From Acidimicrobiia bacterium (GTDB lineage Bacteria > Actinomycetota > Acidimicrobiia > Acidimicrobiales > MedAcidi-G1), in NCBI GenBank assembly GCA_012959995.1, contig DUCC01000020.1:13744-77743 (forward strand): a stretch of DNA of 64,000 nucleotides. The letters are read 5' to 3'. The position numbers were made by a program, and so were the translations under genes. Under the pieces are notes generated by a model that was given only the letters and a program-made list of their open reading frames with translations, was not told the origin of the DNA and searched no databases. This document shows positions 1-64,000 of this stretch, piece by piece (position 1 is the stretch's first letter; each line of letters begins with the position of its first letter).

Positions 1-377
1 GGAGTATGAAGTATTTCTAGTTCGTCGTCGCCGAGAGAAATTTTTAGACCTTGTTGCAACGGGTCATCAATGCGGCGGTCGGGGTGGACGACGTCCCATA
101 ACATGGCGTCGTCAGGGTGAAGCCAAATGGGGGCGCTGGTGGCTTCGGCTAACTCCACGGCGGCGTTTATGTGGTCGTTGTGGCCGTGGGTGCAGAGCAC
201 TCCGAGGGTGCGTCGCCCGCCGATGGCTTCAACTATGGGCCGATGGTCGTGCGCAGCGTCAATGACTACGACCTCTTCATCGTTGCCGATGAGCCAAATG
301 TTGTTATCTACGTCAAAGTCTTGGCCGTCTAGTGAAAAAATGCCACTGGTTACGACGTGGTCTATGTGGAGGCCCAT
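1..377 (-). CDS. MBL-fold metallo-hydrolase (Rv2260-like partner of MscR), 3'-truncated by window edge
   Basis: Manual translation from ATG 377: MGLHIDHVVTSGIFSLDGQDFDVDNNIWLIG...LCTHGHNDH (HxHxDH MBL motif)...LHTP. Starts 2 nt after the mscR stop. Not in the ORF track because it runs off the edge. Confidence 0.9.
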   Translation of the reverse strand, partial: MGLHIDHVVTSGIFSLDGQDFDVDNNIWLIGNDEEVVVIDAAHDHRPIVEAIGGRRTLGVLCTHGHNDHINAAVELAEATSAPIWLHPDDAMLWDVVHPDRRIDDPLQQGLKISLGDDELEILHT

Positions 378-379
378 AA

Positions 380-1468
380 CTATTTGTCCATGACCACAAC
401 AGAACGCAGTACTTCGCCTCGTTCCATAGCGTGGAAGGCTTCTTCGACGTCTTCTAAGGCAATGGTTTCCGAGACAAAACGGTCAAGATCAAGGCGACCT
501 TGGAGGTAAAGGTCAACCAGCATGGGAAAATCTCTACTGGGTAAGCAGTCGCCGTACCAAGAAGATTTTAAGGTGCCGCCCCGGCCAAAGACTTCAATGA
601 GGGGGAGTTCGATTTTCATTTCGGGGTTGGGGACACCTACCAAAACGACCGTGCCGGCCAGGTCGCGGGCATAGAAGGCTTGTTCGTAGGTCACGGGAAG
701 CCCCACTGCTTCGATAGCTACGTCTACGCCGTTGCCGCCGGTTAGGGCCCGAATGGCTTCGACGGGGTCTTGGTTGCTGGAGTTAATGGTGTGAGTGGCG
801 CCAAATTCTTTAGCGAGTTCAAGTTTTCGGTCGTCAAGATCTACGGCGATGATGGTGTGGGCGCCCGCTAGGTGGGCGCCGGCGATGGCCGCATCGCCTA
901 CTCCGCCGCAACCAAAGACCGCTACCGAGTCGCCGCGCCCGACTTGGCCGGTATTCATGGCAGCGCCCAGCCCAGCCATGATGCCGCAGCCGATGAGGCC
1001 GGCCACTTCTGGGCGGGCCGCTGGGTTTACTTTGGTGGCTTGACCAGCGGCCACTAACGTTTTTTCGGCGAAAGCACCGATGCCTAAGGCGGGGGAGAGT
1101 TCTTGACCATTGAGGGTCATTTTTTGGGTGGCGTTGGCTGTATTGAAGCAAAGCCAGGGGCGTCCGCGTTCACAGGAGCGGCATTGCCCGCAAACGGCGC
1201 GCCAGTTTAAAATAACAAAATCTCCGGGGGCCACGTTGGTGACGCCCTCACCGATTTCTTCGACGAACCCCGCCGCTTCGTGGCCCAACAGAAAAGGGAA
1301 CTCGTCGTTGATGGCGCCTTCTCGGTAGTGCAGGTCGGTGTGGCACACCCCGCAGGCTTTGACATCAATGAGTACTTCGCCTGGCCCGGGGTCGGGGACT
1401 TCGATGGTTTCGATGCTGACCGGTTGTCCTTTAGCGAGGGCAACAACGGCTTTAACGGAATGCGGCAT
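380..1468 (-). CDS. mscR: S-(hydroxymethyl)mycothiol dehydrogenase / S-nitrosomycothiol reductase (Zn-dependent ADH)
   Basis: CGVCHTDLH and GHE Zn sites, CGQCRSC structural Zn, GCGGVG NAD site, [14 protein letters not shown] segment typical of MscR/AdhE2, followed by the MBL gene. Start moved to ATG 1468 (MPHSVKAVV). Confidence 0.85.
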
Positions 1469-1600
1469 GGGTGACTCTTTCGATGAAGTTTTGGCTGGGG
1501 GATGCTTGCTACACCGTAGTGTGCGGGCGCCGGCCGGAGAAAACAAAGGGGAAAACCGCTCACTTGATAATTGGTTGGCCTCGGCAACTAGGGTTTTGTT

Positions 1601-2425
1601 ATGGCAAAAATTCTTATTACAGGTAGCAACAGCGGTTTTGGGTTTCTGTCCGCTCTCACCTTGGCTCGGCGAGGTCACCAGGTGGTGGCCTCTATGAGGA
1701 ACGTGGCGAGAGGCGGCGAGTTGCAGCGCATCGCTGAGGAAGAAGGGTTGGCGGTTGAGGTTGTGGAACTTGATGTCAACGACTTGGCTTCGGTGGAGCG
1801 TTGTTTAGCCGACCCCGGGAGCATTGATGTGTTGATAAACAACGCTGGTTTTGAAGTTGAAGCAGCGATTGAGCAACTTGATGATGCGTTGATGCAACAG
1901 CAGTTTGAAACGAATGTGATGGGCCCGTTGCGCACTATGCGGGCTGTGCTGCCGATTTGGAAAGAGCGGCGGAGCGGCGTGGTGATAAACGTAAGTAGCA
2001 TCGCCGGCCGGGTGGGCTCGCCTTATACCGGTGCCTATTCGGCGTCGAAGTTTGCTTTAGAGGCGCTCAGTGAGTCGCTTAATTTTGAGGTTAGTCAACT
2101 GGGTATTCGAGTGCATTTAATTGAACCGGGGCGTTTTGCTACCGATTTTAAAAACAACAAGGTGCGTCCGGATTGTTGGGAAGGTTCAGCACAGCAGCAG
2201 CGTTCGCTGGCCTTTCGAGCGGCTTCAAGCAGTTTGGGTGGTTCGGGAGAACCGCCGGACCCACAATTGGTGGCTGATGCTATTGCCCAGGCGGCCATTG
2301 ATCCGTCTATGCCGTTTCGTACTTTGGTAGGAGACGACGCAAAAATGATTGATGAGTTGAAGTCATCAATGAGTTTCGAAGAGTTTGAGGCCACCATTCG
2401 CACTGCCTTGAATTGGCACGACTAA
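1601..2425 (+). CDS. Short-chain dehydrogenase/reductase (SDR)
   Basis: [14 protein letters not shown] and YSASK motifs. TAGGGT -10 box 6 nt before ATG. Confidence 0.92.
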
Positions 2426-2443
2426 GTAGTTGCAAATCATAAG

Positions 2444-2460
2444 TGGTGGAGATGGGGGAA
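2444..2460 (-). repeat. Degenerate copy of the tmRNA 3' end (att-like site)
   Basis: TGGTGGAGATGGGGGAA here versus TGGTGGAGCTGGGGGGAA at 5173-5190, same orientation, each just downstream of an SDR stop codon. Confidence 0.7.
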
Positions 2461-2676
2461 ACCCTCGTTGTTCTAGTGGGGCGACTTGGTTGCTGATTGA
2501 TGAAGGTCTGGCAACCCGACACACACTTTCCTTCTTTGCAAGGTTGTGTCAGTCGGTGGTCAGGGTTGGTGCCTTATTCTGCTCGCTCGTTAGTTGTAAG
2601 CCAGTGGAGAGCGTCATAGCGCAGACATCTAAATAAGCGGTGATGGCAGGCGTATGAACACGAATAGTGGTAACCC

Positions 2677-4605
2677 CTATGGAATATCAAAAATGATTTC
2701 GGGAGCCACGAGGTCAGTAACAAAATTTACGGCACCGCCTTCAGCATCAAGAGCCTCAAAATGAAGACAATCTGGTCGTGGATACCGATCTGGGTTGTTT
2801 TCAACAGTTGGTCCTGTGTCAAGAACATGTACATGCTCTTCTGATTCTGCTATTTCGAATACCAGCAAGTTATAGATATTTATATTTTCACGACTCGGCC
2901 AATCTATGCACCATGGCCTCTTTTCACGTTGAGGAGGAGTGAAAAACACCAATGGGGCGTTCGCTGCTCTCGTCTGTTCAACAAGGTCCATATAGGATTC
3001 CCGAATCAATCCAATGTTTTCTGGAAAAGTTAGTTTTTCACCTGTACGGATATCTGTGTGATCCTCGAATACTGCTCCATGATCAAAAACTAAAACTAAA
3101 TTGTAATCGGAGGTGACTAGCGGTCTGCAGGGTTGTTCGAAAGGGCCGAATGTAGTTTCACCATCTTCGAGTTCTATTGTGATCGTTAAAAACTCATGCC
3201 ACTCCTCGTTCAATAGCGGCCCACACAAAGCAAGTCCGTGTTCTCCGATTTCTCCACCCACCATTTTGATCCAACCATCAAGAGTTGGGCCAAGATTTTG
3301 AGCGACAGAGTCGCCTATTACTACGACTTTAGGATTCGTCTTGACATGTATTTTTTCTTGTTCCGGAAGAGAAGTTGTTGGTGGTTCAAATTTTAAAGTC
3401 GTTGAAGTAACTGGTGTTTCCTGTTCCAAAGGGATCACTAAAGGGGATGTGGTTGTGGTTGTGGTTGTGGTTGTGGATGTGGTAAGAGCAGCAGCGACAG
3501 TATCAGCGATTTGTTGTTGAGAAGTTGGACGCGGCCCGATAACGATCACTGCCACGAGCACTATTGCGCTGACAACTGAAACTAAACCAAGAGTAAAAAG
3601 AGGCCGCTTAATTCTTTTCGCTGAACGGATAGGCCATTCCAAAACGTGGTGAGATATCTCTGCAGAGATAAGTGTCAAAGCAACCGCAACAAATGGCGAA
3701 ACACCAAGTAACTCTAAAAACGGCCAATGAAATAGATAAATAGCGTAACTTCTTTGCCCCAGCCACGCTAGTGGAGCGCTACCAACCAAAACATTAGGTT
3801 TTGTTTCGCCGAGACTGTAACCCGTAACGACCATGGCAGCTACACCAACAAGCAAAAGGCCACCTTTTACTACAAAAGGATCTGACTCCCCAAGAACAAA
3901 AACACCCCAAAGGAGACCAGCAGCTGCGATTAGAGCTAAAAAACCTGGAACTCTAAATCGTGAATATTTTTTCACTACATACGCAAGCACTGCCCCAGCA
4001 AAAACTTCAGCAAAACGAAATGGCGTCGCAAAATAGGCATCTGCATCTCCCCACCAAATGGCTAAACCGAGAACTACAACAACAGCCGCGACCGCTAATG
4101 CTCGACGGAGTCCGACTAAGACAATCAATAACGGCCAAAACAGGTACACCTGTTCCTCTATAGAGAGACTCCAAAGATGAGCGAAAGGTCGAGAATCAGA
4201 ATTGAAAATCTCCCAATATCCTCCAGTTTCAGATATTGACCACCAATTATGCACATAAAAAATTGCAGCCAAACCCTCTTCAGCGGTGCTTCGAAGAATG
4301 TCTTGATCAACAACAGCAACAACCGACACCGTCGCGGCAATCGTTGCAAACGCCGCTGGCAGCAATCGTCGCGCTCTACGACCCCAAAAACTTGCCAGAG
4401 AAGACCGGGTCAGTACATGATCTCTCTCCACAATCTGAGTAATCAAAAACCCAGAAAGAGTAAAAAATACCGAAACACCAATCCAGCCACCTGGCAAAAC
4501 TGAAGGCCACGCATGGTAAACGACAACGGCTAAAACAGCCAACCCGCGTATTCCATCCAAAGCAGAGATGCGAGAAGCGGGAGCAGTAGAGACACTTTTA
4601 GACAT
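2677..4605 (-). CDS. Acyltransferase-3 (OafA/YrhL-like) fused via a Thr-rich linker to an SGNH-like domain
   Basis: LDGIRGLAV, GVSVFFTLSGFLIT, FWGRRARRLLP, HLWSLSIEEQ, SYAIYLFHWP. C-terminal IGDSVA and RPDCLH (SGNH blocks I and V). Confidence 0.9.
   Translation of the reverse strand: MSKSVSTAPASRISALDGIRGLAVLAVVVYHAWPSVLPGGWIGVSVFFTLSGFLITQIVERDHVLTRSSLASFWGRRARRLLPAAFATIAATVSVVAVVDQDILRSTAEEGLAAIFYVHNWWSISETGGYWEIFNSDSRPFAHLWSLSIEEQVYLFWPLLIVLVGLRRALAVAAVVVVLGLAIWWGDADAYFATPFRFAEVFAGAVLAYVVKKYSRFRVPGFLALIAAAGLLWGVFVLGESDPFVVKGGLLLVGVAAMVVTGYSLGETKPNVLVGSAPLAWLGQRSYAIYLFHWPFLELLGVSPFVAVALTLISAEISHHVLEWPIRSAKRIKRPLFTLGLVSVVSAIVLVAVIVIGPRPTSQQQIADTVAAALTTSTTTTTTTTTSPLVIPLEQETPVTSTTLKFEPPTTSLPEQEKIHVKTNPKVVVIGDSVAQNLGPTLDGWIKMVGGEIGEHGLALCGPLLNEEWHEFLTITIELEDGETTFGPFEQPCRPLVTSDYNLVLVFDHGAVFEDHTDIRTGEKLTFPENIGLIRESYMDLVEQTRAANAPLVFFTPPQREKRPWCIDWPSRENINIYNLLVFEIAESEEHVHVLDTGPTVENNPDRYPRPDCLHFEALDAEGGAVNFVTDLVAPEIIFDIP
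3449..3476. repeat. (GTGGTT)n microsatellite encoding the poly-Thr linker
   Basis: About 4.5 tandem hexamers inside the acyltransferase. Confidence 0.8.
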
Positions 4606-4849
4606 GTGTGCTGGCTACCTTAACTAAGATAATAAAGGATGTTGGGATGTTATTTACCCTGAGGGAACCTTTGGTGGTTCAACTTGAAAAATGGGTACCC
4701 GAAGAAAGCAGGCCCTGTCTTTTTGGTGCTTGTTCCCCCTGGTTATCTTTGCCTTGAAGCATCAATGGGCACAACTATTTTAGCATCACGACAATACCCA
4801 TACGGTCGGAGTCGGTAAACACAGCAGTGGGCACTCCAATGACTTTAAG

Positions 4850-5129
4850 TTTTGGGGAAAACAAAATATGCCCAGATTGTTGGGAGGGTTCGCCGCAAGA
4901 GCAGCGGGCTTTGGCTTTTCGGGAAGCTTCCCACGGGATGGGTGGTCAAGGAGAGCCCGCCGACCCGCAAGATGTTGCGGAGGCCATTGTGCGGGCCGCT
5001 ACTGACCCATCCACTCCGTTTCGTACTTTGGTAGGTGACGATGCGGTGTTGATCGATGAGCTTAAATCGTCCATGAGTTTCGAAGATTTTGAAGCCACCA
5101 TTCGTACCTCTCTGAACTGGCACGACTAA
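4850..5129 (+). pseudogene. 5'-truncated diverged copy of the SDR C-terminus
   Basis: 92 codons align without gaps to the last 92 aa of 1601..2425 (69/92 identical by manual count). No Rossmann or catalytic part. Confidence 0.88.
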
Positions 5130-5172
5130 GTAAATTGTGTTGCTGCACTAAGGCGGCGTGCAGAAGTCAAGT

Positions 5173-5559
5173 TGGTGGAGCTGGGGGGAATCGAACCCCC
5201 GTCCGTCGAAAGGTGACCGTACGCGTTACGACCGTTCCCGAGATTTTGGCTTGCGGCAGCCATCCCGCCGGGTCAGTCGGGCCCGAAAGCCCAGCCGCTA
5301 GGTCTTTCCCTAAGGTCAGCGGTCTTTCTCGCCGTCAGCGGTCTGTCCCTGCTGTCTCCAACGCTTCTGTTGCCGGGTTGCGCTGGACCGACCCCGCGTG
5401 CCGTCACCGGTCGCAGTGACTCTCTGCTACCTAACTAGTTAGGCGGCGAGAGCGAGATCGTCCGTAGTGGCGTCTCTTTTGGTGCCCTGTTTTAAGAGTC
5501 TGAGCAACTCTGGTCGCACGAAACGTCCACTGCAGCCGGCGTCGAAACCGATCAGCCCC
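5173..5559 (-). ncRNA. ssrA: tmRNA (transfer-messenger RNA)
   Basis: Minus strand starts GGGGCTGATCGGTTTCGAC and ends GGTTCGATTCCCCCCAGCTCCACCA. Tag frame 5486..5439 reads GTKRDATTDDLALAA-stop (resume codon approximate). Confidence 0.96.
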
Positions 5560-5745
5560 GTGAAAACGAGTCAATACGTGAAATCTGCTGAAGTTGTCAA
5601 AGACCCGAGGATTAAGGGTACCGGTTCGCTGTGACAGTGCCATCATCAATGTTTTAGGGGGCGCGTACAAAAAATCAATTGTTTCGTTTATGGTTATCGG
5701 TGCTGGCTCAAAGCGGAGCAGCGGAGACATCCACTTGGGAGAAAA

Positions 5746-8700
5746 ATGCGGGGAAAGCGAAGAGGTTTGAGTGTCTTTTTGACCCTCATGGTTTTGGCAA
5801 CGGTAAGTGCGGTGCCGGTGGCTGCTCAAGAAGTAGAGCCCGACACCCCAGTGGTTGAACTTGCCCTTTCTGCGCAAGGCGCTGAACTGTCTGAAGCGGG
5901 CTACCAACCGGGAGCAGCCGCTACTGACCTGGCTAAAGAAAAACTTTTAAACGACCCGACAATGACCCGCAATCCGTTTGGGTTGTTGGTGCGTTTTGCT
6001 CAGACGGCCAGCGTGGTTGATGTAGATCAAACGCTGCTAACTGTGGGGGGCACCGTGGTGGGTGGGGCGCTTGATGGCCAGTCTTTGTACCTGGTGGAAA
6101 CCCTTTCTGATCTTGATGAGGCAGCCGAATTGTTGCGCAGCATGCCCGGTGTGGCTTGGGTGGGCTTTGACGATGTGGTGCAAGCCACCGTGTTGCCGTC
6201 GGACCCTGACCTTGACCAATTGTGGGGCATGAACGGCACGTACGGCATTGATGCTCCGGGTGCATGGGCGCAAACGCTCGGCGACCCTTCGGTAGTGGTG
6301 GCCATTATCGACACCGGGGTTGACTTAGATCACCCCGACCTGGCCGCCAACATTTGGACCAACTCGGGTGAAATCGCCGGCAACGGCCTTGACGACGATG
6401 GCAACGGTTATATCGATGATCTTCACGGCTGGGACTTTGTTAACAACGATGGCGACCCCAACGATGACAACAATCACGGCACGCATGTGGCCGGCACCAT
6501 TGCTGCGGTTTCCGACAATGTAGGTGTGGTGGGTGTAGCGCCAAATACTCAAGTTATGGCCTTGAAGTTCTTAGATGCCAACGGCTCGGGCTACACCTCA
6601 AATGCGGTCACCGCTTTGACCTACGCCGTTAACAATGGAGCACAAATTTCTAACAACTCTTGGGGCGGGGGCGGATCAAGCTCTTCCATGTCTTCCATGT
6701 TGGACATCGCCGCAACGGCCAACCATTTGTTTGTGGCGGCCGCCGGCAACTCGTCGAACAACAACGACAGTAGCCCTTCGTATCCGGCTTCGTATAGCCA
6801 AAACAATGTGTTAGCGGTCGCCGCCAACCAAAGCGATGGAGCGCCATCAAGTTTTACCAGTTATGGCGCTACCTCGGTAGATGTGGTGGCGCCTGGCTCG
6901 GGCATTTTGTCTTCGGTAGTGGGAGGCGGCTACGCCACCTTTAGCGGTACCTCAATGGCTACCCCCCATGTGGCTGGCGTGGCGGCTTTGATGCGAGCGG
7001 TGAACCCAAACATTTCTTTTGCCGACATCAAACAAATATTGATTGATACCTCTACGGCGGATTCCCGCCTCGATGGCTACGCCGTTTCGGGCGGGGTAGT
7101 CAATGCCGCTGACGCAGTGACGGCAGCAGCCGGTGGCGGCCCTGGTTTAAGCATCGTGGCTTCGGCTACCTCGGTCACTGAAGGCGATGTAGTGACCTAC
7201 ACGGCCACTGCTGTTGACCAAAACGGCACAGATATTTCGAGTCAAACCACTTGGAGCATTGATGGTGCTTCATTGGGAACAGGAGCGGTGTTGTCTTATG
7301 TCGCCGACACGGTAGGCACCATGCGTATCCGAGCCGAAGCAGCAGCCAATGGGATGTCTACTTCGCACACCAGCACACTTTATGTGGCAGAAATTGAGCG
7401 CTCAGTCACCGTGGTCAACCCCAACGGGGGAGAGACCTACGCCGTGGGTGATGTGGTGCCCATTAATTGGACTTCGGTAGGGCCGGTAGGAAACGTAGAT
7501 ATCTCTGTTTCTGATCAAAGCTCGGGTCAGGTTGAATACGCCGGAAGCACCGGGTTGCCCATTGTTGACCACCAAACCACTTCGGTGTCGATCAGCGTGC
7601 CAGGTTCGGTGGACATTGCCAGCATGATCGTGGGCCTACGGCTTGACCACACCTACGACGGTGACTTGAAAATTGTTTTAACCCACCCCACGGGGCCTTC
7701 AGTTGTTTTGGCCAACTATGCCGGTGGTTGGGGCAATAATTACGGTACGGGCTCGCAGGATTGTTCGGGCTCGCTCACCGTGTTTTCCGATAGCGCATCC
7801 ACCAGCATTTCGTCTGGTTCGGCGCCTTTTGAGGGTTCATATGTGCCTTATCAGGCGCTCTCAACTTTTGCCGGCTTAGATGCTGGGGGGCAATGGACGC
7901 TGGCCATTACCGATTCAGCGGGGCTAGACACCGGTACGTTCTTTTGCGCCGAACTTGATTTTGGGGGCACCAGCACGGTGGTAGCTACCGGGGTCGATGT
8001 TGCCGACGGAACAACTGCTTGGACAGTCCCAGAGTCTTTGGGAGGCATGGAATTGTTGGCCACAGTCGGCAACAGTTTGGCAGCAGACTCCTCAGATGAT
8101 TTCTTTAGCGTGACCAGCGTGCCGCCGACTACGACCACGACGACGGAGCCTCCGGCTACTACTACGACGACGGAGCCTCCGGCTACTACTACGACGTCAA
8201 CTACGACCACGACGACGGAGCCTCCGGCTACTACTACGACGTCAACTACGACCACGACGACGGAGCCTCCGGCTACTACTACGACGTCAACTACGACCAC
8301 GACGACGGAGCCTCCGGTGGCTGTGGTGAACGTGGTTGCCCCTAACGGCGGCGAATCTTATCAACCAGGCGATACCGTCCAAGTGGTCTGGACCAGCACT
8401 GGTGCATCGACCGCAGCCGATTTAACATTGCATCCGGTAACCGAAGCCCAAGAAGAGTTTGCGGGAAGCAACAGCGGCGAAATTAATGATTACTCCACTC
8501 TCTCGGTGGCCATAGAAGTTCCCACCGATGGGATAATTTCTGATCTTGAGGTCGGGATACGCCTTGACCATACCTACACCAATGATCTTCAAATCGTCTT
8601 ACGCCACCCCGGCGGGATGGGCATCACTTTGGTCAATGGCGAAGGCGGTTCAGGAAACAACTTTGGTAGCGGGGCTACTGATTGTTCGGGCAACTTCACT

Positions 8701-9507
8701 ATTTTTGATGACGATGCCGCTGCGCTGATTGTCGCCGGCTCAGCCCCTTTCGAGGGCCGGCATCAACCAGAAAATCTTTTGTCGGCTTTTGACGGGCTCT
8801 CTATGCGCGGTACTTGGCAATTAGAAATTACCGACAGTTTCCTCTGGGACGAAGGGGCGCTCCACTGCGTGACCCTTTCGGCCGCTACTCAAGGGCAAAG
8901 CTTGGCCATTGGAGTGAACTCTCTTTACCCCTGGGCTATTGATGGTTCGGTGGCGAACGGAAATTACCTCCTTGAGGTAGCCAGCGGAGGTGGCACCGAC
9001 CTTTCGGATGCATCCTTCGCCCTTGCTGACCCCCCACCGCCCACGACCACAACCACAACCACCACGACAACCCCGCCTACGACCACCACGTCCCCGCCTA
9101 CGACCACCACGCTGGCCCCTATTTTTGATGCCAGTGACAATTTCCCAACCAGTCCGGTCAATGAATATGTGGCCAACAGCGGTTATTACGAAGATGAATG
9201 GTCAGGGTTGCTCGATGCGGCCGCTTACCTTGAGCAGACCCCAGAACAATTACAAACCATGTCGGTAGGAGTGATTGCCTTCCTTATGGCGCTTTCTGGC
9301 CCCGACCAGCCCATATGGTCCATTGGCAGTCCGCCTGATGTTAATGGCGGCCATGTCGTGCAAAGCCATTACTTCGACGCTGACGGAACGCAAAACTCTT
9401 TAGAAAACGTGGCGGCCGCTACCAATCTGAACGGAGCGCAAACCCAAAAATTCGCTACCTCGGTGCTGATCTTTCTCATAATGTTGTCACAACTCCAAGA
9501 AGGCTGA
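5746..9507 (+). CDS. Secreted S8 subtilisin-like serine peptidase with two proprotein-convertase P-domains, Thr-rich linkers and unassigned C-terminal domain
   Basis: Signal peptide ending PVAA. Catalytic IIDTG, NHGTHVAG, GTSMATPHVAG. Two LDHTYxxDLxIxL..P-type P-domains, each preceded by a PNGGE motif. Confidence 0.92.
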   Translation: MRGKRRGLSVFLTLMVLATVSAVPVAAQEVEPDTPVVELALSAQGAELSEAGYQPGAAATDLAKEKLLNDPTMTRNPFGLLVRFAQTASVVDVDQTLLTVGGTVVGGALDGQSLYLVETLSDLDEAAELLRSMPGVAWVGFDDVVQATVLPSDPDLDQLWGMNGTYGIDAPGAWAQTLGDPSVVVAIIDTGVDLDHPDLAANIWTNSGEIAGNGLDDDGNGYIDDLHGWDFVNNDGDPNDDNNHGTHVAGTIAAVSDNVGVVGVAPNTQVMALKFLDANGSGYTSNAVTALTYAVNNGAQISNNSWGGGGSSSSMSSMLDIAATANHLFVAAAGNSSNNNDSSPSYPASYSQNNVLAVAANQSDGAPSSFTSYGATSVDVVAPGSGILSSVVGGGYATFSGTSMATPHVAGVAALMRAVNPNISFADIKQILIDTSTADSRLDGYAVSGGVVNAADAVTAAAGGGPGLSIVASATSVTEGDVVTYTATAVDQNGTDISSQTTWSIDGASLGTGAVLSYVADTVGTMRIRAEAAANGMSTSHTSTLYVAEIERSVTVVNPNGGETYAVGDVVPINWTSVGPVGNVDISVSDQSSGQVEYAGSTGLPIVDHQTTSVSISVPGSVDIASMIVGLRLDHTYDGDLKIVLTHPTGPSVVLANYAGGWGNNYGTGSQDCSGSLTVFSDSASTSISSGSAPFEGSYVPYQALSTFAGLDAGGQWTLAITDSAGLDTGTFFCAELDFGGTSTVVATGVDVADGTTAWTVPESLGGMELLATVGNSLAADSSDDFFSVTSVPPTTTTTTEPPATTTTTEPPATTTTSTTTTTTEPPATTTTSTTTTTTEPPATTTTSTTTTTTEPPVAVVNVVAPNGGESYQPGDTVQVVWTSTGASTAADLTLHPVTEAQEEFAGSNSGEINDYSTLSVAIEVPTDGIISDLEVGIRLDHTYTNDLQIVLRHPGGMGITLVNGEGGSGNNFGSGATDCSGNFTIFDDDAAALIVAGSAPFEGRHQPENLLSAFDGLSMRGTWQLEITDSFLWDEGALHCVTLSAATQGQSLAIGVNSLYPWAIDGSVANGNYLLEVASGGGTDLSDASFALADPPPPTTTTTTTTTTPPTTTTSPPTTTTLAPIFDASDNFPTSPVNEYVANSGYYEDEWSGLLDAAAYLEQTPEQLQTMSVGVIAFLMALSGPDQPIWSIGSPPDVNGGHVVQSHYFDADGTQNSLENVAAATNLNGAQTQKFATSVLIFLIMLSQLQEG
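8173..8317 (+). repeat. Perfect 45-bp coding tandem repeat (3 copies plus partial), EPPATTTTSTTTTTT
   Basis: GAGCCTCCGGCTACTACTACGACGTCAACTACGACCACGACGACG at 8173, 8218 and 8263. Confidence 0.92.
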
Positions 9508-9588
9508 CTACACCTTTAGGTTGACAACTCGACCCGCTACCCTGATGCTTTAGACCTCTGATAGCAGTGCTACGGCAAAGGAACAAAC

Positions 9589-12387
9589 ATGGGGAAAGGA
9601 GCAAAGAGCCAGCGGGCTTTTCTTGTTTTTCTTGTTGCTGCCGTAGTAAATGTGGTACCGGTAGCGGCCACGGAGCCTTCTATGCCTTTGCCGCCAGAAG
9701 AGATCGCCTGGTCAACGGCCGGCGCTGAAATTGAGGCGAAAGGGTGGGTAGATGGGCAAGCCGCCACCACCATGGCTAAGGCTGAACTTTTTTCTGATCC
9801 GACTATTTCTCGTAACCCCTTTGGGCTTTTGGTGCGTTTTGCCGACTCGGCTAGCGCCTTCGACAGAGAACAAGCGCTACTATTGGTGGACGGTTTTTTA
9901 GTGGGCGAACCGCTGGATGGCACCGCAACTTATTTGGTGGAAACTTTACGGAACCTTGATGATTCGCTAGCTGTTTTGCAGGAGACAGCGGGAGTCGAAT
10001 GGGTAGGTTTCGATGAAGTAATGCAAGCCACCGTGTTGCCGAGCGACCCCGACTTAGACCAACTCTGGGGCCTCAACGGTACTTACGGCATCGATGCCCC
10101 GGGCGCTTGGGCGCAAACGCTCGGCGACCCGTCGGTGGTGGTGGCCATTATCGACACTGGGGTTGATCTTGACCACCCAGACTTATTGGCCAACCTGTGG
10201 GTGAACTTGGGTGAAATAGCCGGTAACGGCCTCGACGATGATGGCAACGGCTACGTCGACGACATCCATGGCTACGACTTTGTCAACGACGATGGTGACC
10301 CCAACGATGACAACAACCACGGCACGCATGTGGCGGGCACCATCGCTGCGGTGGCCGACACGGTCGGTGTGGTGGGGGTGGCCCCCGACACAAAAATAAT
10401 GGCCTTGAAGTTTCTTGACGATAAAGGTTCGGGGTTCGTGTCAGATGCAGTGTTGGCTTTAACTTATGCAGTGAACAATGGGGCGCAAATTTCTAATAAT
10501 TCGTGGGGCGGTGGTGGTGCTGAAGCAGCCATGTCAACCATGTTGGATACCGCAGAAGTAGCCAACCACCTTTTTGTGGCAGCCGCCGGCAACGAAGCTA
10601 ACGACAATGATGCCAACCCCACTTATCCTGCTTCTTATAGCCAGGCCAATGTGTTGACCGTGGCTTCTAACCAAAGCGATGGTGCGCTCTCTAGCTTTAG
10701 CAACTATGGAGCCACTTCGGTAGATGTGGTGGCGCCTGGCTCGGGTATTTTGTCTTCGGTGGTGGGCGGCGGGTACGCCACCTTTAGCGGCACTTCTATG
10801 GCTGCCCCTCATGTGGCCGGGGTGGCGGCGCTCATGCGCGCGGTGGACTCCAGCATCACCTATGCCAGCATTAAACAATTTCTCATTGATACGGCCACCG
10901 TTGATCCACGGTTAACCACGGTGGCGGTTTCGGGCGGAGTAATTAATGCGGCCGCGGCGGTCACCGCGGCTTCGGGAGCGGGGCCTTCGTTGAGCGTGAC
11001 GGCCACGGAAACTTCGGTCACTGAAGGTGCGACGGTTACTTTTACCGCAGTAGCCGCCGACCAAAGCAGCGTTGATGTGTCAACCCAAGTCAATTGGAGT
11101 CTGGACGGTACTGCTTTAGGCACGGGAGATACGTTGGTTTATTCGGCCGATACCCCGGGCAGCATGCGTATTCGTGCCGAGGTGACCACCGGTGGGTTCA
11201 CTACCCTGGTTATCACTACTTTGACGGTGATCGCCATTGTGCGTACGGTCACCGTGAGTAGCCCCAACGGGGGTGAAGACTTTGCTGTTGGTGAAGCGGT
11301 AGCCATCAATTGGACTTCAGTGGGCCCGGTGGGCAACGTGGATGTCTCGGTGATTAGCCAAATTTCTGGTTCTATGGAGTATGCGGCGGCCGCCGGTTTG
11401 CCCATCATTGACCAGCAAACGACCACCATGACGATCAACGTGCCTTATTCAGCCAGCATCGCCACTTTGGAAGTGGGGTTACGCCTTGACCACACCTACG
11501 ACGGGGATTTGTATATAACGCTTGCTCATCCCAACGGAACTACGGTGGTTTTGGCGAACTACGTTGGTGGTTGGGGAGACAACTTCGGCAGCGGGGCACA
11601 GAGTTGTTCGGGGTCGCTTACCGTGTTTTCTGATGGTGGAGAAGTTGCCGTAGGGTCGGGGTCGGCTCCATTTGTCGGCAAGTTCCAGCCGGCCGAAGCG
11701 CTTTCGGCTTTTGCTGGTTTGGACACTGTAGGGGATTGGGTTTTGTCCGTTACTGATTCGGCCGACTTGGATACTGGTTCTCTTTTTTGTACAGAGTTAG
11801 ACTTTTTTGGCACGAATACGTTGGTTGCTTCCGGTCTTGACGTAAACGTGGGGACGGTTGAGTGGACCGTGCCCGAGGCGGTGAATGCCTCAAATTTGAT
11901 GGTTTCGGTAGGGAACGATTTGGCTTCGGACACTTCGGACAGCGTGTTTACCATCGCTGGTGGGCCGCCGGTGACGACGACCACCACGACTCTCCCGCCG
12001 ACTTTTGATGCCAGTTCGGGTTTCCCCTCCACGCCACAAGACGAATACCTTGTCTTGACCGGCTACTTCGATGACGAACTACTGGGGGTCGTTCAAGCCG
12101 CCGACTACCTGGGTCAGTCCCCGTCCCAGTTGCAAACACTTTCCGTGGGAGTGCTGGCTTTTTTGATGGCCTTGGCGGGTTCTGATCAACCAGATTGGTC
12201 GACAGGCTCCCCACCGGATATAAGCGGAAACAACGTGGTGCAAAGCCACTTCTTTTCTTTGGACGGCACCCAGGGGGCTTTAGAGGCAGTAGCGGCGGCC
12301 ACCGGCCTCACCGGGGCGCAGACCCAGAAATTCGCTACTTCGGTCGTGGTCTTTTTGATTCTGCTGGCCATGGCCCGCAGTAGTTAA
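9589..12387 (+). CDS. Secreted S8 peptidase paralog (one P-domain, same C-terminal domain)
   Basis: Signal peptide, D/H/S triad motifs, colinear with 5746..9507 but lacking the second P-domain module. Stop overlaps the smpB stop. Confidence 0.92.
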   Translation: MGKGAKSQRAFLVFLVAAVVNVVPVAATEPSMPLPPEEIAWSTAGAEIEAKGWVDGQAATTMAKAELFSDPTISRNPFGLLVRFADSASAFDREQALLLVDGFLVGEPLDGTATYLVETLRNLDDSLAVLQETAGVEWVGFDEVMQATVLPSDPDLDQLWGLNGTYGIDAPGAWAQTLGDPSVVVAIIDTGVDLDHPDLLANLWVNLGEIAGNGLDDDGNGYVDDIHGYDFVNDDGDPNDDNNHGTHVAGTIAAVADTVGVVGVAPDTKIMALKFLDDKGSGFVSDAVLALTYAVNNGAQISNNSWGGGGAEAAMSTMLDTAEVANHLFVAAAGNEANDNDANPTYPASYSQANVLTVASNQSDGALSSFSNYGATSVDVVAPGSGILSSVVGGGYATFSGTSMAAPHVAGVAALMRAVDSSITYASIKQFLIDTATVDPRLTTVAVSGGVINAAAAVTAASGAGPSLSVTATETSVTEGATVTFTAVAADQSSVDVSTQVNWSLDGTALGTGDTLVYSADTPGSMRIRAEVTTGGFTTLVITTLTVIAIVRTVTVSSPNGGEDFAVGEAVAINWTSVGPVGNVDVSVISQISGSMEYAAAAGLPIIDQQTTTMTINVPYSASIATLEVGLRLDHTYDGDLYITLAHPNGTTVVLANYVGGWGDNFGSGAQSCSGSLTVFSDGGEVAVGSGSAPFVGKFQPAEALSAFAGLDTVGDWVLSVTDSADLDTGSLFCTELDFFGTNTLVASGLDVNVGTVEWTVPEAVNASNLMVSVGNDLASDTSDSVFTIAGGPPVTTTTTTLPPTFDASSGFPSTPQDEYLVLTGYFDDELLGVVQAADYLGQSPSQLQTLSVGVLAFLMALAGSDQPDWSTGSPPDISGNNVVQSHFFSLDGTQGALEAVAAATGLTGAQTQKFATSVVVFLILLAMARSS

Positions 12388-12860
12388 AGGCCGCGTCTTT
12401 GGCGACCCATGGCTCGCTGGGCTTCCCGCTCGGCATCGCGTTTAGCTAAGGCATGACGCTTGTCGTAGGTGGCTCGGCCTCGGGCTAAAGCCACCTCAAT
12501 CTTGGCTCGGCCGTTTTTAAAATAAAGCGACAGGGGCACCAAGGTCAGACCGTCACGGTCCAGGCGGTCGGTTATGCGAGAAATCTCCCGGCGATGCAAC
12601 AAAAGCTTTTTTTGGCGGTCGGGGTCGTGGCCAAAAGCTTCGTTGCCGCTATTGCGGTAAGGGGAAATGTGTAAACCCACCAGCCAGAGTTGGCCTCCTT
12701 CGGCTCGGCCAAAAGCTTCTGAGATTTGGACTTTGGCTTCACGTAAAGATTTAACTTCGCTGCCTTGCAGAACTAGCCCTGCTTCCCAAGTGTCAAAGAG
12801 TTCGTAGTTGCGGCGCGCTAAACGGTTCGAAGCGATAATCCGATCATTTTCTTGCGCCAT
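12384..12860 (-). CDS. smpB: SsrA-binding protein
   Basis: EAGLVLQGSEVKSLR, KLLLHRREI, LVPLSLYFKNGRAK, YDKR. Confidence 0.97.
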   Translation of the reverse strand: MAQENDRIIASNRLARRNYELFDTWEAGLVLQGSEVKSLREAKVQISEAFGRAEGGQLWLVGLHISPYRNSGNEAFGHDPDRQKKLLLHRREISRITDRLDRDGLTLVPLSLYFKNGRAKIEVALARGRATYDKRHALAKRDAEREAQRAMGRQRRGL

Positions 12861-12906
12861 GCTTTAAGGGTACTGCCCCGGAGGTCAGAGGATTAGCCTC
12901 TGGGGT

Positions 12907-13338
12907 ATGAACGATGACCTTTTGGTGCTTACTGCAGATGCCCATCAATCCATGATCGCCCACGCATTGGCTGGGTTGCCTCATGAAGCCTGCGGCCTTT
13001 TTGCCGGCCCCGGTGATGGTTTGATGGTGGATCAGTTTTTTCCGATGACTAACGCGGCTGCTTCGCGTGAGATTTATGTGCTGGATGGCAACGAAATGCT
13101 TGAGGTAGAAGCCCAAGTGGATGCTGATCAGCGCACGCTGGTAGGGGTCATGCATAGCCATACCCACACCACGGCCTATCCGTCGCCCACTGATGTGGCG
13201 GATGCCGGTCGGTTCGATCCTTTTGGGGCGTGGATATTCGTCATTGTGTCGCTTAAGCACCCTGAAGCGGTGTTGCGGGCTTACCGCATTTTGGACGGCC
13301 TGATCACTGAGGTGTCGGTTGTGGTGGACCACGGTTAG
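12907..13338 (+). CDS. mec: M67/JAB family metallopeptidase (Mec-like CysO-cysteine peptidase)
   Basis: PHEACG and HSHTHTTAYPSPTD JAMM motif. Upstream of cysM. Confidence 0.8.
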   Translation: MNDDLLVLTADAHQSMIAHALAGLPHEACGLFAGPGDGLMVDQFFPMTNAAASREIYVLDGNEMLEVEAQVDADQRTLVGVMHSHTHTTAYPSPTDVADAGRFDPFGAWIFVIVSLKHPEAVLRAYRILDGLITEVSVVVDHG

Positions 13339-13407
13339 AATCCCGACTTAACTAGTCGTATTTAACCTCAAGCGAGGAATTCCTCGTTCGAAAGGCAGCA
13401 ACCCGCA

Positions 13408-14367
13408 ATGGCGGTTTATTCCTCAGTACTGGAACTCATAGGCAACACCCCCATGGTGGACGTTTCATGTCTTAGCCCGAACCCGCTTGTACGTATTTTT
13501 GCCAAACTAGAAAGCCAAAACCCTGCCGGGTCAGTTAAAGACCGCATAGCAAAGGCCATGGTGGACGAAGCGGAAAAAGACGGAACCCTCACCCCAGGCT
13601 GCACCATTATTGAGCCTTCTTCGGGTAACACCGGCATTGCTTTGGCTATGATTTCTCGCCTCCGTGGGTACCACCTCAAGGTGGTGCTTCCCGAAAATGT
13701 TTCTGTAGAGCGACGACAAATGCTCAAAGTCTTTGGTGCCGAAATTATTGACTCGCCGGGCGAAGAAGGGTCCAATGGTGCGGTGCGAATGGCGCAACAC
13801 CTCGCCGAACAAAACCCATCGTGGGTGTTTCTTTACCAATACGCCAACCACGCCAACCCGCAAACCCATTACGCCACCACCGGCCCAGAAATATTGGCCG
13901 ACGTGCCCGACCTCACCCACTTCGTGGCCGGCCTCGGTACCAGCGGCACCCTCATGGGGGTGGGGAGCTACCTCAAGGAGCAGCGACCCGAGGTAAAAGT
14001 TTTGGCGGTAGAACCCCCAGCAGGGGAGTTGGTGCAAGGCCTGCGCAGTCTTGACGACGGGTACATTCCGCCGATTTACGAAAAATGGGGAGGCGACGAC
14101 ATTTTGGACGGCAAACGAATAGTGCGTCCCCGAGAGTCAATCATGGGCACGCGCCGACTGGCCAGCGAATGCGGCATTTTTGCTGGCATTTCTGCCGGGG
14201 CCGCCGTAGCGGGTGCCATCAAAGTAGCAGAAGACCTGCCCAACGGAGAAAGTGCCACCGTAGTCATCGTGGTAAGTGACGGCGGATGGAAGTATCTTTC
14301 CACCGGTACTTGGACCGACGACCTTGATCAGGCCGCCGCTCAAGCCGACAACACCATCTACTTCTAA
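13408..14367 (+). CDS. cysM: PLP-dependent cysteine synthase, CysM type
   Basis: [14 protein letters not shown] (PLP Lys), [25 protein letters not shown]. The mec-cysM-rph-rdgB order resembles the mycobacterial locus. Confidence 0.85.
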
Positions 14368-14401
14368 TAACCAGCCCGGGCCTGCCCGGCGAGGAGAACC
14401 A

Positions 14402-15121
14402 GTGCGACCCGACGGCCGACAAAACAACGAACTACGTCCCTTGACCTTCGAACGAGACTTCACCGAAATGGCTTTAGGGTCCTGCTTGGTTTCTTTCGGC
14501 CGCACCCGGGTTTTATGTACCGCTTCGGTAAACGACCGAGTGCCGCCCTGGCTACGCAACACCGGCCAAGGCTGGGTAACCGCCGAATACGCCATGCTGC
14601 CCGGCTCAAGCCCCGAACGGGTACGTCGTAAAACCTCGGGCCGGAGCCAAGAAATTCAGCGCTTAATCGGCCGTTCTTTACGGGCCGTAGTTGACCTTGA
14701 TGCCTTGGGCGAACGAGAAGTAACCGTCGATTGTGATGTTCTTCAAGCCGACGGTGGCACCCGTACCGCATCAATCTGTGGCGGCTACGTTGCCCTGCAC
14801 GATGCCTTCACCCGTTTGGTGGCATCCGGAGAAATAGCAGCCAACCCACTTAACGAAGAACTGGCAGCCATCTCGGTGGGCATCATCGAAGGCGAAGTAC
14901 GACTCGACCTTCCTTACATCGAAGACGCCGCCGCCGAAGTGGACTTCAACGTAGTCATGAACGGTTCAGGCCACTTTGTAGAAGTCCAAGGAACCGCCGA
15001 AGGAGCAACCTTCAACCGGGAACAACTCGACGGGTTAGTAGACATGGCTGCTTCGGGCATCACCACCATCGTGGAAGCCCAGCGAGCGGTATTGGCGCAA
15101 CCACCAGCACCTCGAAGCTAA
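14402..15121 (+). CDS. rph: Ribonuclease PH
   Basis: [51 protein letters not shown]. Start set at GTG 14402. Confidence 0.96.
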
Positions 15122-15127
15122 AACTCG

Positions 15128-15724
15128 GTGAGTCTTTTGCAGTTGGTGGTAGCCAGCGCCAACCCCGACAAAGTGGCCGAAATGGCTCTAGTTCTTGAGG
15201 GGATAGTGGACCTTCTGCCTCGGCCTAAAAATGTGCCCGAGGTAGAAGAAGACCAAGACACCCTAGAAGGCAACGCACGGCTAAAAGCCCAGGCCATTAC
15301 CCACGCCACCGGCTTGCCGGCGCTGGCCGACGACACCGGTTTGTTCGTTGACGCCTTAGGTGGAGCCCCCGGTGTGTGGTCGGCTCGTTACGCCGGAGAA
15401 CAAGCGACCTACCAAGACAACGTAGACAAACTATTAAAAGAACTTACGGGAGTAGCACCCGAGCGCCGCACCGCCCGCTTTCAAACGGTGGTTCTTTTGT
15501 GCTTCCCCGACGGCACCGAAATAACGGCCACCGGCACAGTCGAAGGCCGTATCGCCCAACAAGAACAAGGACAGCAAGGGTTTGGTTACGACCCGTTGTT
15601 TGTACCCGTCGAAGGCGATGGACGTTCGTTCGCCGAAATGGGAGACGAAAAACATGCGCTTTCTCATCGAGGGCGATCCTTACGGTCATTCGCCCGACAA
15701 CTCGATGCACTAAAATCTAGTTAG
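15128..15724 (+). CDS. rdgB: Non-canonical purine NTP pyrophosphatase (HAM1 family)
   Basis: ASANPDK, NARLKA, ADDTGL, GAPGVWSARYAG, GFGYDPLF, SHRG. Confidence 0.95.
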   Translation: MSLLQLVVASANPDKVAEMALVLEGIVDLLPRPKNVPEVEEDQDTLEGNARLKAQAITHATGLPALADDTGLFVDALGGAPGVWSARYAGEQATYQDNVDKLLKELTGVAPERRTARFQTVVLLCFPDGTEITATGTVEGRIAQQEQGQQGFGYDPLFVPVEGDGRSFAEMGDEKHALSHRGRSLRSFARQLDALKSS

Positions 15725-18158
15725 GCGAAACCTCAGAGGGATTAAACGACTTCCCTAAAAAACGTTCAAACTCTGCATCGGTAACCGGCTCAGAAAAGTG
15801 AAACCCTTGGGCATGATCGCATTGCAGTTGCCGCAAATGATGCAACTGGGTTTCGGTCTCCACCCCTTCGGCCACTACTTGTAAACCCAAACTATGGGCC
15901 AAGGCAATGGTGCCGGTAATGATGGCCGAATCGTCATCGTCGGTGCCGAGGCCAGTCATAAACGAGCGATCGATCTTCAAAAAATCAATGGGGAAACGCT
16001 TAAGGTAAGCCAAAGAAGAAAACCCGGTACCAAAATCGTCAAGACCGGTGCGCACCCCTAAGGCTTGGAGTTCTTCCAAAATGGCTTCCGTTACCGGGTT
16101 AGCGGCAATCAAAGCGCTCTCGGTGAACTCCAAAGCCACCAACGCCGGGTCAAGATGATTAGATAAGAGCGTAGTGCCGACCATTTTGGGAAAATCCGGG
16201 TCAGCCAATTGGCGCGCCGACACGTTTACGGCCACGCTCAATGGCTCGGCTACTTTTTTGTTCCAAGACGCTAAAGATTGCAACGCTTGGTTTAGTACTT
16301 GGGAACCTAAGTCAGCAATTAGTCCGGTGTCTTCGGCAATGTCGATGAACTGATCGGGGAGCAACAGGTCGCCGTTTTCGGCACGAATACGTGCCAAAGC
16401 CTCGGCTCCCACCACCGTCATGTCGGCTATACGGATCACCGGCTGAAAATAAGCTTCCACGCGGCCATCGGCTAAAGCTTGGCGAAGTTCTTGTTCGACG
16501 CTACGGCGACGCACCGCTTGATCACGGAGATGATCATCAAAGACTTCGGCCCGGTCGCGGCCTTTGTCTTTAGCCCGGTACAAGGCAATGTCGGCGTCTC
16601 GCAACAAATCGTCGGGGGATTCCTGGCCGTGGGCCAAAGCAATACCAATGCTGGTGCTAACTACAGCAGATTCGCTGCCCAAGGTCATCGGTATCCCGAG
16701 GGAGCGTCGTACCCGTTCGGCGGCTACCAAAGCATCGGTAGTGCGAGCCATGTCAGAAATAATCACCACAAACTCATCGCCCCCCAAGCGGGCCACCGTG
16801 TCGCCGGGACGCACCGTCAAAGCTAAGCGCCGGGCTACCTCCCGCAGCAACTCGTCGCCCGAACCGTGGCCCAACGAATCGTTTATCACTTTGAAATGGT
16901 CAAGGTCAAGAAAAAGAATCCCTACCATGCGGTCATGGCGTGAAGCCCGGTGCAGGGCATCGCGTAAACGTTCCAGCAACAAAGCCCGATTGGGTAAACC
17001 CGTCAGTTCATCATGGAAGGCCCGCTCTTCGAGTTGGGCGGTTACCTCAACTCGTTCGGTGATGTCTCGAGCGTTTACTACCACGCCAGCCACCGCCGGG
17101 TTCTCTAACAAATTGGTGGCCACGATCTCCATGTGTAGCCAACTCCCATCTTGGTGAGAAATGCGTGCGTCAAAGGCCGGAGACATGCCGGGGGTAGCGA
17201 TGACCTCCGGTGCTTGGGCGATTAAATCGAGCTGATCATCGGGGTGCACCAAGTCAACTACCGGTAAACCTTCGAGACCCAAAACATCACGCCCTAAGAC
17301 GCGCCCCACGGCGGGGCTGGCGTAAATGATGTTCCCATCGCTGCCGACTACCGCAACTAAATCTGAAGCGTGTTCAACCAGGGCAGCCAAACGAACCTCT
17401 GACGCTTCGACCCTTTGTTGTGCCGCATGCAACGCACTGAGGTCTCGCGCCACCAAAGAGATGGCATCAATTTGGTTAGTGACTGTTCGATGCGCCACCA
17501 GCAAAGCCGAAACGGGAACCAAAGCATTGCTCCCAACCCGTTTAGCGGTCAGATGAAACTCGCCTCGCCAAGTGTCGTGCGAACGTACCGCCGGCAACGC
17601 CGTTGCCGCAAACTGAGCTTGCGACCAGCCATCCAGAAGGTCTAAAAGCCGAGAACCAACAATGTCCGGGGCGAGGTCTTCGAGCGCTTTGTTGGCCCAC
17701 CGAACGGTACGACCGAGCGGATCCAAGATAGCCACCAAATCGGGGCTGGCCTCCAACACCCTGGTGAGTTCCTGCGCCCGATGAGCTTCGTCGAGTTGGC
17801 TCGTGACATCGATAAAAGTAAGCAAGGCCCCGCCTTCAACGGGGGTTACCGAAAGATCTATCCAGCAGGGGTCGCCGTTACGGTTTCGTAAACGCAGGCG
17901 CCCCCGAAAACTTTGTTGCGCAGCCGTTTGTTGCGCCAACTGCGCTAAAAATTCGTCACGGCCCTCGGGATCAATGTGGTCAACCCAGCCTGAGCCCAAA
18001 GTCTCTTCAGGATCTTGACCAGTAAGCAACGACCAGTGATCGTTTACCGCTACACAGTCCTGTGCGTTATCAAGCAGCGCCATGCCCGTTGGGGCGGCCG
18101 CTACTAGGTCGTGCAGCGGTTTCAAAGAACCCGGCCCGGTGTTTTCTTGTTGGTTCAC
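15717..18158 (-). CDS. Multi-PAS diguanylate cyclase/phosphodiesterase (GGDEF-EAL)
   Basis: Three PAS-like segments, HDELTGLPNR, RPGD I-site, intact GGDEF, EAL and DDFGTGFSSL. Confidence 0.93.
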   Translation of the reverse strand: MNQQENTGPGSLKPLHDLVAAAPTGMALLDNAQDCVAVNDHWSLLTGQDPEETLGSGWVDHIDPEGRDEFLAQLAQQTAAQQSFRGRLRLRNRNGDPCWIDLSVTPVEGGALLTFIDVTSQLDEAHRAQELTRVLEASPDLVAILDPLGRTVRWANKALEDLAPDIVGSRLLDLLDGWSQAQFAATALPAVRSHDTWRGEFHLTAKRVGSNALVPVSALLVAHRTVTNQIDAISLVARDLSALHAAQQRVEASEVRLAALVEHASDLVAVVGSDGNIIYASPAVGRVLGRDVLGLEGLPVVDLVHPDDQLDLIAQAPEVIATPGMSPAFDARISHQDGSWLHMEIVATNLLENPAVAGVVVNARDITERVEVTAQLEERAFHDELTGLPNRALLLERLRDALHRASRHDRMVGILFLDLDHFKVINDSLGHGSGDELLREVARRLALTVRPGDTVARLGGDEFVVIISDMARTTDALVAAERVRRSLGIPMTLGSESAVVSTSIGIALAHGQESPDDLLRDADIALYRAKDKGRDRAEVFDDHLRDQAVRRRSVEQELRQALADGRVEAYFQPVIRIADMTVVGAEALARIRAENGDLLLPDQFIDIAEDTGLIADLGSQVLNQALQSLASWNKKVAEPLSVAVNVSARQLADPDFPKMVGTTLLSNHLDPALVALEFTESALIAANPVTEAILEELQALGVRTGLDDFGTGFSSLAYLKRFPIDFLKIDRSFMTGLGTDDDDSAIITGTIALAHSLGLQVVAEGVETETQLHHLRQLQCDHAQGFHFSEPVTDAEFERFLGKSFNPSEVSPN

Positions 18159-18159
18159 G

Positions 18160-18241
18160 TGCGGACGGGGGGACTCGAACCCCCATGCCTTGCGGCGCTG
18201 GCACCTAAAGCCAGTGCGTATGCCAATTTCGCCACGTCCGC
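18160..18241 (-). tRNA. tRNA-Leu(TAG), CCA not encoded
   Basis: GCGGACG/CGTCCGC acceptor stem, CTGGC-TTTAGGT-GCCAG anticodon arm, long variable arm, GGTTCGAGTCC T-arm. Confidence 0.93.
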
Positions 18242-18284
18242 AGACTTAAAGCCTCGGCATGATGAAGCCCAAGGCATAGTCGAT

Positions 18285-18884
18285 TTATTGCATCTCCCCG
18301 CGACGGGCAATGACCTGATCAATGATGCCGTAGTCGCGGGCTTCTTCAGCGGTAAACCAACGATCGCGTTCACTGTCCGCTTCGATGGTTTCATAGGTTT
18401 GACCGGTGTGTTCAGCGATGCGTTCTTGCAACATTTTTTTGGTGTAAGCCATTTGCTCGGCTTGGATAGCAATATCGGAGGCTTGACCTCGTACCCCGCC
18501 CAAAGGCTGATGCATCATGATGCGAGCGTGGGGGAGGGCATAGCGTTTGCCCGGTGCGCCGGCGCAGAGAAGGAATTGCCCCATGGAAGCGCCTAAGCCC
18601 ATGCAGATAGTGCCGACCTCGGGGCCTACAAACTGCATGGTGTCGTAAATTGCCATACCGGCGGTTACCGACCCACCAGGGGAGTTGATGTAGAGCCAAA
18701 TTGTTTTTTCGGCGTCTTGTGCCTCAAGGAAAAGCATTTGAGCGCTGATGTTGTTGGCCACCTCGTCGTTGACGTCGGTGCCCAAAACCACAATGCGGTC
18801 TTTTAGCAAACGACTAAATACGTCGAAGCGTCCACCTTCAGAAAGATCGGCGTTGGCGGTTGGTGAAGAAAAAGAATCGGTCAT
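18285..18884 (-). CDS. clpP: ATP-dependent Clp protease proteolytic subunit
   Basis: [19 protein letters not shown] (Ser), MHQP (His), ERD. Confidence 0.97.
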
Positions 18885-18934
18885 GGCAGGCAGGTTACCG
18901 TGCGTTGGGCCAAGGTTGGGGGTAAAAAGTGGTC

Positions 18935-19606
18935 TTAACTTTGCGCATCTTCGGCCCGTTGGCGTAAATCCTTGGTGCCCCCGGTCAGCCCGTCGGGGTG
19001 GTTAAACAGTGCGCTGCCCGAAACAAACACGTTGGCTCCGGCGGCCGCTGCTGCAGCGATGGTGGTGGGGCTTATGCCGCCATCAACTTGGAGGTCGCAG
19101 TCGTAGCCTTCAAGCATTTCTGCTACTTGGGTCATTTTTGCTTCCATGGGGGCAATGTAGGCTTGCCCGCCGAACCCGGGGTTTACCGTCATGACGAGCA
19201 CTAAACCCAACAGGTCACGCACATTGGTGATGACCTCAGCGGGGGTGTGAGGGTTTAAAGCGACTGCCGGGGTGGCTCCCAGATCGGCGATAAGTGACAG
19301 TGTGCGGTGCAAGTGGGTGCAGGCTTCGGCGTGGACCGTGATGGTTGAACAACCCGCTTCGACGTAGCGGTGAATGAGTTGATCGGGGTTTACCACCATG
19401 AGGTGAGCTTCAAAGTCAATGGTGAGGTGAGGTCGGATAGCAGCAATGACATCGGGGCCAAGAGACAAGTTGGGGACAAAAACCCCGTCCATGACGTCCC
19501 AATGGATGCGGTCAGCACCTGCTTCTTGAAGTTTCAAACATTCTTCGCCCAAGCGAGAAAAGTCGGCAGGCAAAATTGAGGGGGCAATCGCTACAGATCG
19601 GTTCAT
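18935..19606 (-). CDS. rpe: Ribulose-phosphate 3-epimerase
   Basis: [37 protein letters not shown]. Start at ATG 19606. Confidence 0.96.
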
Positions 19607-19623
19607 GTTCAGGATCCTAGCCG

Positions 19624-21390
19624 TTAAGTGGGTTGGCCTGAGCGTCGAAAACGTAATCGCTCGGGGTAAGGATAAAACTCTGGAAGATCTTTTTGCGCTA
19701 GTCGCTCTTGAAGCCCCGACCAAAATTCGGGGGTAAAAAGTTCACCGTGAACGGTTTGGAATCGTTCCCAAATTTCGGGAGCCACCCGAGAGGGAAAAGA
19801 CATGAAGGTGGGGAACTGTTCGGGAAAAACGTCACCCGGTTCTATAGCGAACCAGGGTTGAGAACGCATTTCATCTTCGTAACTTTGGCTTTGCGGCAAA
19901 GTACGAAAGCGGCAATCTTCTAGCAACTCGATTTCGTCGTAGTCGTAGAACACCACGTTGCCGTGGCGGGTTACGCCAAAGTTTTTTGTAAAAAGGTCGC
20001 CGGGCCAAATATTGGCCGCCGCCAAGTCTTTGATAGCCGCACCCCAGTCCAAGGCCGCTGCTTCGGCTCGGTCGGTAGACATTTCTTGAAGGTAAAGGTT
20101 TAGCGGGTAAACCTGACGCTCGGTGTAGAGATGCGAAACCACTACCTGGTCGCCCTCAAGTCGAACCGTTTGGCTGGCTTCGCTTAGTAGTTCTTCTAAA
20201 AGTTCGGGGTCAAAGCGATCGGCGTCAAAAGAAAGGTTCTCGAACTCTTGGGCATCGACCATTCGGCCTACCCGGTCGTGGTGGTAGACCAGTTGGTAGC
20301 AGTCTCGAATGGCCTGACGCGTAGTGTTTTTTGGTGGATCAAAATGGTCTTTGATGACTTTAAAAACCACGTTGAAAGAAACCAATGTAAACACTGTCAT
20401 GACCATGCCGGGTGTGCCACGAGCTCGGACAAACTTGTCGTTGGAGTTTTGTAAATTTCGGTAAAGCGCTCGGTACAAACTGGTTTTGCCGTGTTGGTTA
20501 AAACCTAAAGCGGTGTAAATCTCTGAAATAGATTTCAAAGGCAACATGGTTTTGACAAAACCGACCAATTCAGATGGTTTGGGCCATTCCACAAAAAAGT
20601 AAGACCGGGTGAAGCTGAAGAGACGACTGGCTTGCGATTCGGTCAGCAAAACGGTGTCGACCAGAAGGCCTTGGTCGCTTTGAACAATGGGAATAACGAT
20701 GGGGGTGACTCGATTCATGTAGCGCAAGCGGCCCACCAGGTAGGCGCCTTTGTTGCGGTAGAAAACTGGTTGCAACATGTCGATGCCGTCGAGGTCAAGG
20801 TTGTCCCAAGCGTCGAGCAAAAAGGCATCCAAGCGGGCGGCGACCCTTCGTGCATCGGCATCGAGATCTGCCCAGGGGGCGTCAAAGCCGTAGGAGTTCA
20901 GGATTGACCGCATCATGGCCGCCGAGTCACGGGTGCGCGTCCAAGTGGTGATGGGGCTGGCATCGCCTTTGCTGCGCGGCAGGGTGGAGGCCCCAAACCA
21001 CCGAAGCTCTACGTCGTTGTCAATACCGATGGTAGTAAACACTCGGCGAGTCACTGAGTTGAAAAAGGTTTCTGAAAGGTCCAAGTCGGAGCGTTGGGCG
21101 ATGCGGCGACGATAACGCAAACGGACGGCCCGCCATGTTCCGCGCTGGTCGGGCAAAGGCCGCAATGTTTTGGTTATAAGGCCCACTGTTGTTTGAACTT
21201 GAGCGGTGTGCAAGGCGAGCCTTTGGACGGCGTCTTGGTCTTGCTGGGCCCATTCCTGTTGTTGAAAGTGCTTGCCTGCTCGGTGGGTGATTTCTTGAAA
21301 CTCGGTTATGTAACGGACGTAGCCGTCGAAAACAGCATCGGAGATCCAGGTTTCGATGGCCTCGGGGTTATCGAGGAGCTGCTCATTCAT
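19624..21390 (-). CDS. aceK: Bifunctional isocitrate dehydrogenase kinase/phosphatase
   Basis: SETFFNSV, FYRNKGAYLVG, GMVM..F, VFKVIKD, HDRVGRMVDAQEF, WPGDL..KNFGVTRHGNVVFYDYDEI. Confidence 0.95.
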   Translation of the reverse strand: MNEQLLDNPEAIETWISDAVFDGYVRYITEFQEITHRAGKHFQQQEWAQQDQDAVQRLALHTAQVQTTVGLITKTLRPLPDQRGTWRAVRLRYRRRIAQRSDLDLSETFFNSVTRRVFTTIGIDNDVELRWFGASTLPRSKGDASPITTWTRTRDSAAMMRSILNSYGFDAPWADLDADARRVAARLDAFLLDAWDNLDLDGIDMLQPVFYRNKGAYLVGRLRYMNRVTPIVIPIVQSDQGLLVDTVLLTESQASRLFSFTRSYFFVEWPKPSELVGFVKTMLPLKSISEIYTALGFNQHGKTSLYRALYRNLQNSNDKFVRARGTPGMVMTVFTLVSFNVVFKVIKDHFDPPKNTTRQAIRDCYQLVYHHDRVGRMVDAQEFENLSFDADRFDPELLEELLSEASQTVRLEGDQVVVSHLYTERQVYPLNLYLQEMSTDRAEAAALDWGAAIKDLAAANIWPGDLFTKNFGVTRHGNVVFYDYDEIELLEDCRFRTLPQSQSYEDEMRSQPWFAIEPGDVFPEQFPTFMSFPSRVAPEIWERFQTVHGELFTPEFWSGLQERLAQKDLPEFYPYPERLRFRRSGQPT

Positions 21391-21447
21391 TTTTATCTCC
21401 TCGTGGGGAACATGGTTAACGCTAGGCGGGTACTAGCGTTACTCAAC

Positions 21448-22620
21448 ATGAACACACTTAACGTACCTAAAACTCGGTTCCCTGGTTTGTCTAACGGTTG
21501 GGCTCGCTTTGATGGCCCGGCCGGCACCCAAATGGTTGATTCATCTATCGAAGCCATGGCCGATTGGCAACGGAGCGGCAACAACGCCAACACCCATGGG
21601 TCGTTTCCGGCGGCACAAGCTTGTGACGATTTGGTTGATGAGGTGAGCGCTACCATGGCCCAACTTTTAGGGGCTGATGCGGAGGGCATGATTTTTGGGC
21701 CCAGCACTACCTCAAACTTAATGTCGCTTACACGGGCTATTGGGGCCACGTTGCGCCCGGGCGATGAGATTATTTGCACTACTTTGGACCACGATGCCAA
21801 CGTGGCGCCGTGGTTGCTGGCCGCTGCGGATGCCGGGGCGGTGGTGCGTATGGCTGAATTTGATGGTGCCACTGGGCGGTTGGCGCCTCAAGCAGTGGGT
21901 GATTTGTTGACCGACCGCACTCGTTGGGTGGCGGTGACCGGCGGGTCTAACGCCATTGGCACCATGCCCGACATTGCGGCCATTACGGATTTGGCTCATG
22001 CCGCAGGGGCCTTGGTGGCCGTAGATGGTGTGCATAGGACCCCGCACCGGGTGACCGATGTAGGGGCCATTGGTTGTGATGCTTACGCCACTTCGCCTTA
22101 TAAGTGGTATGGCCCGCATGCTGGGGTGTTATGGCTAAGCCCAGAATTACGTGATGTGTTGCCGGCTTACAAGGTGCGCCCGGCTCCTGAGACTGGTGGC
22201 GGGCGTTGGCAGCACGGCACCCCTTCGTACGAAACGCTGGCCGGCATTAATGCAGCAGCCCAGTTTTTGTTGACTACCGGCATGGACAATATTGCTGCGC
22301 ATGAAAACCAGGTTTTCGCTCGATTGGTGGGTGGTTTATACGACCTGCCGGGGGTGCGGGTTTTGGGTTCCACCGGCCCTGATGATCTCGCGGAGCGGGC
22401 GCCTACTTTGATGTTGATGGTGGAAGGCCAAGCACCACTTTCGGTCGCTGAGCATTTAGCGAGGGCCCAGGTGGCGGTATGGGACGGACACAACTATGCG
22501 GTGGGTGCGATGGAACCCTTGGGCTTGCACCACGAAGAGGGTGCGGTGCGTGCCGGGGTTACCGCTTACATCACCGATCAAGATGTTGACCGGCTTTTGT
22601 CTGCGGTAGCAAGCCTTTAA
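21448..22620 (+). CDS. Cysteine desulfurase-like class V PLP enzyme lacking the SufS catalytic Cys
   Basis: FDGPAGTQ, LDHDANVAPW, VDGVH, SPYKWYGPH (PLP Lys), GTP. DGHNYA stands where SufS has AGHHCA. Start at ATG 21448. Confidence 0.85.
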   Translation: MNTLNVPKTRFPGLSNGWARFDGPAGTQMVDSSIEAMADWQRSGNNANTHGSFPAAQACDDLVDEVSATMAQLLGADAEGMIFGPSTTSNLMSLTRAIGATLRPGDEIICTTLDHDANVAPWLLAAADAGAVVRMAEFDGATGRLAPQAVGDLLTDRTRWVAVTGGSNAIGTMPDIAAITDLAHAAGALVAVDGVHRTPHRVTDVGAIGCDAYATSPYKWYGPHAGVLWLSPELRDVLPAYKVRPAPETGGGRWQHGTPSYETLAGINAAAQFLLTTGMDNIAAHENQVFARLVGGLYDLPGVRVLGSTGPDDLAERAPTLMLMVEGQAPLSVAEHLARAQVAVWDGHNYAVGAMEPLGLHHEEGAVRAGVTAYITDQDVDRLLSAVASL

Positions 22621-22696
22621 CCAAAACCCCGTTGGAGCGAGGGTCATTATCGGGCGGGCAAAGTAGTTTAGGGTCTTAAGGGACAGGAGGTGAGCA

Positions 22697-23725
22697 ATGA
22701 CAAGACGACTAACCCAATACAGTCACGGCGCTGGTTGAGGCTGCAAGCTTGCTCCTGGTGAGCTGGCGCACGTGGTGCGTCAATTAACCCCGATAGACAA
22801 CCCGAACCTTTTAGTGGGTGCGGCCACTGGTGATGATGCTGCGGTGTGGCGTCTTGATGACGAACGCTCCCTGGTGGTTACTGCAGATTTCATTACCCCG
22901 GTGGTCGATGAAGCGCGCCTTTGGGGCCAAGTAGCGGCCGCTAATGCGGTGTCTGATGTTTACGCCATGGGTGGCCGTCCATTGTTAGCTTTGAACCTGG
23001 TGTGCTGGAACACCGAAGAACTTTCTAACGATTTGTTGGCTGAAGTTTTGTTGGGTGCTCAAGACATTGCGCAACAGGCCGGCTTTGTTATTGCTGGCGG
23101 ACACACCGTTGATGACCCGGAACCGAAGTTTGGTTTAGCCGTGGTGGGGGAGGCACACCCGGATCACCTGTTAACCAATGCTGGTTTTAAAGTTGGGCAA
23201 AAATTGATTTTGAGCAAACCGTTGGGTATCGGAGTTATCACAACGGCCATCAAAGCCGGTACGGCGCCCCCTGAGGTGGTGGATGCTGCCATGGCTTCCA
23301 TGGTGCGTTTGAATGCGGATGCTGCCACGGTGGCTTTGGCGGCCGGTGCCACCGGGGCCACTGATATTACGGGGTTTGGTTTGTTGGGTCATTTAGGACG
23401 GGCGGTCCAGGAGTCGCAGGTTTCGGCCGAAATCGAAGTGGCCGCTGTGCCCATGTTGGGCGGTACTCGAGCGCTGGCCGAAGCGGGCACCATGCCCGGG
23501 GGGAGCCGCCGTAATTTGGCTTGGGTAGAAGAACGCCTGGACCGGGGCGGTTTTTCTGACCTTGAGGTGCTTTTGCTGGCCGATGCGCAGACTTCTGGCG
23601 GGCTGCTCTTTGGGGTTGAAGATGCTGCGGTTTCCGAGACCATGAGTGATTTGGAAGAATCGGGTCATCAGGCGGCGGTTATCGGAACGGTTGTTGAAGG
23701 CCTCGGCCAGATTGCTTTGCGCTAG
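22697..23725 (+). CDS. selD: Selenide, water dikinase (selenophosphate synthetase), selenocysteine-containing
   Basis: AGGAGG RBS at 22685-22690, then ATG 22697 reads MTRRLTQYSHGAG-TGA(22736-22738)-GCKLAPGEL in frame with the track ORF. DDAAV, DFITP, NAVSDVYAMGG, GGHT, DITGFGLLGH, DAQTSGGLL. Confidence 0.94.
22747..22767 (+). promoter_or_regulatory. Candidate bacterial SECIS hairpin
   Basis: GCU-U-GCUC-[CUGGU]-GAGC-U-GGC. The upper stem starts 12 nt after the UGA and has a G-containing apical loop. Folded by eye. Confidence 0.65.
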
Positions 23726-23790
23726 TTCTTGCTCAATGCTTGGGTCGGCCTTGGTCGGTGCGACACTAGAAGCAACGAGGAGCGAACCAG

Positions 23791-25398
23791 ATGAGTGACC
23801 AACCAGGGGAATGGGCGCCAGAGCTTGAAGAACTGCGGGCTCGCGAGGCTTTGGCTGAGCAAATGGGCGGCCAAGAAAAAGTTGCCCGCCAGCATGACCG
23901 GGGCAAAAAAGATGTGCGTCAACGCATCGACTTGTTACTGGATGAGGGTTCGTTTCATGAGATCGGCAAAATTGCTGGACGGCCTACGTATGACGCCGAC
24001 GCCCAACTGGTTGATTTGCAACCGGCGAACTTTATTTTTGGTCGAGGGCGAATTGATAAGCGCCCCGTGGTGGTGGCGGGCGACGATTTCACGGTGCGGG
24101 GCGGAGCAGCCGATGCGTCAATCCCCGCTAAGCAGATAGCGGCTGAGCAAATGGCCGGCGAGCTTCGTTTGCCTATCGTTCGCCTCATAGACGGCACAGG
24201 CGGCGGTGGGTCGGTCAAGAGTTTGGACTCCGATCCAAAGAAGAAACGGGAAACAACTGGTGGCTATGGCGGGGGAGCCCGCACTTATGTGCCTTACGTG
24301 CCGGGTTGGGAACACGCCGTAACGAACCTTTCTACGGTGCCGGTGGTGGCGCTGGCTTTAGGTCCGGTGGCTGGTTTAGGGGCAGCCCGCATGGTGACCA
24401 GCCATTATTCGGTCATGGTGAAAGGGTTGTCGCAAATGTTTGTGGCTGGCCCGCCGGTGGTTAACCGTTTGGGGGGCGAACAGGTTGATAAAGAAAGCCT
24501 GGGGGGAAGCCGCCTGCAAACCCGCAGTGGAGCGATTGATGATGAGGTGGCTAGCGAAGAAGAGGCTTTTGAGCGGGCTCGCCAGTTTTTGTCTTATCTG
24601 CCTTCTTCGGTGTATGATTTGCCGGCTCGTGGCGAAGTTGCCGACGACCCGGACCGCACCGACGAGGCGTTGTTGAGTGTGGTGCCTCGGGACCGGCGCA
24701 AGGTGTATCAGGTGCGTACGGTTATTAACTCGGTGGTTGATCAGGGCACTTTTTTTGAGATGGGAAAAAACTTTGGCCGCTCGGCGGTGACCGGTTTTGC
24801 TCGTTTGGATGGTTGGCCGGTGGCGGTGTTGGCTGGGGATTCTTTTCACTATGGCGGCAGTTGGACTGCTGATGCGGCGCAAAAGGTCGTTCGCTTTGTG
24901 GATTTAGCCGAGACTTTTCATTTGCCGGTGGTGCATCTGGTAGATAATCCGGGCTTTTTGATTGGCACGGAATCGGAGCAAGCGGCCACCATTCGTCATG
25001 GGGCGCGGGCTATGGCTGCTATTTATGAGGCTTCGGTGCCGTGGTGTTCGATTTTGTTGCGCAAGGTCTTTGGGGTGGCCGGGGCTGCACATTCGCCGGC
25101 TCATCGATTCCAATATCGTTATGCTTGGCCCTCGGGGGATTGGGGCTCGTTGCCGGTGGAGGGCGGGGTGGAAGCCGCTTACCGTTCTGATTTGGAGGCT
25201 TCGGATGACCCGGAAGCATTGTTGTTGGAGATCACCGATCGTCTTAATGCGGTGCGTTCGCCGTTTCGTACCGCTGAGGGTTTTTTGGTCGAGGAGATTA
25301 TTGACCCGCGTGAAACCCGCCCGTTGCTTTGTGAGTTCGCTAACTTGGCCGCTCCATTGCGTACCGCTGGTCCGGCGAGGTATCCCTATCGGCCGTAG
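23791..25398 (+). CDS. Acyl-CoA carboxylase, carboxyltransferase subunit
   Basis: DDFTVRGGA, GPVAGLGA, MFVAGPPVV, GFARLDG, VDNPGF, IIDPRETR. Confidence 0.9.
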   Translation: MSDQPGEWAPELEELRAREALAEQMGGQEKVARQHDRGKKDVRQRIDLLLDEGSFHEIGKIAGRPTYDADAQLVDLQPANFIFGRGRIDKRPVVVAGDDFTVRGGAADASIPAKQIAAEQMAGELRLPIVRLIDGTGGGGSVKSLDSDPKKKRETTGGYGGGARTYVPYVPGWEHAVTNLSTVPVVALALGPVAGLGAARMVTSHYSVMVKGLSQMFVAGPPVVNRLGGEQVDKESLGGSRLQTRSGAIDDEVASEEEAFERARQFLSYLPSSVYDLPARGEVADDPDRTDEALLSVVPRDRRKVYQVRTVINSVVDQGTFFEMGKNFGRSAVTGFARLDGWPVAVLAGDSFHYGGSWTADAAQKVVRFVDLAETFHLPVVHLVDNPGFLIGTESEQAATIRHGARAMAAIYEASVPWCSILLRKVFGVAGAAHSPAHRFQYRYAWPSGDWGSLPVEGGVEAAYRSDLEASDDPEALLLEITDRLNAVRSPFRTAEGFLVEEIIDPRETRPLLCEFANLAAPLRTAGPARYPYRP

Positions 25399-25427
25399 GC
25401 CAGTAGCGGGTCGGCCTTAGGTCGTAA

Positions 25428-25652
25428 TTAAGCGGTTTCGATTACCGCAACGATGTCGTCTTCGGAAACCATGTCGCCTTCGTTGACCTTTAGCTCGGTC
25501 AGTGTTCCGCTGGCTGGGGCTTCTATGGGGATTTCCATTTTCATGGCTTCGACAATGAGTAGGGTTTGTCCTTGGGTAACGGAGTCGCCGGTTGAAGTAA
25601 GGATTTTCCAGATGGTTCCGGTTACCGGCGTTTCGGTGTCTATTTTGGCCAT
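25428..25652 (-). CDS. Stand-alone biotin carboxyl carrier protein
   Basis: EAMKME biotinylation motif, 74 aa. Confidence 0.92.
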   Translation of the reverse strand: MAKIDTETPVTGTIWKILTSTGDSVTQGQTLLIVEAMKMEIPIEAPASGTLTELKVNEGDMVSEDDIVAVIETA

Positions 25653-25704
25653 GGGCTAGTTCACCTCATGGGGGGAGTTAATGCCACACCGGGCAGGCTG
25701 CAGC

Positions 25705-26246
25705 ATGTCTTGCCCTACTATAGAAACCGAACGCTTGCTTTTGGGGCCGTTTGTGGAGTCCGACACGGACGCTTTTTTTGCCATAATGGACACCCCCGAG
25801 GTATGGGATTGGTTGCGTTTGACGGATTCTTTTAACCGGGCGGCGGCTTGGTCGTCTCTGGCATTTTTTTGGGTCAGTGGGAGTTGCGGGGCACCGGCAA
25901 CTGGGCGTTAGAAGAAAAAGCAACTGGCCGCTTGATTGGTCGAGCGGGCACTCATCGCCCTGAGTATGAGGATTGGCCGGGGGTAGAAATCGGTTGGGCT
26001 CTCCATCCTGAAGTGTGGGGTCAAGGTTTTGCTACAGAAGCCGGTCAGGTGGCGAAGGATTATGGTTTTGAGGTGCTGGGCGAAAAGGAACTGTTCAGCT
26101 GCATTTTGCCCAGCAATCACCGCTCGCAAGCAGTGGCCCAACGTTTAGGTTTCACCTTTCTTGAAGAACGGGTGCTTTCACATTTCCCTCAAGAGCCCCA
26201 CGGCATTTGGTCCTGCCGCAGTCACGTGGGGTCAGACCCTACGTGA
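25705..26246 (+). pseudogene. RimJ/RimL-type GNAT acetyltransferase, frameshifted in a T7 run
   Basis: IETERLLL N-terminus and EIGWALHPEVWGQGFATE C-terminus are in different frames. One extra T in the run at 25864-25870 joins them. Confidence 0.8.
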
Positions 26247-26247
26247 C
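26221..26247. repeat. REP-like palindrome with GTC-W-GAC core
   Basis: GTCACGT-GGGGTC-A-GACCCT-ACGTGAC over the GNAT stop, between convergent genes. Confidence 0.6.
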
Positions 26248-26252
26248 GGCGA

Positions 26253-27194
26253 TTAAGCCAGTAGTTGGTTGACGATTTGCTGGGCGAGTTTTGCGGGCGA
26301 GGTGTTGGTGGTGATGGTTTCGGCGGCCAGTGCGTTTTTTGCCGCGGCCTGGAGTTTTTGTTCGATGCGGCTTAAAACTTCGTAACGGACGCGTGCTTGG
26401 CGGCGTGCTTCGAGTTGGCCGGTGTTTTTTAGGTGTTGCAAATGGAGGGTTATGGCAGTCCAGGTTTCGGCTATGCCGTCGCCGGTGGTGGCGGTGGCCA
26501 TGATGATTGGTGGACGGTAACCGGTGGGGTCTTCTTGGCCGCTGACGTGGCTGAGCTCTAACATGAGTTCAAGGTCACGGCGGGTGTCTTGGGCGCCGGG
26601 CCGGTCGGCTTTGTTGATGACAAAAACGTCGGCAACCTCTAGTAGGCCTGCTTTGTTGGCTTGTACAGCATCGCCCCAACCGGGGTTGATCACCACCACC
26701 GTGGTGTCGGCGGCCGCTGCTACGTCTACTTCGACTTGCCCTACGCCGACCGTTTCTATGATCACCGGGTGGTAGCCCGCAGCGGAGAACACCCGCATGC
26801 TGCCCGGTACTGAAAGGGCGAGGCCTCCTTGGTGGCCGCGGGTAGCGGCGGAACGTATAAAGGCTTGGCCTGCGTTGAGGTGATCCATGCGTATGCGGTC
26901 GCCCAAGATAGCGCCACCGGTCAGCGGTGAAGAAGGGTCTACTGCCAAAACTGCGGGGGCTTGGTTTTGTCGGCAGAGGTGGTGGACGAGTTGTCCGATG
27001 AGGGTAGATTTTCCTGCTCCGGGGGCACCGGTGAAACCGACTACGTGGGCTGATGGTTTTTGGTGGGTGAGGCTGGTAACGGTGTCGGCTAAGACACCGC
27101 CTTGTTCAACCACGCTGAGTAAGCGTCCTACGGCACGACGGTTTCCTTCGCTGGCTAAGGCCACCAATTGAGGGAGGTCAAGGGTATCACTCAC
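26253..27194 (-). CDS. meaB: Cobalamin-mutase-associated G3E GTPase chaperone
   Basis: GAPGAGKST, AVDPSSPLTGGAILGDRIRM, ETVGVGQ, QANKAGLLE, NKAD. Confidence 0.93.
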   Translation of the reverse strand: MSDTLDLPQLVALASEGNRRAVGRLLSVVEQGGVLADTVTSLTHQKPSAHVVGFTGAPGAGKSTLIGQLVHHLCRQNQAPAVLAVDPSSPLTGGAILGDRIRMDHLNAGQAFIRSAATRGHQGGLALSVPGSMRVFSAAGYHPVIIETVGVGQVEVDVAAAADTTVVVINPGWGDAVQANKAGLLEVADVFVINKADRPGAQDTRRDLELMLELSHVSGQEDPTGYRPPIIMATATTGDGIAETWTAITLHLQHLKNTGQLEARRQARVRYEVLSRIEQKLQAAAKNALAAETITTNTSPAKLAQQIVNQLLA

Positions 27195-27586
27195 TGGTTG
27201 ACCGCTTGGCGAACGGCGGCCACTACTTCTTCGGCGGGGGCGCCGGGGCCCAAAACGGCGGCCACACCGGCGGTAGTTAGTTGAGCAACGTCTTGGTCGG
27301 GGATAATCCCACCGATAATGACCGGGGTAGTAAGCCCGGCTTTTTCTAAGGCGGCCAGCAGGGCGGGGGCCAAGGTGAGGTGGCCGGCGTTGTGCATAGA
27401 GAGACCAATAGCGTCGGCATCTTCTTGTTCAATGGCGGCGATGATGTCGTCGGTAGTTTGGCGAATCCCTAAGTAAATGACCTCCATGCCGGCATCGCGC
27501 AAGATGCGGGCCACTACTTTGATGCCGCGGTCGTGGCCGTCGAGGCCCAGTTTGGCTAAAACGATGCGGATGGTGGAGTTTTCCAT
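27191..27586 (-). CDS. Cobalamin-binding small subunit of acyl-CoA mutase (IcmB-like)
   Basis: GLDGHDRG (DxHxxG), IGLSM, IGG. Confidence 0.92.
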   Translation of the reverse strand: MENSTIRIVLAKLGLDGHDRGIKVVARILRDAGMEVIYLGIRQTTDDIIAAIEQEDADAIGLSMHNAGHLTLAPALLAALEKAGLTTPVIIGGIIPDQDVAQLTTAGVAAVLGPGAPAEEVVAAVRQAVNQ

Positions 27587-27595
27587 AAGGGTTCC

Positions 27596-29224
27596 TTAGA
27601 CGATGGCTTGTTCGACGTAGGTGCCGAATTCTTTTTCCATGGCTTGAGATATTTCTTCTACCGTGGCGTAAACCCTCACTGCATCAAGAATGCTGGGCAT
27701 AAGGTTGCAGGCGGGGTCAGCGGCGGTGTCGGTTACTTTTTGCAGTGCTTCGTTTACTTGTTGAGCATTGCGTCGGGTTTTAATGTTCGTCAAGCGTTGA
27801 CGTTGAGCGGTTTCGGTTTCCTCTTCGATGCGCATGAGGTGAGGATTGTCGTCTTGGTTGCCTTCGGTAAAGGCATTGACTCCGACAATGGTGCGTCGGC
27901 CGGCGTTTACTTCTCGTTCAAAGCGGTAAGCCGAGTCGGCTATTTGACCCACGAAGTAACCGTTTTCGATTCCGGCGTAGACCCCTTCAAGTATTGAACC
28001 GTTGCCCAGGTCGTCAAGGTAGGTGAAGATTTCTTCGGCTTGGCGCTCCATTTCGTCGGTCATCCATTCCACGTAGGGTGAGCCACCGAGAGGGTCGGCT
28101 ACGTTGGCTGCCCCGGTTTCGTGGGCAATGATTTGTTGGGTGCGAAGGGCGATGCGCGCCGCCTTTTCGGTGGGTAAAGCGAGGGCTTCGTCGAAACTAT
28201 CGGTGTGCAGGCTTTGGGTGCCGCCCAGCACGCCGGCTAAAGCTTGTAATGCCACTCGGGCAATGTTGATTTCGGGTTGGTTGGCGGTGAGCGATACCCC
28301 GGCGGTTTGGGTATGGAAGCGGCACATCATGGCTCGTTGATCGGTGGCGCCATAGCGATCCTGCATCCAGCGTGCCCAAATGCGGCGGGCGGCTCGGAGT
28401 TTGCCGACCTCTTCAAAAAAGTCAATGTGGGAGTTGAAGAAGAAGCTCAGGCGGCGGCCAAACTCGTTGATGTCTTGCCCCTGGGCCAGGGCGGCTTCTA
28501 CGTAGGCGAAACCATTGGCCAGGGTGAAGGCAAGTTCTTGGGCGGCCGTGGAGCCGGCTTCTCGAATGTGGTAACCGGAGATAGAAACAGGGTGCCATCG
28601 GGGGAGGTGCTGCGTGGTGTAGTTGACCATGTCGGTGACGATGCGCATGGAAGGTCGGGGCGGGTAGATGTATTCTTTTTGCGCTTGGTATTCCTTCAAA
28701 ATGTCGTTTTGGATGGTGCCCGCGAGTTGGTTGCTGGCTACCCCGTTTTTTTCGGCCACCACGATGTACATGGCTAACAAGATGGCCGCTGGCCCGTTGA
28801 TAGTCATGGAGGTTGAGACTTCGCTGAGGTCAATGTCGGCAAACAGGTCTTCCATATCGGCCAGGGTGTCGATGGCTACCCCGGCTCGGCCGACTTCGCC
28901 TAAGGCCCACGAACTGTCGGAGTCGCGGCCCATGAGGGTGGGCATGTCGAAAGCGGTGGAGAGCCCGGTGCCGCCGTGGGCGAGGAGTTCTTTGAATCGT
29001 TGGTTGGTGTCTTGGGCGGTACCGAACCCGGCGAACATGCGCATGGTCCATAGACGAGAGCGGTAGCCGCCGGCGTGGAGACCTCGGGTGTAAGGAAATT
29101 GGCCAGGAAAAGGCGCCTCGCCGTAGACCGGGTCAACGGGCACACCGGACATGGTTTCAAAATCTTCTTGACGCAGGGGGAGGTTTTGGTAGGCCTCTTC
29201 CCAGTCTTGTTGTGGTGTGGTCAT
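27596..29224 (-). CDS. icmA: Acyl-CoA mutase large subunit, isobutyryl-CoA mutase type
   Basis: PYTRG..GYR..WTMRMFAGFG, LKEYQAQKEY, ISGYHIREAG. Phe and Gln at the specificity positions rather than Tyr and Arg. Confidence 0.75.
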   Translation of the reverse strand: MTTPQQDWEEAYQNLPLRQEDFETMSGVPVDPVYGEAPFPGQFPYTRGLHAGGYRSRLWTMRMFAGFGTAQDTNQRFKELLAHGGTGLSTAFDMPTLMGRDSDSSWALGEVGRAGVAIDTLADMEDLFADIDLSEVSTSMTINGPAAILLAMYIVVAEKNGVASNQLAGTIQNDILKEYQAQKEYIYPPRPSMRIVTDMVNYTTQHLPRWHPVSISGYHIREAGSTAAQELAFTLANGFAYVEAALAQGQDINEFGRRLSFFFNSHIDFFEEVGKLRAARRIWARWMQDRYGATDQRAMMCRFHTQTAGVSLTANQPEINIARVALQALAGVLGGTQSLHTDSFDEALALPTEKAARIALRTQQIIAHETGAANVADPLGGSPYVEWMTDEMERQAEEIFTYLDDLGNGSILEGVYAGIENGYFVGQIADSAYRFEREVNAGRRTIVGVNAFTEGNQDDNPHLMRIEEETETAQRQRLTNIKTRRNAQQVNEALQKVTDTAADPACNLMPSILDAVRVYATVEEISQAMEKEFGTYVEQAIV

Positions 29225-29279
29225 GTGAGGTGCTTTGGCTAGATACTTTGACGTTCAACTATTTTGCTACCCTAACCTT

Positions 29280-29774
29280 ATGAAAGCAAATCCAGATGTC
29301 ATCGCCCAGGCAGCAACCAACTGGCGAAAGCATCAATGGCCAGCCGTCGAGGCCATGCAGGCCGCGACGTCAATTACCCGAGCCCATCAATTGCTGGTAG
29401 GGCGCATTGACGCAGTGCTTGCTCCTTTGGCGCTAAATTTCAGTCGCTTCGAAGTATTGGCGCTGCTGTTTTTTACAAAAACTGGCCAAATGCCTTTAGG
29501 TAAAATCGGCGACCGACTGCAGGTCCACCCGGCCAGTGTCACGAACACCGTGACCCGGCTAACCAAAGATGGTTTTGTAAAACGGGTTGCCCACCCATCT
29601 GATGGTCGAACCACTTTGGCTGTTTTAACAGTTAAGGGGCGTCACCGGGTTGAAAAAGCGGCGGCGGTCTTAGGTGAAATCCAGTTTGGGGTTAGCGGCC
29701 TCAAACAGCCCGCAGCCAGGGAAGTAACTGAAGCGATCGCTGGTCTCCGGCAAGCGGCGGGAGACTTTGACTAA
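29280..29774 (+). CDS. MarR-family regulator, divergent from the mutase cluster
   Basis: Winged-helix pattern IGDRLQVHPASVTNTVTRL..DG, HPSDGRTT..LT..G. TACCCT 6 nt before ATG 29280. Confidence 0.9.
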   Translation: MKANPDVIAQAATNWRKHQWPAVEAMQAATSITRAHQLLVGRIDAVLAPLALNFSRFEVLALLFFTKTGQMPLGKIGDRLQVHPASVTNTVTRLTKDGFVKRVAHPSDGRTTLAVLTVKGRHRVEKAAAVLGEIQFGVSGLKQPAAREVTEAIAGLRQAAGDFD

Positions 29775-30808
29775 CCAGTGGTGAGGCTCACCGGGATCAC
29801 CGATTGGTCGGTGACCGCCATGAGTTGTTGACAACCGCTGGCTGTTTCGGCTTTTAAGCCAACGGCGCCATCAATGGTTGCGCTGGCTTGCGTACCGAGC
29901 AACGCATGGCCAGCCCATTGGTCAAAAACAAATACTTCTCCGGTGCTGGGGCGCAACAAAGCAAGCAAGGGTTCTGGAGAACATTGGCCATCGACCAGCC
30001 ATTGTCCAACGGTGGCGACATCGCCGGATAGTCCTACTTGGTATTGGTTTCCTTGGTGCTCCACGAGCGGGCCGGTCGGGTCGGTGGGTACCCAAACCGA
30101 AGAAGGTTCTGTTGCTGTTCGGTTGGCGAGTAGCAATCCGGCCCCTACCAAAAGAACTATGGCGGTTACCCCAAGGAGGGAACGGGAGACCGTGGTTAAA
30201 TTTTGCGGCAAGTTGGGGCGCAACCGAAAAGGGTCGTGGGCGGGTTTTTGCCCAGCAAAAACTCCCGAGAGGTCGGCCAAGGCAATGGCCAGATCAGTGG
30301 CTGTGTCGTTTTTGGCTACCCGGCAGGTGTGGCGTAGTTTTTTTCGTTGGCGTTGTTCTTGGGTTGAAGGGTCAGTGGGGAGGCGGCCAACGGTCTCGGT
30401 CAACAGGTCGGCTAAAGCGGCGAGGTCTTGAAAAGCCGCTGCGGGGTCGTCGGGCAAAGGCTGGGCTAAAGAAAAGTTGGTAATCAGCGGCCGACCCTCA
30501 AGGTCTACGAGGACTGTTTCTGCGCTGAGCGCTTGATGGCTTACCCCTGAGCGGTGCATTTCGGCCAGGGTGCGGGCTAAGGATGCGCCAAGGTGGCAGA
30601 GGTCGGTGGCGCTTTGTAAATCGTGATGGTTGAGTGTCTGATGGTCGGCGTCGTCGTAGGTGAGGGTGGCGTGGTCGCCGGTGCGTTCGAAAGACAACAC
30701 CCGCACCACCCCGGGCAGTCTTAAGCCGTTGAGGAGCACTACTTCGGCTTCAAGAACGTCGGCTTGGCGAGGGCTGCTGGCTTGGCGTTCTGTGGGGCCG
30801 ATGCTCAT
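29771..30808 (-). CDS. Membrane-anchored protein with truncated degenerate Ser/Thr-kinase-like domain (putative pseudokinase)
   Basis: LAEMHRSGVSHQALSAETVLV...LITNFS resembles kinase VIb/VII. One TM segment and a C-terminal beta-rich domain. Confidence 0.55.
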   Translation of the reverse strand: MSIGPTERQASSPRQADVLEAEVVLLNGLRLPGVVRVLSFERTGDHATLTYDDADHQTLNHHDLQSATDLCHLGASLARTLAEMHRSGVSHQALSAETVLVDLEGRPLITNFSLAQPLPDDPAAAFQDLAALADLLTETVGRLPTDPSTQEQRQRKKLRHTCRVAKNDTATDLAIALADLSGVFAGQKPAHDPFRLRPNLPQNLTTVSRSLLGVTAIVLLVGAGLLLANRTATEPSSVWVPTDPTGPLVEHQGNQYQVGLSGDVATVGQWLVDGQCSPEPLLALLRPSTGEVFVFDQWAGHALLGTQASATIDGAVGLKAETASGCQQLMAVTDQSVIPVSLTTG

Positions 30809-32073
30809 GCTCGGTTTTCATTTCCTAAAGAACCGGGGGGCAACGGGGTGGCTGGCTCGTTTTGCGTCCGAGAGGTAAGGCGGTCTAACTGGGCGGCGAT
30901 GCGGCGGGCAATTTGTGCCGCGCTTTCTCCGCTGGGGTCGGTGCCGGGGTCACTGATTTCTCCGGTCGGGTTGGTGGCCGTTAATTTCTTGCGACCAAAT
31001 GGAGAACGCCACCGTGGCCTTGGTCCAGCGGGGTACAAAATGAGTGGAGAGATTCGTTTGTCGTCTACGCCGGCCGCTACCAAAGTGTTGAGGGTGCGTT
31101 GTTGGGCGATGGTATCTCGTTCGCTGGGACGGCCTACCACCACCACAAAATCGGCCAGATTCATAACCACTCGGGCAATTTCTCCCGGGGTAGAAGGGCC
31201 AGTGGGTTGCTCTTCGGGGGCCAAATCAACAAAGGGGTCTACATCTACCACGGTAACCAAATGGTGGCGAGCGATGTTGATGAGGGTGGCGCGCAAGCTT
31301 GAGCCTCCGGCGGCTGGCCAATCGCGGCGCCGGAGGAGGCCGGGCAACAGTCGATAGGGAGCCCCCGAGGGCTGAATCATGAGGGTAAAAAGTTCTTGTG
31401 CGGTGGGTTGGCCGGTGCGGTGGGCTTGTACTGCTTGTTGCAGATTTTTTCCGTCGGGGTCAACGCCGTGCAAATGAGCTTGGTCGGCTTCCAGACAGGC
31501 GTCAACTAGTGCTACGGATTTTTGGAAACGTGGGTCATGGCCGAGGCCTAAGGCAAGCGCTCGAGCCACTGAGGAAGCCCCGGTACCGCCGGGCCCGGTA
31601 ACGGCGATTAGACGACCGCGCCAACTGGTGTTTTGCCATTTGGCTTTGTCGCCGATGGCCGGTGGCGCCGTCGGGGTGTCGCTCTTGCGAAAACGGTCGG
31701 TTTGGTTTATGAGATTGCCGTGCCGTTGTAGCGCTAAGCGAAGGTCTTCGTCGGCCAAAAACGAGGAGATTACCTCATCGGCCCCCAGGTTTTTCCATCG
31801 ACCGGCGTCGGTTTCTTTACCAACAACGATGACTGGGCAGTGGGCAGCATGCGAGCGCTGGATCAACTCGCGGTCTAAACCAACGGTGCGGTGGTCTATT
31901 AAAAGCGCAGAAAAAGGCCGGCCGGAAGCCAGACGGTTGGTGAGGTCGGCTATACCGGCGCAGGGCAGAAACTCTCCTGCTGGTTGCCCCGTGTCAAGCA
32001 CCGGTTGCACTTTGGTCATCCAACCGGGTGCTCCCGAAGCCAAACCGAGAAGCACGTATCGCTGCCCGTTCAT
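30805..32073 (-). CDS. TadZ/CpaE-like protein (receiver-like N-terminus plus MinD/ParA-like P-loop domain)
   Basis: IAVTGPGGTGASSVA Lys-less Walker A, ALVDAC, VVDV. ATGA-type overlap with the next gene. Confidence 0.6.
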   Translation of the reverse strand: MNGQRYVLLGLASGAPGWMTKVQPVLDTGQPAGEFLPCAGIADLTNRLASGRPFSALLIDHRTVGLDRELIQRSHAAHCPVIVVGKETDAGRWKNLGADEVISSFLADEDLRLALQRHGNLINQTDRFRKSDTPTAPPAIGDKAKWQNTSWRGRLIAVTGPGGTGASSVARALALGLGHDPRFQKSVALVDACLEADQAHLHGVDPDGKNLQQAVQAHRTGQPTAQELFTLMIQPSGAPYRLLPGLLRRRDWPAAGGSSLRATLINIARHHLVTVVDVDPFVDLAPEEQPTGPSTPGEIARVVMNLADFVVVVGRPSERDTIAQQRTLNTLVAAGVDDKRISPLILYPAGPRPRWRSPFGRKKLTATNPTGEISDPGTDPSGESAAQIARRIAAQLDRLTSRTQNEPATPLPPGSLGNENRA

Positions 32074-32121
32074 GGGTTTAAAGTAGTCCAGATTTTCTGG
32101 ATTAGCCCGGCGACACGTGTG

Positions 32122-32391
32122 TTATTTGCAGGCGTCTTCTAGTGCGTTAAATAGACCTTGGCCTTTTTTGAGAGACCAGGTGATTTCGCCAAACGAAGTA
32201 TGGGCGACGATGGAATCGGCACCAATCATTTTTTTGTCTCTGTCTAGGCTCTCTACGCTGGCGGCGTCGAGGCGGCCTACCCATGTTTGGTCTTCGGTGG
32301 AGCGCACAATGCTGGTGGCGGTTATTTCAAGGGTCACTTGTCGTTCGGTGCCCTCTTGGTCGGTTTCGGTAATGTTGTCGAAAGTTGTCAT
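32122..32391 (-). CDS. Small hypothetical protein (89 aa)
   Basis: Protein-like composition, fills the gap before the TadZ-like gene, -10-like CAAAGT 6 nt upstream of ATG 32391. Confidence 0.5.
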   Translation of the reverse strand: MTTFDNITETDQEGTERQVTLEITATSIVRSTEDQTWVGRLDAASVESLDRDKKMIGADSIVAHTSFGEITWSLKKGQGLFNALEDACK

Positions 32392-32471
32392 GACCACACT
32401 TTGACACGGTGGGCCACAAAAGCCACCCTCATTGACTTGCCAATTGACGAAAAAGATGGAAAGATACCGAA

Positions 32472-32738
32472 ATGGAAGAAAAAGTAGTTGATGCTAGTCA
32501 ACCACCACAAGAGACAGTGTGGTTGAGCTCTGGTGCGGCGGCCAAGCGGTTGGGGATTACCACACGCACCCTGTACCGACTTATCGACGAGGGCCAGATC
32601 GCAGGGTTTCGCTTCGGTCGGGTTATCCGCCTTCGGCTTGATGACGTTGAACGGTTTGTCGAGCAATCTCGTATCCAGCCTGGAGACTTGCGTCACCTGT
32701 ATCAAGAGGCCTCCGAGGACAACGAAATCGTTGATTGA
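32472..32738 (+). CDS. Excisionase/BldC-like MerR-superfamily HTH protein
   Basis: LSSGAAAKRLGITTRTLYRLIDEGQIAGFRFGRVIRL. Confidence 0.88.
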   Translation: MEEKVVDASQPPQETVWLSSGAAAKRLGITTRTLYRLIDEGQIAGFRFGRVIRLRLDDVERFVEQSRIQPGDLRHLYQEASEDNEIVD

Positions 32739-32837
32739 TTTCTAGCCAGAACCTTCGCCGGAGTTTCTCCTACGCGGATAGGATAAATACCAACGACCGA
32801 AACGGTTGTTCACCCGCCCCCGGCCTTTGGCCGCTTC

Positions 32838-34136
32838 TTGAAAGCTATTGCCCTGAAATTCTTTACTCAGAACGCTGCGGAAATGCTGTCCGGCCCGGCC
32901 TGGTTAAACGAAATGCGTCGCGCCATGGTGGATCAACTCGCTGATGTGGTTCGCCCCGACCCTGATGAAGAGGTCTGGCGGTATTCACGGGTAGGCGAAC
33001 TCGACCTTGATCAGATTGCTCCGGCAACCGAACGGCCAACCCCCATGGTGCCTCCCGGAGGTCAGCGTTTCACTAACCCCAGCGCCGTAGCAGTGCTGCA
33101 AAACGGGTGGATCACCAGCCTGACCTTGAGCGACGAAGCAGCGGCCGCTGGCCTAACCGTAGGCCCGGTGGCCGACCTTCCCGACGGACAAGAACGCTAC
33201 GGAGCTGCGCTCAGCGACCCTGCGGATTTGTTTGGCTACCTGAACCGTGCTTTCGGCCCGGAGCCTTTAGCCATCATCGTGCCCGACGGGGTTGCCTTGG
33301 CAGAGCCCATTGTGGTGACCAGTTTGACGGACAGCGCTTCGGCGGTATTCCCACGGATCATTGTGCATTGCGGCGCTAACGCAGCGGCCACGGTGGTTGA
33401 AATGCAAACCTCGTCTGCCGAAGCGACGGTGGTTGCTCCGGTGTTGGAAGTAACGGTGGGGCAAGGAGCCCGGTACCAGCATTGTGTGGTGCAAAACATG
33501 GCTGCTGATACTTGGCAATTCGGCCATCAAGCCATCAACGTGGGGCAAGACGCTACGGCAGAACTCTTTATGGCTGGCCTGGGTGGCGACTACGTGCGTA
33601 CCCGTACCGATTGCCGCTTGGTGGGGCGAGGAGCCTACGGGCGTCTCACTGCGGCTTACTTTGGCGAAGACAGTCAAACCATGGATTTTCGTACTTTCCA
33701 AGACCACGCCGCTCCTGACACGACCAGCGAATTGTTGTTCAAGGGTGCGCTCGATGGGGCCTCTCGCTCCATCTACACCGGGCTCATAAAAGTGCGGCCC
33801 GAAGGCACCGGTACTAAGGCATATCAAACCAATCGCAACATCAAGTTGTCGCCAGAGGCTTGGGCCGAAAGCGTGCCCAACCTAGAAATCGAAACCAACG
33901 ACGTGATGTGCAGCCATGCCTCGGCGGTATCTCCGGTAGATGAAGAACAGCGCTTCTATTTGGAAAGCCGTGGTGTGCCCACCCCGGTAGCCGAACGTTT
34001 GTTGCTGGAAGGGTTTTTTGCCGAAGTGGCAGAAGTTGCCCCAGTGCCTGCGGTGGCAGAAATCTTACAAGAAGCCATCGTGGCCAAACTTGATCGCCGG
34101 ACGGAAAACTTGGCCGCGGCCCAGGAGGCCTCATGA
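32838..34136 (+). CDS. sufD: Fe-S cluster assembly protein SufD
   Basis: EEVWRYS, LFKGAL, NLEIETNDVMCSHASAV, EEQRFYLESRG, EGFF. Start approximate (TTG). Confidence 0.88.
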   Translation: MKAIALKFFTQNAAEMLSGPAWLNEMRRAMVDQLADVVRPDPDEEVWRYSRVGELDLDQIAPATERPTPMVPPGGQRFTNPSAVAVLQNGWITSLTLSDEAAAAGLTVGPVADLPDGQERYGAALSDPADLFGYLNRAFGPEPLAIIVPDGVALAEPIVVTSLTDSASAVFPRIIVHCGANAAATVVEMQTSSAEATVVAPVLEVTVGQGARYQHCVVQNMAADTWQFGHQAINVGQDATAELFMAGLGGDYVRTRTDCRLVGRGAYGRLTAAYFGEDSQTMDFRTFQDHAAPDTTSELLFKGALDGASRSIYTGLIKVRPEGTGTKAYQTNRNIKLSPEAWAESVPNLEIETNDVMCSHASAVSPVDEEQRFYLESRGVPTPVAERLLLEGFFAEVAEVAPVPAVAEILQEAIVAKLDRRTENLAAAQEAS

Positions 34137-34447
34137 CTGCGGTAAAGGTTTGCCAACTTTCCGAATTGGCTGATGGCCTTCCTCGTCAAGTAGAAGTTGA
34201 CGGCCAACCAGTGTTGGTGGTTCAAGTGGGGGGCGAGTTGTTTGCCGTGTCTGACACTTGCAGCCATGCCGATATTTCGTTGGTGGGGGGAGAAATCGAA
34301 GCGGGTGAATGTGCAGTGGAATGCCCCAAACATGGGAGCTTGTTTTCGTTGCGTACCGGTGAGGCCTTAACCATGCCCGCCACCCAACCGATCGAAGTGT
34401 TCGCCGTTTCTGTTGAGGATCAAGAGGTAGTGATTAGCCATGGCTGA
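34133..34447 (+). CDS. Rieske-type [2Fe-2S] ferredoxin
   Basis: CSH...CPKH ligands. Confidence 0.93.
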   Translation: MTAVKVCQLSELADGLPRQVEVDGQPVLVVQVGGELFAVSDTCSHADISLVGGEIEAGECAVECPKHGSLFSLRTGEALTMPATQPIEVFAVSVEDQEVVISHG

Positions 34448-35240
34448 CCAAGTGCTTTGTATCAAAGGTCTACGGGCCGAAATTGCTGGTAAAGAAATTT
34501 TGACCGGCATTGACCTTGAGGTGCGCCCCGGTGAGGTGCACGCCATCATGGGCCCCAATGGGTCGGGCAAGTCAACGCTGTCGCATGTTTTGATGGGCCG
34601 CCCTGGCTACACGGTGACCGGCGGATCGGTGACCCTCGATGGGGTGGATCTTTTAGCTTTGGCCCCTTGGGAACGAGCGCAAGCCGGGCTGTTTCTTTGC
34701 TTGCAGCACCCCACCGAAGTGCCGGGGGTGAGTTTGGCATCGGTGCTGACTGAAGCGGCTCGGGCTGGTGGACGTAATGAAGAAACGATTCAACAACGCA
34801 TGGTCGATGAAGCGGCTCGCATCGGTTTTGATCAAAAGTTTTTGACCCGCCCCCTCAACGTAGACCTTTCAGGCGGCGAAAAAAAACGCAACGAAACCTT
34901 GCAACTTGGCGTGTTGGGCGCCCAGTATGCGGTGTTAGATGAAATTGACTCTGGATTGGACGTGGATGCTTTGGCGGCCGTGGCTAAACGCATTCAAGAG
35001 GCCACCGAAAACGAAGGCTTAGGCGTGTTGGCCATTACCCACTTCAGCCGACTGCTCGAAGTGTTAGAACCCGACCGGGTGCACGTGTTGGCCCAAGGCC
35101 GTATTCAGGTTTCTGGCGGCCCAGAAATTGTGGAACGCCTAGAAGCCGAGGGGTATGTCGGTTTGCTTGGTGAAGCAGCGGTCAAGGCAGAAGAGGAAGA
35201 AAACCTTTTGCCGGACCCGTTCGCTGACCCGCTTCTTTAA
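34440..35240 (+). CDS. sufC: Fe-S assembly ATPase SufC, copy 1
   Basis: GPNGSGKST, RAQAGLFL, LSGGEKKRNE, LDEIDSGLDVDAL, ITH. Confidence 0.92.
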   Translation: MADQVLCIKGLRAEIAGKEILTGIDLEVRPGEVHAIMGPNGSGKSTLSHVLMGRPGYTVTGGSVTLDGVDLLALAPWERAQAGLFLCLQHPTEVPGVSLASVLTEAARAGGRNEETIQQRMVDEAARIGFDQKFLTRPLNVDLSGGEKKRNETLQLGVLGAQYAVLDEIDSGLDVDALAAVAKRIQEATENEGLGVLAITHFSRLLEVLEPDRVHVLAQGRIQVSGGPEIVERLEAEGYVGLLGEAAVKAEEEENLLPDPFADPLL

Positions 35241-35252
35241 TCTGGACGTCCG

Positions 35253-35714
35253 CTAAGCGGTCGCTTCGACGAGCGCTTGGTCAAGGGTGTTCCAGCCCAA
35301 GGTGGCGCATTTGATGCGAACCGGAAACTTCACCACACCCCGCAACGCCTCAAGGTCACCGAGTTGGGGAGCGGGAGCGGCATCAGCATCGGTGTCGTCG
35401 AGTTCGTGTTCGTGGATGGACATCATTTCTTTGAAGGCCTGCAGCACTTGGCGGGCTTCTTCTACGGTTTTTCCTAAAACGGCGGTGGTCATCATGGATG
35501 CTGATGACTGGCTAATGGAGCACCCTTGGCCACCGATGCGAATATCGGTGATGGTGTTGTTCTCCACGGCTAAGAACACTTTGATTTCGTCGCCACAAAG
35601 CGGGTTGAAACCTTCGGCCATGTGAGCCGGTGGGGTTTCTAACTCACCCTGGTTGCGGGGGCTGCGGTAGTGGTCGAGGATTATTTCTCGGTAGAGGTCT
35701 TCTAAGCCTGGCAT
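35253..35714 (-). CDS. sufU: SufU/IscU-type sulfur transfer or scaffold protein
   Basis: LYREIILDHY, NPLCGD, GCSISQSSAS, RIKCATL. Confidence 0.93.
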   Translation of the reverse strand: MPGLEDLYREIILDHYRSPRNQGELETPPAHMAEGFNPLCGDEIKVFLAVENNTITDIRIGGQGCSISQSSASMMTTAVLGKTVEEARQVLQAFKEMMSIHEHELDDTDADAAPAPQLGDLEALRGVVKFPVRIKCATLGWNTLDQALVEATA

Positions 35715-35747
35715 GTGGTGCTCGTTGGGTAGCGGGTGGTTGGGTAA

Positions 35748-36980
35748 TTAGAAGGCGAAGAACTGTCCGGCTGCTTCGAGAGCATCGGCCAGTGCGTCGA
35801 CATCGGATTCGTCGTTATAAAGGTAGAGCGAAGCGCGGGCAGTAGCACCCACCCCCAGTAAACGCATGAGGGGCTTGGCGCAATGGTGGCCGGCACGTAC
35901 GCAAACACCGCGTTCGTCAAGTACTTGGCTGAGGTCGTGGGGGTGAACGTCTTTGTAGCAAAGTGACAGCACACCGCCCCGAATGGTGAGGTCTTGCGGG
36001 CCGTGAATAATTAGGTCTTCGCCGAAACGGTCGCCCAGGGTGCGCAGGGCGTAACCGGTGAGTTGGGTTTCGTGGGCGACGATGTTGTCCATGCCCAGGT
36101 TTTCTAGGTAATCCACGGCAGCGCCCAGCCCGATCATTTCGGCGATAGGTGGAGTGCCGGCTTCGAACTTCCAAGGGATTTCGTTGGCGGTAAAACCTTC
36201 TTGGGTGACGTTGAGAATCATCTCGCCTCCGCCGAGGAAAGGCGGCATGGCTTCTAACAACTCTGCGCGACCCCACAACACACCGATGCCGGTTGGGCCG
36301 CACATTTTGTGGCCGGTAAAGACTAAAAAGTCGCAGTTGAATTCGGCAACGTCGGTGGGGCGGTGAGGAACCCATTGGCTGGCGTCTACCAGACAAAGGG
36401 CGCCCACGGCGTGGGCGGCATCGGCCAGTAAGCGCACGGGAGGGAGGGTGCCCAAAACGTTTGAGGCGGCCGAAATGGCTACCAGTTTTACGCCTTCGAG
36501 CATTCGGTCAAGGTCGGTGAGGTCAAGTTGGCCGTCATCGGTGAGGGGTATCCAGCGCACTTCGACGCCTTTGTCGGCGGCCAGTTGCTGCCAAGGCACG
36601 ATGTTGGCGTGGTGCTCTAACGACGAGATGAGTACCACGTCGCCGGCGTTGAGGTTGGCTCGCCCCCAGGTGTAAGACACCAGGTTGATGGCTTCGGTAG
36701 CGTTTTTGGTGAAGATGATTTCTCGGTCGGCGGGGGCGTTAATAAAGTTAGCGACCCGCAGGCGAGCGTTTTCGGTGGCGTCAGTGGCGGCGGCGGCCAG
36801 GTAGTAGGCCCCGCGGTGCACGTTTGCGTTGAGGTGTTCGTAGTAGTGGTTGAGGGCGTCGAGTACCTGTTGAGGTTTTTGTGAGGTAGCGCCAGAGTCT
36901 AAGTAGATGACCGGCCGGTCGTTGATCAGATTGTTGAGCAGAGGAAAGTCTGCTTTGACGGCCGCGGCATCTAAGGTCAT
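35748..36980 (-). CDS. sufS: Cysteine desulfurase SufS
   Basis: YLDSGATSQKP, NVHRG, TGHKMCGPTG, RAGHHCA (catalytic Cys). Confidence 0.95.
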   Translation of the reverse strand: MTLDAAAVKADFPLLNNLINDRPVIYLDSGATSQKPQQVLDALNHYYEHLNANVHRGAYYLAAAATDATENARLRVANFINAPADREIIFTKNATEAINLVSYTWGRANLNAGDVVLISSLEHHANIVPWQQLAADKGVEVRWIPLTDDGQLDLTDLDRMLEGVKLVAISAASNVLGTLPPVRLLADAAHAVGALCLVDASQWVPHRPTDVAEFNCDFLVFTGHKMCGPTGIGVLWGRAELLEAMPPFLGGGEMILNVTQEGFTANEIPWKFEAGTPPIAEMIGLGAAVDYLENLGMDNIVAHETQLTGYALRTLGDRFGEDLIIHGPQDLTIRGGVLSLCYKDVHPHDLSQVLDERGVCVRAGHHCAKPLMRLLGVGATARASLYLYNDESDVDALADALEAAGQFFAF

Positions 36981-37744
36981 GCGGTGGCTCCGACTCGGAA
37001 AGCGTCGAAGCCTTGTTCTTCGAGTTGGACGGCTAGTTCGAAGCCGCCTTGTTTGACAATGCGGCCTTCCATCAAGATGTGCACGAAGTCTGGTTGGAGG
37101 TATTCCAACAGGCGCTGGTAATGGGTGATGGTGACCACGCCGAGGTCGGGGCGCTCTTGGCGTACTGCGGTGACCCCGTCGGCCACGGTGCGTAGGGCAT
37201 CAATGTCGAGACCGGAGTCGGTTTCATCCAAAATGGCGAGTTCTGGTTCCAAGATGGCCATCTGGAGGATTTCGTTGCGTTTTTTTTCACCGCCGGAAAA
37301 GCCTTCGTTGAGGTAGCGGTCGGCGAAGGAAGGGTCCATGCCGAGGCGGTCCATCCATTCCATGATGGCGAGGCGAAGTTCTAGCACCGAGAGGTCGATG
37401 CCTTTGCGAGCGGAGAGGGCTTGGCGTAAAAAATTGATGACCGATACGCCGGCGACTTCTTGCGGGTATTGGAAAGCTAAAAAGATGCCGGCTCGGCCTC
37501 GAGTGTCGGCGGACCATTCGGTGATGTCGTCGCCTTGAAAGCGCAGCGAGCCTTTGGTGATGACGTATTCGGGGCTACCTAAAAGCACGGCGGCCAAGGT
37601 GGATTTACCTGAACCGTTGGGGCCCATCAAAGCGTGGATTTCTCCGGTGTTTACGACCAGATCAACCCCGTTCAAAATGGGTTGCCCATCCACCGTGGTG
37701 GCGTGCAGGTTTTCGACTTCGAAGAGGGGGGCGGTGGTATTCAC
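36977..37744 (-). CDS. sufC: Fe-S assembly ATPase SufC, copy 2
   Basis: GPNGSGKST, FLAFQYP, GFSGGEKKRNE, LDETDSGLDIDAL, ITHYQRLL. Confidence 0.93.
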   Translation of the reverse strand: MNTTAPLFEVENLHATTVDGQPILNGVDLVVNTGEIHALMGPNGSGKSTLAAVLLGSPEYVITKGSLRFQGDDITEWSADTRGRAGIFLAFQYPQEVAGVSVINFLRQALSARKGIDLSVLELRLAIMEWMDRLGMDPSFADRYLNEGFSGGEKKRNEILQMAILEPELAILDETDSGLDIDALRTVADGVTAVRQERPDLGVVTITHYQRLLEYLQPDFVHILMEGRIVKQGGFELAVQLEEQGFDAFRVGATA

Positions 37745-37803
37745 AGTGTGGAGTCTAAACGGTTTAAGGGATTACCACTATGCCCATAGGGGAAATACAT
37801 TGC

Positions 37804-38481
37804 TTACCAACCGCGGGCTACCCAGTCGTCTAACAAGGGCTGTTCGGCTCCGATGGTGGTGTCGGTGCCGTGGCCCGGCAAAACAAAGGTTTCTGCGGGT
37901 AGGGGAGCAAACAACCGGCGGTCTATGGAATCGATGATTTGTTCAAAGTTGCCGGTGTCAAAGTGGGTGGCTCCGGGCCCGCCAGGAAACAGGGTGTCGC
38001 CGGAGAAAAGAATGGGCGCCCCTTCCAAGCGAAAGCAGATAGACCCCGGGGTATGGCCGGGGGTGCAGATGGTGTGCAGGCGCAGGCGCCCTACTTCGAT
38101 AACCGATTCGTCTTCCAACAAATAGTCGTAACCGTCGAGCAACGCTGCGTCGGCGGCCGTTACCCCCACCTGATAGCCGGCTTCGCGTACCGCAGGTACG
38201 GCGGCAATATGGTCGGGGTGGCCGTGGGTTTCTAATACGGTGCGCACGTCGAGGGTTCGGCAGAGTTCCAGCAGTTTGTCGTGTTCGTTGGCGGCATCAA
38301 TTAATACCGATTCGCCGGTTTGTCGGCAGCGCAAGACAAAAACGTTGTTGGCGTAGTCGCCGACCACAATTTTGTGAATCTCGGACTGGGTGTCACACCA
38401 GTGCAGCGACACTCCTGGCACCCCGGTGTTGGGGTGATCGTGGTGGTCGCATGGGCTAAGCGGGCTACTGGTTTCTGTCAT
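37804..38481 (-). CDS. MBL-fold (glyoxalase II-like) hydrolase
   Basis: THGHPDH, TPGHTPGS, FSGDTLFPGGPG, LPGHG. Confidence 0.92.
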   Translation of the reverse strand: MTETSSPLSPCDHHDHPNTGVPGVSLHWCDTQSEIHKIVVGDYANNVFVLRCRQTGESVLIDAANEHDKLLELCRTLDVRTVLETHGHPDHIAAVPAVREAGYQVGVTAADAALLDGYDYLLEDESVIEVGRLRLHTICTPGHTPGSICFRLEGAPILFSGDTLFPGGPGATHFDTGNFEQIIDSIDRRLFAPLPAETFVLPGHGTDTTIGAEQPLLDDWVARGW

Positions 38482-38613
38482 GGCTCTATCTTGCCCGAAA
38501 ACTTCCTGCCATGAGTTACCCGCCCGGTGTGGCTGCGGTGGTTACCGGCTGGTAGAACATGGGGAACGGCCACATGGCCAATTCGTAACAACCATCTAAC
38601 AGGAGTGCAACAG

Positions 38614-39729
38614 GTGAACTTCGCCTTCAGTGAAGAACAAGAACAACTGCGGGAATTTGTCCGCCAGTTCTTAGAGAACTATTCCGCCGAAGCTACGGTG
38701 CGTGAATTGATGGAAACCGACGCCGGCTATGACCCTGACACTTGGGCCATGATGGCTGAGCAACTGGGTTTGCAAAGCTTGATCATTCCAGAAGAACACG
38801 GTGGTCAAGGCTTTGGCTATGTAGAACTGGTGGTCATCATGGAAGAAATGGGTCGAGCCCTTTTGTGCGCTCCGTTTTTCTCCACGGTTGTTTTGGCCGC
38901 TAACACTTTGATCCATTGCGGCGACGAAGCAGCAGCGGCAGAAATTTTGCCTGGCATTGCCAGCGGCGAAACCATTGCCACTTTGGCTTTCACCGAAGAA
39001 AGCGGACGCTGGGACGAAGCCGGCATCACTATGGAAGCCACCGCTGATGGCGATGCTTGGACACTTTCTGGCACCAAAATGTATGTATTAGATGGCCACT
39101 TGGCCAATGTGGTTTTGGTAGCAGCTCGCACTGCTTCTGGAGTATCACTGTTTAAGGTTGATGGTGAGGCTGCTGGGTTGACCCGCACCTCGCTGGCTAC
39201 CATGGACATGACTCGCAAACAAGCCCGCTTGGACTTTGACGGGGTTTCCGCCACCATGATCGGTGCAGAAGGCGCCGGCTGGCCGGTGCTGGAACGAGTC
39301 TTAGATTTGGCCGCAGTGGCCTTGGCTGCCGAGCAAGTCGGTGGCGCACAAATTTGTTTAGACACCGCGGTGCAGTACGCAAAAGATCGTGTGCAGTTTG
39401 GGCGCCCTATTGGTTCGTTCCAGGCCATCAAACACAAGTGTGCCGACATGTTGCTCGAAGTTGAATCAGCTAAATCAGCGGCTTACTACGCCGGTTGGTG
39501 TGCGGCAGAACTTAACGACGAGTTACCTTCGGTGGCTTCGCTGGCTAAGGCTTACTGCTCCGAGGCTTATTTTCATACCACGGCCGAAAACATTCAAATC
39601 CACGGCGGTATTGGTTTTACTTGGGAACATTCAGCGCACCTTTACTTCAAACGTGCCAAAAGCTCTGAGTTGTTGTTTGGTGACCCCACTTACCATCGGG
39701 AGCTTTTAGCTCAACGCATCGGCATCTAA
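38614..39729 (+). CDS. Acyl-CoA dehydrogenase family protein
   Basis: EEMGRAL, LAFTE, LSGTKMYV, RVQFGRPIGSFQAIKH, IQIHGGIGFTWE. AGGAG RBS before GTG 38614. Confidence 0.93.
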   Translation: MNFAFSEEQEQLREFVRQFLENYSAEATVRELMETDAGYDPDTWAMMAEQLGLQSLIIPEEHGGQGFGYVELVVIMEEMGRALLCAPFFSTVVLAANTLIHCGDEAAAAEILPGIASGETIATLAFTEESGRWDEAGITMEATADGDAWTLSGTKMYVLDGHLANVVLVAARTASGVSLFKVDGEAAGLTRTSLATMDMTRKQARLDFDGVSATMIGAEGAGWPVLERVLDLAAVALAAEQVGGAQICLDTAVQYAKDRVQFGRPIGSFQAIKHKCADMLLEVESAKSAAYYAGWCAAELNDELPSVASLAKAYCSEAYFHTTAENIQIHGGIGFTWEHSAHLYFKRAKSSELLFGDPTYHRELLAQRIGI

Positions 39730-39792
39730 GTAACTGGTTTTTGAACAACCGGTTACTGAGCAGTTGAGGCCTTTTGAGGCCATACTCAGTAC

Positions 39793-40242
39793 ATGATTTG
39801 GTTTTTCGTCGCCCTCGGTGCCCTGTTGGTGTTGGCCGTTGCTTTTTGGGCGGTCGGTTCGGCAGTGGGTCGTTTAGAGGGCACGGTGGTGCCCACGGTA
39901 TTCGAAGTTGATGACGCCGTTGATTGGGTGGCCGAGTGCTTGCCTGAAGAAGCAGCTGGTCAGCTCACCCGTGACGAGGTAGTTCTGGTCACCCGATGGT
40001 GGCTTGATTCTTTTAACCAAGCGGGTCTGGCTTCGCCTTTCGGTAAGGAACTGGGCGATGAGGCGCTGAGCGAAGACGCCGAGCGTCAAGTGGCAGAACT
40101 TGATGATGCGGTGGATTATGTGGTGGCTCAGGCTCTGGCGCTTGAAGAACCGTTGGATGCGGTTTCGGTGGTGGTGGTGGTGGATCTCTTAGGGGTTTAC
40201 CTGGCTGAAATGGGTGCCGTAGATCAAGCCGGCAAGAAGTAG
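39793..40242 (+). CDS. Hypothetical membrane-anchored acidic protein
   Basis: N-terminal TM helix, ordinary codon usage, co-directional with fcl. Confidence 0.7.
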   Translation: MIWFFVALGALLVLAVAFWAVGSAVGRLEGTVVPTVFEVDDAVDWVAECLPEEAAGQLTRDEVVLVTRWWLDSFNQAGLASPFGKELGDEALSEDAERQVAELDDAVDYVVAQALALEEPLDAVSVVVVVDLLGVYLAEMGAVDQAGKK

Positions 40243-40251
40243 TGTTGGCTC

Positions 40252-41202
40252 ATGCTTGATCGTCACGCACCAGTGTTCGTTACCGGTCACCGTGGTTTGG
40301 TTGGTTCGGCGGTTATGCGCCGTTTGATCGCCGAGGGGTTCACTAACTTGTTGACCGCTTCACGGCAAGAACTTGACTTACGCGACCAGTCGGCGGTGGA
40401 TGCCTGGTTTGCCGAGCATCAGCCGCAGTACGTGTTTTTGGTGGCCGGCACGGTGGGAGGCATTGGCGCTAACAGCAGCCGCCCAGCCGATTTTCTTTAC
40501 GACAATTTGATGATTCACGGCACGGTGGTTCACGCCAGTTACCAAAACAAAGTAGACAAACTGCTTTACCTAGGGAGTTCTTGTATCTACCCTCGGCTAG
40601 CCGAGCAGCCCATTGCTGAAGAGGCTTTGTTATCGGGGCCGTTAGAGCCCACCAACGAGGGTTACGCCTTGGCGAAAATTGCCGGAATCAAACTGTGCGA
40701 AAGCTACCGCCGCCAGTACGGCTGTGACTTTATTTCGGCGATGCCCACCAACTTGTATGGGCCGGGCGACAATTTTGATTTGGAGGGCGGCCATGTGTTG
40801 CCGGCGCTTATCCGGCGTTTTCACGAAGCCAAAGAGGCCGGCGTCAACGAAGTGCAGATTTGGGGAACCGGTTCGGCTTGTCGAGAGTTTTTACACGTAG
40901 ACGATTTAGCCGACGCTTGCTTATTTTTGATGGATAATTATTCCGAGGCCGGTCATGTCAACGTGGGCACCGGGATTGATGGTTCCATTGCGGCTTTGGC
41001 GCGGCAGGTGCGAGATTTGGTGCATCCCGAAGCCGAAATCACTTACGACACCACGAAACCCGACGGCACCCCACGCAAAGTTTTAGAGGTGAGCAAACTT
41101 ACCAAGCTGGGGTGGACGGCTAAAACCGAGTTGGCTGACGGTTTAGCAAACACTTACGCCTGGTTTTTGCAAGCGGTGGCCGAGGGTACGGCTCGGCTTT
41201 AG
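40252..41202 (+). CDS. fcl: GDP-L-fucose synthase
   Basis: GHRGLVGS, YLGSSCIYP, LEPTNEGYALAKIAG, MPTNLYGPGDNF, REFLHVDD, KPDGTPRK. Confidence 0.94.
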   Translation: MLDRHAPVFVTGHRGLVGSAVMRRLIAEGFTNLLTASRQELDLRDQSAVDAWFAEHQPQYVFLVAGTVGGIGANSSRPADFLYDNLMIHGTVVHASYQNKVDKLLYLGSSCIYPRLAEQPIAEEALLSGPLEPTNEGYALAKIAGIKLCESYRRQYGCDFISAMPTNLYGPGDNFDLEGGHVLPALIRRFHEAKEAGVNEVQIWGTGSACREFLHVDDLADACLFLMDNYSEAGHVNVGTGIDGSIAALARQVRDLVHPEAEITYDTTKPDGTPRKVLEVSKLTKLGWTAKTELADGLANTYAWFLQAVAEGTARL

Positions 41203-41783
41203 TCCTGTTTAGATTTTTTAGCGGCCTTTTGGGCTTTTTTCCATTGGCGCACCGTGGCCAGTGCTTCAGGGCCGTCAATGTCGGCAACTGAGCGAGGCAC
41301 TTCGTCTGCGAAGGCTCCGGCATATTTTTGCCAACCTTCGGTAGGGACACCCATACGCTTGGCTAACAGCGCAATAAAGATTTTGGTTTTTTCTTCGCCG
41401 TAACCGGGGAGAGCCCGTAAACGCTTAGCGAGTTCTTGCCCGTCGACGTTTTGCCAGAGTTCGCTCGGGTCGCCGTGGTAGTGGTCTACCAAGTGTTGGC
41501 AGAGGTCTTGGATGCGCCGTCCCATGGAAGCCGGAAAACGATGTATGGCAGGTTTTTGGCAGCACAGGGTGACAAAAGCTTCTGGCTCGTAGTCGGCAAT
41601 GGCTTGGGCGTCGAAACCGGTGAGGCGTTCTTGCAAAGTGGCGGGCCCGCGAAATGCCCATTCCATGGGGACTTGTTGGTCTAACAACATGCCGACCAAC
41701 AGGGCGAGAGCGTTGCTGTTGAGCAAACGGTCGGCTTCGGGGTCGCCGGTGATGGCCAGGGTGCCGTGGGGGAATGCGTTCAT
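41199..41783 (-). CDS. HhH-GPD-type putative base-excision repair protein
   Basis: ALLVGMLLDQQVPMEWAF, HRFPASM, LPGYGEEKTKIFIALLAK, RSVAD. ATGA overlap with the aceE stop. Confidence 0.85.
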   Translation of the reverse strand: MNAFPHGTLAITGDPEADRLLNSNALALLVGMLLDQQVPMEWAFRGPATLQERLTGFDAQAIADYEPEAFVTLCCQKPAIHRFPASMGRRIQDLCQHLVDHYHGDPSELWQNVDGQELAKRLRALPGYGEEKTKIFIALLAKRMGVPTEGWQKYAGAFADEVPRSVADIDGPEALATVRQWKKAQKAAKKSKQD

Positions 41784-44527
41784 GAGGTGGATCTTCCTAC
41801 GCCGTGCCCGGTGGCTGGGACGGTGTCGTGGCGGCCCGGGTCGGGAGACTCCGGGTCGATGCCGTAAAGAGCAATAGCTTCGTTGACGGTTTCTAAGGGG
41901 ATTTCTCCGGCGGTGGCGAGGGCATGAAGCACGGCTACTACCACGTGGGCCATGTCGACTTCGAAGAAACGTCGGAGGGCTTCTCGGGTGTCGCTGCGGC
42001 CAAAACCATCGGTACCTAACACGGTAAAGGGGCGCGGTACCCAGCGAGAAACCTGATCGGCTACTAATTGTTGAAAGTCGGAGACCGCCACTAAGGGCCC
42101 TTGCCCGTCGTTGAGGACTTGCGTAACGAGGGGTTCTTGAGGGGAGTCTTCGGGGTGTAAACGGTTTAGGCGGTCTATTTCTTGGGCTTGTTCGCGTAAA
42201 CGTTTGTAAGAGGTCACGCTCCACAGGTCGCAACTCACGTCCCATCGGGTGGCCAGTTCGGCGGCGGCATCTCGGGCTGCTTGGTGGGCGGAACCAGAAA
42301 ACATGATGCCTGCTTGGTGGGAGCATTCTGGCCCGTCGGCCCAACGGTAAATGCCGTTAACGATGTCGGTTTTGGCAATGTTGTCGGGGCGGGCCGGCAT
42401 TTCGTAGGGCTCGTTGTAGAGGGTGAGGTAGTAGAAAATGTCTTCGTTTTTGAGCGGGTCGGCGTGGCCGTACATGCGTTGCAGGCCGTCGTCGATGATG
42501 GCCCCTAACTCGTAGGCGAAAGCTGGGTCGTAGGCCTGGCAGGGGGGCACAGTGGTGGCCAGCACCAAACTGTGGCCGTCCTGGTGTTGGAGGCCTTCGC
42601 CGGCCAAGGTGGTGCGTCCGGCGGTGGCGCCTAGTAGAAAACCTCGGGTGCGTGCGTCGGCCGCCGACCAAATCAGGTCGCCCACGCGTTGAAAGCCAAA
42701 CATGGAATAAAAAGTAAAGAAAGGGACCATGGGTACCCCGAGGTTGGCGTAACTGGTGCCGGCGGCAATAAAACTCGATAGCGAACCGGCTTCGGTGATG
42801 CCTTCTTCGAGTAGTTGCCCGTCGGTGTCTTCTCGGTAGGACAGTAAAAGTTCGTGATCGATGGGTTCGTAGAGTTGGCCAAAGGGGGCGTAAATTCCGA
42901 ACTCTCGAAACAACGAGTCCATGCCGAAAGTACGGGCCTCGTCGGGCACGATGGGCACTACTCGGGGCCCAAATTCTTTGTCCCGCATGAGGTCACGCAA
43001 CAAGTTGGTTAAGGCCATGGTGGTTGAGACCGGGCGGCCCTGTGATCCTTTGGTGAGGCCATCAAAAACTGATGGATCGGGCAGGGTTAGGGGGCGGCGT
43101 TCGCGAATGCGTCGCTTCGGGATGGAGCCGCCTAAAGCCCGGCGCCGTTGCATCATGTACTGGTATTCGTCGCTATCTTCGCTGGGCCGCAGGTAAGGGG
43201 CTCGGTCGCCTTCCAGGAGTGCTTCGGGAATATCTTCGGTCAGTTGCAAACGTTCCCGAAGAGCCAATAGTTGCTCTTTGGTCATTTTTTTGATCTGGTG
43301 GGTGGCGTTACGTGCTTCAAGACCTTCGCCCAAGGTCCAACCCTTAACGGTTTTGGCCAAAATTACGGTGGGGGCATCATTTTCTTCGGTGGCCGCTTTG
43401 TAAGCGGCGAAAAGTTTTTGATAATCGTGGCCGCCGCGAGGCAGGTCTTCTATTTCTTTGTCGGTGAGGTGGCTGACAAGTTCACCGAGGCGAGGGTCGG
43501 GGCCGAAAAAGTTTTCTCGAACGTAACTGGCGGGTTCAATGGCGAGGCGCTGGTATTCGCCATCCACGGTGGTGTTGAACTTGTTGAGGAGCACTCCGTC
43601 GGTGTCGTTTTGGATGATTCCGTCCCAAACGGAACCCCAGAGAACTTTGATGACGTTCCAACCGGCGCCCCGAAAAACGCCTTCGAGTTCTTGAATGATT
43701 TTTCCGTTGCCGCGTACTGGCCCGTCGAGGCGTTGCAGGTTGCAGTTGACGATCCAAATAAGGTTGCCCAGTTTTGATCGTCCGGCTAAAGAAATAGCGC
43801 CTAAAGTTTCTGGTTCGTCGCATTCGCCGTCGCCTAAAAACGAAAATATCCGACTGGCCGAGGTGTCGTCAAGACGCCGATCAGTTATGTATTTGTTGAA
43901 ACGGGCATGGTAAATGGAGTTGATGGGTCCGAGCCCCATAGAAACCGTTGGGTATTCCCAAAAATCTGGCATAAGCCGAGGGTGGGGGTAACTCGAGAGG
44001 CCGCCGCTTTTTACTTCCAAGCGGAATCGATTGAGGTGTTCTTCCTCAAGGCGACGTTCTAAAAATGCTCGGGCATAAACCCCGGGGGCGGCGTGCCCTT
44101 GAAAGTAAACGTGGTCGCCGGGTTGGCCGTCGTCTTTGCCACGGAAAAACCAGTTGAATCCCACTTCATAGAGCGAAGCGGAGGAAGCAAAGGTTGAGAG
44201 GTGCCCGCCAATGCCGTCGGCTGTTTTGTTGGCGTTGATTACCATGGCGGCGGCATTCCAGCGTACAAAAGAGCGGATGCGGCGTTCAAGCTCTTCGTCG
44301 CCGGGAAACCATGGCTGGTCGGAAGCAGAAATAGTGTTGATGTAGGGCGTCCAGGTGGGGGGAGCGTTGCCTACGTTGAGGGTTCCTGCTCGTTCCATCA
44401 GTTTGGCCAGCATGAAGCGGGCCCGGCGTCGGCCTGAGCGATCTACTAGAGAATCAAAAGAATCGAGCCATTCGCCGGTTTCTTCTGGATCGTTGTCGGG
44501 GAGTTGATTGGTGAATCCATCGATCAT
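41780..44527 (-). CDS. aceE: Pyruvate dehydrogenase E1, homodimeric type
   Basis: DPEETGEW, GGHLSTFAS, FQGHAAPG, PTVSMGLGP, GDGECDEPE, EEGITEAG, EGLQHQDG. Confidence 0.96.
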   Translation of the reverse strand: MIDGFTNQLPDNDPEETGEWLDSFDSLVDRSGRRRARFMLAKLMERAGTLNVGNAPPTWTPYINTISASDQPWFPGDEELERRIRSFVRWNAAAMVINANKTADGIGGHLSTFASSASLYEVGFNWFFRGKDDGQPGDHVYFQGHAAPGVYARAFLERRLEEEHLNRFRLEVKSGGLSSYPHPRLMPDFWEYPTVSMGLGPINSIYHARFNKYITDRRLDDTSASRIFSFLGDGECDEPETLGAISLAGRSKLGNLIWIVNCNLQRLDGPVRGNGKIIQELEGVFRGAGWNVIKVLWGSVWDGIIQNDTDGVLLNKFNTTVDGEYQRLAIEPASYVRENFFGPDPRLGELVSHLTDKEIEDLPRGGHDYQKLFAAYKAATEENDAPTVILAKTVKGWTLGEGLEARNATHQIKKMTKEQLLALRERLQLTEDIPEALLEGDRAPYLRPSEDSDEYQYMMQRRRALGGSIPKRRIRERRPLTLPDPSVFDGLTKGSQGRPVSTTMALTNLLRDLMRDKEFGPRVVPIVPDEARTFGMDSLFREFGIYAPFGQLYEPIDHELLLSYREDTDGQLLEEGITEAGSLSSFIAAGTSYANLGVPMVPFFTFYSMFGFQRVGDLIWSAADARTRGFLLGATAGRTTLAGEGLQHQDGHSLVLATTVPPCQAYDPAFAYELGAIIDDGLQRMYGHADPLKNEDIFYYLTLYNEPYEMPARPDNIAKTDIVNGIYRWADGPECSHQAGIMFSGSAHQAARDAAAELATRWDVSCDLWSVTSYKRLREQAQEIDRLNRLHPEDSPQEPLVTQVLNDGQGPLVAVSDFQQLVADQVSRWVPRPFTVLGTDGFGRSDTREALRRFFEVDMAHVVVAVLHALATAGEIPLETVNEAIALYGIDPESPDPGRHDTVPATGHGVGRSTS

Positions 44528-44611
44528 TCTTTGATCATGCCAGATTCAAACGTGTTTAGCGAGGAAAGAAAAACCCGAGGTGGTTTGCCGCACCTTGTAG
44601 GGTCGGAGGCT

Positions 44612-45055
44612 ATGGAAGAAATCCGCACGGTGGCGTACACCGATGGAGCATGTTCAGGAAACCCGGGGCCCGGGGGTTGGGCGTGGGTTATCCCCGGCGG
44701 TGCTTTCGCTGCAGGTTTTGACCCCGGCACTACCAACCAGCGCATGGAGTTGCGGGCCACTTTGGAAGCGCTGCGGGCCTTGGATGGTCCGTTGCTTATT
44801 GTCAGCGACTCAACTTATGTGGTGCATTGTTTTCGTGACAATTGGTGGCGTGGATGGCAGCGGCGTGGCTGGGTGAATAGTCAAAAAAAACCGGTGGCGA
44901 ATCAAGATTTGTGGAAACCGCTGATTGACCTTTATGTGGCTCGGGGTGATGTGGATTTTGAATGGGTTAAAGGGCATTCGGGTGATCGTTGGAATGATGA
45001 AGCTGACCGTTTGGCGGTAGAGGCTGGCCAGCGTCAAATCAATTTGCAGGGCTAA
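44612..45055 (+). CDS. rnhA: Ribonuclease HI
   Basis: YTDGACSGNPGPGGW, TTNQRMEL, SDSTYV, EWVKGHSG..N..AD. Confidence 0.94.
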   Translation: MEEIRTVAYTDGACSGNPGPGGWAWVIPGGAFAAGFDPGTTNQRMELRATLEALRALDGPLLIVSDSTYVVHCFRDNWWRGWQRRGWVNSQKKPVANQDLWKPLIDLYVARGDVDFEWVKGHSGDRWNDEADRLAVEAGQRQINLQG

Positions 45056-45932
45056 GTTGGTTTAACCATTTGACTAAAGCAGCCCGTGGGGTTCCGGGGC
45101 GGGCAATGGCCACCATGGTGTTGAGGGTTTGTTCGCTGGGGTGCGGTCGCAGCACCAGGCGAGGACCAAAGAGTTGCACATCGGTTTGGTTTTCGGGGTG
45201 GTCAGAAATTTTTACGAGGCCTTTAGCCCGGATGACCCCACCGGGGCGAGTTTTGGCCCACAGTTCTAACGTGCTTTGCTCAAGGGGTTCGTTTACGACT
45301 ACGGAGGCGGTGAGGAAGTCCACGGGTGCAAGGTCGGTGTCGGCACCTGTTGGAGGTAGGCCATAGAGAATGGCCGGAGCCACGGGAGACTCTAAAACTG
45401 GGGCCTGGTGTTTGGTCGCTAACCATTGAGTTACTTCGGCAACTTGGGGGGCTTTCATAAGGTCGGTGTGGGTGAGCAACAAAAGGTCTGCTCCTAGGAT
45501 TTGCGTCAAAACGGTTTCGCCGACGTAGGGGTCTTCAGCTCGCTGCATGATGTTTTGCCCATTGACCAGAACAACGACTCCGTCGGCATAAAAGCCAGGG
45601 GACTGACCCCAGAGGGCTACTTTGGCGGGTTGGCCAACGCCGGAGACTTCAATAATGACTCGGTCGAGACGGTGAGCATTTTGATTGACGGTGTCAAGGG
45701 CCGAAGCGAATCCATCGGCCAGCGAACAGCAAATGCACCCGTTGGTCAGGCTTATGGTGTCACCGTCGTGGCTGGCGATAAGGCTTTGGTCAATATTTAC
45801 CTCGCCAAAGTCGTTGATGAGTAAAGCGAGACGCTCGCTTTGAGAGTCGGTCAACAGTTGATTTATGAGGGTGGTTTTTCCGGCTCCGAGATAACCGCCA
45901 ATGACGGTGAGCGGTAGTGGAGGTTGGTTCAT
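45039..45932 (-). CDS. COG0523/CobW-family metallochaperone GTPase
   Basis: GGYLGAGKTT, NDFGEV, NGCICC (CxCC), EVSG. Start at ATG 45932. Confidence 0.9.
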   Translation of the reverse strand: MNQPPLPLTVIGGYLGAGKTTLINQLLTDSQSERLALLINDFGEVNIDQSLIASHDGDTISLTNGCICCSLADGFASALDTVNQNAHRLDRVIIEVSGVGQPAKVALWGQSPGFYADGVVVLVNGQNIMQRAEDPYVGETVLTQILGADLLLLTHTDLMKAPQVAEVTQWLATKHQAPVLESPVAPAILYGLPPTGADTDLAPVDFLTASVVVNEPLEQSTLELWAKTRPGGVIRAKGLVKISDHPENQTDVQLFGPRLVLRPHPSEQTLNTMVAIARPGTPRAALVKWLNQLSPAN

Positions 45933-45934
45933 GT

Positions 45935-47563
45935 TTATGTGGCGGGGAAAGTTTTTCCGCCCAACATGGTGCCCCATACGCCGATATTGCGTAATTCCAT
46001 GGGGTCCTCCACGAAGGGATCGGCTTCCAGTACAGCCAAGTCGGCAAACTTTCCCGGGGCGATAGAGCCAATTTCGTGATCCATTTTGAGCTGGTAGGCA
46101 GCCCCGGTGGTGATGGCGTGGAGCGCTTCGTGCATGGTGATGCGTTCTTTAGGGCCAAGAGTTTGGCCGCTGGAGGTCGTGCGGTTCACGGCGGCCCAAG
46201 CTACGTGCAGCGACCCCAAGGGGGTGACCGGGGCATCGCAGTGCATGGAGAGTGGCACGCCAAGGTCGAGGGCGGTGCGGGCGCTGTTCATGCGGGCGGC
46301 GCGGTCGGGGCCCACGGTGGAGGTGACGTGTTGATCGCCCCAGTACCAAGTGTGATTGGAGAAAACGTTGGCGCACATGCCAAGATTTTTGATTCGTTTA
46401 TATTGAGCCGGAGTGGTCAGTTGGCAGTGTTGCACGGTGTAGCGGTGGTCAAAGCGAGGGGTTTCGCTCAGGAGTTCTTCCACGCTGTTGAGGAACACGT
46501 CGACGGCCTGATCGCCGTTGCAATGCACATGAATTAAGAGGCCGGCTTCATGGTAGGGGCGCAGCAGGTCGGTGACTTGTTCGGGGGGCACCAACCACAG
46601 GCCGTTGGGGCGGTCGTTTAGATAACCGGGCCAGTTGAGGCGGGCGGTGTAGCCCTGTATGGAACCGTCTAAAACCATTTTGACGTGCCCAAAGCGGAGT
46701 TTGTCGCTGGACTTTTGGCGGGTGTCGGCCACCGCTTGGGGGCCGGTAGCGGGGTTGAGCATATTGAAGATGGTGACTCGGGCGGGGAATCGAGGGTCGT
46801 TAACGATTTTTTGCCATTGGGCAATGGTGGCGGGGTCAGTTGAGGTGTGATTACCAAGGTCGGTAAGGGTGGTGATGCCGGCTTGATTGGCGAGTTGACC
46901 AAAACCTTGTATGGCGTGCTCTGCCCGGAGGCGCCCCCAAAAGGAGCGAAAGGGTTTTCCGGCTAAAGACATGGCGGCTGGTTCTTGAAGTTCGCCAATG
47001 GGCCATCCTGCCTCATCTTTGGGAACGCCTTCCATGGTGGTGTCGGGAGTGATGTCTTGGGCGGTCATGAGAGCATTGTTTACGGTGGCTATGTGCAGGC
47101 TGGCATGCATGACAAGAATTTCTCGGTGGGTTGAGACTTGGTCGAGGTGGCTGCCGGCCAGGTGTTCTCCATCAAAGTAAATGGGATCGACCCCCCAAGC
47201 CAGAAGAGGCTCGTTGGGATCAACAAGAGCGGCCTCGGCCTGGCGGAGTCGCTTGAGTACATCTTCAATGTTTTTGCAACCGGTCCAGGTTTTACCTTGA
47301 GGATCGGTTTGGTCAAAGAAACCGCAGTAGGTGTGTGTCCAGAGTCCGCCGGCAAAACTATGACTGTGGGCCTCTACGAAACCGGGTAAGAGGGTGTGGT
47401 TGGCAAAGGTGTTGTCAACGGTGTAGTCGTCAAGAACGCTGAGTTCATCAAGGGACCCGATGGCCAAAAAACGCCCATCACGAACCGCCACTGCTTGAGC
47501 GGTGGGCCGTGACGGATCCATAGTGTAAATAGCGGCCGCTGGGTAAATGACTGTTTTGGGCAT
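45935..47563 (-). CDS. Amidohydrolase-3 (YtcJ-like) metal-dependent hydrolase
   Basis: PGFVEAHSH, KMVLDGS, HVHCNGD, TVQHCQ, CDAP, GSIAPGKFADLAVL. Confidence 0.9.
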   Translation of the reverse strand: MPKTVIYPAAAIYTMDPSRPTAQAVAVRDGRFLAIGSLDELSVLDDYTVDNTFANHTLLPGFVEAHSHSFAGGLWTHTYCGFFDQTDPQGKTWTGCKNIEDVLKRLRQAEAALVDPNEPLLAWGVDPIYFDGEHLAGSHLDQVSTHREILVMHASLHIATVNNALMTAQDITPDTTMEGVPKDEAGWPIGELQEPAAMSLAGKPFRSFWGRLRAEHAIQGFGQLANQAGITTLTDLGNHTSTDPATIAQWQKIVNDPRFPARVTIFNMLNPATGPQAVADTRQKSSDKLRFGHVKMVLDGSIQGYTARLNWPGYLNDRPNGLWLVPPEQVTDLLRPYHEAGLLIHVHCNGDQAVDVFLNSVEELLSETPRFDHRYTVQHCQLTTPAQYKRIKNLGMCANVFSNHTWYWGDQHVTSTVGPDRAARMNSARTALDLGVPLSMHCDAPVTPLGSLHVAWAAVNRTTSSGQTLGPKERITMHEALHAITTGAAYQLKMDHEIGSIAPGKFADLAVLEADPFVEDPMELRNIGVWGTMLGGKTFPAT

Positions 47564-47607
47564 ACCAGTGACTCTAGATGTCAAAACCAATCCACCCCAA
47601 CTTGCCC

Positions 47608-47638
47608 CAGTGACATGGTGTCTGACACCAAGTCACTG
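47608..47638. repeat. 31-bp near-perfect palindrome (REP-like or operator)
   Basis: CAGTGAC-A-TGGTGTC-T-GACACCA-A-GTCACTG. Confidence 0.7.
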
Positions 47639-47671
47639 AGTTAAATGGCTGATGGGAACGGGTTGGGGTAT

Positions 47672-47904
47672 TAAGGTGGGAGTACCGAGGAAAGGAGGTG
47701 GTCCAAATTAGTAGCAAACCTTGTAGGGCTTCGGAGGTGGACGGCCGCTAGACGGCCCTGGACCATCTGGCGATTACCCGCCATCCACCCCTAAAACGGC
47801 CGTCAGTTCTGGTCCTCCCTGACGTTATTGGCCAATTTAGGAACTCCAGAAAGTTCTAAAATTTAAGACAACGGGAGTGCATCAAACCGGTGTGCTCCCG
47901 TGTC
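47672..47904 (+). ncRNA. Unassigned structured RNA / SD-sequestered small ORF candidate
   Basis: TAAGGT -10-like box, then AAAGGAGGTGGTCCA, crossing 10-bp and 8-bp helices, and a long hairpin at 47867-47904. Confidence 0.45.
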
Positions 47905-47939
47905 GCGTCCCGGGCTCTTTGCTCCACTAGTCTCGGTTT

Positions 47940-48143
47940 ATGGATCGACCAACAGTATTTAGTCATCAACGGTTTTTGGGTGACAAACGAACCCAGCAGG
48001 TTTATGACCTTGATGAAGTCATTGATGAAGAAGTCATGAGTATTGTCCTCGACGAGTTGATGTCGGCCGAAACGTTTTTGTGCTTTGGTCCCGACACCTT
48101 GGCCGAAGCTCGCAACCGGGGTTACCAGTTGCGCAAGGTTTAG
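47940..48143 (+). CDS. Small hypothetical protein (67 aa)
   Basis: TAGTCT 6 nt before ATG. Protein-like sequence ([26 protein letters not shown]). Stop overlaps the aconitase stop. Confidence 0.7.
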
Positions 48144-50413
48144 CCTGCGGTTCGTTGGCGGATCAGGTTTAAGGCGCTGCCGGCGCGAAACCAATCCAAC
48201 TGATCTTCAGAAAAGGTGTGCTTGGTTTCGATGTCGCTACTTGACCCATCGGCATGGTTGATGGTCATGTTCACTGGATTCCCAGGGGCGAGGTCGGCTA
48301 AGCCCGTTACGCCAATCCGGTCGTTTTCACCAATCAAGTCGTAGTCAGCGGGGTTAGCAAAGGTTAAGGCCAGCACGCCTTGTTTTTTCAAGTTGGTTTC
48401 GTGGATGCGAGCGAAAGAGCGAGCTAACACAACTTTGGCGCCGCGGAACCGGGGTTCCATGGCGGCGTGTTCCCGAGAGGACCCTTCGCCCATGTTTTCG
48501 TCACCAATGGCGATCCACGAGATGTTTGCTTCGTGGTAGCGCCGGGCAATCTCTGGGTAGGTGCGGTGCTGCCCGTCGGTTACGTCAAGGCCGGTGCCTA
48601 CTTCGCCGTTGAAGGCGTTAACGGCTCCCATGTAGACGTTGCCGGAGATGTTTTCTAAGTGGCCGCGGTAGGTGAGCCACGGGCCGGCCATCGAAATGTG
48701 GTCGGTGGTGCATTTGCCTTGGGCTTTAAGCAATACCGGCATGTCGGTAAAGTCTTGTCCGTCCCAGGCAGCAAATGGGGTCAATAATTGCAGTCGGTCG
48801 CTGGTGGGGGAGACCACCACGTTTATGTCTGAACCATCAGCGGGCGGGGCTACAAAGGTGTCTGCGCCGGGGTCGAAACCGTCGGCCGGTAGTTCTTCGC
48901 CTGCCCCAACGGTGAGGCGCACTTCTTGGCCGTCGGCGTTGGTCAAGGTGTCGGTGGCTGGGTCGAAGTCCAAACGCCCGGCCAGGGTTAAAGCGATGAC
49001 CGTTTCTGGTGAGGTTACGAAAGCGTGGGTGGAGGCGTAACCGTCGTTGCGTTTAGGGAAGTTGCGGTTGTAGCTGGTCACGATGGAGTTGGGTACGCCG
49101 TCGTCCATATCTTGGCGGTCCCATTGGCCGATGCAAGGCCCGCAAGCGTTGGCTAGCACGGTGGCGCCCAGCGCTTCGAAGTCGGCCAGTAGGCCGTCTC
49201 GCTCAATGGTGGCTCGCACCTGTTCAGACCCGGGGGTGATCAGCAACGGGATTTTGGCGGTGAGGCCTTTGGCGGTGGCATCGCGGGCGATGGATGCGGC
49301 CCGGGTGATGTCTTCGTAAGAAGAGTTGGTGCATGAACCGATTAATCCGGCGCTTACCTCGAGGGGCCAACCGTTGGCTTCGGCTTCGGCGCCCAGGTCG
49401 GCTACTGGACGGGCCAAGTCGGGGGTGTGGGGGCCGTTGATGTGGGGCGACAAGGTGTTGAGGTCAATTTCGATGACTTCGTCAAAGTAGTCGCCGGGGT
49501 TGGCTTCAACTTCGTCGTCGGCTCGAAGGTGTTGGGCCACGGCATCAGCGGCTTGTGCGATGTCTTGGCGGCCGGTGGCGCTGAGGTAGCGGCCGACGGC
49601 GTCGTCGTAAGCAAAAAGTGAGGTGGTGGCTCCGATTTCTGCGCCCATGTTGCAAATGGTGGCTTTGCCGGTGGCCGAGAGGCTGCGTGCGCCGGGGCCG
49701 AAGTATTCGACTATGGCGCCGGTGCCGCCTTTTACGGTGAGGATGTCGGCTACTTTTAGGATGACATCTTTGGGAGCGGCCCAACCGTTGAGTTGGCCGG
49801 TCAAATGGATGCCGATCAGTTTGGGCCATTTGACGTTCCAAGCAAAACCAGTCATGACATCCACGGCGTCGGCGCCGCCGACTCCGATGGCCACCATGCC
49901 GAGGCCGCCGGCGTTAGGGGTGTGGCTGTCGGTGCCGATCATCATGCCGCCGGGGAAAGCGTATTGTTCGAGTACTACTTGGTGGATTATGCCGGAACCG
50001 GGTTTCCAGAAGCCGGCTCCGTAGCGGGCGCACACGGATTGTAAGAAGTCGTAGACCTCGGCGTTACTTTCAACGGCGGTGAGTAGGTCGGCGTTGCTTT
50101 CTACTTTGGCTTGGATGAGGTGATCGCAGTGCGTGGTGGTGGGGACTTGTACTTCGTCGAGGCCAGCGGTCATGAACTGCAGCCACGCCATTTGTGCGGT
50201 GGCGTCTTGCATGGCGACCCGGTCGGGGCGCATGTCTACGTAGGAGATTCCTCGTTCGAGTTCGGCGGCTGGGTCGTCGAGGTGGTTGATGAGTATTTTT
50301 TCGGCCAGGGTGAGTGATCGGCCGAAACGTTGCCGGCCTGCGGCTAAACGTTTTTCAAGGGTGGCGTACACCTGGTTTACTAATTTGATAGGGGTGGAAG
50401 ATTCAACGGCCAT
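48140..50413 (-). CDS. Aconitate hydratase, mitochondrial-like type
   Basis: [70 protein letters not shown]. Confidence 0.94.
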
Positions 50414-50560
50414 GAGGGGCTACTCGCTTGTCTTAGAGGGGGTGAAGGGCGGTGCGGCGAAACTTCTTTGGCTCGCGGCGTTCGTCGTTAAGGGTAGCAA
50501 TATAAAAGCCGGTCGCCCGCCTCCGGCGCAAGGCGAAGTCCGCTGCTAAGTTGACCCCCT

Positions 50561-52321
50561 ATGGGCATTGTTGACGAGGACGTAAAAAGGGTGCGGGACC
50601 AAACCGACATCGTGCAACTTATTACCCAGCACACCCAGTTGAAGAAAAATGGTCGCCAGTGGATGGGGTTGTGCCCGTTTCATGGGGAGAAGTCGCCTTC
50701 ATTTTCGGTTAACCATGAAAAAGGTTTGTATTACTGTTTTGGTTGCCAAACCAGCGGCGACGTTATTGATTTTGTGCGCCAGATGGAGCACTTAGATTTT
50801 GCGGGTTCGGTGGAGTATTTGGCCAGTCGGGCCAATATTCCTTTGCGCTACACCGACAAGAACGAAACGCAGAAGCGGGGCCGTCGTAAAGAGTTGTTGG
50901 AGTCGGTGCAAAAAGCTGTTGATTTTTATCATGATCGTCTTTTGCGCCATCCTGATGGACGGGCGGCGCGAGATTACTTGCGAGAGCGGGGCTACGACGG
51001 TGAGGTGGCTCGCCAGTTTTCGTTGGGTTGGGCTCCGGAGGGTTGGGATAATCTGGCTAAGCATCTAAATATTTCTGCTGATGATATGCAAGATGCTGGT
51101 TTGGGTGGGTTGAGTAAACGGGGCACCAAATACGATTTTTTTCGTGAACGTATTGTTTTCCCAATTTTTGATGAGCGGGGGGATGCGGTGGGTTTCGGGG
51201 GCCGTAAGTTGCCCGACGGTGAGGGTCCGAAATATAAGAACACTTCTGATGCCGCCAAGGTGTACGCCAAAAGCCGGGTGTTGTATGGGCTGAATTGGGC
51301 AAAAACCGAAGCCGGGAAACTCGACGAAATTATTGTGTGCGAGGGCTATACCGATGTTATTGGTTTTCATTTGGCAGGTATAGAGCGGGCGGTCGCCACT
51401 TGCGGTACGGCCATGACTCCGGATCATGCTCGCAAACTCAAGTTGTTTGCTTCTCGGGTGGTGTTGGCTTATGACGCTGACGGTGCGGGCCAGGCTGCTG
51501 CCGAAAGGGTGTATGCGTGGGAAGAAGAATTTGGTTTGCAATTCGCGGTGGTTGATTTGCCGGAGGGTTCTGATCCGGGTGATATGGCACGTAATGATCC
51601 GGCGGGGTTGCGGCGGGCGGTTGAGCATGCGAAACCTTTCTTGGCTTTTCGCATTGATCGAGCGTTGGCTCGGGGTGATCTTTCTACGGTGGAGGGGCGT
51701 GCCCGAGCGGGGGAGGCAGCGGTGGGGTTGGTGGCTGAGCATCCGAATGCGTTGGTGCGTGACCAGTACTTGGTTTCTATTGCCGATCAATGCGGATTAG
51801 ATGCGGGGCAGTTGCGTCGCCGTATGGAAAACAAGCCGGCAACGAAGACGCCGCGGGCCGATTCGCCGGTGACGGCAATAACTCGACAGGTCACTACGGA
51901 GCGACAGGCTTTGCGTTTGTTGATGCATCGGCCGTCGGAGGTTACGGCGTTTTTGTCGCCGGTGTTGTTTGCTGACCCGACCATGCGACTGGCTTATGAA
52001 GCGTTGGCCGAGCATGAGGATTTGCATGAGGCTCGTGCGGCTCTTGAGGGGGAGGCGGCTGATGTGTTGAGCCAGGTGGCGGTTGATGATGCTACAGATG
52101 ACAACCCGGTGGGGGTGGTGTGCCGGTTGCTTGCTTTGGCAGCTGTTCAGGCGGCCATCATGTTGGAGGGTGAGGTTCGCCGGGGCGCCGATATGGCTTC
52201 TTTGTTGCCTGATATCACGTATTTGCGTAGACAGGCGATTGAGCTACGCGAGGTGCCAAACGATATGGCTGCTTTGGCTCCGGTGTTGCAGTGGTTTGGT
52301 ATTGGCGTCACCGATGAGTGA
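50561..52321 (+). CDS. dnaG: DNA primase
   Basis: CPFHGEKSPSF..YYCFGC zinc finger, KYKNT, CEGYTDV, AYDADGAG (TOPRIM). Confidence 0.97.
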   Translation: MGIVDEDVKRVRDQTDIVQLITQHTQLKKNGRQWMGLCPFHGEKSPSFSVNHEKGLYYCFGCQTSGDVIDFVRQMEHLDFAGSVEYLASRANIPLRYTDKNETQKRGRRKELLESVQKAVDFYHDRLLRHPDGRAARDYLRERGYDGEVARQFSLGWAPEGWDNLAKHLNISADDMQDAGLGGLSKRGTKYDFFRERIVFPIFDERGDAVGFGGRKLPDGEGPKYKNTSDAAKVYAKSRVLYGLNWAKTEAGKLDEIIVCEGYTDVIGFHLAGIERAVATCGTAMTPDHARKLKLFASRVVLAYDADGAGQAAAERVYAWEEEFGLQFAVVDLPEGSDPGDMARNDPAGLRRAVEHAKPFLAFRIDRALARGDLSTVEGRARAGEAAVGLVAEHPNALVRDQYLVSIADQCGLDAGQLRRRMENKPATKTPRADSPVTAITRQVTTERQALRLLMHRPSEVTAFLSPVLFADPTMRLAYEALAEHEDLHEARAALEGEAADVLSQVAVDDATDDNPVGVVCRLLALAAVQAAIMLEGEVRRGADMASLLPDITYLRRQAIELREVPNDMAALAPVLQWFGIGVTDE

Positions 52322-53552
52322 GACGCCGCATTGGGAAAGTGTTTCGCCGTTTGAGTTTGTGCGTCTGATTCGTCATGGGCAGTCCAGCGGAGAGTTGAAC
52401 CTTGATGAGGTGCTCGAAGTGTTGCGAGACGCTGAGTTGACCCCTGAGTTGGTGGCTGAGGTGACGATGACGTTGAAAAACGAAGGGATTGTGCTTAACG
52501 ATGCGGTGGTTGATTTATCGGATGACGTTGAGGGGGCGGCACCAAAATTAAAGAAGCCGCCGCGGAAAAAAAGTAAAAAAATTAAGGGGCAACGGTCTAA
52601 GGGTAAGGGCCGCGAGAGTGCGGATTCCACACGACAGTATTTGCAAGAAATTAACGAAGTAGATTTGCTCACTAGGGAAGAAGAGGTGTCGTTGGCCACG
52701 GCGCTGCAAGAGGGTTTGGCGGCGGAATCTACGTTGACTGCTTTGGCGGCTGCTGATGCGTTGGGTGACCTTGACCGGGCGGAACTTTCGCGTTTGCGGC
52801 GTTGTCAGCGCCGGGGGGACCAGGCCCGTGACCGTATGACACGCGCTAATTTACGTTTGGTTGTTTCGGTGGCTAAGCGACATGCGGGGCGAGGTTTGCC
52901 GCTGTTGGATTTGGTCCAAGAAGGCAACATGGGTTTAATGCGGGCGGTAGAGAAGTTTGATGCCACTATGGGTTTTAAGTTTTCTACTTACGCGACGTGG
53001 TGGATTCGCCAAGGGGTGAATCGTGCTTTGGCTGATCAGGCCCGCACTATTCGTATTCCGGTGCACATGGTTGATGCGATGAATCGGGTGATTCGTGCGC
53101 AGCGAGATTTGACGCAAGAGTTGGAACGCAAACCAACGGTGGCGGAGATTGCTGACCGGGCGGCGGTGGATCCGGCTAAGGCAGAAGAGTTGCTGCGGCT
53201 AGATTACAGCCAACGTACTTTGTCGTTGGATATGCCGATGGGGGCGGAGGGCGAGATGACCTTGTCTGATGTGTTGGCCGATGAGGATGCTGATGGGCCA
53301 GATATTGCGGCGGCTCGACAAATGTTGGGCGAAGAGGTGGTGACGGCTCTCGATGGTTTGGATGACCGTGAAAAAGAAGTGGTGCATATGCGTTTTGGCT
53401 TAGACGGGGGGAATCCGAAAACGTTGGAGGAAGTAGCGAAGCATTTTAAGGTCACGCGGGAACGGGTGCGTCAGATCGAGACCCGTACTTTGGCTAAGTT
53501 GCGGCATCCGTTGCGGTCGCAAAATCTTCGTGACTATATAGAAGACAATTAG
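52314..53552 (+). CDS. Sigma-70 family, RpoD-like group 1/2 sigma factor
   Basis: Region 1.2 (RQYLQEI..LLTREEE), NLRLVVSVAK, DLVQEGNMGL, FSTYATWWIRQ, RTIRIPVHM, VTRERVRQIE. Overlaps the dnaG stop. Confidence 0.93.
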   Translation: MSETPHWESVSPFEFVRLIRHGQSSGELNLDEVLEVLRDAELTPELVAEVTMTLKNEGIVLNDAVVDLSDDVEGAAPKLKKPPRKKSKKIKGQRSKGKGRESADSTRQYLQEINEVDLLTREEEVSLATALQEGLAAESTLTALAAADALGDLDRAELSRLRRCQRRGDQARDRMTRANLRLVVSVAKRHAGRGLPLLDLVQEGNMGLMRAVEKFDATMGFKFSTYATWWIRQGVNRALADQARTIRIPVHMVDAMNRVIRAQRDLTQELERKPTVAEIADRAAVDPAKAEELLRLDYSQRTLSLDMPMGAEGEMTLSDVLADEDADGPDIAAARQMLGEEVVTALDGLDDREKEVVHMRFGLDGGNPKTLEEVAKHFKVTRERVRQIETRTLAKLRHPLRSQNLRDYIEDN

Positions 53553-54715
53553 TTTCGGGTGGGTCGCCAACTGAGGCGTGATCCTAAGAGGTGTCCTGCG
53601 GGTGCGGTGCCGATCAGCAGGGAGAAAAACACGGTGAGCGGGTCGAGGTTTGCCCAGGCGATGAGGGTGTTGATTAGCACGAGGCGGCCGATGAGCAGGA
53701 TTCCGTGGGCGAGTTGTACACCGATGAGCCGTCGGTAACGGTCGAGGGAGGTCCTGGCGGGGCGCCCGGCAAATGTCCAAAGGTCAAGCAAGGCGATGGT
53801 GAACAAAATGCCGGCTTCTCCAGCGATTAAAGCGGAGCGGGTGAGGTTCCACCCCAGGGTGTCAAAGAGCCAGAAAAAGATGGCCCCGTCAAGCAGTAGA
53901 GCCATGAGCGACACCATGAGGTAGCGGCCGAGGGCCTGGCTGCGTAGAGGCTGCACTCGTAGGCGCAGAAGGTGGCGCAGGTAGTCGAGGTAGTGGGTGG
54001 CTTTTACTTTTGAGCTGCCAGTTTCTCGTTCAAGGAAGTAGTAGGGCGTTTCTACCACTTGGTGTATGTCGCCGCGGGCGAGTACTTCGAGCAAGATTTT
54101 GTAGCCCACGGGTTGCAGGTCGCATCCGGCGATGGCTTGGCGTTTTACTACGAAGTAGCCGCTCATGGGGTCGGTGACTTGACCAACGGTGCCGGGGAGC
54201 AGTAAGGATCCGAGGGTTTGGGCGCCTTGGGAAAGTAGCCGTCTGCTGGCTGACCAGGTGGGTACGCCCCCGCCGGGGAGGTGTCGGCTGGCTACGGCAA
54301 TGTCGGCTGGGCCGGTAAGCGAGGCCACGAGTTTGGGGAGCGTGTCGGGTGGGTGTTGGCCGTCGCCGTCGATGACGCCGAGTAGCGCCCCGTGGGCGTG
54401 GTGCCATCCGCAGATCACGGCGGTGGCGAGGCCGTTTTCGTCGTTGCGGTGGATGAGCCGTAGGGTGGGTATTTCGGTGGTTAGTTGGGTTACTACGTCA
54501 CTGGTGCCGTCGGGGCTGTTGTCGTCTACCACGATGAGTTCGTGGCTGATTTGCGCTTGGGTGAGTTGTTGGTGGAGGGAGCGAATCAGGGTGGCGATGT
54601 TGCCGGCTTCGTTGTAGGTGGGGATGACCAGACTCAGGGTTATGGCCGGGTCGCTCTCTGGGGCGATGTGTTGCGGCGAGATGCCGGCAACATTAGTAAC
54701 AGGGATAGTGGCCAT
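53549..54715 (-). CDS. GT2 polyprenol-phosphate glycosyltransferase fused to a GtrA-like membrane domain
   Basis: VIPTYNE, VVDDNSPDGT, IDGDGQHP, DPMSGYF, KILLE and four C-terminal TM segments. Confidence 0.88.
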   Translation of the reverse strand: MATIPVTNVAGISPQHIAPESDPAITLSLVIPTYNEAGNIATLIRSLHQQLTQAQISHELIVVDDNSPDGTSDVVTQLTTEIPTLRLIHRNDENGLATAVICGWHHAHGALLGVIDGDGQHPPDTLPKLVASLTGPADIAVASRHLPGGGVPTWSASRRLLSQGAQTLGSLLLPGTVGQVTDPMSGYFVVKRQAIAGCDLQPVGYKILLEVLARGDIHQVVETPYYFLERETGSSKVKATHYLDYLRHLLRLRVQPLRSQALGRYLMVSLMALLLDGAIFFWLFDTLGWNLTRSALIAGEAGILFTIALLDLWTFAGRPARTSLDRYRRLIGVQLAHGILLIGRLVLINTLIAWANLDPLTVFFSLLIGTAPAGHLLGSRLSWRPTRN

Positions 54716-54765
54716 ATGATGAATCTAGCCGTGGAATGGCTTGAGGCTTGGTTTGGTCCTGGTGG

Positions 54766-55376
54766 TTAAGGTTTGTTGACCGGTTGTCGAAGGATGGTCC
54801 GAATTTTTTCGGGGGCTACTCGTCGGGGGTCGGAAAGATATATTTCGTGGTGAAGGCCGGTGCGTTCAAGCCCTTGTTCGGCGATGAAGTCATGGAGTCG
54901 GGCGATGGTGGGGCCTTCTTCGTGGTAGGGCCCCTGGTGAAGTATTTGGGCAGCCGGGCCGTCGCCGAAAAATTCGAAGCGCACTTTGTGTCCGGCGGGT
55001 AGTTGTTTTTTATTGTTGATTGCTGGAATGAGTTGGGCAGCCATTTGAGCAGTGGCTTCTTGCGGAAGGCAAATCATGAGGGTCCATTTCCATTGGTCAT
55101 GGTCACTCTCGACAAAGGCGTTCATGTTGTCGGCCCACCAAAGGGCTTCGAGGGGAAGCACGGTGTAGGCGGTGCCGGTGGTGTCTTTTATTTCTTTACG
55201 AAAACCGTAGGCCAGCGGGTAGAGGGTGGTGATGGCGGCTAAGTAACTATCGCTGGTGTTGGGGTTGCCCTGCCCATCAATCATGAGATGGGGGCGTAAA
55301 GGCACCTCTACAAGGGCGGCTTTTCCGGTGGCTCGGTAGTGGTCTTGGTAAATTTTTTTAAGTCAATACTGGCCAT
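54766..55376 (-). pseudogene. GyrI-like small-molecule-binding protein, frameshifted in an A7 run
   Basis: ATG 55376 gives MASIDLKK. One added A gives KKIYQDHYRATGKAALVEVP..LMIDGQGNPN, PLEALWW, HQGPYHEE, HHEIYLSDPRR. Confidence 0.8.
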
Positions 55377-55440
55377 TGAGGAATTCTACTGTCCGGCGTG
55401 ATGCGTGTGGGAACCGTCCTGTTATCCTCTCACAGGTTAT

Positions 55441-55516
55441 TCCGGGGTAGCTCAGCTGGCAGAGCGTCGGACTGTTAATCCGCAGGTCGTGGGTTCGATC
55501 CCCACCCCCGGAGCCA
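55441..55516 (+). tRNA. tRNA-Asn(GTT)
   Basis: TCCGGGG/CCCCGGA acceptor stem, GTT anticodon, encoded CCA. Confidence 0.97.
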
Positions 55517-55520
55517 CTTG

Positions 55521-55552
55521 AAGGCCCCAGGCGAAAGCCTGGGGTTTTCTTA
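55521..55552 (+). terminator. Intrinsic terminator after tRNA-Asn
   Basis: CCCCAGGC-GAAA-GCCTGGGG followed by TTTTCTT. Confidence 0.85.
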
Positions 55553-55586
55553 TTTACCGTTTGTTGTGGCGGAATAGTCGGATTAT

Positions 55587-57575
55587 TTACTGAGTTTCAC
55601 TTTGCAGCAAGGTTGTGGAGTCGGGCCGTACTTCGATGGTGAATTGCCCGTTGCTGGTTTGGAGTTGGTCAAGCGGCGTGGTCATATATTTCCAGAGTTC
55701 TTCTTCGGCGGCTCGAAAGTCGAAAGTTTCGTCGGCAAATTCTTGGTTGGGCCAGCGCCGGTAGGCCTCGGCGTAGGTGTTGCGGTAAGCGTCTATGCGG
55801 TGGCGGGTGGCTGTGGTGTAAGCGTTTGGAACATCGATGCTGAGGTTGAACGATTCACCTACATGGCCGACCCGAGGTGCGGCATAGGCCAATGCTTCAA
55901 CGAGGGCTTCAGCAAGAATTGGATCGATTGCTGGGCAGTCGGCCATTATTTGTTCAACGGTGGTGCCGGCAATAGCCATGGCACTAATGGCTGCTTCTTC
56001 GTCTTCGAACTGGAATGCTGGGCAGCCGGTCAAGGCGGGTGCTACCTCTCGAGCAAATTCGTACCCTTGCGCTAGTAGTCCTCGGGCGAATTGCTCGGCC
56101 ACCGTTCGGTTTTGTCCGGCTACCACGATTGCTAATTTGTCTCCTTCCATCGAGGCGATCAGGTGGTAGGGGAAGGGGCCGTCGAGTTGGTTGATGACCG
56201 CTATTTGATTTCCTTGTAAGTGAGACAGCATCCAAAATGAGGTGGCGGTCGGTTTTGGAAGGTTGTTGATGGTGAGTAGCCCCATGCGGGAGTTGACCAT
56301 GTCTACGGTGCCCCAGTCCCATATTTCAAAGCGGTAGAGCCGGTCATGGTCTTGGGCGGCCATGGTGGCGGCCATAGCAACGTCTTCCACGGCTCCTCGG
56401 TGGTCGCAAAGCACCGCGGAAGTGTCTAGGCCGGTGGCAATTGGCACTTCTCCGTCTTTGGTGGCTATAACGCTTTGGTCGCAAGGTGTGGTGGCCTCGG
56501 CGCCGTGACCAAGGGAGGAGGCGTATTCTCCAATACTGATGGGGAGGTCAGGCTCGCTGCCCCAGGAGCGCACGGTTTCTACACTATTTTCGAAGAGGAA
56601 CTTTCCGGGTTCGGAGTAGTGATGGTAGGTCAAAAAGTCGTAGGGAGGGTCATCGCCGCAGGTTGCTTGGATGGCTTGAAGGAGGGGAGTGTCGGTGTTT
56701 CCAATGCTGTGGGCCCATGAGGAGACATCAGGTCCGCCGATGAGGATGTCGCTTTGGTCGCCCACTACTTGGCGTACGGCTTGGGCAGTGGCGCACCACA
56801 TAGTGACGAATTGATTTTGGTTTTCTTCCCACCAGATTTGGTCGGGTTCGTTCCAGATGCCGATCTGAAGGTTGGGTGCTTCGGAGTCAAAGATGGTGAG
56901 CAGTTGAGCGGTTGTTTCTTTTACATAGTCGAGCCAAGAAATTCCCGCAACGGTATCCAGCGTAGGTGGCCCGGCCCACCAGGTTTCGTCGTCGCAGGCA
57001 CAGTCAATGTCTAGGCCAACTGGGTTTCTGGGGTCTGAGGCGGAGACTTCCAACTCGCGGAGAAGGTGGGCAGAATCGTCGCCTTCCCCGACGGTGCAAC
57101 CGGTACAACTGCTGTGCAAGAAAGCGGGCACGCCCATCATGGACCAGTAAATGGGAAAACCGCGGTCGTGGAGTTCTTGCAAAACATCGTGGTTGGTGAT
57201 GGCTTGTTCTAGCGAGAACCGAGAGAAGGCTACTTTGTCCCAAAACCTCAGCGGGCCGGGTGTGCAGTCTGCCGGGTCGGGGCACATGAGGCGTTCAATG
57301 CGGTTGTAGTCTTCGGCGTCATTCATTTGCTTACCAGCATCAAGGTTGAGTGAGCGAAACAGGTCACCGAAGGGTGGGCCGGGGTTGTCAAGGTCGAGGG
57401 TTACCACAATGTCTCCGGTGGGCGGTTCGGAGGGTGTCGGGGGTTGGGTTGTGCTTGTGCTGAGAGCGGTGGTTGAAGATACAGGTGGCTCAGGAGGCTG
57501 GGTGGTGTCTTGGCTGCTGCAAGCAAAGGTGAACAGCAGTAAGCCGCTTAGCAGGGAAAACTTTTTTGCATTCAT
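55587..57575 (-). CDS. Cys-rich lipoprotein with clan GH-A (GH39-like) glycoside hydrolase features
   Basis: Lipobox TFAC after the signal peptide, Pro/Thr linker, GIWNEPD acid/base motif, IGGP, YHHY, IGEY nucleophile. TACCGT 7 nt before ATG 57575. Confidence 0.65.
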   Translation of the reverse strand: MNAKKFSLLSGLLLFTFACSSQDTTQPPEPPVSSTTALSTSTTQPPTPSEPPTGDIVVTLDLDNPGPPFGDLFRSLNLDAGKQMNDAEDYNRIERLMCPDPADCTPGPLRFWDKVAFSRFSLEQAITNHDVLQELHDRGFPIYWSMMGVPAFLHSSCTGCTVGEGDDSAHLLRELEVSASDPRNPVGLDIDCACDDETWWAGPPTLDTVAGISWLDYVKETTAQLLTIFDSEAPNLQIGIWNEPDQIWWEENQNQFVTMWCATAQAVRQVVGDQSDILIGGPDVSSWAHSIGNTDTPLLQAIQATCGDDPPYDFLTYHHYSEPGKFLFENSVETVRSWGSEPDLPISIGEYASSLGHGAEATTPCDQSVIATKDGEVPIATGLDTSAVLCDHRGAVEDVAMAATMAAQDHDRLYRFEIWDWGTVDMVNSRMGLLTINNLPKPTATSFWMLSHLQGNQIAVINQLDGPFPYHLIASMEGDKLAIVVAGQNRTVAEQFARGLLAQGYEFAREVAPALTGCPAFQFEDEEAAISAMAIAGTTVEQIMADCPAIDPILAEALVEALAYAAPRVGHVGESFNLSIDVPNAYTTATRHRIDAYRNTYAEAYRRWPNQEFADETFDFRAAEEELWKYMTTPLDQLQTSNGQFTIEVRPDSTTLLQSETQ

Positions 57576-57674
57576 TTCGCTTACGGTAGCCCCTATGTGG
57601 TGGAGATGATTGTCGCCTGTTCCACGGAAGAAAGCGTGCTTTAAGTGGCTTTGCTGGTGGTACCGTCGGCGTTG

Positions 57675-58196
57675 ATGACTGTTGATCAGGTTTCTCTTTT
57701 TCTTTCCCTTTTGGCTCTTGCGGCGCTTGGTGGGGTGGTGTTGGTGCTGGCCTCTTTGGGACGACCACTTCAAGCTATTTTGGCTCCACAAGCGCGGTCT
57801 TTGGCTTTGGTGGTCGCTGCGTCATCAATGGCGGGCAGTCTGTACTTTTCTGAAGTTGCTAACTACACGCCTTGTTTGTTGTGTTGGTGGCAGCGCATCG
57901 CTATGTACCCCTTAGTGATTATTTTGGCGGTTGGGGTGTGGCGGCGCATTAATGGTTTGGCATGGCTGGTATTACCGTTTGCTCTTATGGGGGCCGGCAC
58001 ATCGGTTTATCACTATCAGTTGCAGGCTTTTCCCGAGCAAGGTTCTTCGTGTTCTGAGGGGGCGTCGTGTGCTTTTCGGTGGGTGGAAACATTTGGCTTT
58101 ATCTCCATTCCCTTTATGGCCTTTTGCGGGTTTAGCGCTATTAGCGCTTTGATGATTCTCGATTACAAGTTCTCAACCACTAAGGAGGCGGCATGA
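57675..58196 (+). CDS. dsbB: Disulfide bond formation protein B (DsbB/BdbC)
   Basis: PCLLCWWQRIAMYP, second Cys pair C....SC, four TM segments. Confidence 0.9.
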   Translation: MTVDQVSLFLSLLALAALGGVVLVLASLGRPLQAILAPQARSLALVVAASSMAGSLYFSEVANYTPCLLCWWQRIAMYPLVIILAVGVWRRINGLAWLVLPFALMGAGTSVYHYQLQAFPEQGSSCSEGASCAFRWVETFGFISIPFMAFCGFSAISALMILDYKFSTTKEAA

Positions 58197-58822
58197 GTGC
58201 TGCACCAGCAAAAAATAAAAACCTATTGTTCGTGATTGTTGGCGTAGTGTTGTTGGCCTTAATGGTGGTGTGGTTCTCGGGCGAGGATGCACCGGTGGAA
58301 GAGACCGTGCCGACTGTTGAAGTGGCTCCGGTGCAGGTGGTGGGCGAAAACTTGCCGAGTTTCGTAAACGAACTGGGCGACGAGGCAGTGGGTATGGCCG
58401 CCCCCTCGATCACTGGGGTGTCGTTTACTGGTGAAGAGGTGACTATTGCTTCGGGCGAGGGCACCGCTTATGTTCTCGGTTTTTTTGCTCACTGGTGCCC
58501 GCATTGCCAACGAGAATTGCCGGGGATAAGCGAGTGGATGATGTTTAACGATCCACCAGCGGGTGTTACGGTGGTGGCGGTGTCTACCGCGGTAAACGAT
58601 GGTGCCCCCAATTATCCGCCTTCGGCGTGGTTTCGTGAGGTGGGGTGGACTGCTCAGGTGTTGGTGGATTCAGAGGCTATGGGTGTGGCTGATGCGTTTG
58701 GTTTGAGCAGTTACCCATTTTTCGTGTTGGTTGGTGCGGATGGAAAGGTGGTTGCTCGGGTGAGCGGTGAGATCGGTATCCCAGTGTGGGAACGGTTGTT
58801 GGAAGCAGCTGCTCGAGGGTAA
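58193..58822 (+). CDS. Membrane-anchored thioredoxin-fold (TlpA/DsbA-like) oxidoreductase, CPHC
   Basis: N-terminal TM, FFAHWCPHC, cis-Pro loop SYPFF. ATGA overlap with dsbB. Confidence 0.88.
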   Translation: MSAAPAKNKNLLFVIVGVVLLALMVVWFSGEDAPVEETVPTVEVAPVQVVGENLPSFVNELGDEAVGMAAPSITGVSFTGEEVTIASGEGTAYVLGFFAHWCPHCQRELPGISEWMMFNDPPAGVTVVAVSTAVNDGAPNYPPSAWFREVGWTAQVLVDSEAMGVADAFGLSSYPFFVLVGADGKVVARVSGEIGIPVWERLLEAAARG

Positions 58823-58870
58823 TTTTTCTTTAGGGCGTGGGTTTTGCGCTGAGCCTGCCAGAATGCCGGT

Positions 58871-58946
58871 GGGCCGGTAGCTCAGTGGTTAGAGCAGGCG
58901 ACTCATAATCGCTCGGTCGCGGGTTCGATCCCCGCCCGGCCCACCA
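58871..58946 (+). tRNA. tRNA-Ile2(CAT), lysidine type
   Basis: CAT anticodon. Body (TAGCTCAGTGGTTAGAGCAGGCGACTCATAATCGCT) matches the ileX pattern as I recall it, not initiator or elongator Met. Encoded CCA. Confidence 0.85.
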
Positions 58947-58982
58947 ATCTTGACTTTTTTTGCTCCGATGAGATAATGCAGT

Positions 58983-59318
58983 ATGGAAAGCTTTGAAACA
59001 CAGGAGTCCGTAGCAGGGCAGAAAGAATTTGACAAGGTTTCTGTGGCTTCGTTGGTGTTGGTGCTTTTAGCCTTTTGTTCCGCGCTCCTCCCGATGACTG
59101 ACAGCGGGCCACCGAGTCTATTTGTAGCCTTTCTAATCTTTTACTTCCCTGGAGGGGTGTGCGGCATTTGGGGTTTAATTCGCACGAAAAAAAATCCTCA
59201 TTTGCGAGGAAGAAGTTTGGCCACGACGACTCTTCTTATCGGCAACCCGATATCACTTTGGATCATCGGTATTTTCCTTTACTTTTCTCTGGGCACACTA
59301 AACGGCGGCTGCTGCTAG
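58983..59318 (+). CDS. Small membrane protein, DUF4190-like
   Basis: Three hydrophobic segments with GLIRTKK...RGRSLA pattern. Confidence 0.6.
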   Translation: MESFETQESVAGQKEFDKVSVASLVLVLLAFCSALLPMTDSGPPSLFVAFLIFYFPGGVCGIWGLIRTKKNPHLRGRSLATTTLLIGNPISLWIIGIFLYFSLGTLNGGCC

Positions 59319-59441
59319 CGGGACCAGCCTTAGAACAACTTGTTGAGGGTTCTCCCAGGCTTTCGCCTTATGGGTCACCTCCTCAGAAGAGTAGGGGGAG
59401 CAGAGAGAAAAGAGATAACGCAATATGGAGGTGGTCTCTAA

Positions 59442-60401
59442 TCACTGACTTCCTTGAAGCCAAGAATATTCATCGCTGGTAAGCACTATTCCGCTTGCCT
59501 CTACATTTTTTTCTGCTTCGCTGAGTGTTCGGGCCGCACAGGTAGCGAAAGTAGGAAATGGTGCCGCAAGAATGTAGGCCACAGAAACCTGTTCAAGGCC
59601 GCATCCTTTTTCCGCAGCGAGGCTTATTGCACGTTCCCGTCGATTCATATTCTCGGTAGAACCGTAACAACGAACTGTTTCAGAAAAAGTTGAAAGATTC
59701 GGATCATAAGAAGAAGTTAAAAACCCGCTAGCTAAAGAGGACCAAGCCAGCACAGGCATTTGGTTTTGTGCAAACCAGTCTCGCTCATCTGAATGGTTGC
59801 CACCGGTAATTGTTGTTACACCAGGCCAAGGAGCGTCAATCTGATCAACAAGTGAGAAATGAGGACTTGTTGCAGAAGGGGGAGTTAGGTCGTTTTCTTG
59901 AACGTAGTTCACTGCTTCTTCAAGCCGGGTAAAAGACCAGTTTGAGACACCCCAAGCACAAATGGTTCCTTTCGAGACTTCAAGAGATACAGCATCAACA
60001 AGTTCAGGAACAGGAACGCTTTCGTCATCTCGGTGAAAAAGCCAAAGATCAATCTGGTCAACTCCCATACGGTTACAAGAAATAGATATGTCTTTAGAAA
60101 CATTTTCTGGCAGCACCCGAGAAGCAGACCAGTCCGGAGGCCCAGGATGACAGCCTTTACCGATGATTGTGACGTCATCACGAACTCCTCGTGTAGTCAC
60201 CCACTTCCCGAGCCGCTCATCACATGACCCGTTCTCGTCTGCGTAAGTAAGTCCACTGTCAAAAGCGTTGATACCCGCCGAGAAAACGTCATCAAGTAGG
60301 CGATGAGGTTCTTCAACCAGAGTCTGACCAAAGAGCGGGGTGGCTCCTTGAATCACGGAAGGTACGGGAAGAGGGACACCGTCTATCATTTTTTTATCCA
60401 T
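59442..60401 (-). CDS. Aldo/keto reductase
   Basis: FDSGLTY, IIGKGCHP, IDLWLFHRDD, WGVSNW, AWSSLASG. Start at ATG 60401. Confidence 0.9.
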   Translation of the reverse strand: MDKKMIDGVPLPVPSVIQGATPLFGQTLVEEPHRLLDDVFSAGINAFDSGLTYADENGSCDERLGKWVTTRGVRDDVTIIGKGCHPGPPDWSASRVLPENVSKDISISCNRMGVDQIDLWLFHRDDESVPVPELVDAVSLEVSKGTICAWGVSNWSFTRLEEAVNYVQENDLTPPSATSPHFSLVDQIDAPWPGVTTITGGNHSDERDWFAQNQMPVLAWSSLASGFLTSSYDPNLSTFSETVRCYGSTENMNRRERAISLAAEKGCGLEQVSVAYILAAPFPTFATCAARTLSEAEKNVEASGIVLTSDEYSWLQGSQ

Positions 60402-61371
60402 TTTCAGACTCCTTATCTGCAGGGTAAATAACGCCGATTTCGGAACGGATTTCATCCATTAAACGCGACATCGAAAGAGACCAACTCCAAGGAACCACAT
60501 CGCTTTCAACTGCTCCAGATTCCAAACATCTCTGAACTTCTCTTATTTGGTATTCGAACCCGTTGACGTCATGAGGAATAGAAATATCTTCTGACAAAGA
60601 GTTAGATGTAAGGACAGCTTTTTCGGCTTGCCAAAAAAATGGTATTTCAATCATTCCCTCGGAACCGATTACCCGACCTGAGAATCCAAGAGCAGCATTT
60701 ATCGCTGAACCAAGACGGGCAAGCCCACCGTTGGGGTATTTAGCAACTATCCCAAGATGTGTATCTATTCCTTTAGAGGAAAGATCAGCTTTAGCAGAGA
60801 ATTCTTCGGGCGGAGATCCATAAATAAGGTCAGCCAAAGTCAATGTGTAAATACCGACGTCAAGCAGACTTCCTCCTGCTAGATCAGGGTTCCATAATCG
60901 GCTTTCTGGAACATAGGGAGCGTTGAAACCAAATGATGCTTCGACAAGAACGACTTCCCCGATTTTTCCTTCGTTGATCCATGATAAAACTTTTTCATAA
61001 ACAGGTAAATGTCGTGTCCACATTGCTTCCATTAAAAAAGTTTGCGTGCTCTCCGCGGATCGAATCATTTTGGAAACCTCGGACTCATTTACTGCAAGAG
61101 GCTTTTCGCACAACACCGGAACTGAAGCTTCTAATAAGGGGACAGTAGAAGAACAATGCCCACTATGAGGGACAGCAATATAAGCAGCATCCACCGCGCT
61201 TACTAATGCCAGAAGGTCAGTTGAACCTTCTGGCACATCATAAGAACTACAAAAATCTTCTATACGACCTGAATCTCTGCCTACAACCATTTCTATAGAG
61301 TGCCCAATCCCTCGAGCAGCTTCCATAAAAGTTTTAGCAATTGATCCATGACCTACTATTCCCCAGCGCAT
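60394..61371 (-). CDS. Gfo/Idh/MocA-family oxidoreductase
   Basis: WGIVGHGSIA, YIAVPH, LCEKP, MEAMWTR, GGSLLDVGIY. Start at ATG 61371. Confidence 0.92.
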   Translation of the reverse strand: MRWGIVGHGSIAKTFMEAARGIGHSIEMVVGRDSGRIEDFCSSYDVPEGSTDLLALVSAVDAAYIAVPHSGHCSSTVPLLEASVPVLCEKPLAVNESEVSKMIRSAESTQTFLMEAMWTRHLPVYEKVLSWINEGKIGEVVLVEASFGFNAPYVPESRLWNPDLAGGSLLDVGIYTLTLADLIYGSPPEEFSAKADLSSKGIDTHLGIVAKYPNGGLARLGSAINAALGFSGRVIGSEGMIEIPFFWQAEKAVLTSNSLSEDISIPHDVNGFEYQIREVQRCLESGAVESDVVPWSWSLSMSRLMDEIRSEIGVIYPADKESENG

Positions 61372-61461
61372 CCACACAGCATTACCGAAGAGAAAGAAAA
61401 TGTCTATTTGAGGCATGCTCTTAAAAAAAGTAAAGTAAGCGTTCTGACGGAAAGAAGAAAA

Positions 61462-62529
61462 ATGAAGGTAGCAATCGGATATGGCGGGCCGGCATCAGGA
61501 TCAAAACGCGATTGGGATACTCAAGTCGAGTTCCTTCTCGAAGCAGAACAGATGGGTGTCGATATTATCTGGAGCGCAGAAGCCTGGGGCATGGACGGCG
61601 TAACAACCTTGGCTTACCTTGCGGCAGTAACAAAGAAAGTGAAACTAGGAACAGGAATTCTACAAATCTCTGCTCGGGCTCCCGCAATGACCGCCATGAC
61701 CGCTTTGTCTCTTGCATCCATCAGTGATGATCGCTTTATTCTTGGTTTAGGGGTTAGCGGACCTCAAGTAGTTGAAGGTCTTCACGGGGTTCCCTTCTCA
61801 AAACCGTTATCTCGATTGAAAGAAACTGTTGATATTATTCGACAAGCTTTCGCCGGGGAAAAGATCTCCTATCAAGGGACACATCATGAACTCCCTCTCC
61901 CCGGAGGGCAAGGAAAATCTTTACGCTTAGCTCAACGGCCAAATGAAAATATTCCGATATGGCTCGCCACACTTGGACCTAAGTCTCTTGCGTACACCGG
62001 AGAAACTGCTGATGGTTGGGTTGGGACATCATTTGTACCCAGTGGAGCAGAAGCCACACTCGGACATATCCAACAAGCAGCACGCGAAGCCAACCGAAAA
62101 CCACATAGTGTCGAATATCAAGCAGGGGGAGCGGTCCAATTCGGCGAAGACCTTGAAGCATTAATTGCCCCACGACGCCCAGGAGTAGCTTTCACATTAG
62201 GAGCCATGGGATCCCCGACAACTAACTTCTACAACGACGCCTATCGTCGAGCAGGATTCGAAGAAGAAGCTAGACATGTGCAGAAACTTTGGATTGAAAA
62301 AAAGCGAGAAGAAGCAACTGCGGCAGTGCCCGATGAGTTAGTTCTACAAACAAATTTCTTAGGTACCAAAGAACAGGTAACAGAACGTGTTCGAGCATAT
62401 AGAGACGCAGGAATCACGGTGCTAAGAGTGCAACCCGAAGGCGCGAATCAGCAAGAACGTTTAGACAGTCTCGGACAAATCGTTGATGTTGTTAAGACGG
62501 TGAGTGAAGAGGACTCAGGGAACTCTTAG
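61462..62529 (+). CDS. Luciferase-like (LLM) F420-dependent oxidoreductase
   Basis: WSAEAWG, LGTGIL, RFILGLGVSGPQVVEGLHG, ATLGPK, GETADGW. Confidence 0.9.
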   Translation: MKVAIGYGGPASGSKRDWDTQVEFLLEAEQMGVDIIWSAEAWGMDGVTTLAYLAAVTKKVKLGTGILQISARAPAMTAMTALSLASISDDRFILGLGVSGPQVVEGLHGVPFSKPLSRLKETVDIIRQAFAGEKISYQGTHHELPLPGGQGKSLRLAQRPNENIPIWLATLGPKSLAYTGETADGWVGTSFVPSGAEATLGHIQQAAREANRKPHSVEYQAGGAVQFGEDLEALIAPRRPGVAFTLGAMGSPTTNFYNDAYRRAGFEEEARHVQKLWIEKKREEATAAVPDELVLQTNFLGTKEQVTERVRAYRDAGITVLRVQPEGANQQERLDSLGQIVDVVKTVSEEDSGNS

Positions 62530-62775
62530 TAGGCTGGTAATAGATGGGTGAAAAAATAATGGGAAACTCCTTTATATGAATGATTAGATTTTTTGAACTT
62601 GTAGCGATCCGTAAAGGATCATGTAGGAGTAATGCGCCATAACGTATCGGTGGCTTTATTTTCTTACTTAGGCCGTTTCGGCCGCACTAAACGGGCGTTG
62701 ATGCTAACTAGCGTCAGGCTCTAAGAGTTCTTCTCGTCCCTGTGGCATAATGGGGCAACCTTAAGGAGGCCCCTG

Positions 62776-64000
62776 ATGGATGTTGAGATTATCTTTTCGC
62801 TGATTAGTTCCTTTCTGCCCTTGGCCCTAATTGTTGGTGTGGTGGTGGCTGTACAGCGTGGACGTACCGGTGACAGGGATGTTGGTTCTTCGGTGCAACG
62901 GGTGCTTATTTACGGGTTTTTGGCGGTAGTGGTGATGCTGGTAGCCACCGGGGTAGATGACTTAGCGAGCCGCATTATTGAAAAACTCGAAGGTGAGGAT
63001 CCGAGCGCACCGGCTTGGGCGGCGGCTCGGGTGTTGGTCGGTGGTGGTGCGTTGCTTCTACTTATCCGTATGATGCGCCGCCGTTTTGCTACACAACCCG
63101 GCGAGCAATCGACGTTGGCTTGGATGTTCTACCAAGGAGTAATGGAGTTGACCGCTCTTGGAGTGATGACTTACGCCTCGGTCAACATTTTGCAAGCAAT
63201 CATTGGTGATGGTTCATTCAGCATCGGCTATTTGGTCACGTTGGCGGTGTGGGGTTACACCTGGAACTATCATGTTCGCCTCGGCGATCGAATAATAAGC
63301 GACCAGCCAGTTCGGTCATCGTTTACTCTTTTAGGCGGGTCAATGATTGGCCTGGTTGGTTCTGTGGTGGCCTTTGGCGCGTTGGCGGTCAACTTTGCCG
63401 TGTGGGGCTACGAAGCGGCCACCGGTGAAGCTATGTGGGAAGCTGATTTTGATGTCGTACGCGACATCCTTCCCTTTTTGCTGGTCTTTGGCGCTATCTG
63501 GTTTTGGTATTGGGTGCGCCAAGTGGTGCCTGCCGGCGAATCAAACGCTCGTCACGCTTTTACGTTGATTGTTGGGGTTCTTGGCGGTTTGGGCACCATG
63601 GTGGGTGTCGCCGCGGGCATGATCGCCATGGTGCTGCATTGGGTGTTTGTTGATGAGCAAATGTCGGCAGCCCAGTATTTTCACCCTTGGTCGGCCATGG
63701 TGGCGGTCGCTGCGGTGGCTTGTTTAGTGTGGCGCTACCACCGGTCGTTGCTGCCGTCTAGCGAGGGCCGTGCACGTTCTGAAGTTAATCGCGCCTACGA
63801 CTATTTGGCTTTATGGGTCGGGTTGGCGGCCATGGTGGTCGGCATTGGCATGTTGTTCTTTTCGTTGCTACAACTCGTTACCCCTCTTCCGGTGGGCGAA
63901 GAACGGGTCTTGACTGATTTCGTTATTGCCGCCTTTACTGGCTTGCTGGTTGGCAGTTTGGTTTGGCGTAACTTTTGGCCATCGGTGCAAGCGTTTGCCA
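62776..64000 (+). CDS. Multi-pass membrane protein with repeated helical modules (DUF5671-like), truncated by window end
   Basis: AAGGAGG RBS, ATG 62776 (MDVEIIFSLISSFLPLALIV...), open to the end with repeated TM pairs ending W..H/Y. Absent from the track because it has no stop in the window. Confidence 0.75.
   Translation, partial: MDVEIIFSLISSFLPLALIVGVVVAVQRGRTGDRDVGSSVQRVLIYGFLAVVVMLVATGVDDLASRIIEKLEGEDPSAPAWAAARVLVGGGALLLLIRMMRRRFATQPGEQSTLAWMFYQGVMELTALGVMTYASVNILQAIIGDGSFSIGYLVTLAVWGYTWNYHVRLGDRIISDQPVRSSFTLLGGSMIGLVGSVVAFGALAVNFAVWGYEAATGEAMWEADFDVVRDILPFLLVFGAIWFWYWVRQVVPAGESNARHAFTLIVGVLGGLGTMVGVAAGMIAMVLHWVFVDEQMSAAQYFHPWSAMVAVAAVACLVWRYHRSLLPSSEGRARSEVNRAYDYLALWVGLAAMVVGIGMLFFSLLQLVTPLPVGEERVLTDFVIAAFTGLLVGSLVWRNFWPSVQAFA

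Follow-up and report, generated by a model that had tools for sequence, protein, structure and literature searches.

Within a 64,000-nt stretch of an Acidimicrobiia genome (the window), the gene for a PLP enzyme that resembles SufS and lacks its catalytic Cys lies directly upstream of selD, which raises the question of whether this enzyme supplies SelD with selenium. The initial annotation had proposed that it may be a natural selenocysteine-selective beta-lyase, which would ignore cysteine because it has no catalytic Cys, would be co-transcribed with selD, and would channel the selenium of selenocysteine into selenophosphate. If true, such an enzyme would show how cells can tell selenium from sulfur by simple natural means and would open a new selenium route to SelD. 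The family-wide and genomic comparisons described below make a dedicated selenium-supply function of the PLP enzyme unlikely.

Family, fold and active site of the PLP enzyme

The 390-aa PLP enzyme is encoded at 21448..22620 on the forward strand. Its translation matches the TIGR01976 profile over the full length (residues 8–387 against positions 7–401 of 401), with 376.7 bits against a cut-off of 352.35, and also covers positions 3–371 of the 371 in Pfam Aminotran_5. TIGR01976 corresponds to am_tr_V_VC1184, the 'cysteine desulfurase-like protein' of NCBIfam, a hypothetical equivalog of unknown function; a full-text literature search found no functional study on TIGR01976 or VC1184. The enzyme stands near the lower score edge of the family, within a divergent Acidimicrobiia subclade that scores approximately 350–400 bits, compared with approximately 450–500 bits for the main group. 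It falls far under the cut-offs of the SufS/CsdA models (TIGR01979, 174.8 vs. 475.1 bits; NF006791, 138.3 vs. 661; TIGR03392, 130.9 vs. 493.6). By these profile matches, the protein belongs to a widespread, uncharacterized family and is unremarkable within it.

AlphaFold2 modeling gave a structure that is confident throughout (pLDDT 94.1), the best structural matches of which are SufS/CsdB structures (TM 0.91, rmsd 1.8–3.1). The model predicts a fold type I, class V aminotransferase fold of the SufS type. Besides this fold, the enzyme shares with E. coli SufS/CsdB (PDB 1jf9, 1kmk) the PLP lysine, the aspartate, the stacking histidine and the carboxylate-binding arginine. The PLP-binding residue, Lys219 (codon AAG at 22102..22104, forward strand), sits in the motif SPYKWYGPH and aligns with the HK of SufS; the earlier observation that both the fold and the lysine are kept therefore stands.

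The departure from SufS concerns the Cys that forms the persulfide. For comparison, the window contains a true SufS, encoded between sufC and sufU at 35748..36980 on the reverse strand, which carries the catalytic Cys in VRAGHHCAKP. BLASTP aligned the two proteins at 31% identity (E 3e-41) and placed GHNYA of the PLP enzyme over GHHCA of SufS, so that a tyrosine, Tyr350 (codon TAT at 22495..22497, forward strand) within VWDGHNYAVG, takes the place of the catalytic Cys. Translation and alignment thus both bear out the contrast of DGHNYA with AGHHCA that had first drawn attention to the gene. Where SufS and CsdB read RxGHHCA, the PLP enzyme reads WDGHNYA, and since it has no persulfide-forming Cys, it cannot act as a persulfide-forming desulfurase. 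Another difference concerns the Gln in the VDASQ motif of SufS, a residue that contacts PLP O3' and whose position is taken by His in VDGVH of the PLP enzyme. Moreover, no gene for a SufE or SufU partner adjoins that of the PLP enzyme. A second match to GGNCAYCAYTGYGC, at 42547-42560, is out of frame within a pyruvate dehydrogenase E1 gene and was discarded as a chance match.

The same positions were compared among 137 aligned TIGR01976 members from Actinomycetota, Chloroflexota, Acidobacteriota, Planctomycetota, Cyanobacteriota and other phyla. Lys219, Asp193, His115, Arg368 and Tyr350 are each invariant in all 137 sequences. The window protein has the full family signature derived in this analysis (Tyr at the SufS Cys position, together with Lys, Asp, His and Arg) as well as the two motifs common to the family, the W-x-G-x-x-Y-A loop and the Y-K-[FW]-[FY]-G-P-H lysine motif. 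No other invariant Cys was found in alignments of 10 and 40 family members. In Lys219, Asp193, His115 (stacking) and Arg368 (carboxylate binding), the enzyme retains the residues required for binding PLP and an alpha-amino acid, and TIGR01976 members in general look catalytically intact, with an invariant Tyr substituting for the desulfurase Cys. Every one of the 137 members has this Tyr, so absence of the Cys is an ancient feature of the family rather than something adapted to selD. The proposal that loss of the Cys is a selenium-specific trait of this gene consequently fails, the more so as the same Tyr occurs in family members from genomes without detectable selD.

The conserved lysine also bears on the idea of a relic without catalytic activity or of a PLP-fold protein with a regulatory role. 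A precedent exists in Rv3778c of M. tuberculosis, a relative (PDB 3cai, E 8e-38) that lacks the PLP lysine and was judged non-catalytic (PMC12910592). We reject this reading for the window's enzyme because its PLP lysine is present, and the 137/137 invariance of the lysine together with Asp193, His115 and Arg368, as well as the uniformly confident model, makes it very improbable indeed.

The selD gene and the supply of selenium

The neighboring selD gene (22697..23725, forward strand; TIGR00476, 367.7 bits against a cut-off of 125) encodes a selenide water dikinase that counts among the selenoproteins: an in-frame TGA occupies 22736-22738, in the context GAG-U-GCK; the same single TGA is found in the selD of most relatives within the class. 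Its ATG at 22697 follows the PLP gene's stop codon on the same strand after 76 nt, a spacing that we confirmed from the coordinates, and the pair is flanked by aceK and an acyl-CoA carboxyltransferase gene. In the intergenic spacer (22621..22696, forward strand), a GGAGG Shine–Dalgarno sequence precedes selD. Scanning this spacer detected neither a terminator-like site on the forward strand nor a sigma-70-like promoter, and its RNA fold is not more stable than that of shuffled sequence (z 0.21). Read-through of transcription from the PLP gene into selD is possible, and the close same-strand arrangement with no terminator in between speaks for a co-transcribed lyase. Against it, the spacer varies from 58 to 181 nt among relatives and is poorly conserved, and in several genera it holds a TAnnnT-like element, a candidate promoter of selD's own.

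The chemistry behind a selenium-supply role is sound. In work by Mihara and colleagues from 2000, Cys-to-Ala variants of the E. coli NifS homologues reportedly kept both selenocysteine lyase and cysteine sulfinate desulfinase activity. A supply of SelD by enzymes of this kind has in vitro support, as NifS-like proteins can feed SelD in place of selenide (PMC5187540). Genomic precedents that favor the selenocysteine-selective lyase include NifS-SelD fusions (Mariotti et al. 2015, PMC4561486) and a cysteine desulfurase-like gene recorded near an orphan selD (PMC5029168). Elsewhere in the genome, selA, selB and tRNA-Sec were found. A further argument is that the accessory genes YedE and DUF3343 did not turn up anywhere in this 96.7%-complete assembly when it was searched with PF11823 and PF04143, so that SelD must obtain its selenium from another donor. 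Compared with the known selenium clusters and NifS-SelD fusions (PMC4561486), the window likewise has a NifS-like gene directly beside a selenocysteine-containing selD, but the two are unfused, being separated by a stop codon and the 76-nt spacer, and no YedE or DUF3343 gene accompanies the pair.

Characterized selenocysteine lyases point the other way. The catalytic Cys is retained in SclA and human SCL alike (bioRxiv 10.1101/2020.02.07.939272). This residue is thought to carry selenium to the acceptor; without it, selenium would be released in free form. In addition, the PLP enzyme reaches only 72 bits with the SclA model NF040779, the cut-off of which is 525. Selenocysteine lyase activity is chemically possible for an active site of this composition, and the window's own SufS is the more conventional candidate for any selenium delivery of the NifS type.

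Conservation of the gene pair and co-occurrence with selD

The genome encodes at least six class V aminotransferases; assuming about 2,000 genes in its 2.03 Mb (our own estimate), the odds that selD has a class V neighbor by chance are roughly 0.5% for any one arrangement. When mapped on a tree, the adjacency is confined to one clade of 23 rows, every one of which belongs to f1, the taxonomic family of the window. It represents a single evolutionary event and therefore counts as one observation, not many. The PLP gene and selD lie within 2.3 kb of each other in all seven sampled f1 genera, which would fit a functional partnership, but the surrounding f1 block is itself collinear over about 17 kb (g14276, GGDEF/EAL, ClpP, Rpe, AceK, PLP gene, SelD, carboxyltransferase), and a linkage of single origin is indistinguishable from this background synteny. 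It is also broken by unrelated genes: in the genus g107, the PLP gene and selD are separated by a CoA-transferase gene, to which L090 adds an SDR gene. Genes inserted near the pair in relatives, identified by sequence reading and not by family search, encode SDR, family III CoA-transferase, phosphotransferase, enoyl-CoA hydratase, amidohydrolase and SnoaL-like proteins; on the same reading none is related to selenium, and we rejected them as selenium genes.

The conserved linkage on which the initial annotation had staked its interpretation largely fails to appear, adjacency being confined to f1. The TIGR01976 gene is adjacent to selD in none of the 54 other class genomes that carry it, and adjacency is absent from 79 of 80 loci across phyla, the one locus with selD belonging to f1; the phylum sample contains no TIGR01976-selD adjacency among the matches listed. 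Only one other class genome, G072, has a class V gene beside selD, and this is a Cys-containing sufS in a sufC-sufS-sufU group, not a second case. No recurrence of the adjacency in independent lineages above background synteny was found; the window's gene thus differs from TIGR01976 at large in adjoining selD, and does so within f1 only. Clustering of ORFs within 6 kb of the TIGR01976 gene in the 80 loci revealed no conserved partner, the best being a homoserine-dehydrogenase-like gene in 9/80, so the surroundings of the gene do not hint at what it does. The position beside selD is gene order inherited within one bacterial family and lends little support to a role in selenium supply.

Co-occurrence across genomes gave a milder result. 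In the class sample, selD is present in 51 of the 55 genomes with a TIGR01976 member and in 95 of the 146 without one; in the phylum sample the difference is weaker, at 69/87 carriers against 145/214 non-carriers (both comparisons being raw counts that ignore kinship). The higher frequency of selD among carriers points towards some link with selenium use. Nevertheless, intact family members also exist where selD was not detected, which argues against a lyase dedicated to SelD: in the class genomes G008 (100% complete, 2 contigs), G055, G100 and G118, in 18 of the 87 phylum genomes carrying TIGR01976, in Conexibacter sp. S30A1 (a complete genome), a Streptomyces and a Sphingomonas, and in the control genome of Deinococcus radiodurans. 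Of the neighborhood and co-occurrence pattern to be expected for a selenium-supply enzyme, the mild positive association with selD is thus borne out, and adjacency outside f1 is not, the pairing having a single origin. We accordingly regard the selenium-supply interpretation as weakly supported, and a naturally selenocysteine-selective lyase co-transcribed with selD as unlikely.

Probable reaction and role

The closest solved Cys-less relatives by sequence are two fungal enzymes, Fgm3 of Fusarium graminearum (PDB 9x4u, E 1.7e-46) and UstD (7mkv, E 2.4e-25). Fgm3 is a PLP retro-aldolase that acts on 4-hydroxy-arginine in fusaoctaxin biosynthesis, and UstD is a decarboxylative aldolase. Like the PLP enzyme, both have the same fold and no catalytic Cys, and their chemistry proceeds via an alanine enamine. 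The likeness is not complete: Fgm3 has Phe at the Cys position, where TIGR01976 has the invariant Tyr, and the fungal enzymes belong to secondary metabolism, whereas no biosynthetic gene cluster surrounds the PLP gene in the window.

Given these comparisons, we consider it probable that the protein is a catalytically competent TIGR01976 PLP enzyme with a Cys-independent reaction and a general metabolic role, not dedicated to SelD, and that it owes its place beside selD to a single inherited event. Fold, conserved residues and the distant fungal relatives suggest that catalysis would pass through a PLP-bound alanine enamine, with either loss of a beta-substituent or cleavage of a C-beta/C-gamma bond of the amino acid, and Tyr350 may serve as proton donor or acceptor. 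Candidate reactions would be cysteine sulfinate desulfination, an aspartate-beta-decarboxylase-type reaction or a retro-aldol cleavage, with selenocysteine beta-lysis as a possible side activity. The position 76 nt upstream of selD presumably arose once in the f1 ancestor and was then passed down within the conserved gene block.

Two broader selenium readings deserve mention alongside this general metabolic role. In the first, the whole TIGR01976 family would consist of Cys-independent selenocysteine lyases that detoxify selenocysteine, whether free or misincorporated, in cells with or without SelD, and the location beside selD here would be happenstance. Such a function draws on the same chemistry as the selD-dedicated lyase, would account for family members in genomes without selD, and could employ the invariant Tyr to protonate the enamine. 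Yet genomic context does not speak for it, as the 80 loci revealed no conserved neighbor of any kind, and the characterized relatives Fgm3 and UstD perform unrelated C-C chemistry; we find it rather improbable. The second reading would combine both ideas: the invariant-Tyr TIGR01976 proteins would be natural Cys-independent selenocysteine beta-lyases that, in this marine Acidimicrobiia family devoid of YedE and DUF3343, have come to share an operon with a selenocysteine-containing SelD, forming a minimal two-gene recycling module in which selenium is told from sulfur by the lack of a persulfide Cys. This, too, we hold to be quite doubtful.

The general metabolic role that we favor shifts interest from selD to the family itself. 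TIGR01976 is large, spans many phyla and carries an invariant Tyr in place of the desulfurase Cys. Since its fungal relatives carry out synthetically valuable C-C bond chemistry, the bacterial TIGR01976 enzymes are a reasonable target for substrate screens.

A SufS-fold enzyme with tyrosine in place of the catalytic cysteine

The PLP gene (21448-22620, + strand) translates into a 390-aa SufS-like protein that matches Pfam Aminotran_5 from end to end. Its best NCBIfam match was TIGR01976, "cysteine desulfurase-like protein" (376.7 bits; curated cut-off 352.35), and the NCBIfam models of SufS, CsdA, NifS, IscS and SclA all scored far under their respective cut-offs. The protein carries the motifs SPYKWYGPH, containing the PLP lysine (Lys219), and VWDGHNYAVG. 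BLASTP aligned it at 31% identity (E 3e-41) with the true SufS of the window, encoded between sufC and sufU (35748-36980, − strand; motif VRAGHHCAKP); GHNYA was placed opposite GHHCA, and Tyr350 therefore substitutes the persulfide-forming Cys. AlphaFold2 modeling was confident (pLDDT 94.1, pTM 0.93), with SufS/CsdB structures as the top structural matches (TM 0.91). The initial annotation had described an enzyme that keeps the fold and the lysine, reads DGHNYA where the true SufS has AGHHCA, and is encoded 76 nt upstream of selD on the same strand; the alignment, the model and the coordinates (stop at 22620, selD ATG at 22697) bear out this description.

A total of 137 TIGR01976 members from the class sample, close relatives and 80 loci of the genome collection were aligned. 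They represent Actinomycetota, Chloroflexota, Acidobacteriota, Planctomycetota, Cyanobacteriota, Nitrospirota, Calditrichota and Myxococcota, together with one Gammaproteobacteria MAG and two Sphingomonadaceae. Every one of the 137 members has Tyr where SufS has its Cys, and all likewise keep the PLP Lys, the pyridine-nitrogen-binding Asp, the stacking His and the Arg that binds the carboxylate; no invariant Cys elsewhere was found when 10 and 40 family sequences were aligned. Given these invariant residues and the confident SufS-fold model, the protein is an intact enzyme of an old, widespread family that exchanged Cys for Tyr long ago, and the swap therefore cannot be taken as an adaptation tied to the adjoining selD.

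The 137-sequence alignment also revealed an invariant LDHDAN, a common W-x-G-x-x-Y-A loop and, in 107 members, His at the SufS Gln position (VDAVH vs VDASQ), a Gln that contacts PLP O3'. Together with the Tyr, these features could serve as a TIGR01976 signature.

Linkage of the PLP gene to selD

Of the 201 genomes in the class sample, 55 have a TIGR01976 member over the cut-off and 146 have selD; the two genes lie side by side only in the window's genome. In other genomes with both, they are either on separate contigs or separated by 38 kb to more than 1 Mb. Among 80 loci taken with as much as 10 kb on either side, selD occurs in one, which belongs to the window's own taxonomic family, f1, and no adjacency was found among the matches listed for the 301-genome phylum sample. 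In the maximum-likelihood tree, a single clade of 23 rows unites all adjacent and near-adjacent cases, and locus L098, the next row outward, has no selD linkage; this pattern fits a single origin. Genome G072 has the class sample's one other class V gene next to selD, which was rejected as a second case of the pairing, being an ordinary Cys-containing sufS of a sufC-sufS-sufU group. At that locus (L177, G072:C10:46000-62000, about 6990-10566), sufC, sufS and sufU immediately follow a selenocysteine-type selD on its own strand, after a gap of 2 nt; this is a different and likewise isolated selD/NifS-like pairing.

In f1, sampled with 24 genomes from seven genera, 20 loci have selD next downstream of the PLP gene in the same orientation, across gaps of 58-181 nt. 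The linkage is broken in one genus, g107, where the distance is 1.5-2.3 kb (L090, L091, L092) owing to an inserted family III CoA-transferase gene, joined in L090 by a short-chain dehydrogenase (SDR) gene. Both genes belong to a collinear block of ~17 kb comprising two upstream genes, GGDEF/EAL, ClpP, Rpe, AceK, the PLP gene, SelD, a carboxyltransferase and a GNAT gene, in which three junctions, including that of the PLP gene and selD, take lineage-specific insertions. The pairing is therefore not specially conserved: it is kept no better than selD-carboxyltransferase or PLP gene-aceK. Linkage to selD, which the initial annotation had named as a check, is thus confined to one family, and the position of the PLP gene is most readily accounted for by gene order handed down within a single lineage. 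Variable insertions also occur at other points: a SnoaL-like gene separates aceK from the PLP gene, and genes for a phosphotransferase, an enoyl-CoA hydratase and an amidohydrolase are found between selD and the carboxyltransferase. Acyl-CoA metabolism genes seem to have a hot spot in this block.

A scan of the spacer found neither a + strand terminator-like site nor a sigma-70-like promoter, nor was significant RNA structure detected, and co-transcription of the two genes is possible. The spacer shows no conservation between genera. In several of them, a TAnnnT-like element stands 25-55 nt ahead of selD; the recurring TACCCT(T/G), 40-55 nt before the ATG in L057, L062, L064 and L068, resembles an actinobacterial -10 hexamer (TAnnnT), and in these genera a promoter of selD's own may lie within the spacer. 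In L059 (G212:C69), the spacer has grown to about 180 nt through approximately nine tandem copies of GATGAATTCGGAAA, which end just before the selD Shine-Dalgarno.

Co-occurrence gave a mildly positive association: selD was found in 51/55 class-sample genomes with TIGR01976 vs 95/146 without, and in 69/87 (79%) vs 145/214 (68%) in the phylum sample, counts uncorrected for relatedness and hence leaned on in neither direction. Against this stand carriers in which selD was undetected: G008 (100% complete, two contigs), whose TIGR01976 copy keeps Lys and Tyr; G055, G100 and G118; 18 phylum-sample genomes, including several closed ones; the complete genome of Conexibacter sp. S30A1, a Streptomyces and a Sphingomonas; and the control genome of Deinococcus radiodurans. 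The family does not depend on selD.

Possible chemistry and selenocysteine lyase activity

To our knowledge, all enzymes of the SufS fold proceed through a PLP-bound alanine enamine. This intermediate forms as the β-substituent departs without its electrons, the leaving group being sulfur, taken up by a Cys thiolate, or Se(0), SO2, CO2 or, in a retro-aldol reaction, an aldehyde. Lacking the Cys, the enzyme cannot abstract sulfur from cysteine, with the remaining reactions possible, which argues for a Cys-independent, alanine-forming β-lyase or aldolase-type enzyme of general metabolism; the invariant Tyr is a plausible proton donor or acceptor.

The solved relatives include enzymes with such chemistry. 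The closest by sequence is Fgm3 (9x4u, E 1.7e-46), a PLP retro-aldolase that cleaves 4-hydroxy-arginine, and the decarboxylative aldolase UstD (7mkv) was also matched. Rv3778c (3cai) has no PLP lysine and was judged non-catalytic (PMC12910592), a reading inapplicable here, as Lys219 is present.

The proposal that the enzyme is a Sec-selective lyase supplying selenium is chemically reasonable, and selenocysteine lyase is a possible activity. NifS-like proteins can supply selenium to SelD in vitro (PMC5187540), and NifS-SelD fusions have been published (PMC4561486). Human SCL and bacterial SclA, the two selenocysteine lyases treated in bioRxiv 10.1101/2020.02.07.939272, however, keep the catalytic Cys, thought to carry selenium to an acceptor. 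With a linkage of single origin and a family-wide Tyr, the proposal failed the comparative test, and as a physiological role it is unsupported. Peng et al. 2016 (PMC5029168) had already remarked on a cysteine desulfurase-like (pfam00266) gene near orphan selD. The enzyme adds to a known, uncharacterised family; our full-text literature search found no functional study of TIGR01976 or VC1184.

selD and the selenium genes of the genome

The selD gene (ATG at 22697, + strand) is preceded by a GGAGG Shine-Dalgarno and scored 367.7 bits against TIGR00476. An in-frame TGA at 22736-22738, in the context GAG-U-GCK, makes it a selenoprotein itself. The mechanical ORF list begins selD at GTG 22772, with which the catalytic N-terminus would be lost. 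The same single TGA occurs in most Acidimicrobiia selD genes of the class sample; those of f3, another family of the same order, have no TGA and lower scores (about 306-330 bits), an indication that the order has two lineages of selD.

The window's genome (2.03 Mb, 96.7% complete) has adjacent selA and selB genes and tRNA-Sec on another contig; selU, YedE and DUF3343/Se_S_carrier were looked for in it and none was detected. Its selenium trait is thus minimal and limited to selenocysteine. At least six class V aminotransferase genes are present in this genome. A close homologue, P0006, is on record in Tara Oceans data, suggesting that the lineage is marine.

Follow-up and report, generated by a model that had tools for sequence, protein, structure and literature searches.

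A probable selenocysteine-type selD with an in-frame UGA at the catalytic codon in an uncultured marine Acidimicrobiales genome

Gene callers truncate selD in an uncultured marine Acidimicrobiales lineage, dropping the SelD active site at a catalytic UGA that is very probably decoded as selenocysteine (Sec). The window that we analyzed, a 64-kb stretch of DNA from a metagenome-assembled genome (MAG) of 2.03 Mb (37 contigs, 96.7% complete), contains at positions 22697 to 23725 (+) what is very probably a functional selD for a Sec-type selenophosphate synthetase, in which we infer Sec insertion by standard bacterial recoding and an active enzyme. The frame comprises 342 codons plus a stop (TAG, 23723 to 23725) and is open if the TGA at 22736 to 22738 is decoded; with TGA read as Sec (U), the 342-residue product has the N terminus MTRRLTQYSHGAG-U-GCKLAPGELAHVV... 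An initial annotation of this DNA had proposed that SelD is a selenoprotein missed by the open reading frame (ORF) caller and that it starts at ATG 22697 behind a strong ribosome-binding site. Both proposals held up. The Shine-Dalgarno sequence AGGAGG occupies 22685 to 22690 (+), with a 6-nt spacer to the ATG (AGGAGG-tgagca-ATG ACA AGA CGA CTA ACC CAA TAC AGT CAC GGC GCT GGT TGA GGC TGC AAG), and the read-through frame matches SelD from end to end.

Profile and structural comparisons establish the identity of the encoded protein. The read-through product scores 367.7 bits against the selD model TIGR00476 (cutoff, 125) and 348.3 bits against NF002098 (cutoff, 299), residues 3 to 334 being covered in the SelD profile matches. 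Residues 4 to 338 align with residues 7 to 340 of Escherichia coli SelD (PDB 3U0O; 335 residues, 262 bits, E = 5e-77). This alignment places the single in-frame UGA, residue U14, on the catalytic Cys17 of the E. coli enzyme and K17 on Lys20, and G-C-K follows directly after U14. The motif SHGAG-UGA-GCK was therefore correctly assigned to the catalytic site in the initial annotation, and comparison with Cys-type SelD, as had been suggested, confirmed that the TGA corresponds to the catalytic Cys.

The sole ORF listed for this gene under translation table 11 begins at GTG 22772 and runs to 23725 (+; 317 amino acids). Were this the true start, the gene would encode an N-terminally truncated SelD-like protein, and the 25 codons preceding the GTG would belong to an untranslated leader or form a separate short ORF. 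Table-11 ORF finding yields this form, and nearly all public gene calls of relatives are likewise 316 to 317 amino acids long, but that uniformity is expected if every gene caller stops at the UGA. Translation from the GTG would omit the Sec/Cys and Lys of the catalytic loop, a loss that the initial annotation had foreseen. Inspection of the sequence upstream of GTG 22772 revealed no Shine-Dalgarno-like motif, the GTG itself falls within the loop of a predicted hairpin (see below), and the upstream codons are conserved as amino acids that match the SelD N terminus. A hexamer coding score for the 13 codons 5' of the UGA (−3.1) is an uninformative measure. We consider a start at GTG 22772 very unlikely and treat the 317-amino-acid ORF as an artifact. 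Among the best 120 database homologues, almost all are 316 to 317 amino acids long, cover only 92% of the query, and are devoid of the active site, and this uniform length indicates that the UGA truncation has spread through public gene catalogues.

The UGA codon is conserved among relatives. Of about 43 full-length selD genes in a six-frame search of 60 relatives, 40 have TGA at the identical codon; a stop is missing at this position from only 3 high-scoring full-length relatives. All full-length selD genes of the same genus and family contain exactly one TGA within the match, several other families of Acidimicrobiales also have TGA at that codon, and TGA-bearing genes occur at protein identities as low as 51%. 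Tara and "marine metagenome" records supplied homologues at 76% identity. In a wider comparison of 80 loci, SHGAG-*-[GA]CK was present in 46 distinct genes from Actinomycetota, Gemmatimonadota, and Dormiibacterota and SHGAG-C-GCK in 54 others, among them genes of Pseudonocardia, Enterobacterales, and Bacteroidota, so that the 54 Cys-type and 46 Sec-type homologues have the loop SHGAG-[C/U]-[GA]-C-K in common. The 13 residues before the TGA are also conserved at the protein level (RRLTQ[FY]SHGAG).

Alternatively, the TGA could have arisen through faulty sequencing or assembly, or through a recent nonsense mutation, in a selD that is really Cys-type or a pseudogene. The source genome is indeed a MAG in 37 contigs. 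However, the same TGA occurs in 40 independently assembled relatives and in other phyla, the peptide 5' of it is conserved, the RNA structure predicted downstream is conserved with covariation and appears specific to TGA-bearing genes, and the Sec machinery is complete. Because both the TGA and the upstream peptide are conserved across relatives, sequencing error and pseudogene status may for practical purposes be excluded. We regard an error or nonsense mutation as extremely improbable, an explanation that conservation appears effectively to refute.

The genome encodes the machinery that a Sec-type SelD would serve. The initial annotation had anticipated SelA, SelB, and tRNA-Sec, and all three are located on contig C14 of this 96.7%-complete genome: tRNA-Sec(UCA) at C14:61366-61461 (detected by ARAGORN; Rfam RF01852, 63.4 bits, gathering score 47), selA at C14:74033-75331 (395 bits, cutoff 267.9; PF03841, 329 bits), and selB at C14:75331-77061 (272.6 bits, cutoff 242.25). 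The selA and selB genes are adjacent with an ATGA overlap. SelB contains GTP_EFTU and Beta-barrel_SelB domains and a C-terminal SelB-wing_3 domain (residues 519 to 564), the domain that binds the SECIS element in known SelB proteins. No match to selU (TIGR03167) was found in the genome, in agreement with published surveys of Actinobacteria (PMC5322559), and in the absence of selU we assign selD to the Sec trait.

Decoding of the UGA as Trp, Cys, or Gly, through near-cognate read-through or lineage-wide reassignment, would also keep the frame open. There is a precedent in the phylum, since a recent report describes UGA-to-Trp reassignment in another Actinomycetota family (PMC13462651). In this genome, however, TGA is an ordinary stop that ends 347 of 1,048 long open frames, a third of the total, and on this count we rejected global UGA reassignment. 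Among the tRNAs, the canonical tRNA-Sec alone has a UCA anticodon. Moreover, the codon occupies the catalytic Cys/Sec position, at which Cys-type homologues have Cys and not Trp. We find decoding as anything other than Sec scarcely credible.

Immediately downstream of the UGA, the mRNA is predicted to fold into two adjacent hairpins, presumed to constitute the SECIS element. In the minimum free energy (MFE) structure, hairpin 1 (H1; 22746 to 22764, +) has an 8-bp stem, AGCUUGCU/GGUGAGCU, closed by the loop CCU, and hairpin 2 (H2; 22765 to 22781, +) has a 7-bp stem, GGCGCAC/GUGCGUC, with the apical loop GUG, which is the GTG at 22772 that was miscalled as a start. A hairpin resembling a SECIS had been noted 12 nt downstream of the UGA; hairpin structure is present, although that distance was imprecise and there are two hairpins rather than one, starting 7 and 26 nt 3' of the TGA. 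The 40 nt from 22744 to 22783 fold into exactly H1 plus H2 (−18.1 kcal/mol; z = −2.44; 3 of 200 shuffles did as well). Folded singly, the 65-nt piece from 22736 to 22800 was indistinguishable from shuffles (z = −0.13), and single-sequence energy is a weak test. The case for these putative hairpins is instead carried by comparative counts.

In an ungapped alignment of 37 distinct Sec-type genes, 92.8% of the cells of the two-hairpin structure are paired (92.2% for H1 and 93.4% for H2), and all 8 H1 pairs form in the window sequence. Changes on both sides, i.e., compensatory changes, occur in seven pairs in total, 4 of them among the 8 pairs of H1. Examples are the exchange of CAC...GUG for CAG...CUG at the top of H2 and of GCC/GGC for GGC/GCC in H1. 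Covariation scored 0.221 versus 0.128 for shuffles, with none of 500 shuffles reaching the former value. When the 3' partners were slid by 1 to 3 columns as a control, only 29 to 42% of cells paired. Part of this covariation consists of amino acid changes (His/Val to or from Gln/Leu) and could in principle have a protein-level cause.

We also compared 23 Cys-type genes with 46 Sec-type genes of matched GC content (0.717 and 0.713, respectively). Cys-type genes formed on average 5.0 of the 8 H1 pairs and 3.0 of the 7 H2 pairs, versus 7.5 and 6.6 in Sec-type genes, and the mean MFE was −15.0 kcal/mol in the former versus −21.8 kcal/mol in the latter. By these counts, the predicted hairpins do not form in Cys-type genes of matched GC content from other Actinomycetota and are specific to TGA-bearing genes. 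The H2 loop reads GUN in all 46 Sec-type genes. In the other candidate selenoprotein genes of the genome (described below), a single hairpin is predicted, with GU in the loop in most, though not all, cases [GGUC(U), GUG, CGUGA, GUGAG] and the loop about 21 to 31 nt from the UGA. The H2 loop lies 33 nt 3' of the UGA, at the far end of the UGA-to-loop range usually quoted for bacterial SECIS elements. Because the GUN loop is invariant and GU loops recur among the other Sec candidates, we take H2 to be the likelier SelB ligand, with H1 more probably a conserved helper or spacer.

An Rfam scan of positions 22600 to 22900 at E ≤ 10 returned no SECIS family and one chance snoRNA match. Bacterial SECIS elements are, in our judgment, poorly covered by Rfam, as is likewise stated in a preprint on Actinomarina (10.64898/2026.04.03.716425). 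Five Sec-type selD loci from Dormiibacterota and Gemmatimonadota (L035, L036, L042, L044, and L087) have almost the same nucleotides and two-hairpin fold as 22746 to 22781; the sequence that they share after the UGA includes AAGCUCG..CGAGCU and GGCGCAG-GUC-CUGCGCC. A tandem two-hairpin element common to Sec-type selD of three phyla hints at an old, or horizontally spread, 5' module or cassette of this gene.

These observations suggest the following model. The ribosome would start at ATG 22697 and, on reaching the UGA at 22736 to 22738, would encounter SelB, loaded with GTP and Sec-tRNA(Sec) and brought there by an mRNA element directly downstream and inside the coding sequence. The recruiting element would be the two adjacent hairpins at 22746 to 22781, the second presenting its GUN apical loop 33 nt 3' of the UGA. 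Sec would thereby be inserted at the position of catalytic Cys17 of E. coli SelD, ahead of Gly-Cys-Lys. The resulting SelD would make selenophosphate for SelA and so sustain both its own production and the making of at least 13 other predicted selenoproteins of the genome.

That other selenoproteins lie hidden in this genome had been suspected in the initial annotation, and at least 13 further genes with an in-frame TGA were identified, none of them inside the window. We scanned all same-frame ORF pairs split by a single TGA and checked the candidates against Pfam and NCBIfam; in each of the 13 genes retained, the TGA either falls within a domain or stands in for the redox Cys of the family. 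Most of the "class 1" same-frame pairs were rejected as ordinary neighboring genes, with Pfam domains that end or begin at the TGA. The Pfam check covered all but the 10 lowest-scoring two-sided candidates. A strict filter, under which the frame had to be the best of the six both before and after the TGA, kept 9 of 14 candidates and added none that was convincing, and on this basis the inventory is a lower bound.

At least 12 of the candidates belong to selenoprotein families already known, and they include genes for formate dehydrogenase FdhA (NRT-U-HAPS; TIGR01591, 650 bits; C12:74514-76457), an AhpC/TSA-redoxin (SSW-U-GC; C36:29014-30054), a BCP-type peroxiredoxin (TPG-U-T; C10:24915-25394), a UGSC family member (NF041046; C16:12977-13558), a ResA/TlpA-like thioredoxin (T-U-PVC; C28:3613-4164), and an AhpD/CMD peroxidase-related protein (CHY-U; C22:5369-5941). 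A DUF3179 protein (Y-U-GVC; C10:107661-108899) has its TGA conserved in relatives as well. Two copies each were found of PrdB/GrdB-like (V-U-P[LV]C; C10:119548-120735 and C36:11774-12673) and ArsC-like (C22:21209-21553 and C22:18683-19066) genes. A SelW/Rdx gene (CVP-U) lies at C16:21099-21377 (+) and ends with a TGA, beyond which a rubrerythrin gene continues in frame (about C16:21380-21890, +); a second Sec codon was rejected here, since Pfam shows two separate domains belonging to two genes. The last candidate is an unclassified 481-amino-acid protein (KPG-U-GSLSV; C16:11586-13031, +; locus L121) with an N-terminal CPAC thioredoxin-like part, for which searches of Pfam, NCBIfam, and the PDB found no relative. 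Among relatives, 16 genomes have TGA at this codon and 12 encode Cys, the pattern expected of a classical Sec/Cys pair, and the protein possibly represents an undescribed selenoprotein family.

With selD included, the genome has at least 14 predicted selenoprotein genes in 2.03 Mb, or about 7 per Mb. The term "selenoprotein-rich" has been applied to organisms with six or more such genes, mainly anaerobic Deltaproteobacteria, Clostridia, and Synergistetes (PMC5029168). The Acidimicrobiales family from which the window derives may be an unrecognized selenoprotein-rich lineage of presumably aerobic marine Actinomycetota, although we would stop just short of calling this probable. By our inventory, public catalogues carry truncated or split versions of selD and of no fewer than 13 further redox genes from this abundant, uncultured marine lineage, and metabolic reconstructions and protein family statistics therefore underreport the selenium dependence of such organisms. 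That a streamlined 2-Mb genome has retained the complete Sec apparatus, with predicted use in formate dehydrogenase and in thiol-peroxidase, thioredoxin-fold, ArsC-like, and AhpD-like enzymes, suggests that selenium matters as a micronutrient to pelagic Actinomycetota.

Directly upstream of selD, at 21448 to 22620 (+), lies a gene for a cysteine-desulfurase-like pyridoxal phosphate enzyme (TIGR01976, 375 bits), which has DGHNYA where SufS enzymes have the catalytic GHHCA. A TIGR01976 gene is directly 5' of selD in the loci of 26 relatives, and it is a possible selenium supply or delivery, or Sec-lyase-like, partner of selD. Elsewhere in the window are a tmRNA gene (5173 to 5559, −; tag peptide ATTDDLALAA, ARAGORN) and, at 19624 to 21390 (−), a gene for the bifunctional isocitrate dehydrogenase kinase/phosphatase AceK (NF002804, 665 bits), an enzyme best known from Proteobacteria.

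Sec-type SelD (SPS2) has been known since the 1990s, with hosts that include Haemophilus influenzae, Clostridia, Deltaproteobacteria, and Methanococcus. Like those proteins, the one described here belongs to TIGR00476, has its predicted Sec, with G-C-K after it, at the corresponding position of the N-terminal loop, is encoded with a putative SECIS element inside the coding sequence just 3' of the UGA, and would need the very pathway that it supplies. It differs in lineage, a marine Acidimicrobiales family, and in nothing of kind. The Cys-type E. coli SelD (3U0O) has the identical catalytic loop, SHGAG-x-GCK, with Cys17 in place of the predicted Sec. The SECIS elements of E. coli fdhF and fdnG are read by SelB via its C-terminal winged helix. 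The element proposed here resembles them as an in-ORF hairpin 3' of the UGA with a G-U-containing apical loop; unlike them, it has no sequence similarity, comprises two stacked short hairpins, and places the GU loop 33 nt from the UGA. Tandem short hairpins are predicted in Sec-type selD of Actinomycetota, Gemmatimonadota, and Dormiibacterota, versus the single long hairpin of E. coli fdhF.

The suggestion in the initial annotation that selenoproteins are little described for this lineage proved only partly true, given that Sec-type SelD is widespread and that a Sec-form selD had already been reported in Actinomarinales. Among the selenoprotein families of prokaryotes, Sec-type SelD ranks second in breadth of distribution (PMC13188914; PMC1794560); UGSC and DUF3179 are likewise counted as selenoprotein families in a 2026 review (PMC13188914). 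Table 4 of PMC1794560, on families lost in sister organisms, gives SelD as a selenoprotein in Rubrobacter xylanophilus and Symbiobacterium thermophilum, and Sec-type SelD was therefore already on record in organisms then classed as Actinobacteria. Closest to the present case is Actinomarina (Actinomarinales, a sister order within Acidimicrobiia), for which a 2026 preprint describes selA, selB, selC, and a Sec-form selD, no YbbB, and selenoprotein genes missed by gene callers (10.64898/2026.04.03.716425). Those genomes have about 5 predicted selenoproteins per 1.1 Mb, compared with at least 14 in 2.03 Mb here, most of which are assignable to known redox families. The mechanism that we propose is the textbook one, and the modest novelty is a selenoprotein-rich 2-Mb marine Acidimicrobiales genome.

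What the first reader, a model, noticed from the sequence alone, without database searches (positions are those of the whole stretch)
47672..47904. Unassigned structured RNA with an extended, sequestered Shine-Dalgarno and a tiny ORF
Seen: TAAGGT (47672), then AAGGAGGTGGTCCA (47692-47705), a 13/14 complement of the canonical 16S 3' end. A short frame GTG-GTC-CAA-ATT...TAG (47698-47751, VVQISSKPCRASEVDGR; ATT 47707 is 8 nt from GGAGG) follows. AGGTGGTCCA pairs with TGGACCATCT (47759-47768), masking the SD, while GACGGCCG (47740-47747) pairs with CGGCCGTC (47797-47804) in a crossing register. Hairpins lie at 47768-47783 and 47867-47904. The next gene has its own leaderless promoter, so this is not its UTR. 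Inference: a translation-switch RNA, ribosome-binding sRNA or type I toxin-like locus.
Basis: partly seen in the sequence, partly recalled or inferred. Interest (0 to 1): 0.6.

Follow-up and report, generated by a model that had tools for sequence, protein, structure and literature searches.

The report
Ribosome-docking small RNA, Ms_IGR-5 family
This is a real, free-standing gene for a ~225-base RNA that starts with an oversized ribosome-binding site and carries a tiny 14-codon reading frame; it is a divergent marine-Acidimicrobiia copy of an actinobacterial small RNA that is already catalogued (Ms_IGR-5) and whose job is still unknown.

Summary
The element is not unassigned. It is a full-length but sub-threshold match to Rfam RF02471, Ms_IGR-5 (32.5 bits against a cut-off of 45; E 1e-5; the only hit in the genome). 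Homologues in the same order that align to it do pass the cut-off (60.4 and 49.8 bits). It is a free-standing gene: a conserved -10 box, a start at A47684 and a terminator hairpin at 47867-47904. It is found in 22 of 24 genomes of its family and widely across Actinomycetota, with no neighbour gene conserved across the phylum.

In 54 of 54 distinct copies, a 13-17 nt Shine-Dalgarno is followed after 7-13 nt by a start or near-start codon (ATT here). The frame stays open to a stop exactly 15 nt after a second GAGGUG motif. The stop is TAG, TGA or TAA, never TGG. Peptide variability shows no codon periodicity.

Helices P1, P3, P4 and the terminator covary.

Most likely mechanism, by analogy with rreB: the RNA docks on the 30S subunit and is translated weakly. 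This scan has found the same class before on other DNA. It is a new member of a known kind.

The parts
47672..47677 (+). -10 promoter box TAAGGT of the RNA gene
   Evidence: A TAnnnT box 6-7 nt upstream of the conserved 5'-AC... is kept in all 60 loci across the phylum. The promoter scan finds GTGACA-18-TAAAGT at the same place in the same-genus locus L005.
47684..47912 (+). Inferred transcript (~221-229 nt) of the Ms_IGR-5-like RNA
   Evidence: RF02471 matches 47684-47847 over model positions 1-184. Conservation begins at A47684. The terminator hairpin is followed by a U-run in low-GC relatives. The exact ends are inferred; they were not mapped.
47685..47688 (+). P1 5' strand (CCGA); pairs with UCGG at 47731-47734
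   Evidence: Covaries within the order (GC/AU and AU/GC) and across the phylum (pair types CG/AU/GC/UA/GU).
47689..47705 (+). Extended Shine-Dalgarno GGAAAGGAGGUGGUCCA, 17 nt complementary to the 16S 3' tail
   Evidence: Sequence. The 16S tail was read from same-family genome G010. AGGAGGTGGTCC is invariant or nearly invariant in all homologues.
47700..47704 (+). P1b 5' strand GGUCC; pairs with GGGCU at 47726-47730. Alternatively it is part of the SD-masking helix.
   Evidence: 100% of cells are pairable, with G-U to G-C changes on one side only.
47707..47751 (+). sORF: AUU start, 14 codons (ISSKPCRASEVDGR), UAG stop
   Evidence: In 54 of 54 distinct homologues there is a start or near-start codon 7-13 nt after AGGAGG, an open frame, and a stop exactly 15 nt after GAGGTG. 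The other two frames give 9/54 and 0/54. Stops are TAG 38, TGA 11, TAA 5.
47732..47739 (+). Second SD-like motif GGAGGUGG inside the sORF, with 8 nt between its GGAGG core and the last sense codon. Its GGUGG is the 5' strand of P2.
   Evidence: Invariant.
47736..47789 (+). P2 domain: GGUGG 47736-47740 pairs with CCACC 47785-47789, extendable to 9 bp (47736-47744 with 47781-47789)
   Evidence: 97% paired in the order. Covaries across lineages, e.g. GGUGAUUGG:CCAAUCACC, GGUGGCUGC:GCAGYCACC, GGUGGUCGG:CCGGCCACC.
47743..47757 (+). P2a hairpin GGCCG-CUAGA-CGGCC, with the UAG stop codon in its loop
   Evidence: 84% of cells paired. By eye, relatives keep a hairpin there with shifted registers. This is the weakest of the helices.
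47758..47768 (+). Internal anti-SD mimic CUGGACCAUCU
   Evidence: It can pair with AGGUGGUCCAG of the SD region (88% of cells; G-C/G-U changes only), or through GGACCA with the P4 loop UGGUCC (91%). There is no covariation, so neither pairing is proven.
47768..47783 (+). P3 hairpin UGGCG-AUUACC-CGCCA
   Evidence: 4 of 6 pairs show changes on both sides. Its 3' strand also covaries with the P2 extension (alignment column 127 covaries with both column 80 and column 110), which suggests two alternative helices.
47790..47841 (+). P4 long hairpin (outer, middle and inner stems) with conserved loop UGGUCC at 47810-47815
   Evidence: 14 of 16 pairs have changes on both sides. It corresponds to the 3' hairpin of the Rfam model.
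47867..47904 (+). Terminator hairpin (core stem 47873-47882 with 47890-47899)
   Evidence: All 10 stem pairs covary. The homologous hairpins in L005 and L009 are called intrinsic terminators with U-tails. The window copy has no U-run.
47928..47933 (+). Not part of the RNA: -10 box TAGTCT of the next gene (67-aa protein, ATG at 47940), leaderless
   Evidence: A conserved TAnnnT box ends 6-7 nt before the ATG and there is no SD. This also holds where the RNA is absent or not adjacent.

Best explanation
The region encodes a free-standing RNA of about 225 nt, from about 47684 to about 47910 on the + strand. It is the Acidimicrobiia branch of the actinobacterial sRNA family Ms_IGR-5 (Rfam RF02471).

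Anatomy, shown by comparison:
- It has its own -10 box and a terminator.
- The first nucleotides of the RNA pair with the sequence just upstream of a second GAGGUG motif (P1). P1 encloses a 17-nt Shine-Dalgarno, a near-cognate AUU start 8 nt after AGGAGG, and most of a 14-codon sORF.
- The sORF ends at a UAG at a fixed distance after the internal GGAGGUGG.
- Downstream lie an internal anti-SD mimic (CUGGACCAUCU), a small hairpin (P3) and a long hairpin (P4) with a UGGUCC loop.

Mechanism, inferred by analogy with the characterised alpha-proteobacterial small mRNA rreB:
- The oversized SD docks the RNA on the anti-SD tail of 30S subunits.
- The over-long SD duplex and the weak start codon keep translation low.
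- When a ribosome does bind or translate, it must melt P1b, P1 and P2, because their strands lie in the SD-start spacer and in the sORF. This re-partners the anti-SD mimic and the competing P2-extension/P3 strands.
- So the fold and probably the stability of the RNA report ribosome engagement.
- What matters is the act of ribosome binding and translation, not the peptide.

The cellular output is unknown.
For: Identity:
- RF02471 matches at full length: 32.5 bits, E 1.1e-5, and it is the only hit in the 2.03-Mb assembly.
- RF02471 scores run continuously from 185.6 down to 25.8 bits over 44 of 151 Actinomycetota genomes.
- Homologues in the same order reach 60.4 and 49.8 bits, above the cut-off.

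Independent gene:
- The -10 box and terminator are conserved.
- No flanking gene is conserved across the phylum.
- The 67-aa neighbour gene has its own leaderless promoter. It occurs without the RNA in G030, G072, G144 and G186. The RNA occurs without that gene in L004-L008.

sORF:
- 54 of 54 distinct loci keep start, frame and stop, against 9/54 and 0/54 in the other frames.
- All three stop codons occur and TGG never does (Fisher 4.6e-8, not corrected for phylogeny).
- Insertions of 3, 12, 12 and 18 nt keep the frame.
- The middle U of the start codon is invariant, and only ATT, ATC and CTG occur in this order.
- Codon positions 1, 2 and 3 vary equally (0.92, 0.99, 0.94 bits), so the peptide is not what is selected.

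Fold: 89.5% of cells paired, 32 covarying pairs, 0 of 500 shuffles reach it, slid controls 36-50%. P1 and P2 covary phylum-wide.

Ribosome link:
- 17-nt complementarity to the 16S tail.
- Ribosome footprints on Ms_IGR-5 in M. abscessus and M. smegmatis are reported in PMC4974804.
- rreB binds 30S through a 17-nt SD and is weakly translated because of that SD and a GTG start (PMC5711450).
- Ms_IGR-5 is expressed in Streptomyces and M. smegmatis (PMC8079986, PMC8780764, PMC10454040).
Against: - The window copy scores below Rfam's gathering cut-off.
- There are no expression, 30S-binding or translation data for this organism, which is an uncultured marine MAG. Its own 16S is not assembled, so complementarity was judged on a same-family genome.
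- The start here is AUU, and in this order only AUU, AUC or CUG. Translation could be negligible, and the frame could be kept for another reason.
- Much of the sORF's 3' half coincides with conserved RNA motifs (GGGAC, GAGGUGG, the P2 strand). Its conservation is therefore not independent evidence of coding.
- The switching model rests on invariant sequences (SD, GGUCC/GGACC) that cannot show covariation.
- Overexpression of rreB gave no growth phenotype and its function is also unknown. Homology between rreB and Ms_IGR-5 was not tested.
- The statistics across relatives are not corrected for phylogeny.
Confidence: 0.65

Rival explanations
1. A conventional small protein-coding gene: the 14-aa peptide is the functional product, and the RNA structure only tunes its expression.
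For: Start, frame and stop are conserved in 54 of 54 loci. The C-terminal peptide pattern G-T-[SL]-E-V-x-G-R recurs in the order, and [TG][RCS]EV... recurs across the phylum. Ribosome footprints on homologues are reported.
Against: Variability shows no third-position excess (0.92/0.99/0.94 bits). The N-terminal half changes freely in sequence and length (12-20 codons). The conserved C-terminal residues coincide exactly with nucleotide motifs that are invariant at all three codon positions and form P1, P1b and P2. About 120 nt of covarying structure lies downstream of the stop. The RreB and RreR peptides are unstructured (PMC5711450).
Confidence: 0.12
2. A purely non-coding trans-acting sRNA: conserved loops (UGGUCC, CCACC, GAAUCC) base-pair with target mRNAs. 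The SD-like sequence is an internal structural or decoy element, and the ORF is incidental.
For: Rfam catalogues it as an sRNA. It was recovered by pull-down with a foreign Hfq, as the title cited indicates. The 3' domain is strongly covarying and has conserved loops. Weak start codons predominate: 37 of 54 are CTG, ATT, ATC or ATA.
Against: An incidental ORF would not keep a start-like codon with an invariant central U at SD spacing, keep the frame through indels, and vary its stop only among TAG, TGA and TAA. 17-nt complementarity to the 16S tail is far beyond structural need. No targets are known.
Confidence: 0.15
3. A cis-acting leader or attenuator that controls the downstream 67-aa gene (47940-48143) through its terminator.
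For: The RNA lies 69-170 nt upstream of that gene on the same strand in most of the 24 (of 30) order-level loci that carry the gene downstream within about 1.5 kb. The terminator in the window lacks a U-tail.
Against: The gene keeps its own TAnnnT box 6-7 nt before the ATG and has no SD, so it is leaderless. It occurs without any such RNA upstream in G030, G072, G144 and G186. Other genes are inserted between the two in L003, L010, L013 and L025, and the gene is missing from L004-L008. None of 30 distant homologues has it nearby.
Confidence: 0.04
4. A type I toxin-antitoxin-like locus.
For: It has a tiny ORF behind a structured, partly sequestered SD.
Against: The peptide is hydrophilic with no hydrophobic helix. 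It is single-copy and chromosomal, conserved across a phylum with a freely evolving peptide. The minus strand folds less well (z -1.43 against -2.48), and the many G-U pairs fix the functional strand as +. No antisense promoter was found.
Confidence: 0.01

Closest known systems
Rfam RF02471, Ms_IGR-5 (actinobacterial sRNA; IGR-5 = ncMSMEG15794c in M. smegmatis, PMC10454040)
   Same: Full-length covariance-model match. Same 5' end (AC...GGAAGGAGGUGGUCC), same sORF layout with the stop 15 nt after GAGGUG, same P1 and P2 pairings, same GAAUYCC...CCACC segment, and the same 3' hairpin with a GUCC loop. It is a free-standing gene within the phylum Actinomycetota.
   Different: It scores 32.5 bits, below the 45-bit cut-off, so standard Rfam annotation misses it. 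The region after the stop is much shorter (3 nt against 26 in the model's central hairpin). The start is AUU, and in this order only AUU, AUC or CUG, where the Mycobacterium- and Streptomyces-like copies have mostly UUG, AUG or GUG. It belongs to a different class (Acidimicrobiia). The structure line of the Rfam model does not contain the P1 and P2 helices that covary here.
rreB / rreR small mRNAs of alpha-proteobacteria (Hahn et al. 2016, PMC5711450)
   Same: A free-standing small RNA of about 165-225 nt. About 17 nt of complementarity to the 16S 3' end, reaching almost to the start codon. A weak start codon. An sORF of 14-18 codons with a poorly constrained peptide. The SD is partly buried in a conserved hairpin.
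   Different: A different phylum, and sequence homology was not tested here. 30S binding, weak translation and start-codon-dependent turnover were shown for rreB only. rreB uses GUG, not AUU. The second internal SD-like motif at a fixed distance before the stop is described here for the Ms_IGR-5 family; I did not check it in rreB.
Rfam RF01867, Caulobacter sRNA CC2171
   Same: It shares the 5' GAAAGGAGGUGAUCCA start (alignment).
   Different: The match is only 12.9 bits (E 2.5) and is confined to the SD segment. This is a resemblance in design, not evidence of membership.
infC-type control through an AUU start codon (general knowledge)
   Same: A conserved near-cognate start codon behind a good SD. 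This is the arrangement by which IF3 discriminates against initiation.
   Different: There is no link to infC or to any downstream gene. An IF3 dependence here is speculation.

Membership tests
Rfam RF02471 Ms_IGR-5 | Significant covariance-model match over the whole model | tested here: met
   Model positions 1-184 of 184, 32.5 bits. E 1.1e-5 in the 601-nt search and 8.5e-6 for the whole genome. Single hit in the genome.
Rfam RF02471 Ms_IGR-5 | Score at or above the curated gathering cut-off (45 bits) | tested here: not met
   32.5 bits. This is an operational threshold. Homologues that align to the window element at 74-78% identity pass it (L026 60.4, L019 49.8), and the same-genus L003 reaches 42.1. 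I therefore file it as a divergent homologue, not as a hit Rfam would annotate.
Rfam RF02471 Ms_IGR-5 | Shared anatomy: 5' AC-N3-purine-rich-AGGAGGUGRUCC, sORF with stop 15 nt after GAGGUG, P1 and P2 pairings | tested here: met
   Present in all 60 loci compared, including those scoring 110-186 bits.
Rfam RF02471 Ms_IGR-5 | Expressed as a discrete small transcript | not testable with these tools
   Promoter and terminator are inferred from conservation. Expression is shown only for homologues in the literature.
rreB-like small mRNAs (PMC5711450) | At least 16 nt of complementarity to the 16S rRNA 3' end directly upstream of an sORF | tested here: met
   17 contiguous pairs (2 of them G-U) between 47689-47705 and the tail UGGAUCACCUCCUUUCU of same-family genome G010. 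The window's own 16S is not assembled.
rreB-like small mRNAs (PMC5711450) | Preferential association with 30S subunits, weak translation, start-codon-dependent turnover | not testable with these tools
   These are experimental properties of rreB.
rreB-like small mRNAs (PMC5711450) | Sequence or structure homology to rreB/rreR | not tested
   No rreB sequence was fetched. Only the weak CC2171 resemblance was seen.
Type I toxin-antitoxin | Small hydrophobic or membrane-active peptide plus an antisense RNA | tested here: not met
   The peptide ISSKPCRASEVDGR is hydrophilic. There is no antisense promoter or structure signal.
cis-regulatory leader / attenuator | Constant linkage to the regulated downstream gene | tested here: not met
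   Linkage holds only within the order and breaks repeatedly there. The downstream gene is leaderless with its own -10 box.

The most novel reading that the evidence does not exclude
The RNA is a sensor of the cell's translation-initiation capacity (free 30S subunits and/or IF3 fidelity). The super-SD captures 30S subunits. The near-cognate AUU/AUC/CUG start lets initiation proceed only when start-codon discrimination is relaxed. The second SD, spaced 8 nt before the last sense codon, holds the terminating ribosome. Ribosome passage flips two mutually exclusive helices, the P2 extension and P3, both of which covary with the same strand. The flip frees or hides the anti-SD mimic and the UGGUCC loop, which act on other RNAs or on the RNA's own decay. 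This would be a translation-gated riboswitch-like regulator conserved across a phylum, and perhaps beyond it.
Probability: 0.15. Interest if true: 0.75.

Novelty: new member of a known kind. Interest (0 to 1): 0.4.

Why it matters
Ms_IGR-5 and rreB-type RNAs are widely conserved, expressed and ribosome-associated, yet have no known function. This copy extends the family into marine Acidimicrobiia, where Rfam's threshold misses it.

It also sharpens what is actually conserved:
- an oversized SD;
- a start position that tolerates only near-AUG codons;
- a frame and a stop at a fixed distance from a second SD-like motif;
- helices (P1, P2) that are not in the Rfam model's structure line;
- a freely evolving peptide.

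These are concrete handles for experiments in tractable relatives such as M. smegmatis and Streptomyces. For annotation, the practical points are that the family model needs a broader seed and that this intergenic region is a gene.

Tried and rejected
- Rfam at gathering thresholds gave nothing in the region. Only the permissive scan showed RF02471.
- The own-genome 16S search found none, so a same-family genome was used.
- A look-up of earlier scan notes by sequence found nothing. The look-up by words found the class in other genomes.
- A search for flanking genes conserved across the phylum found none.
It appears in the single-sequence MFE, but its centre pair fails in 21 of 29 relatives, and its 3' strand belongs to the covarying P4.
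- GTG at 47698 as the start was rejected, because it is out of frame with the conserved stop in 16 of 54 homologues.
- The type I toxin, cis-leader and rRNA-fragment readings were rejected. For the last, there is no SSU match and the conserved flanks are specific to this RNA.
- The promoter and terminator pattern scans find nothing in the window itself, only in lower-GC relatives.
- The thermodynamic fold of the window sequence alone (z -2.48) differs from the comparative fold, so I did not rely on it.
- My simple anchored search for P2 partners gave unreliable partners in about 20 distant loci (L040-L061). Those were not used as evidence.

Full report
WHAT IS THERE. The finding lies in a 350-nt gap. 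On one side is an amidohydrolase gene (45935-47590, minus strand). On the other is a 67-codon ORF (47940-48143, plus strand) that has no Pfam or NCBIfam family. Beyond that come a convergent aconitase gene (48140-50413, minus) and dnaG.

COMPLEMENTARITY TO 16S. GGAAAGGAGGUGGUCCA (47689-47705) can form 17 contiguous pairs, two of them G-U, with the tail UGGAUCACCUCCUUUCU. I read that tail from a same-family genome. The window's own assembly (37 contigs, 96.7% complete) contains no 16S gene.

IDENTITY. At Rfam's gathering thresholds nothing is reported in this region. The permissive scan gives one strong candidate, RF02471 Ms_IGR-5 ("Actinobacteria sRNA"). It covers 47684-47847 on the plus strand, model positions 1-184 of 184, at 32.5 bits against a 45-bit cut-off, E 1.1e-5. 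It is the only match in the whole 2.03-Mb assembly.

A BLAST-type search of 41 related genomes finds the element in 30 of them, and in 22 of 24 genomes of the window's family. The core 47683-47791 is 70-85% identical across genera and families. That is far above what intergenic DNA retains at such distances.

The Rfam model finds hits in 44 of 151 genomes sampled across the phylum. Scores form a continuum from 185.6 to 25.8 bits. Order-level homologues that align with the window copy score 60.4 and 49.8 bits, above the cut-off, and the same-genus copy scores 42.1. I therefore regard the window element as a divergent homologue of Ms_IGR-5 that Rfam's threshold misses.

What the literature I could read says:
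- Ms_IGR-5 is expressed in Streptomyces lividans and S. avermitilis (PMC8079986, PMC8780764).
- It corresponds to ncMSMEG15794c in M. smegmatis (PMC10454040).
- It carries significant ribosome footprints in M. abscessus and M. smegmatis (PMC4974804).
- No function is given in any of these papers.

AN INDEPENDENT GENE.
- Upstream, a TAnnnT box (TAAGGT at 47672-47677) sits 6-7 nt before a conserved A-C start in all 60 loci examined. In the same-genus locus L005 the promoter scan calls GTGACA-18-TAAAGT at that place.
- Downstream, the hairpin at 47867-47904 covaries at all 10 stem pairs. Its counterparts in lower-GC relatives are called intrinsic terminators with U-tails. The window copy lacks a U-run, so the scan does not call it there.
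- No flanking protein is conserved across the phylum.
- The 67-aa neighbour follows the RNA on the same strand in 24 of 30 order-level loci, but in none of 30 distant ones.
- That neighbour is restricted to the class: 10 of 10 sampled class members have it, and only 1 genome elsewhere.
- It keeps its own TAnnnT box 6-7 nt before the ATG and has no SD, so it is leaderless.
- It occurs with no such RNA upstream in four complete or near-complete relatives.

THE TINY ORF. I anchored each homologue on the SD and on the second GAGGTG motif.
- In 54 of 54 distinct loci there is a start or near-start codon 7-13 nt after AGGAGG. The frame stays open and ends at a stop codon exactly 15 nt after the G of GAGGTG.
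- The other two frames satisfy the same test in 9 of 54 and 0 of 54 loci.
- The stop is TAG in 38, TGA in 11 and TAA in 5. TGG never occurs (Fisher 4.6e-8, not corrected for phylogeny).
- Insertions in the variable part are 3, 12, 12 and 18 nt long.
- Start codons are CTG 14, ATT 12, ATC 10, TTG 9, ATG 4, GTG 4 and ATA 1. All are single-base neighbours of AUG with the central U kept.
- In the window's order only ATT, ATC and CTG occur, always 8 nt after AGGAGG. The combinations CTT, CTC and ATG are absent.
It is out of frame with the conserved stop in 16 of 54 loci (spacers other than 8 or 11). The conserved start position in the window is ATT at 47707.
- The peptide itself does not look selected. 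In codons 2-7 the three codon positions vary equally (0.92, 0.99, 0.94 bits). Length ranges from 12 to 20 codons.
- The conserved C-terminal residues coincide with nucleotide motifs that are invariant at all three codon positions.
- So what is conserved is the ability to start, read and stop, not the peptide product.

THE FOLD. RNAalifold and a hand-refined structure on 29 order-level sequences give 89.5% paired cells and 32 pairs with changes on both sides. None of 500 shuffles reaches this, and slid controls give 36-50%. In window coordinates the helices are:
- P1: 47685-47688 with 47731-47734.
- P1b: 47700-47704 with 47726-47730.
- P2: 47736-47740 with 47785-47789.
- P2a: 47743-47747 with 47753-47757, with the stop codon in its loop.
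- P3: 47768-47772 with 47779-47783.
- P4: 47790-47841, with loop UGGUCC at 47810-47815.
- The terminator.

P1 covaries across the whole phylum (for example CCGA:UCGG, CCAG:CUGG, CACA:UGUG, CGCG:CGCG, CGAG:CUCG). P2 also covaries (GGUGGCUGC:GCAGYCACC, GGUGAUUGG:CCAAUCACC, GGUGGUCGG:CCGGCCACC). Neither helix appears in the structure line of the Rfam model. That probably explains part of the low score. Many G-U pairs fix the plus strand as the functional one, and the minus strand folds less well.

ALTERNATIVE PAIRINGS.
It is pairable in 88% of cells, and the variable strand changes only between C and U opposite G. With that helix enforced, the window RNA folds to -84.0 kcal/mol, against an MFE of -87.1. 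The SD strand is invariant, so there can be no covariation, and the helix remains plausible but unproven. With P1 and P2 in place it would be a pseudoknot.
- The same GGACCA could instead contact the P4 loop UGGUCC (91% pairable, also invariant).
- The 3' strand of P3 (alignment column 127) covaries both with its P3 partner (column 110: UA 15, CG 10) and with a P2 extension (column 80: UA 16, CG 11). That pattern is what two mutually exclusive helices would leave. It could also be a base-composition effect among related genomes.
Its centre pair fails in 21 of 29 relatives, and its 3' strand is part of P4, which covaries strongly. In the window it arises from the palindromic CGGCCG.

MECHANISM. 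The following is shown by comparison. The strands of P1b, P1 and P2 lie between the SD and the start codon or inside the sORF. A ribosome bound at the SD or translating the sORF must therefore melt them. The second SD-like motif, GGAGGUGG, has 8 nt between its GGAGG core and the last sense codon. That is the spacing an initiating ribosome uses, so a terminating ribosome could again pair its anti-SD with the RNA.

The following is inferred by analogy. The characterised small mRNA rreB of Bradyrhizobium has a 17-nt SD that reaches the start codon. It co-sediments with 30S subunits and is translated only weakly, because of that SD and its GTG start. It is stabilised when the start codon is removed. 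Its function is unknown, and its overexpression had no growth effect (PMC5711450).

I therefore propose that this RNA docks on 30S subunits through the oversized SD, is translated rarely from AUU, and changes fold and probably stability when a ribosome engages it. The downstream consequence is unknown. It could be trans-acting loops, decay, or ribosome or IF3 sensing.

COMPARISON AND NOVELTY. This is a new, divergent member of a known family (Ms_IGR-5), with a design like rreB/rreR. Earlier agents of this scan reached the same class on other DNA, in Actinobacteria, Acidobacteria and Chloroflexota. Those notes gave me the pointer to rreB. I re-derived the sORF and fold conclusions independently here.

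Points particular to this branch are the exclusive use of AUU, AUC or CUG starts at a fixed 8-nt spacing, a very short post-stop hairpin with the stop codon in its loop, and order-level adjacency to a class-specific leaderless 67-aa gene. That adjacency appears to be inherited gene order, not coupling.

CAVEATS. Nothing here measures expression, ribosome binding or translation in this organism. Counts across relatives are not phylogenetically independent. Alignments in the region after the stop codon are imperfect.

Two of the 54 distinct loci used in the phylum-wide tallies (L049 from G058 and L059 from G088) come from genomes flagged as unpublished. G041 and G159 appear only in the hit table. 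No conclusion depends on any of these four genomes, but the tallies include them.

Noticed in passing
47940-48143 (+): A 67-aa protein with no Pfam or NCBIfam family and about 4,364 homologues in the protein search. It is found in all 10 sampled Acidimicrobiia genomes outside the window and in only 1 other Actinomycetota genome. It has a conserved leaderless promoter (a TAnnnT box 6-7 nt before the ATG, and no SD). Function unknown.
   Followed up: partly
48140-50413 (-): The aconitase is of the 'mitochondrial' type (TIGR01340, 1108 bits, 757 aa), not the long AcnA type usual in Actinobacteria. Its 3' end overlaps the stop of the convergent 67-aa gene by 4 nt.
   Followed up: no
Rfam RF02471 model as aligned; loci L032-L039: The structure line of the Rfam model lacks two helices that covary across the phylum: P1 (5' end with the sequence just upstream of the second GAGGUG) and P2 (GGUGGCUGC:GCAGYCACC). 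It pairs GGUGGU with GCUGCC instead. The family seed and structure probably need revision, which would raise sensitivity outside Mycobacteriales.
   Followed up: partly
G061 (C126:9255-9458 and C17:3902-4104): One actinobacterial genome has two RF02471 matches (43.9 and 41.1 bits). All other hit genomes in the sample have one.
   Followed up: no
G030, G072, G144, G186 (order-level relatives; loci L064-L067): Complete or near-complete genomes of the same order carry the 67-aa gene but show no Ms_IGR-5-like element upstream of it. None had a hit in the genome-wide RF02471 search, and G030 also had none in the DNA search. The RNA is therefore patchy within the order, or too diverged there to detect.
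   Followed up: partly
5173-5559 (-): tmRNA gene (RF00023, 95.1 bits). Three tRNA genes lie at 18160-18241 (-), 55441-55513 (+) and 58871-58943 (+).
   Followed up: no
whole assembly G000: No 16S rRNA gene is assembled in this 96.7%-complete MAG, so any SD/anti-SD argument for this organism has to borrow the 16S tail of a relative.
   Followed up: yes
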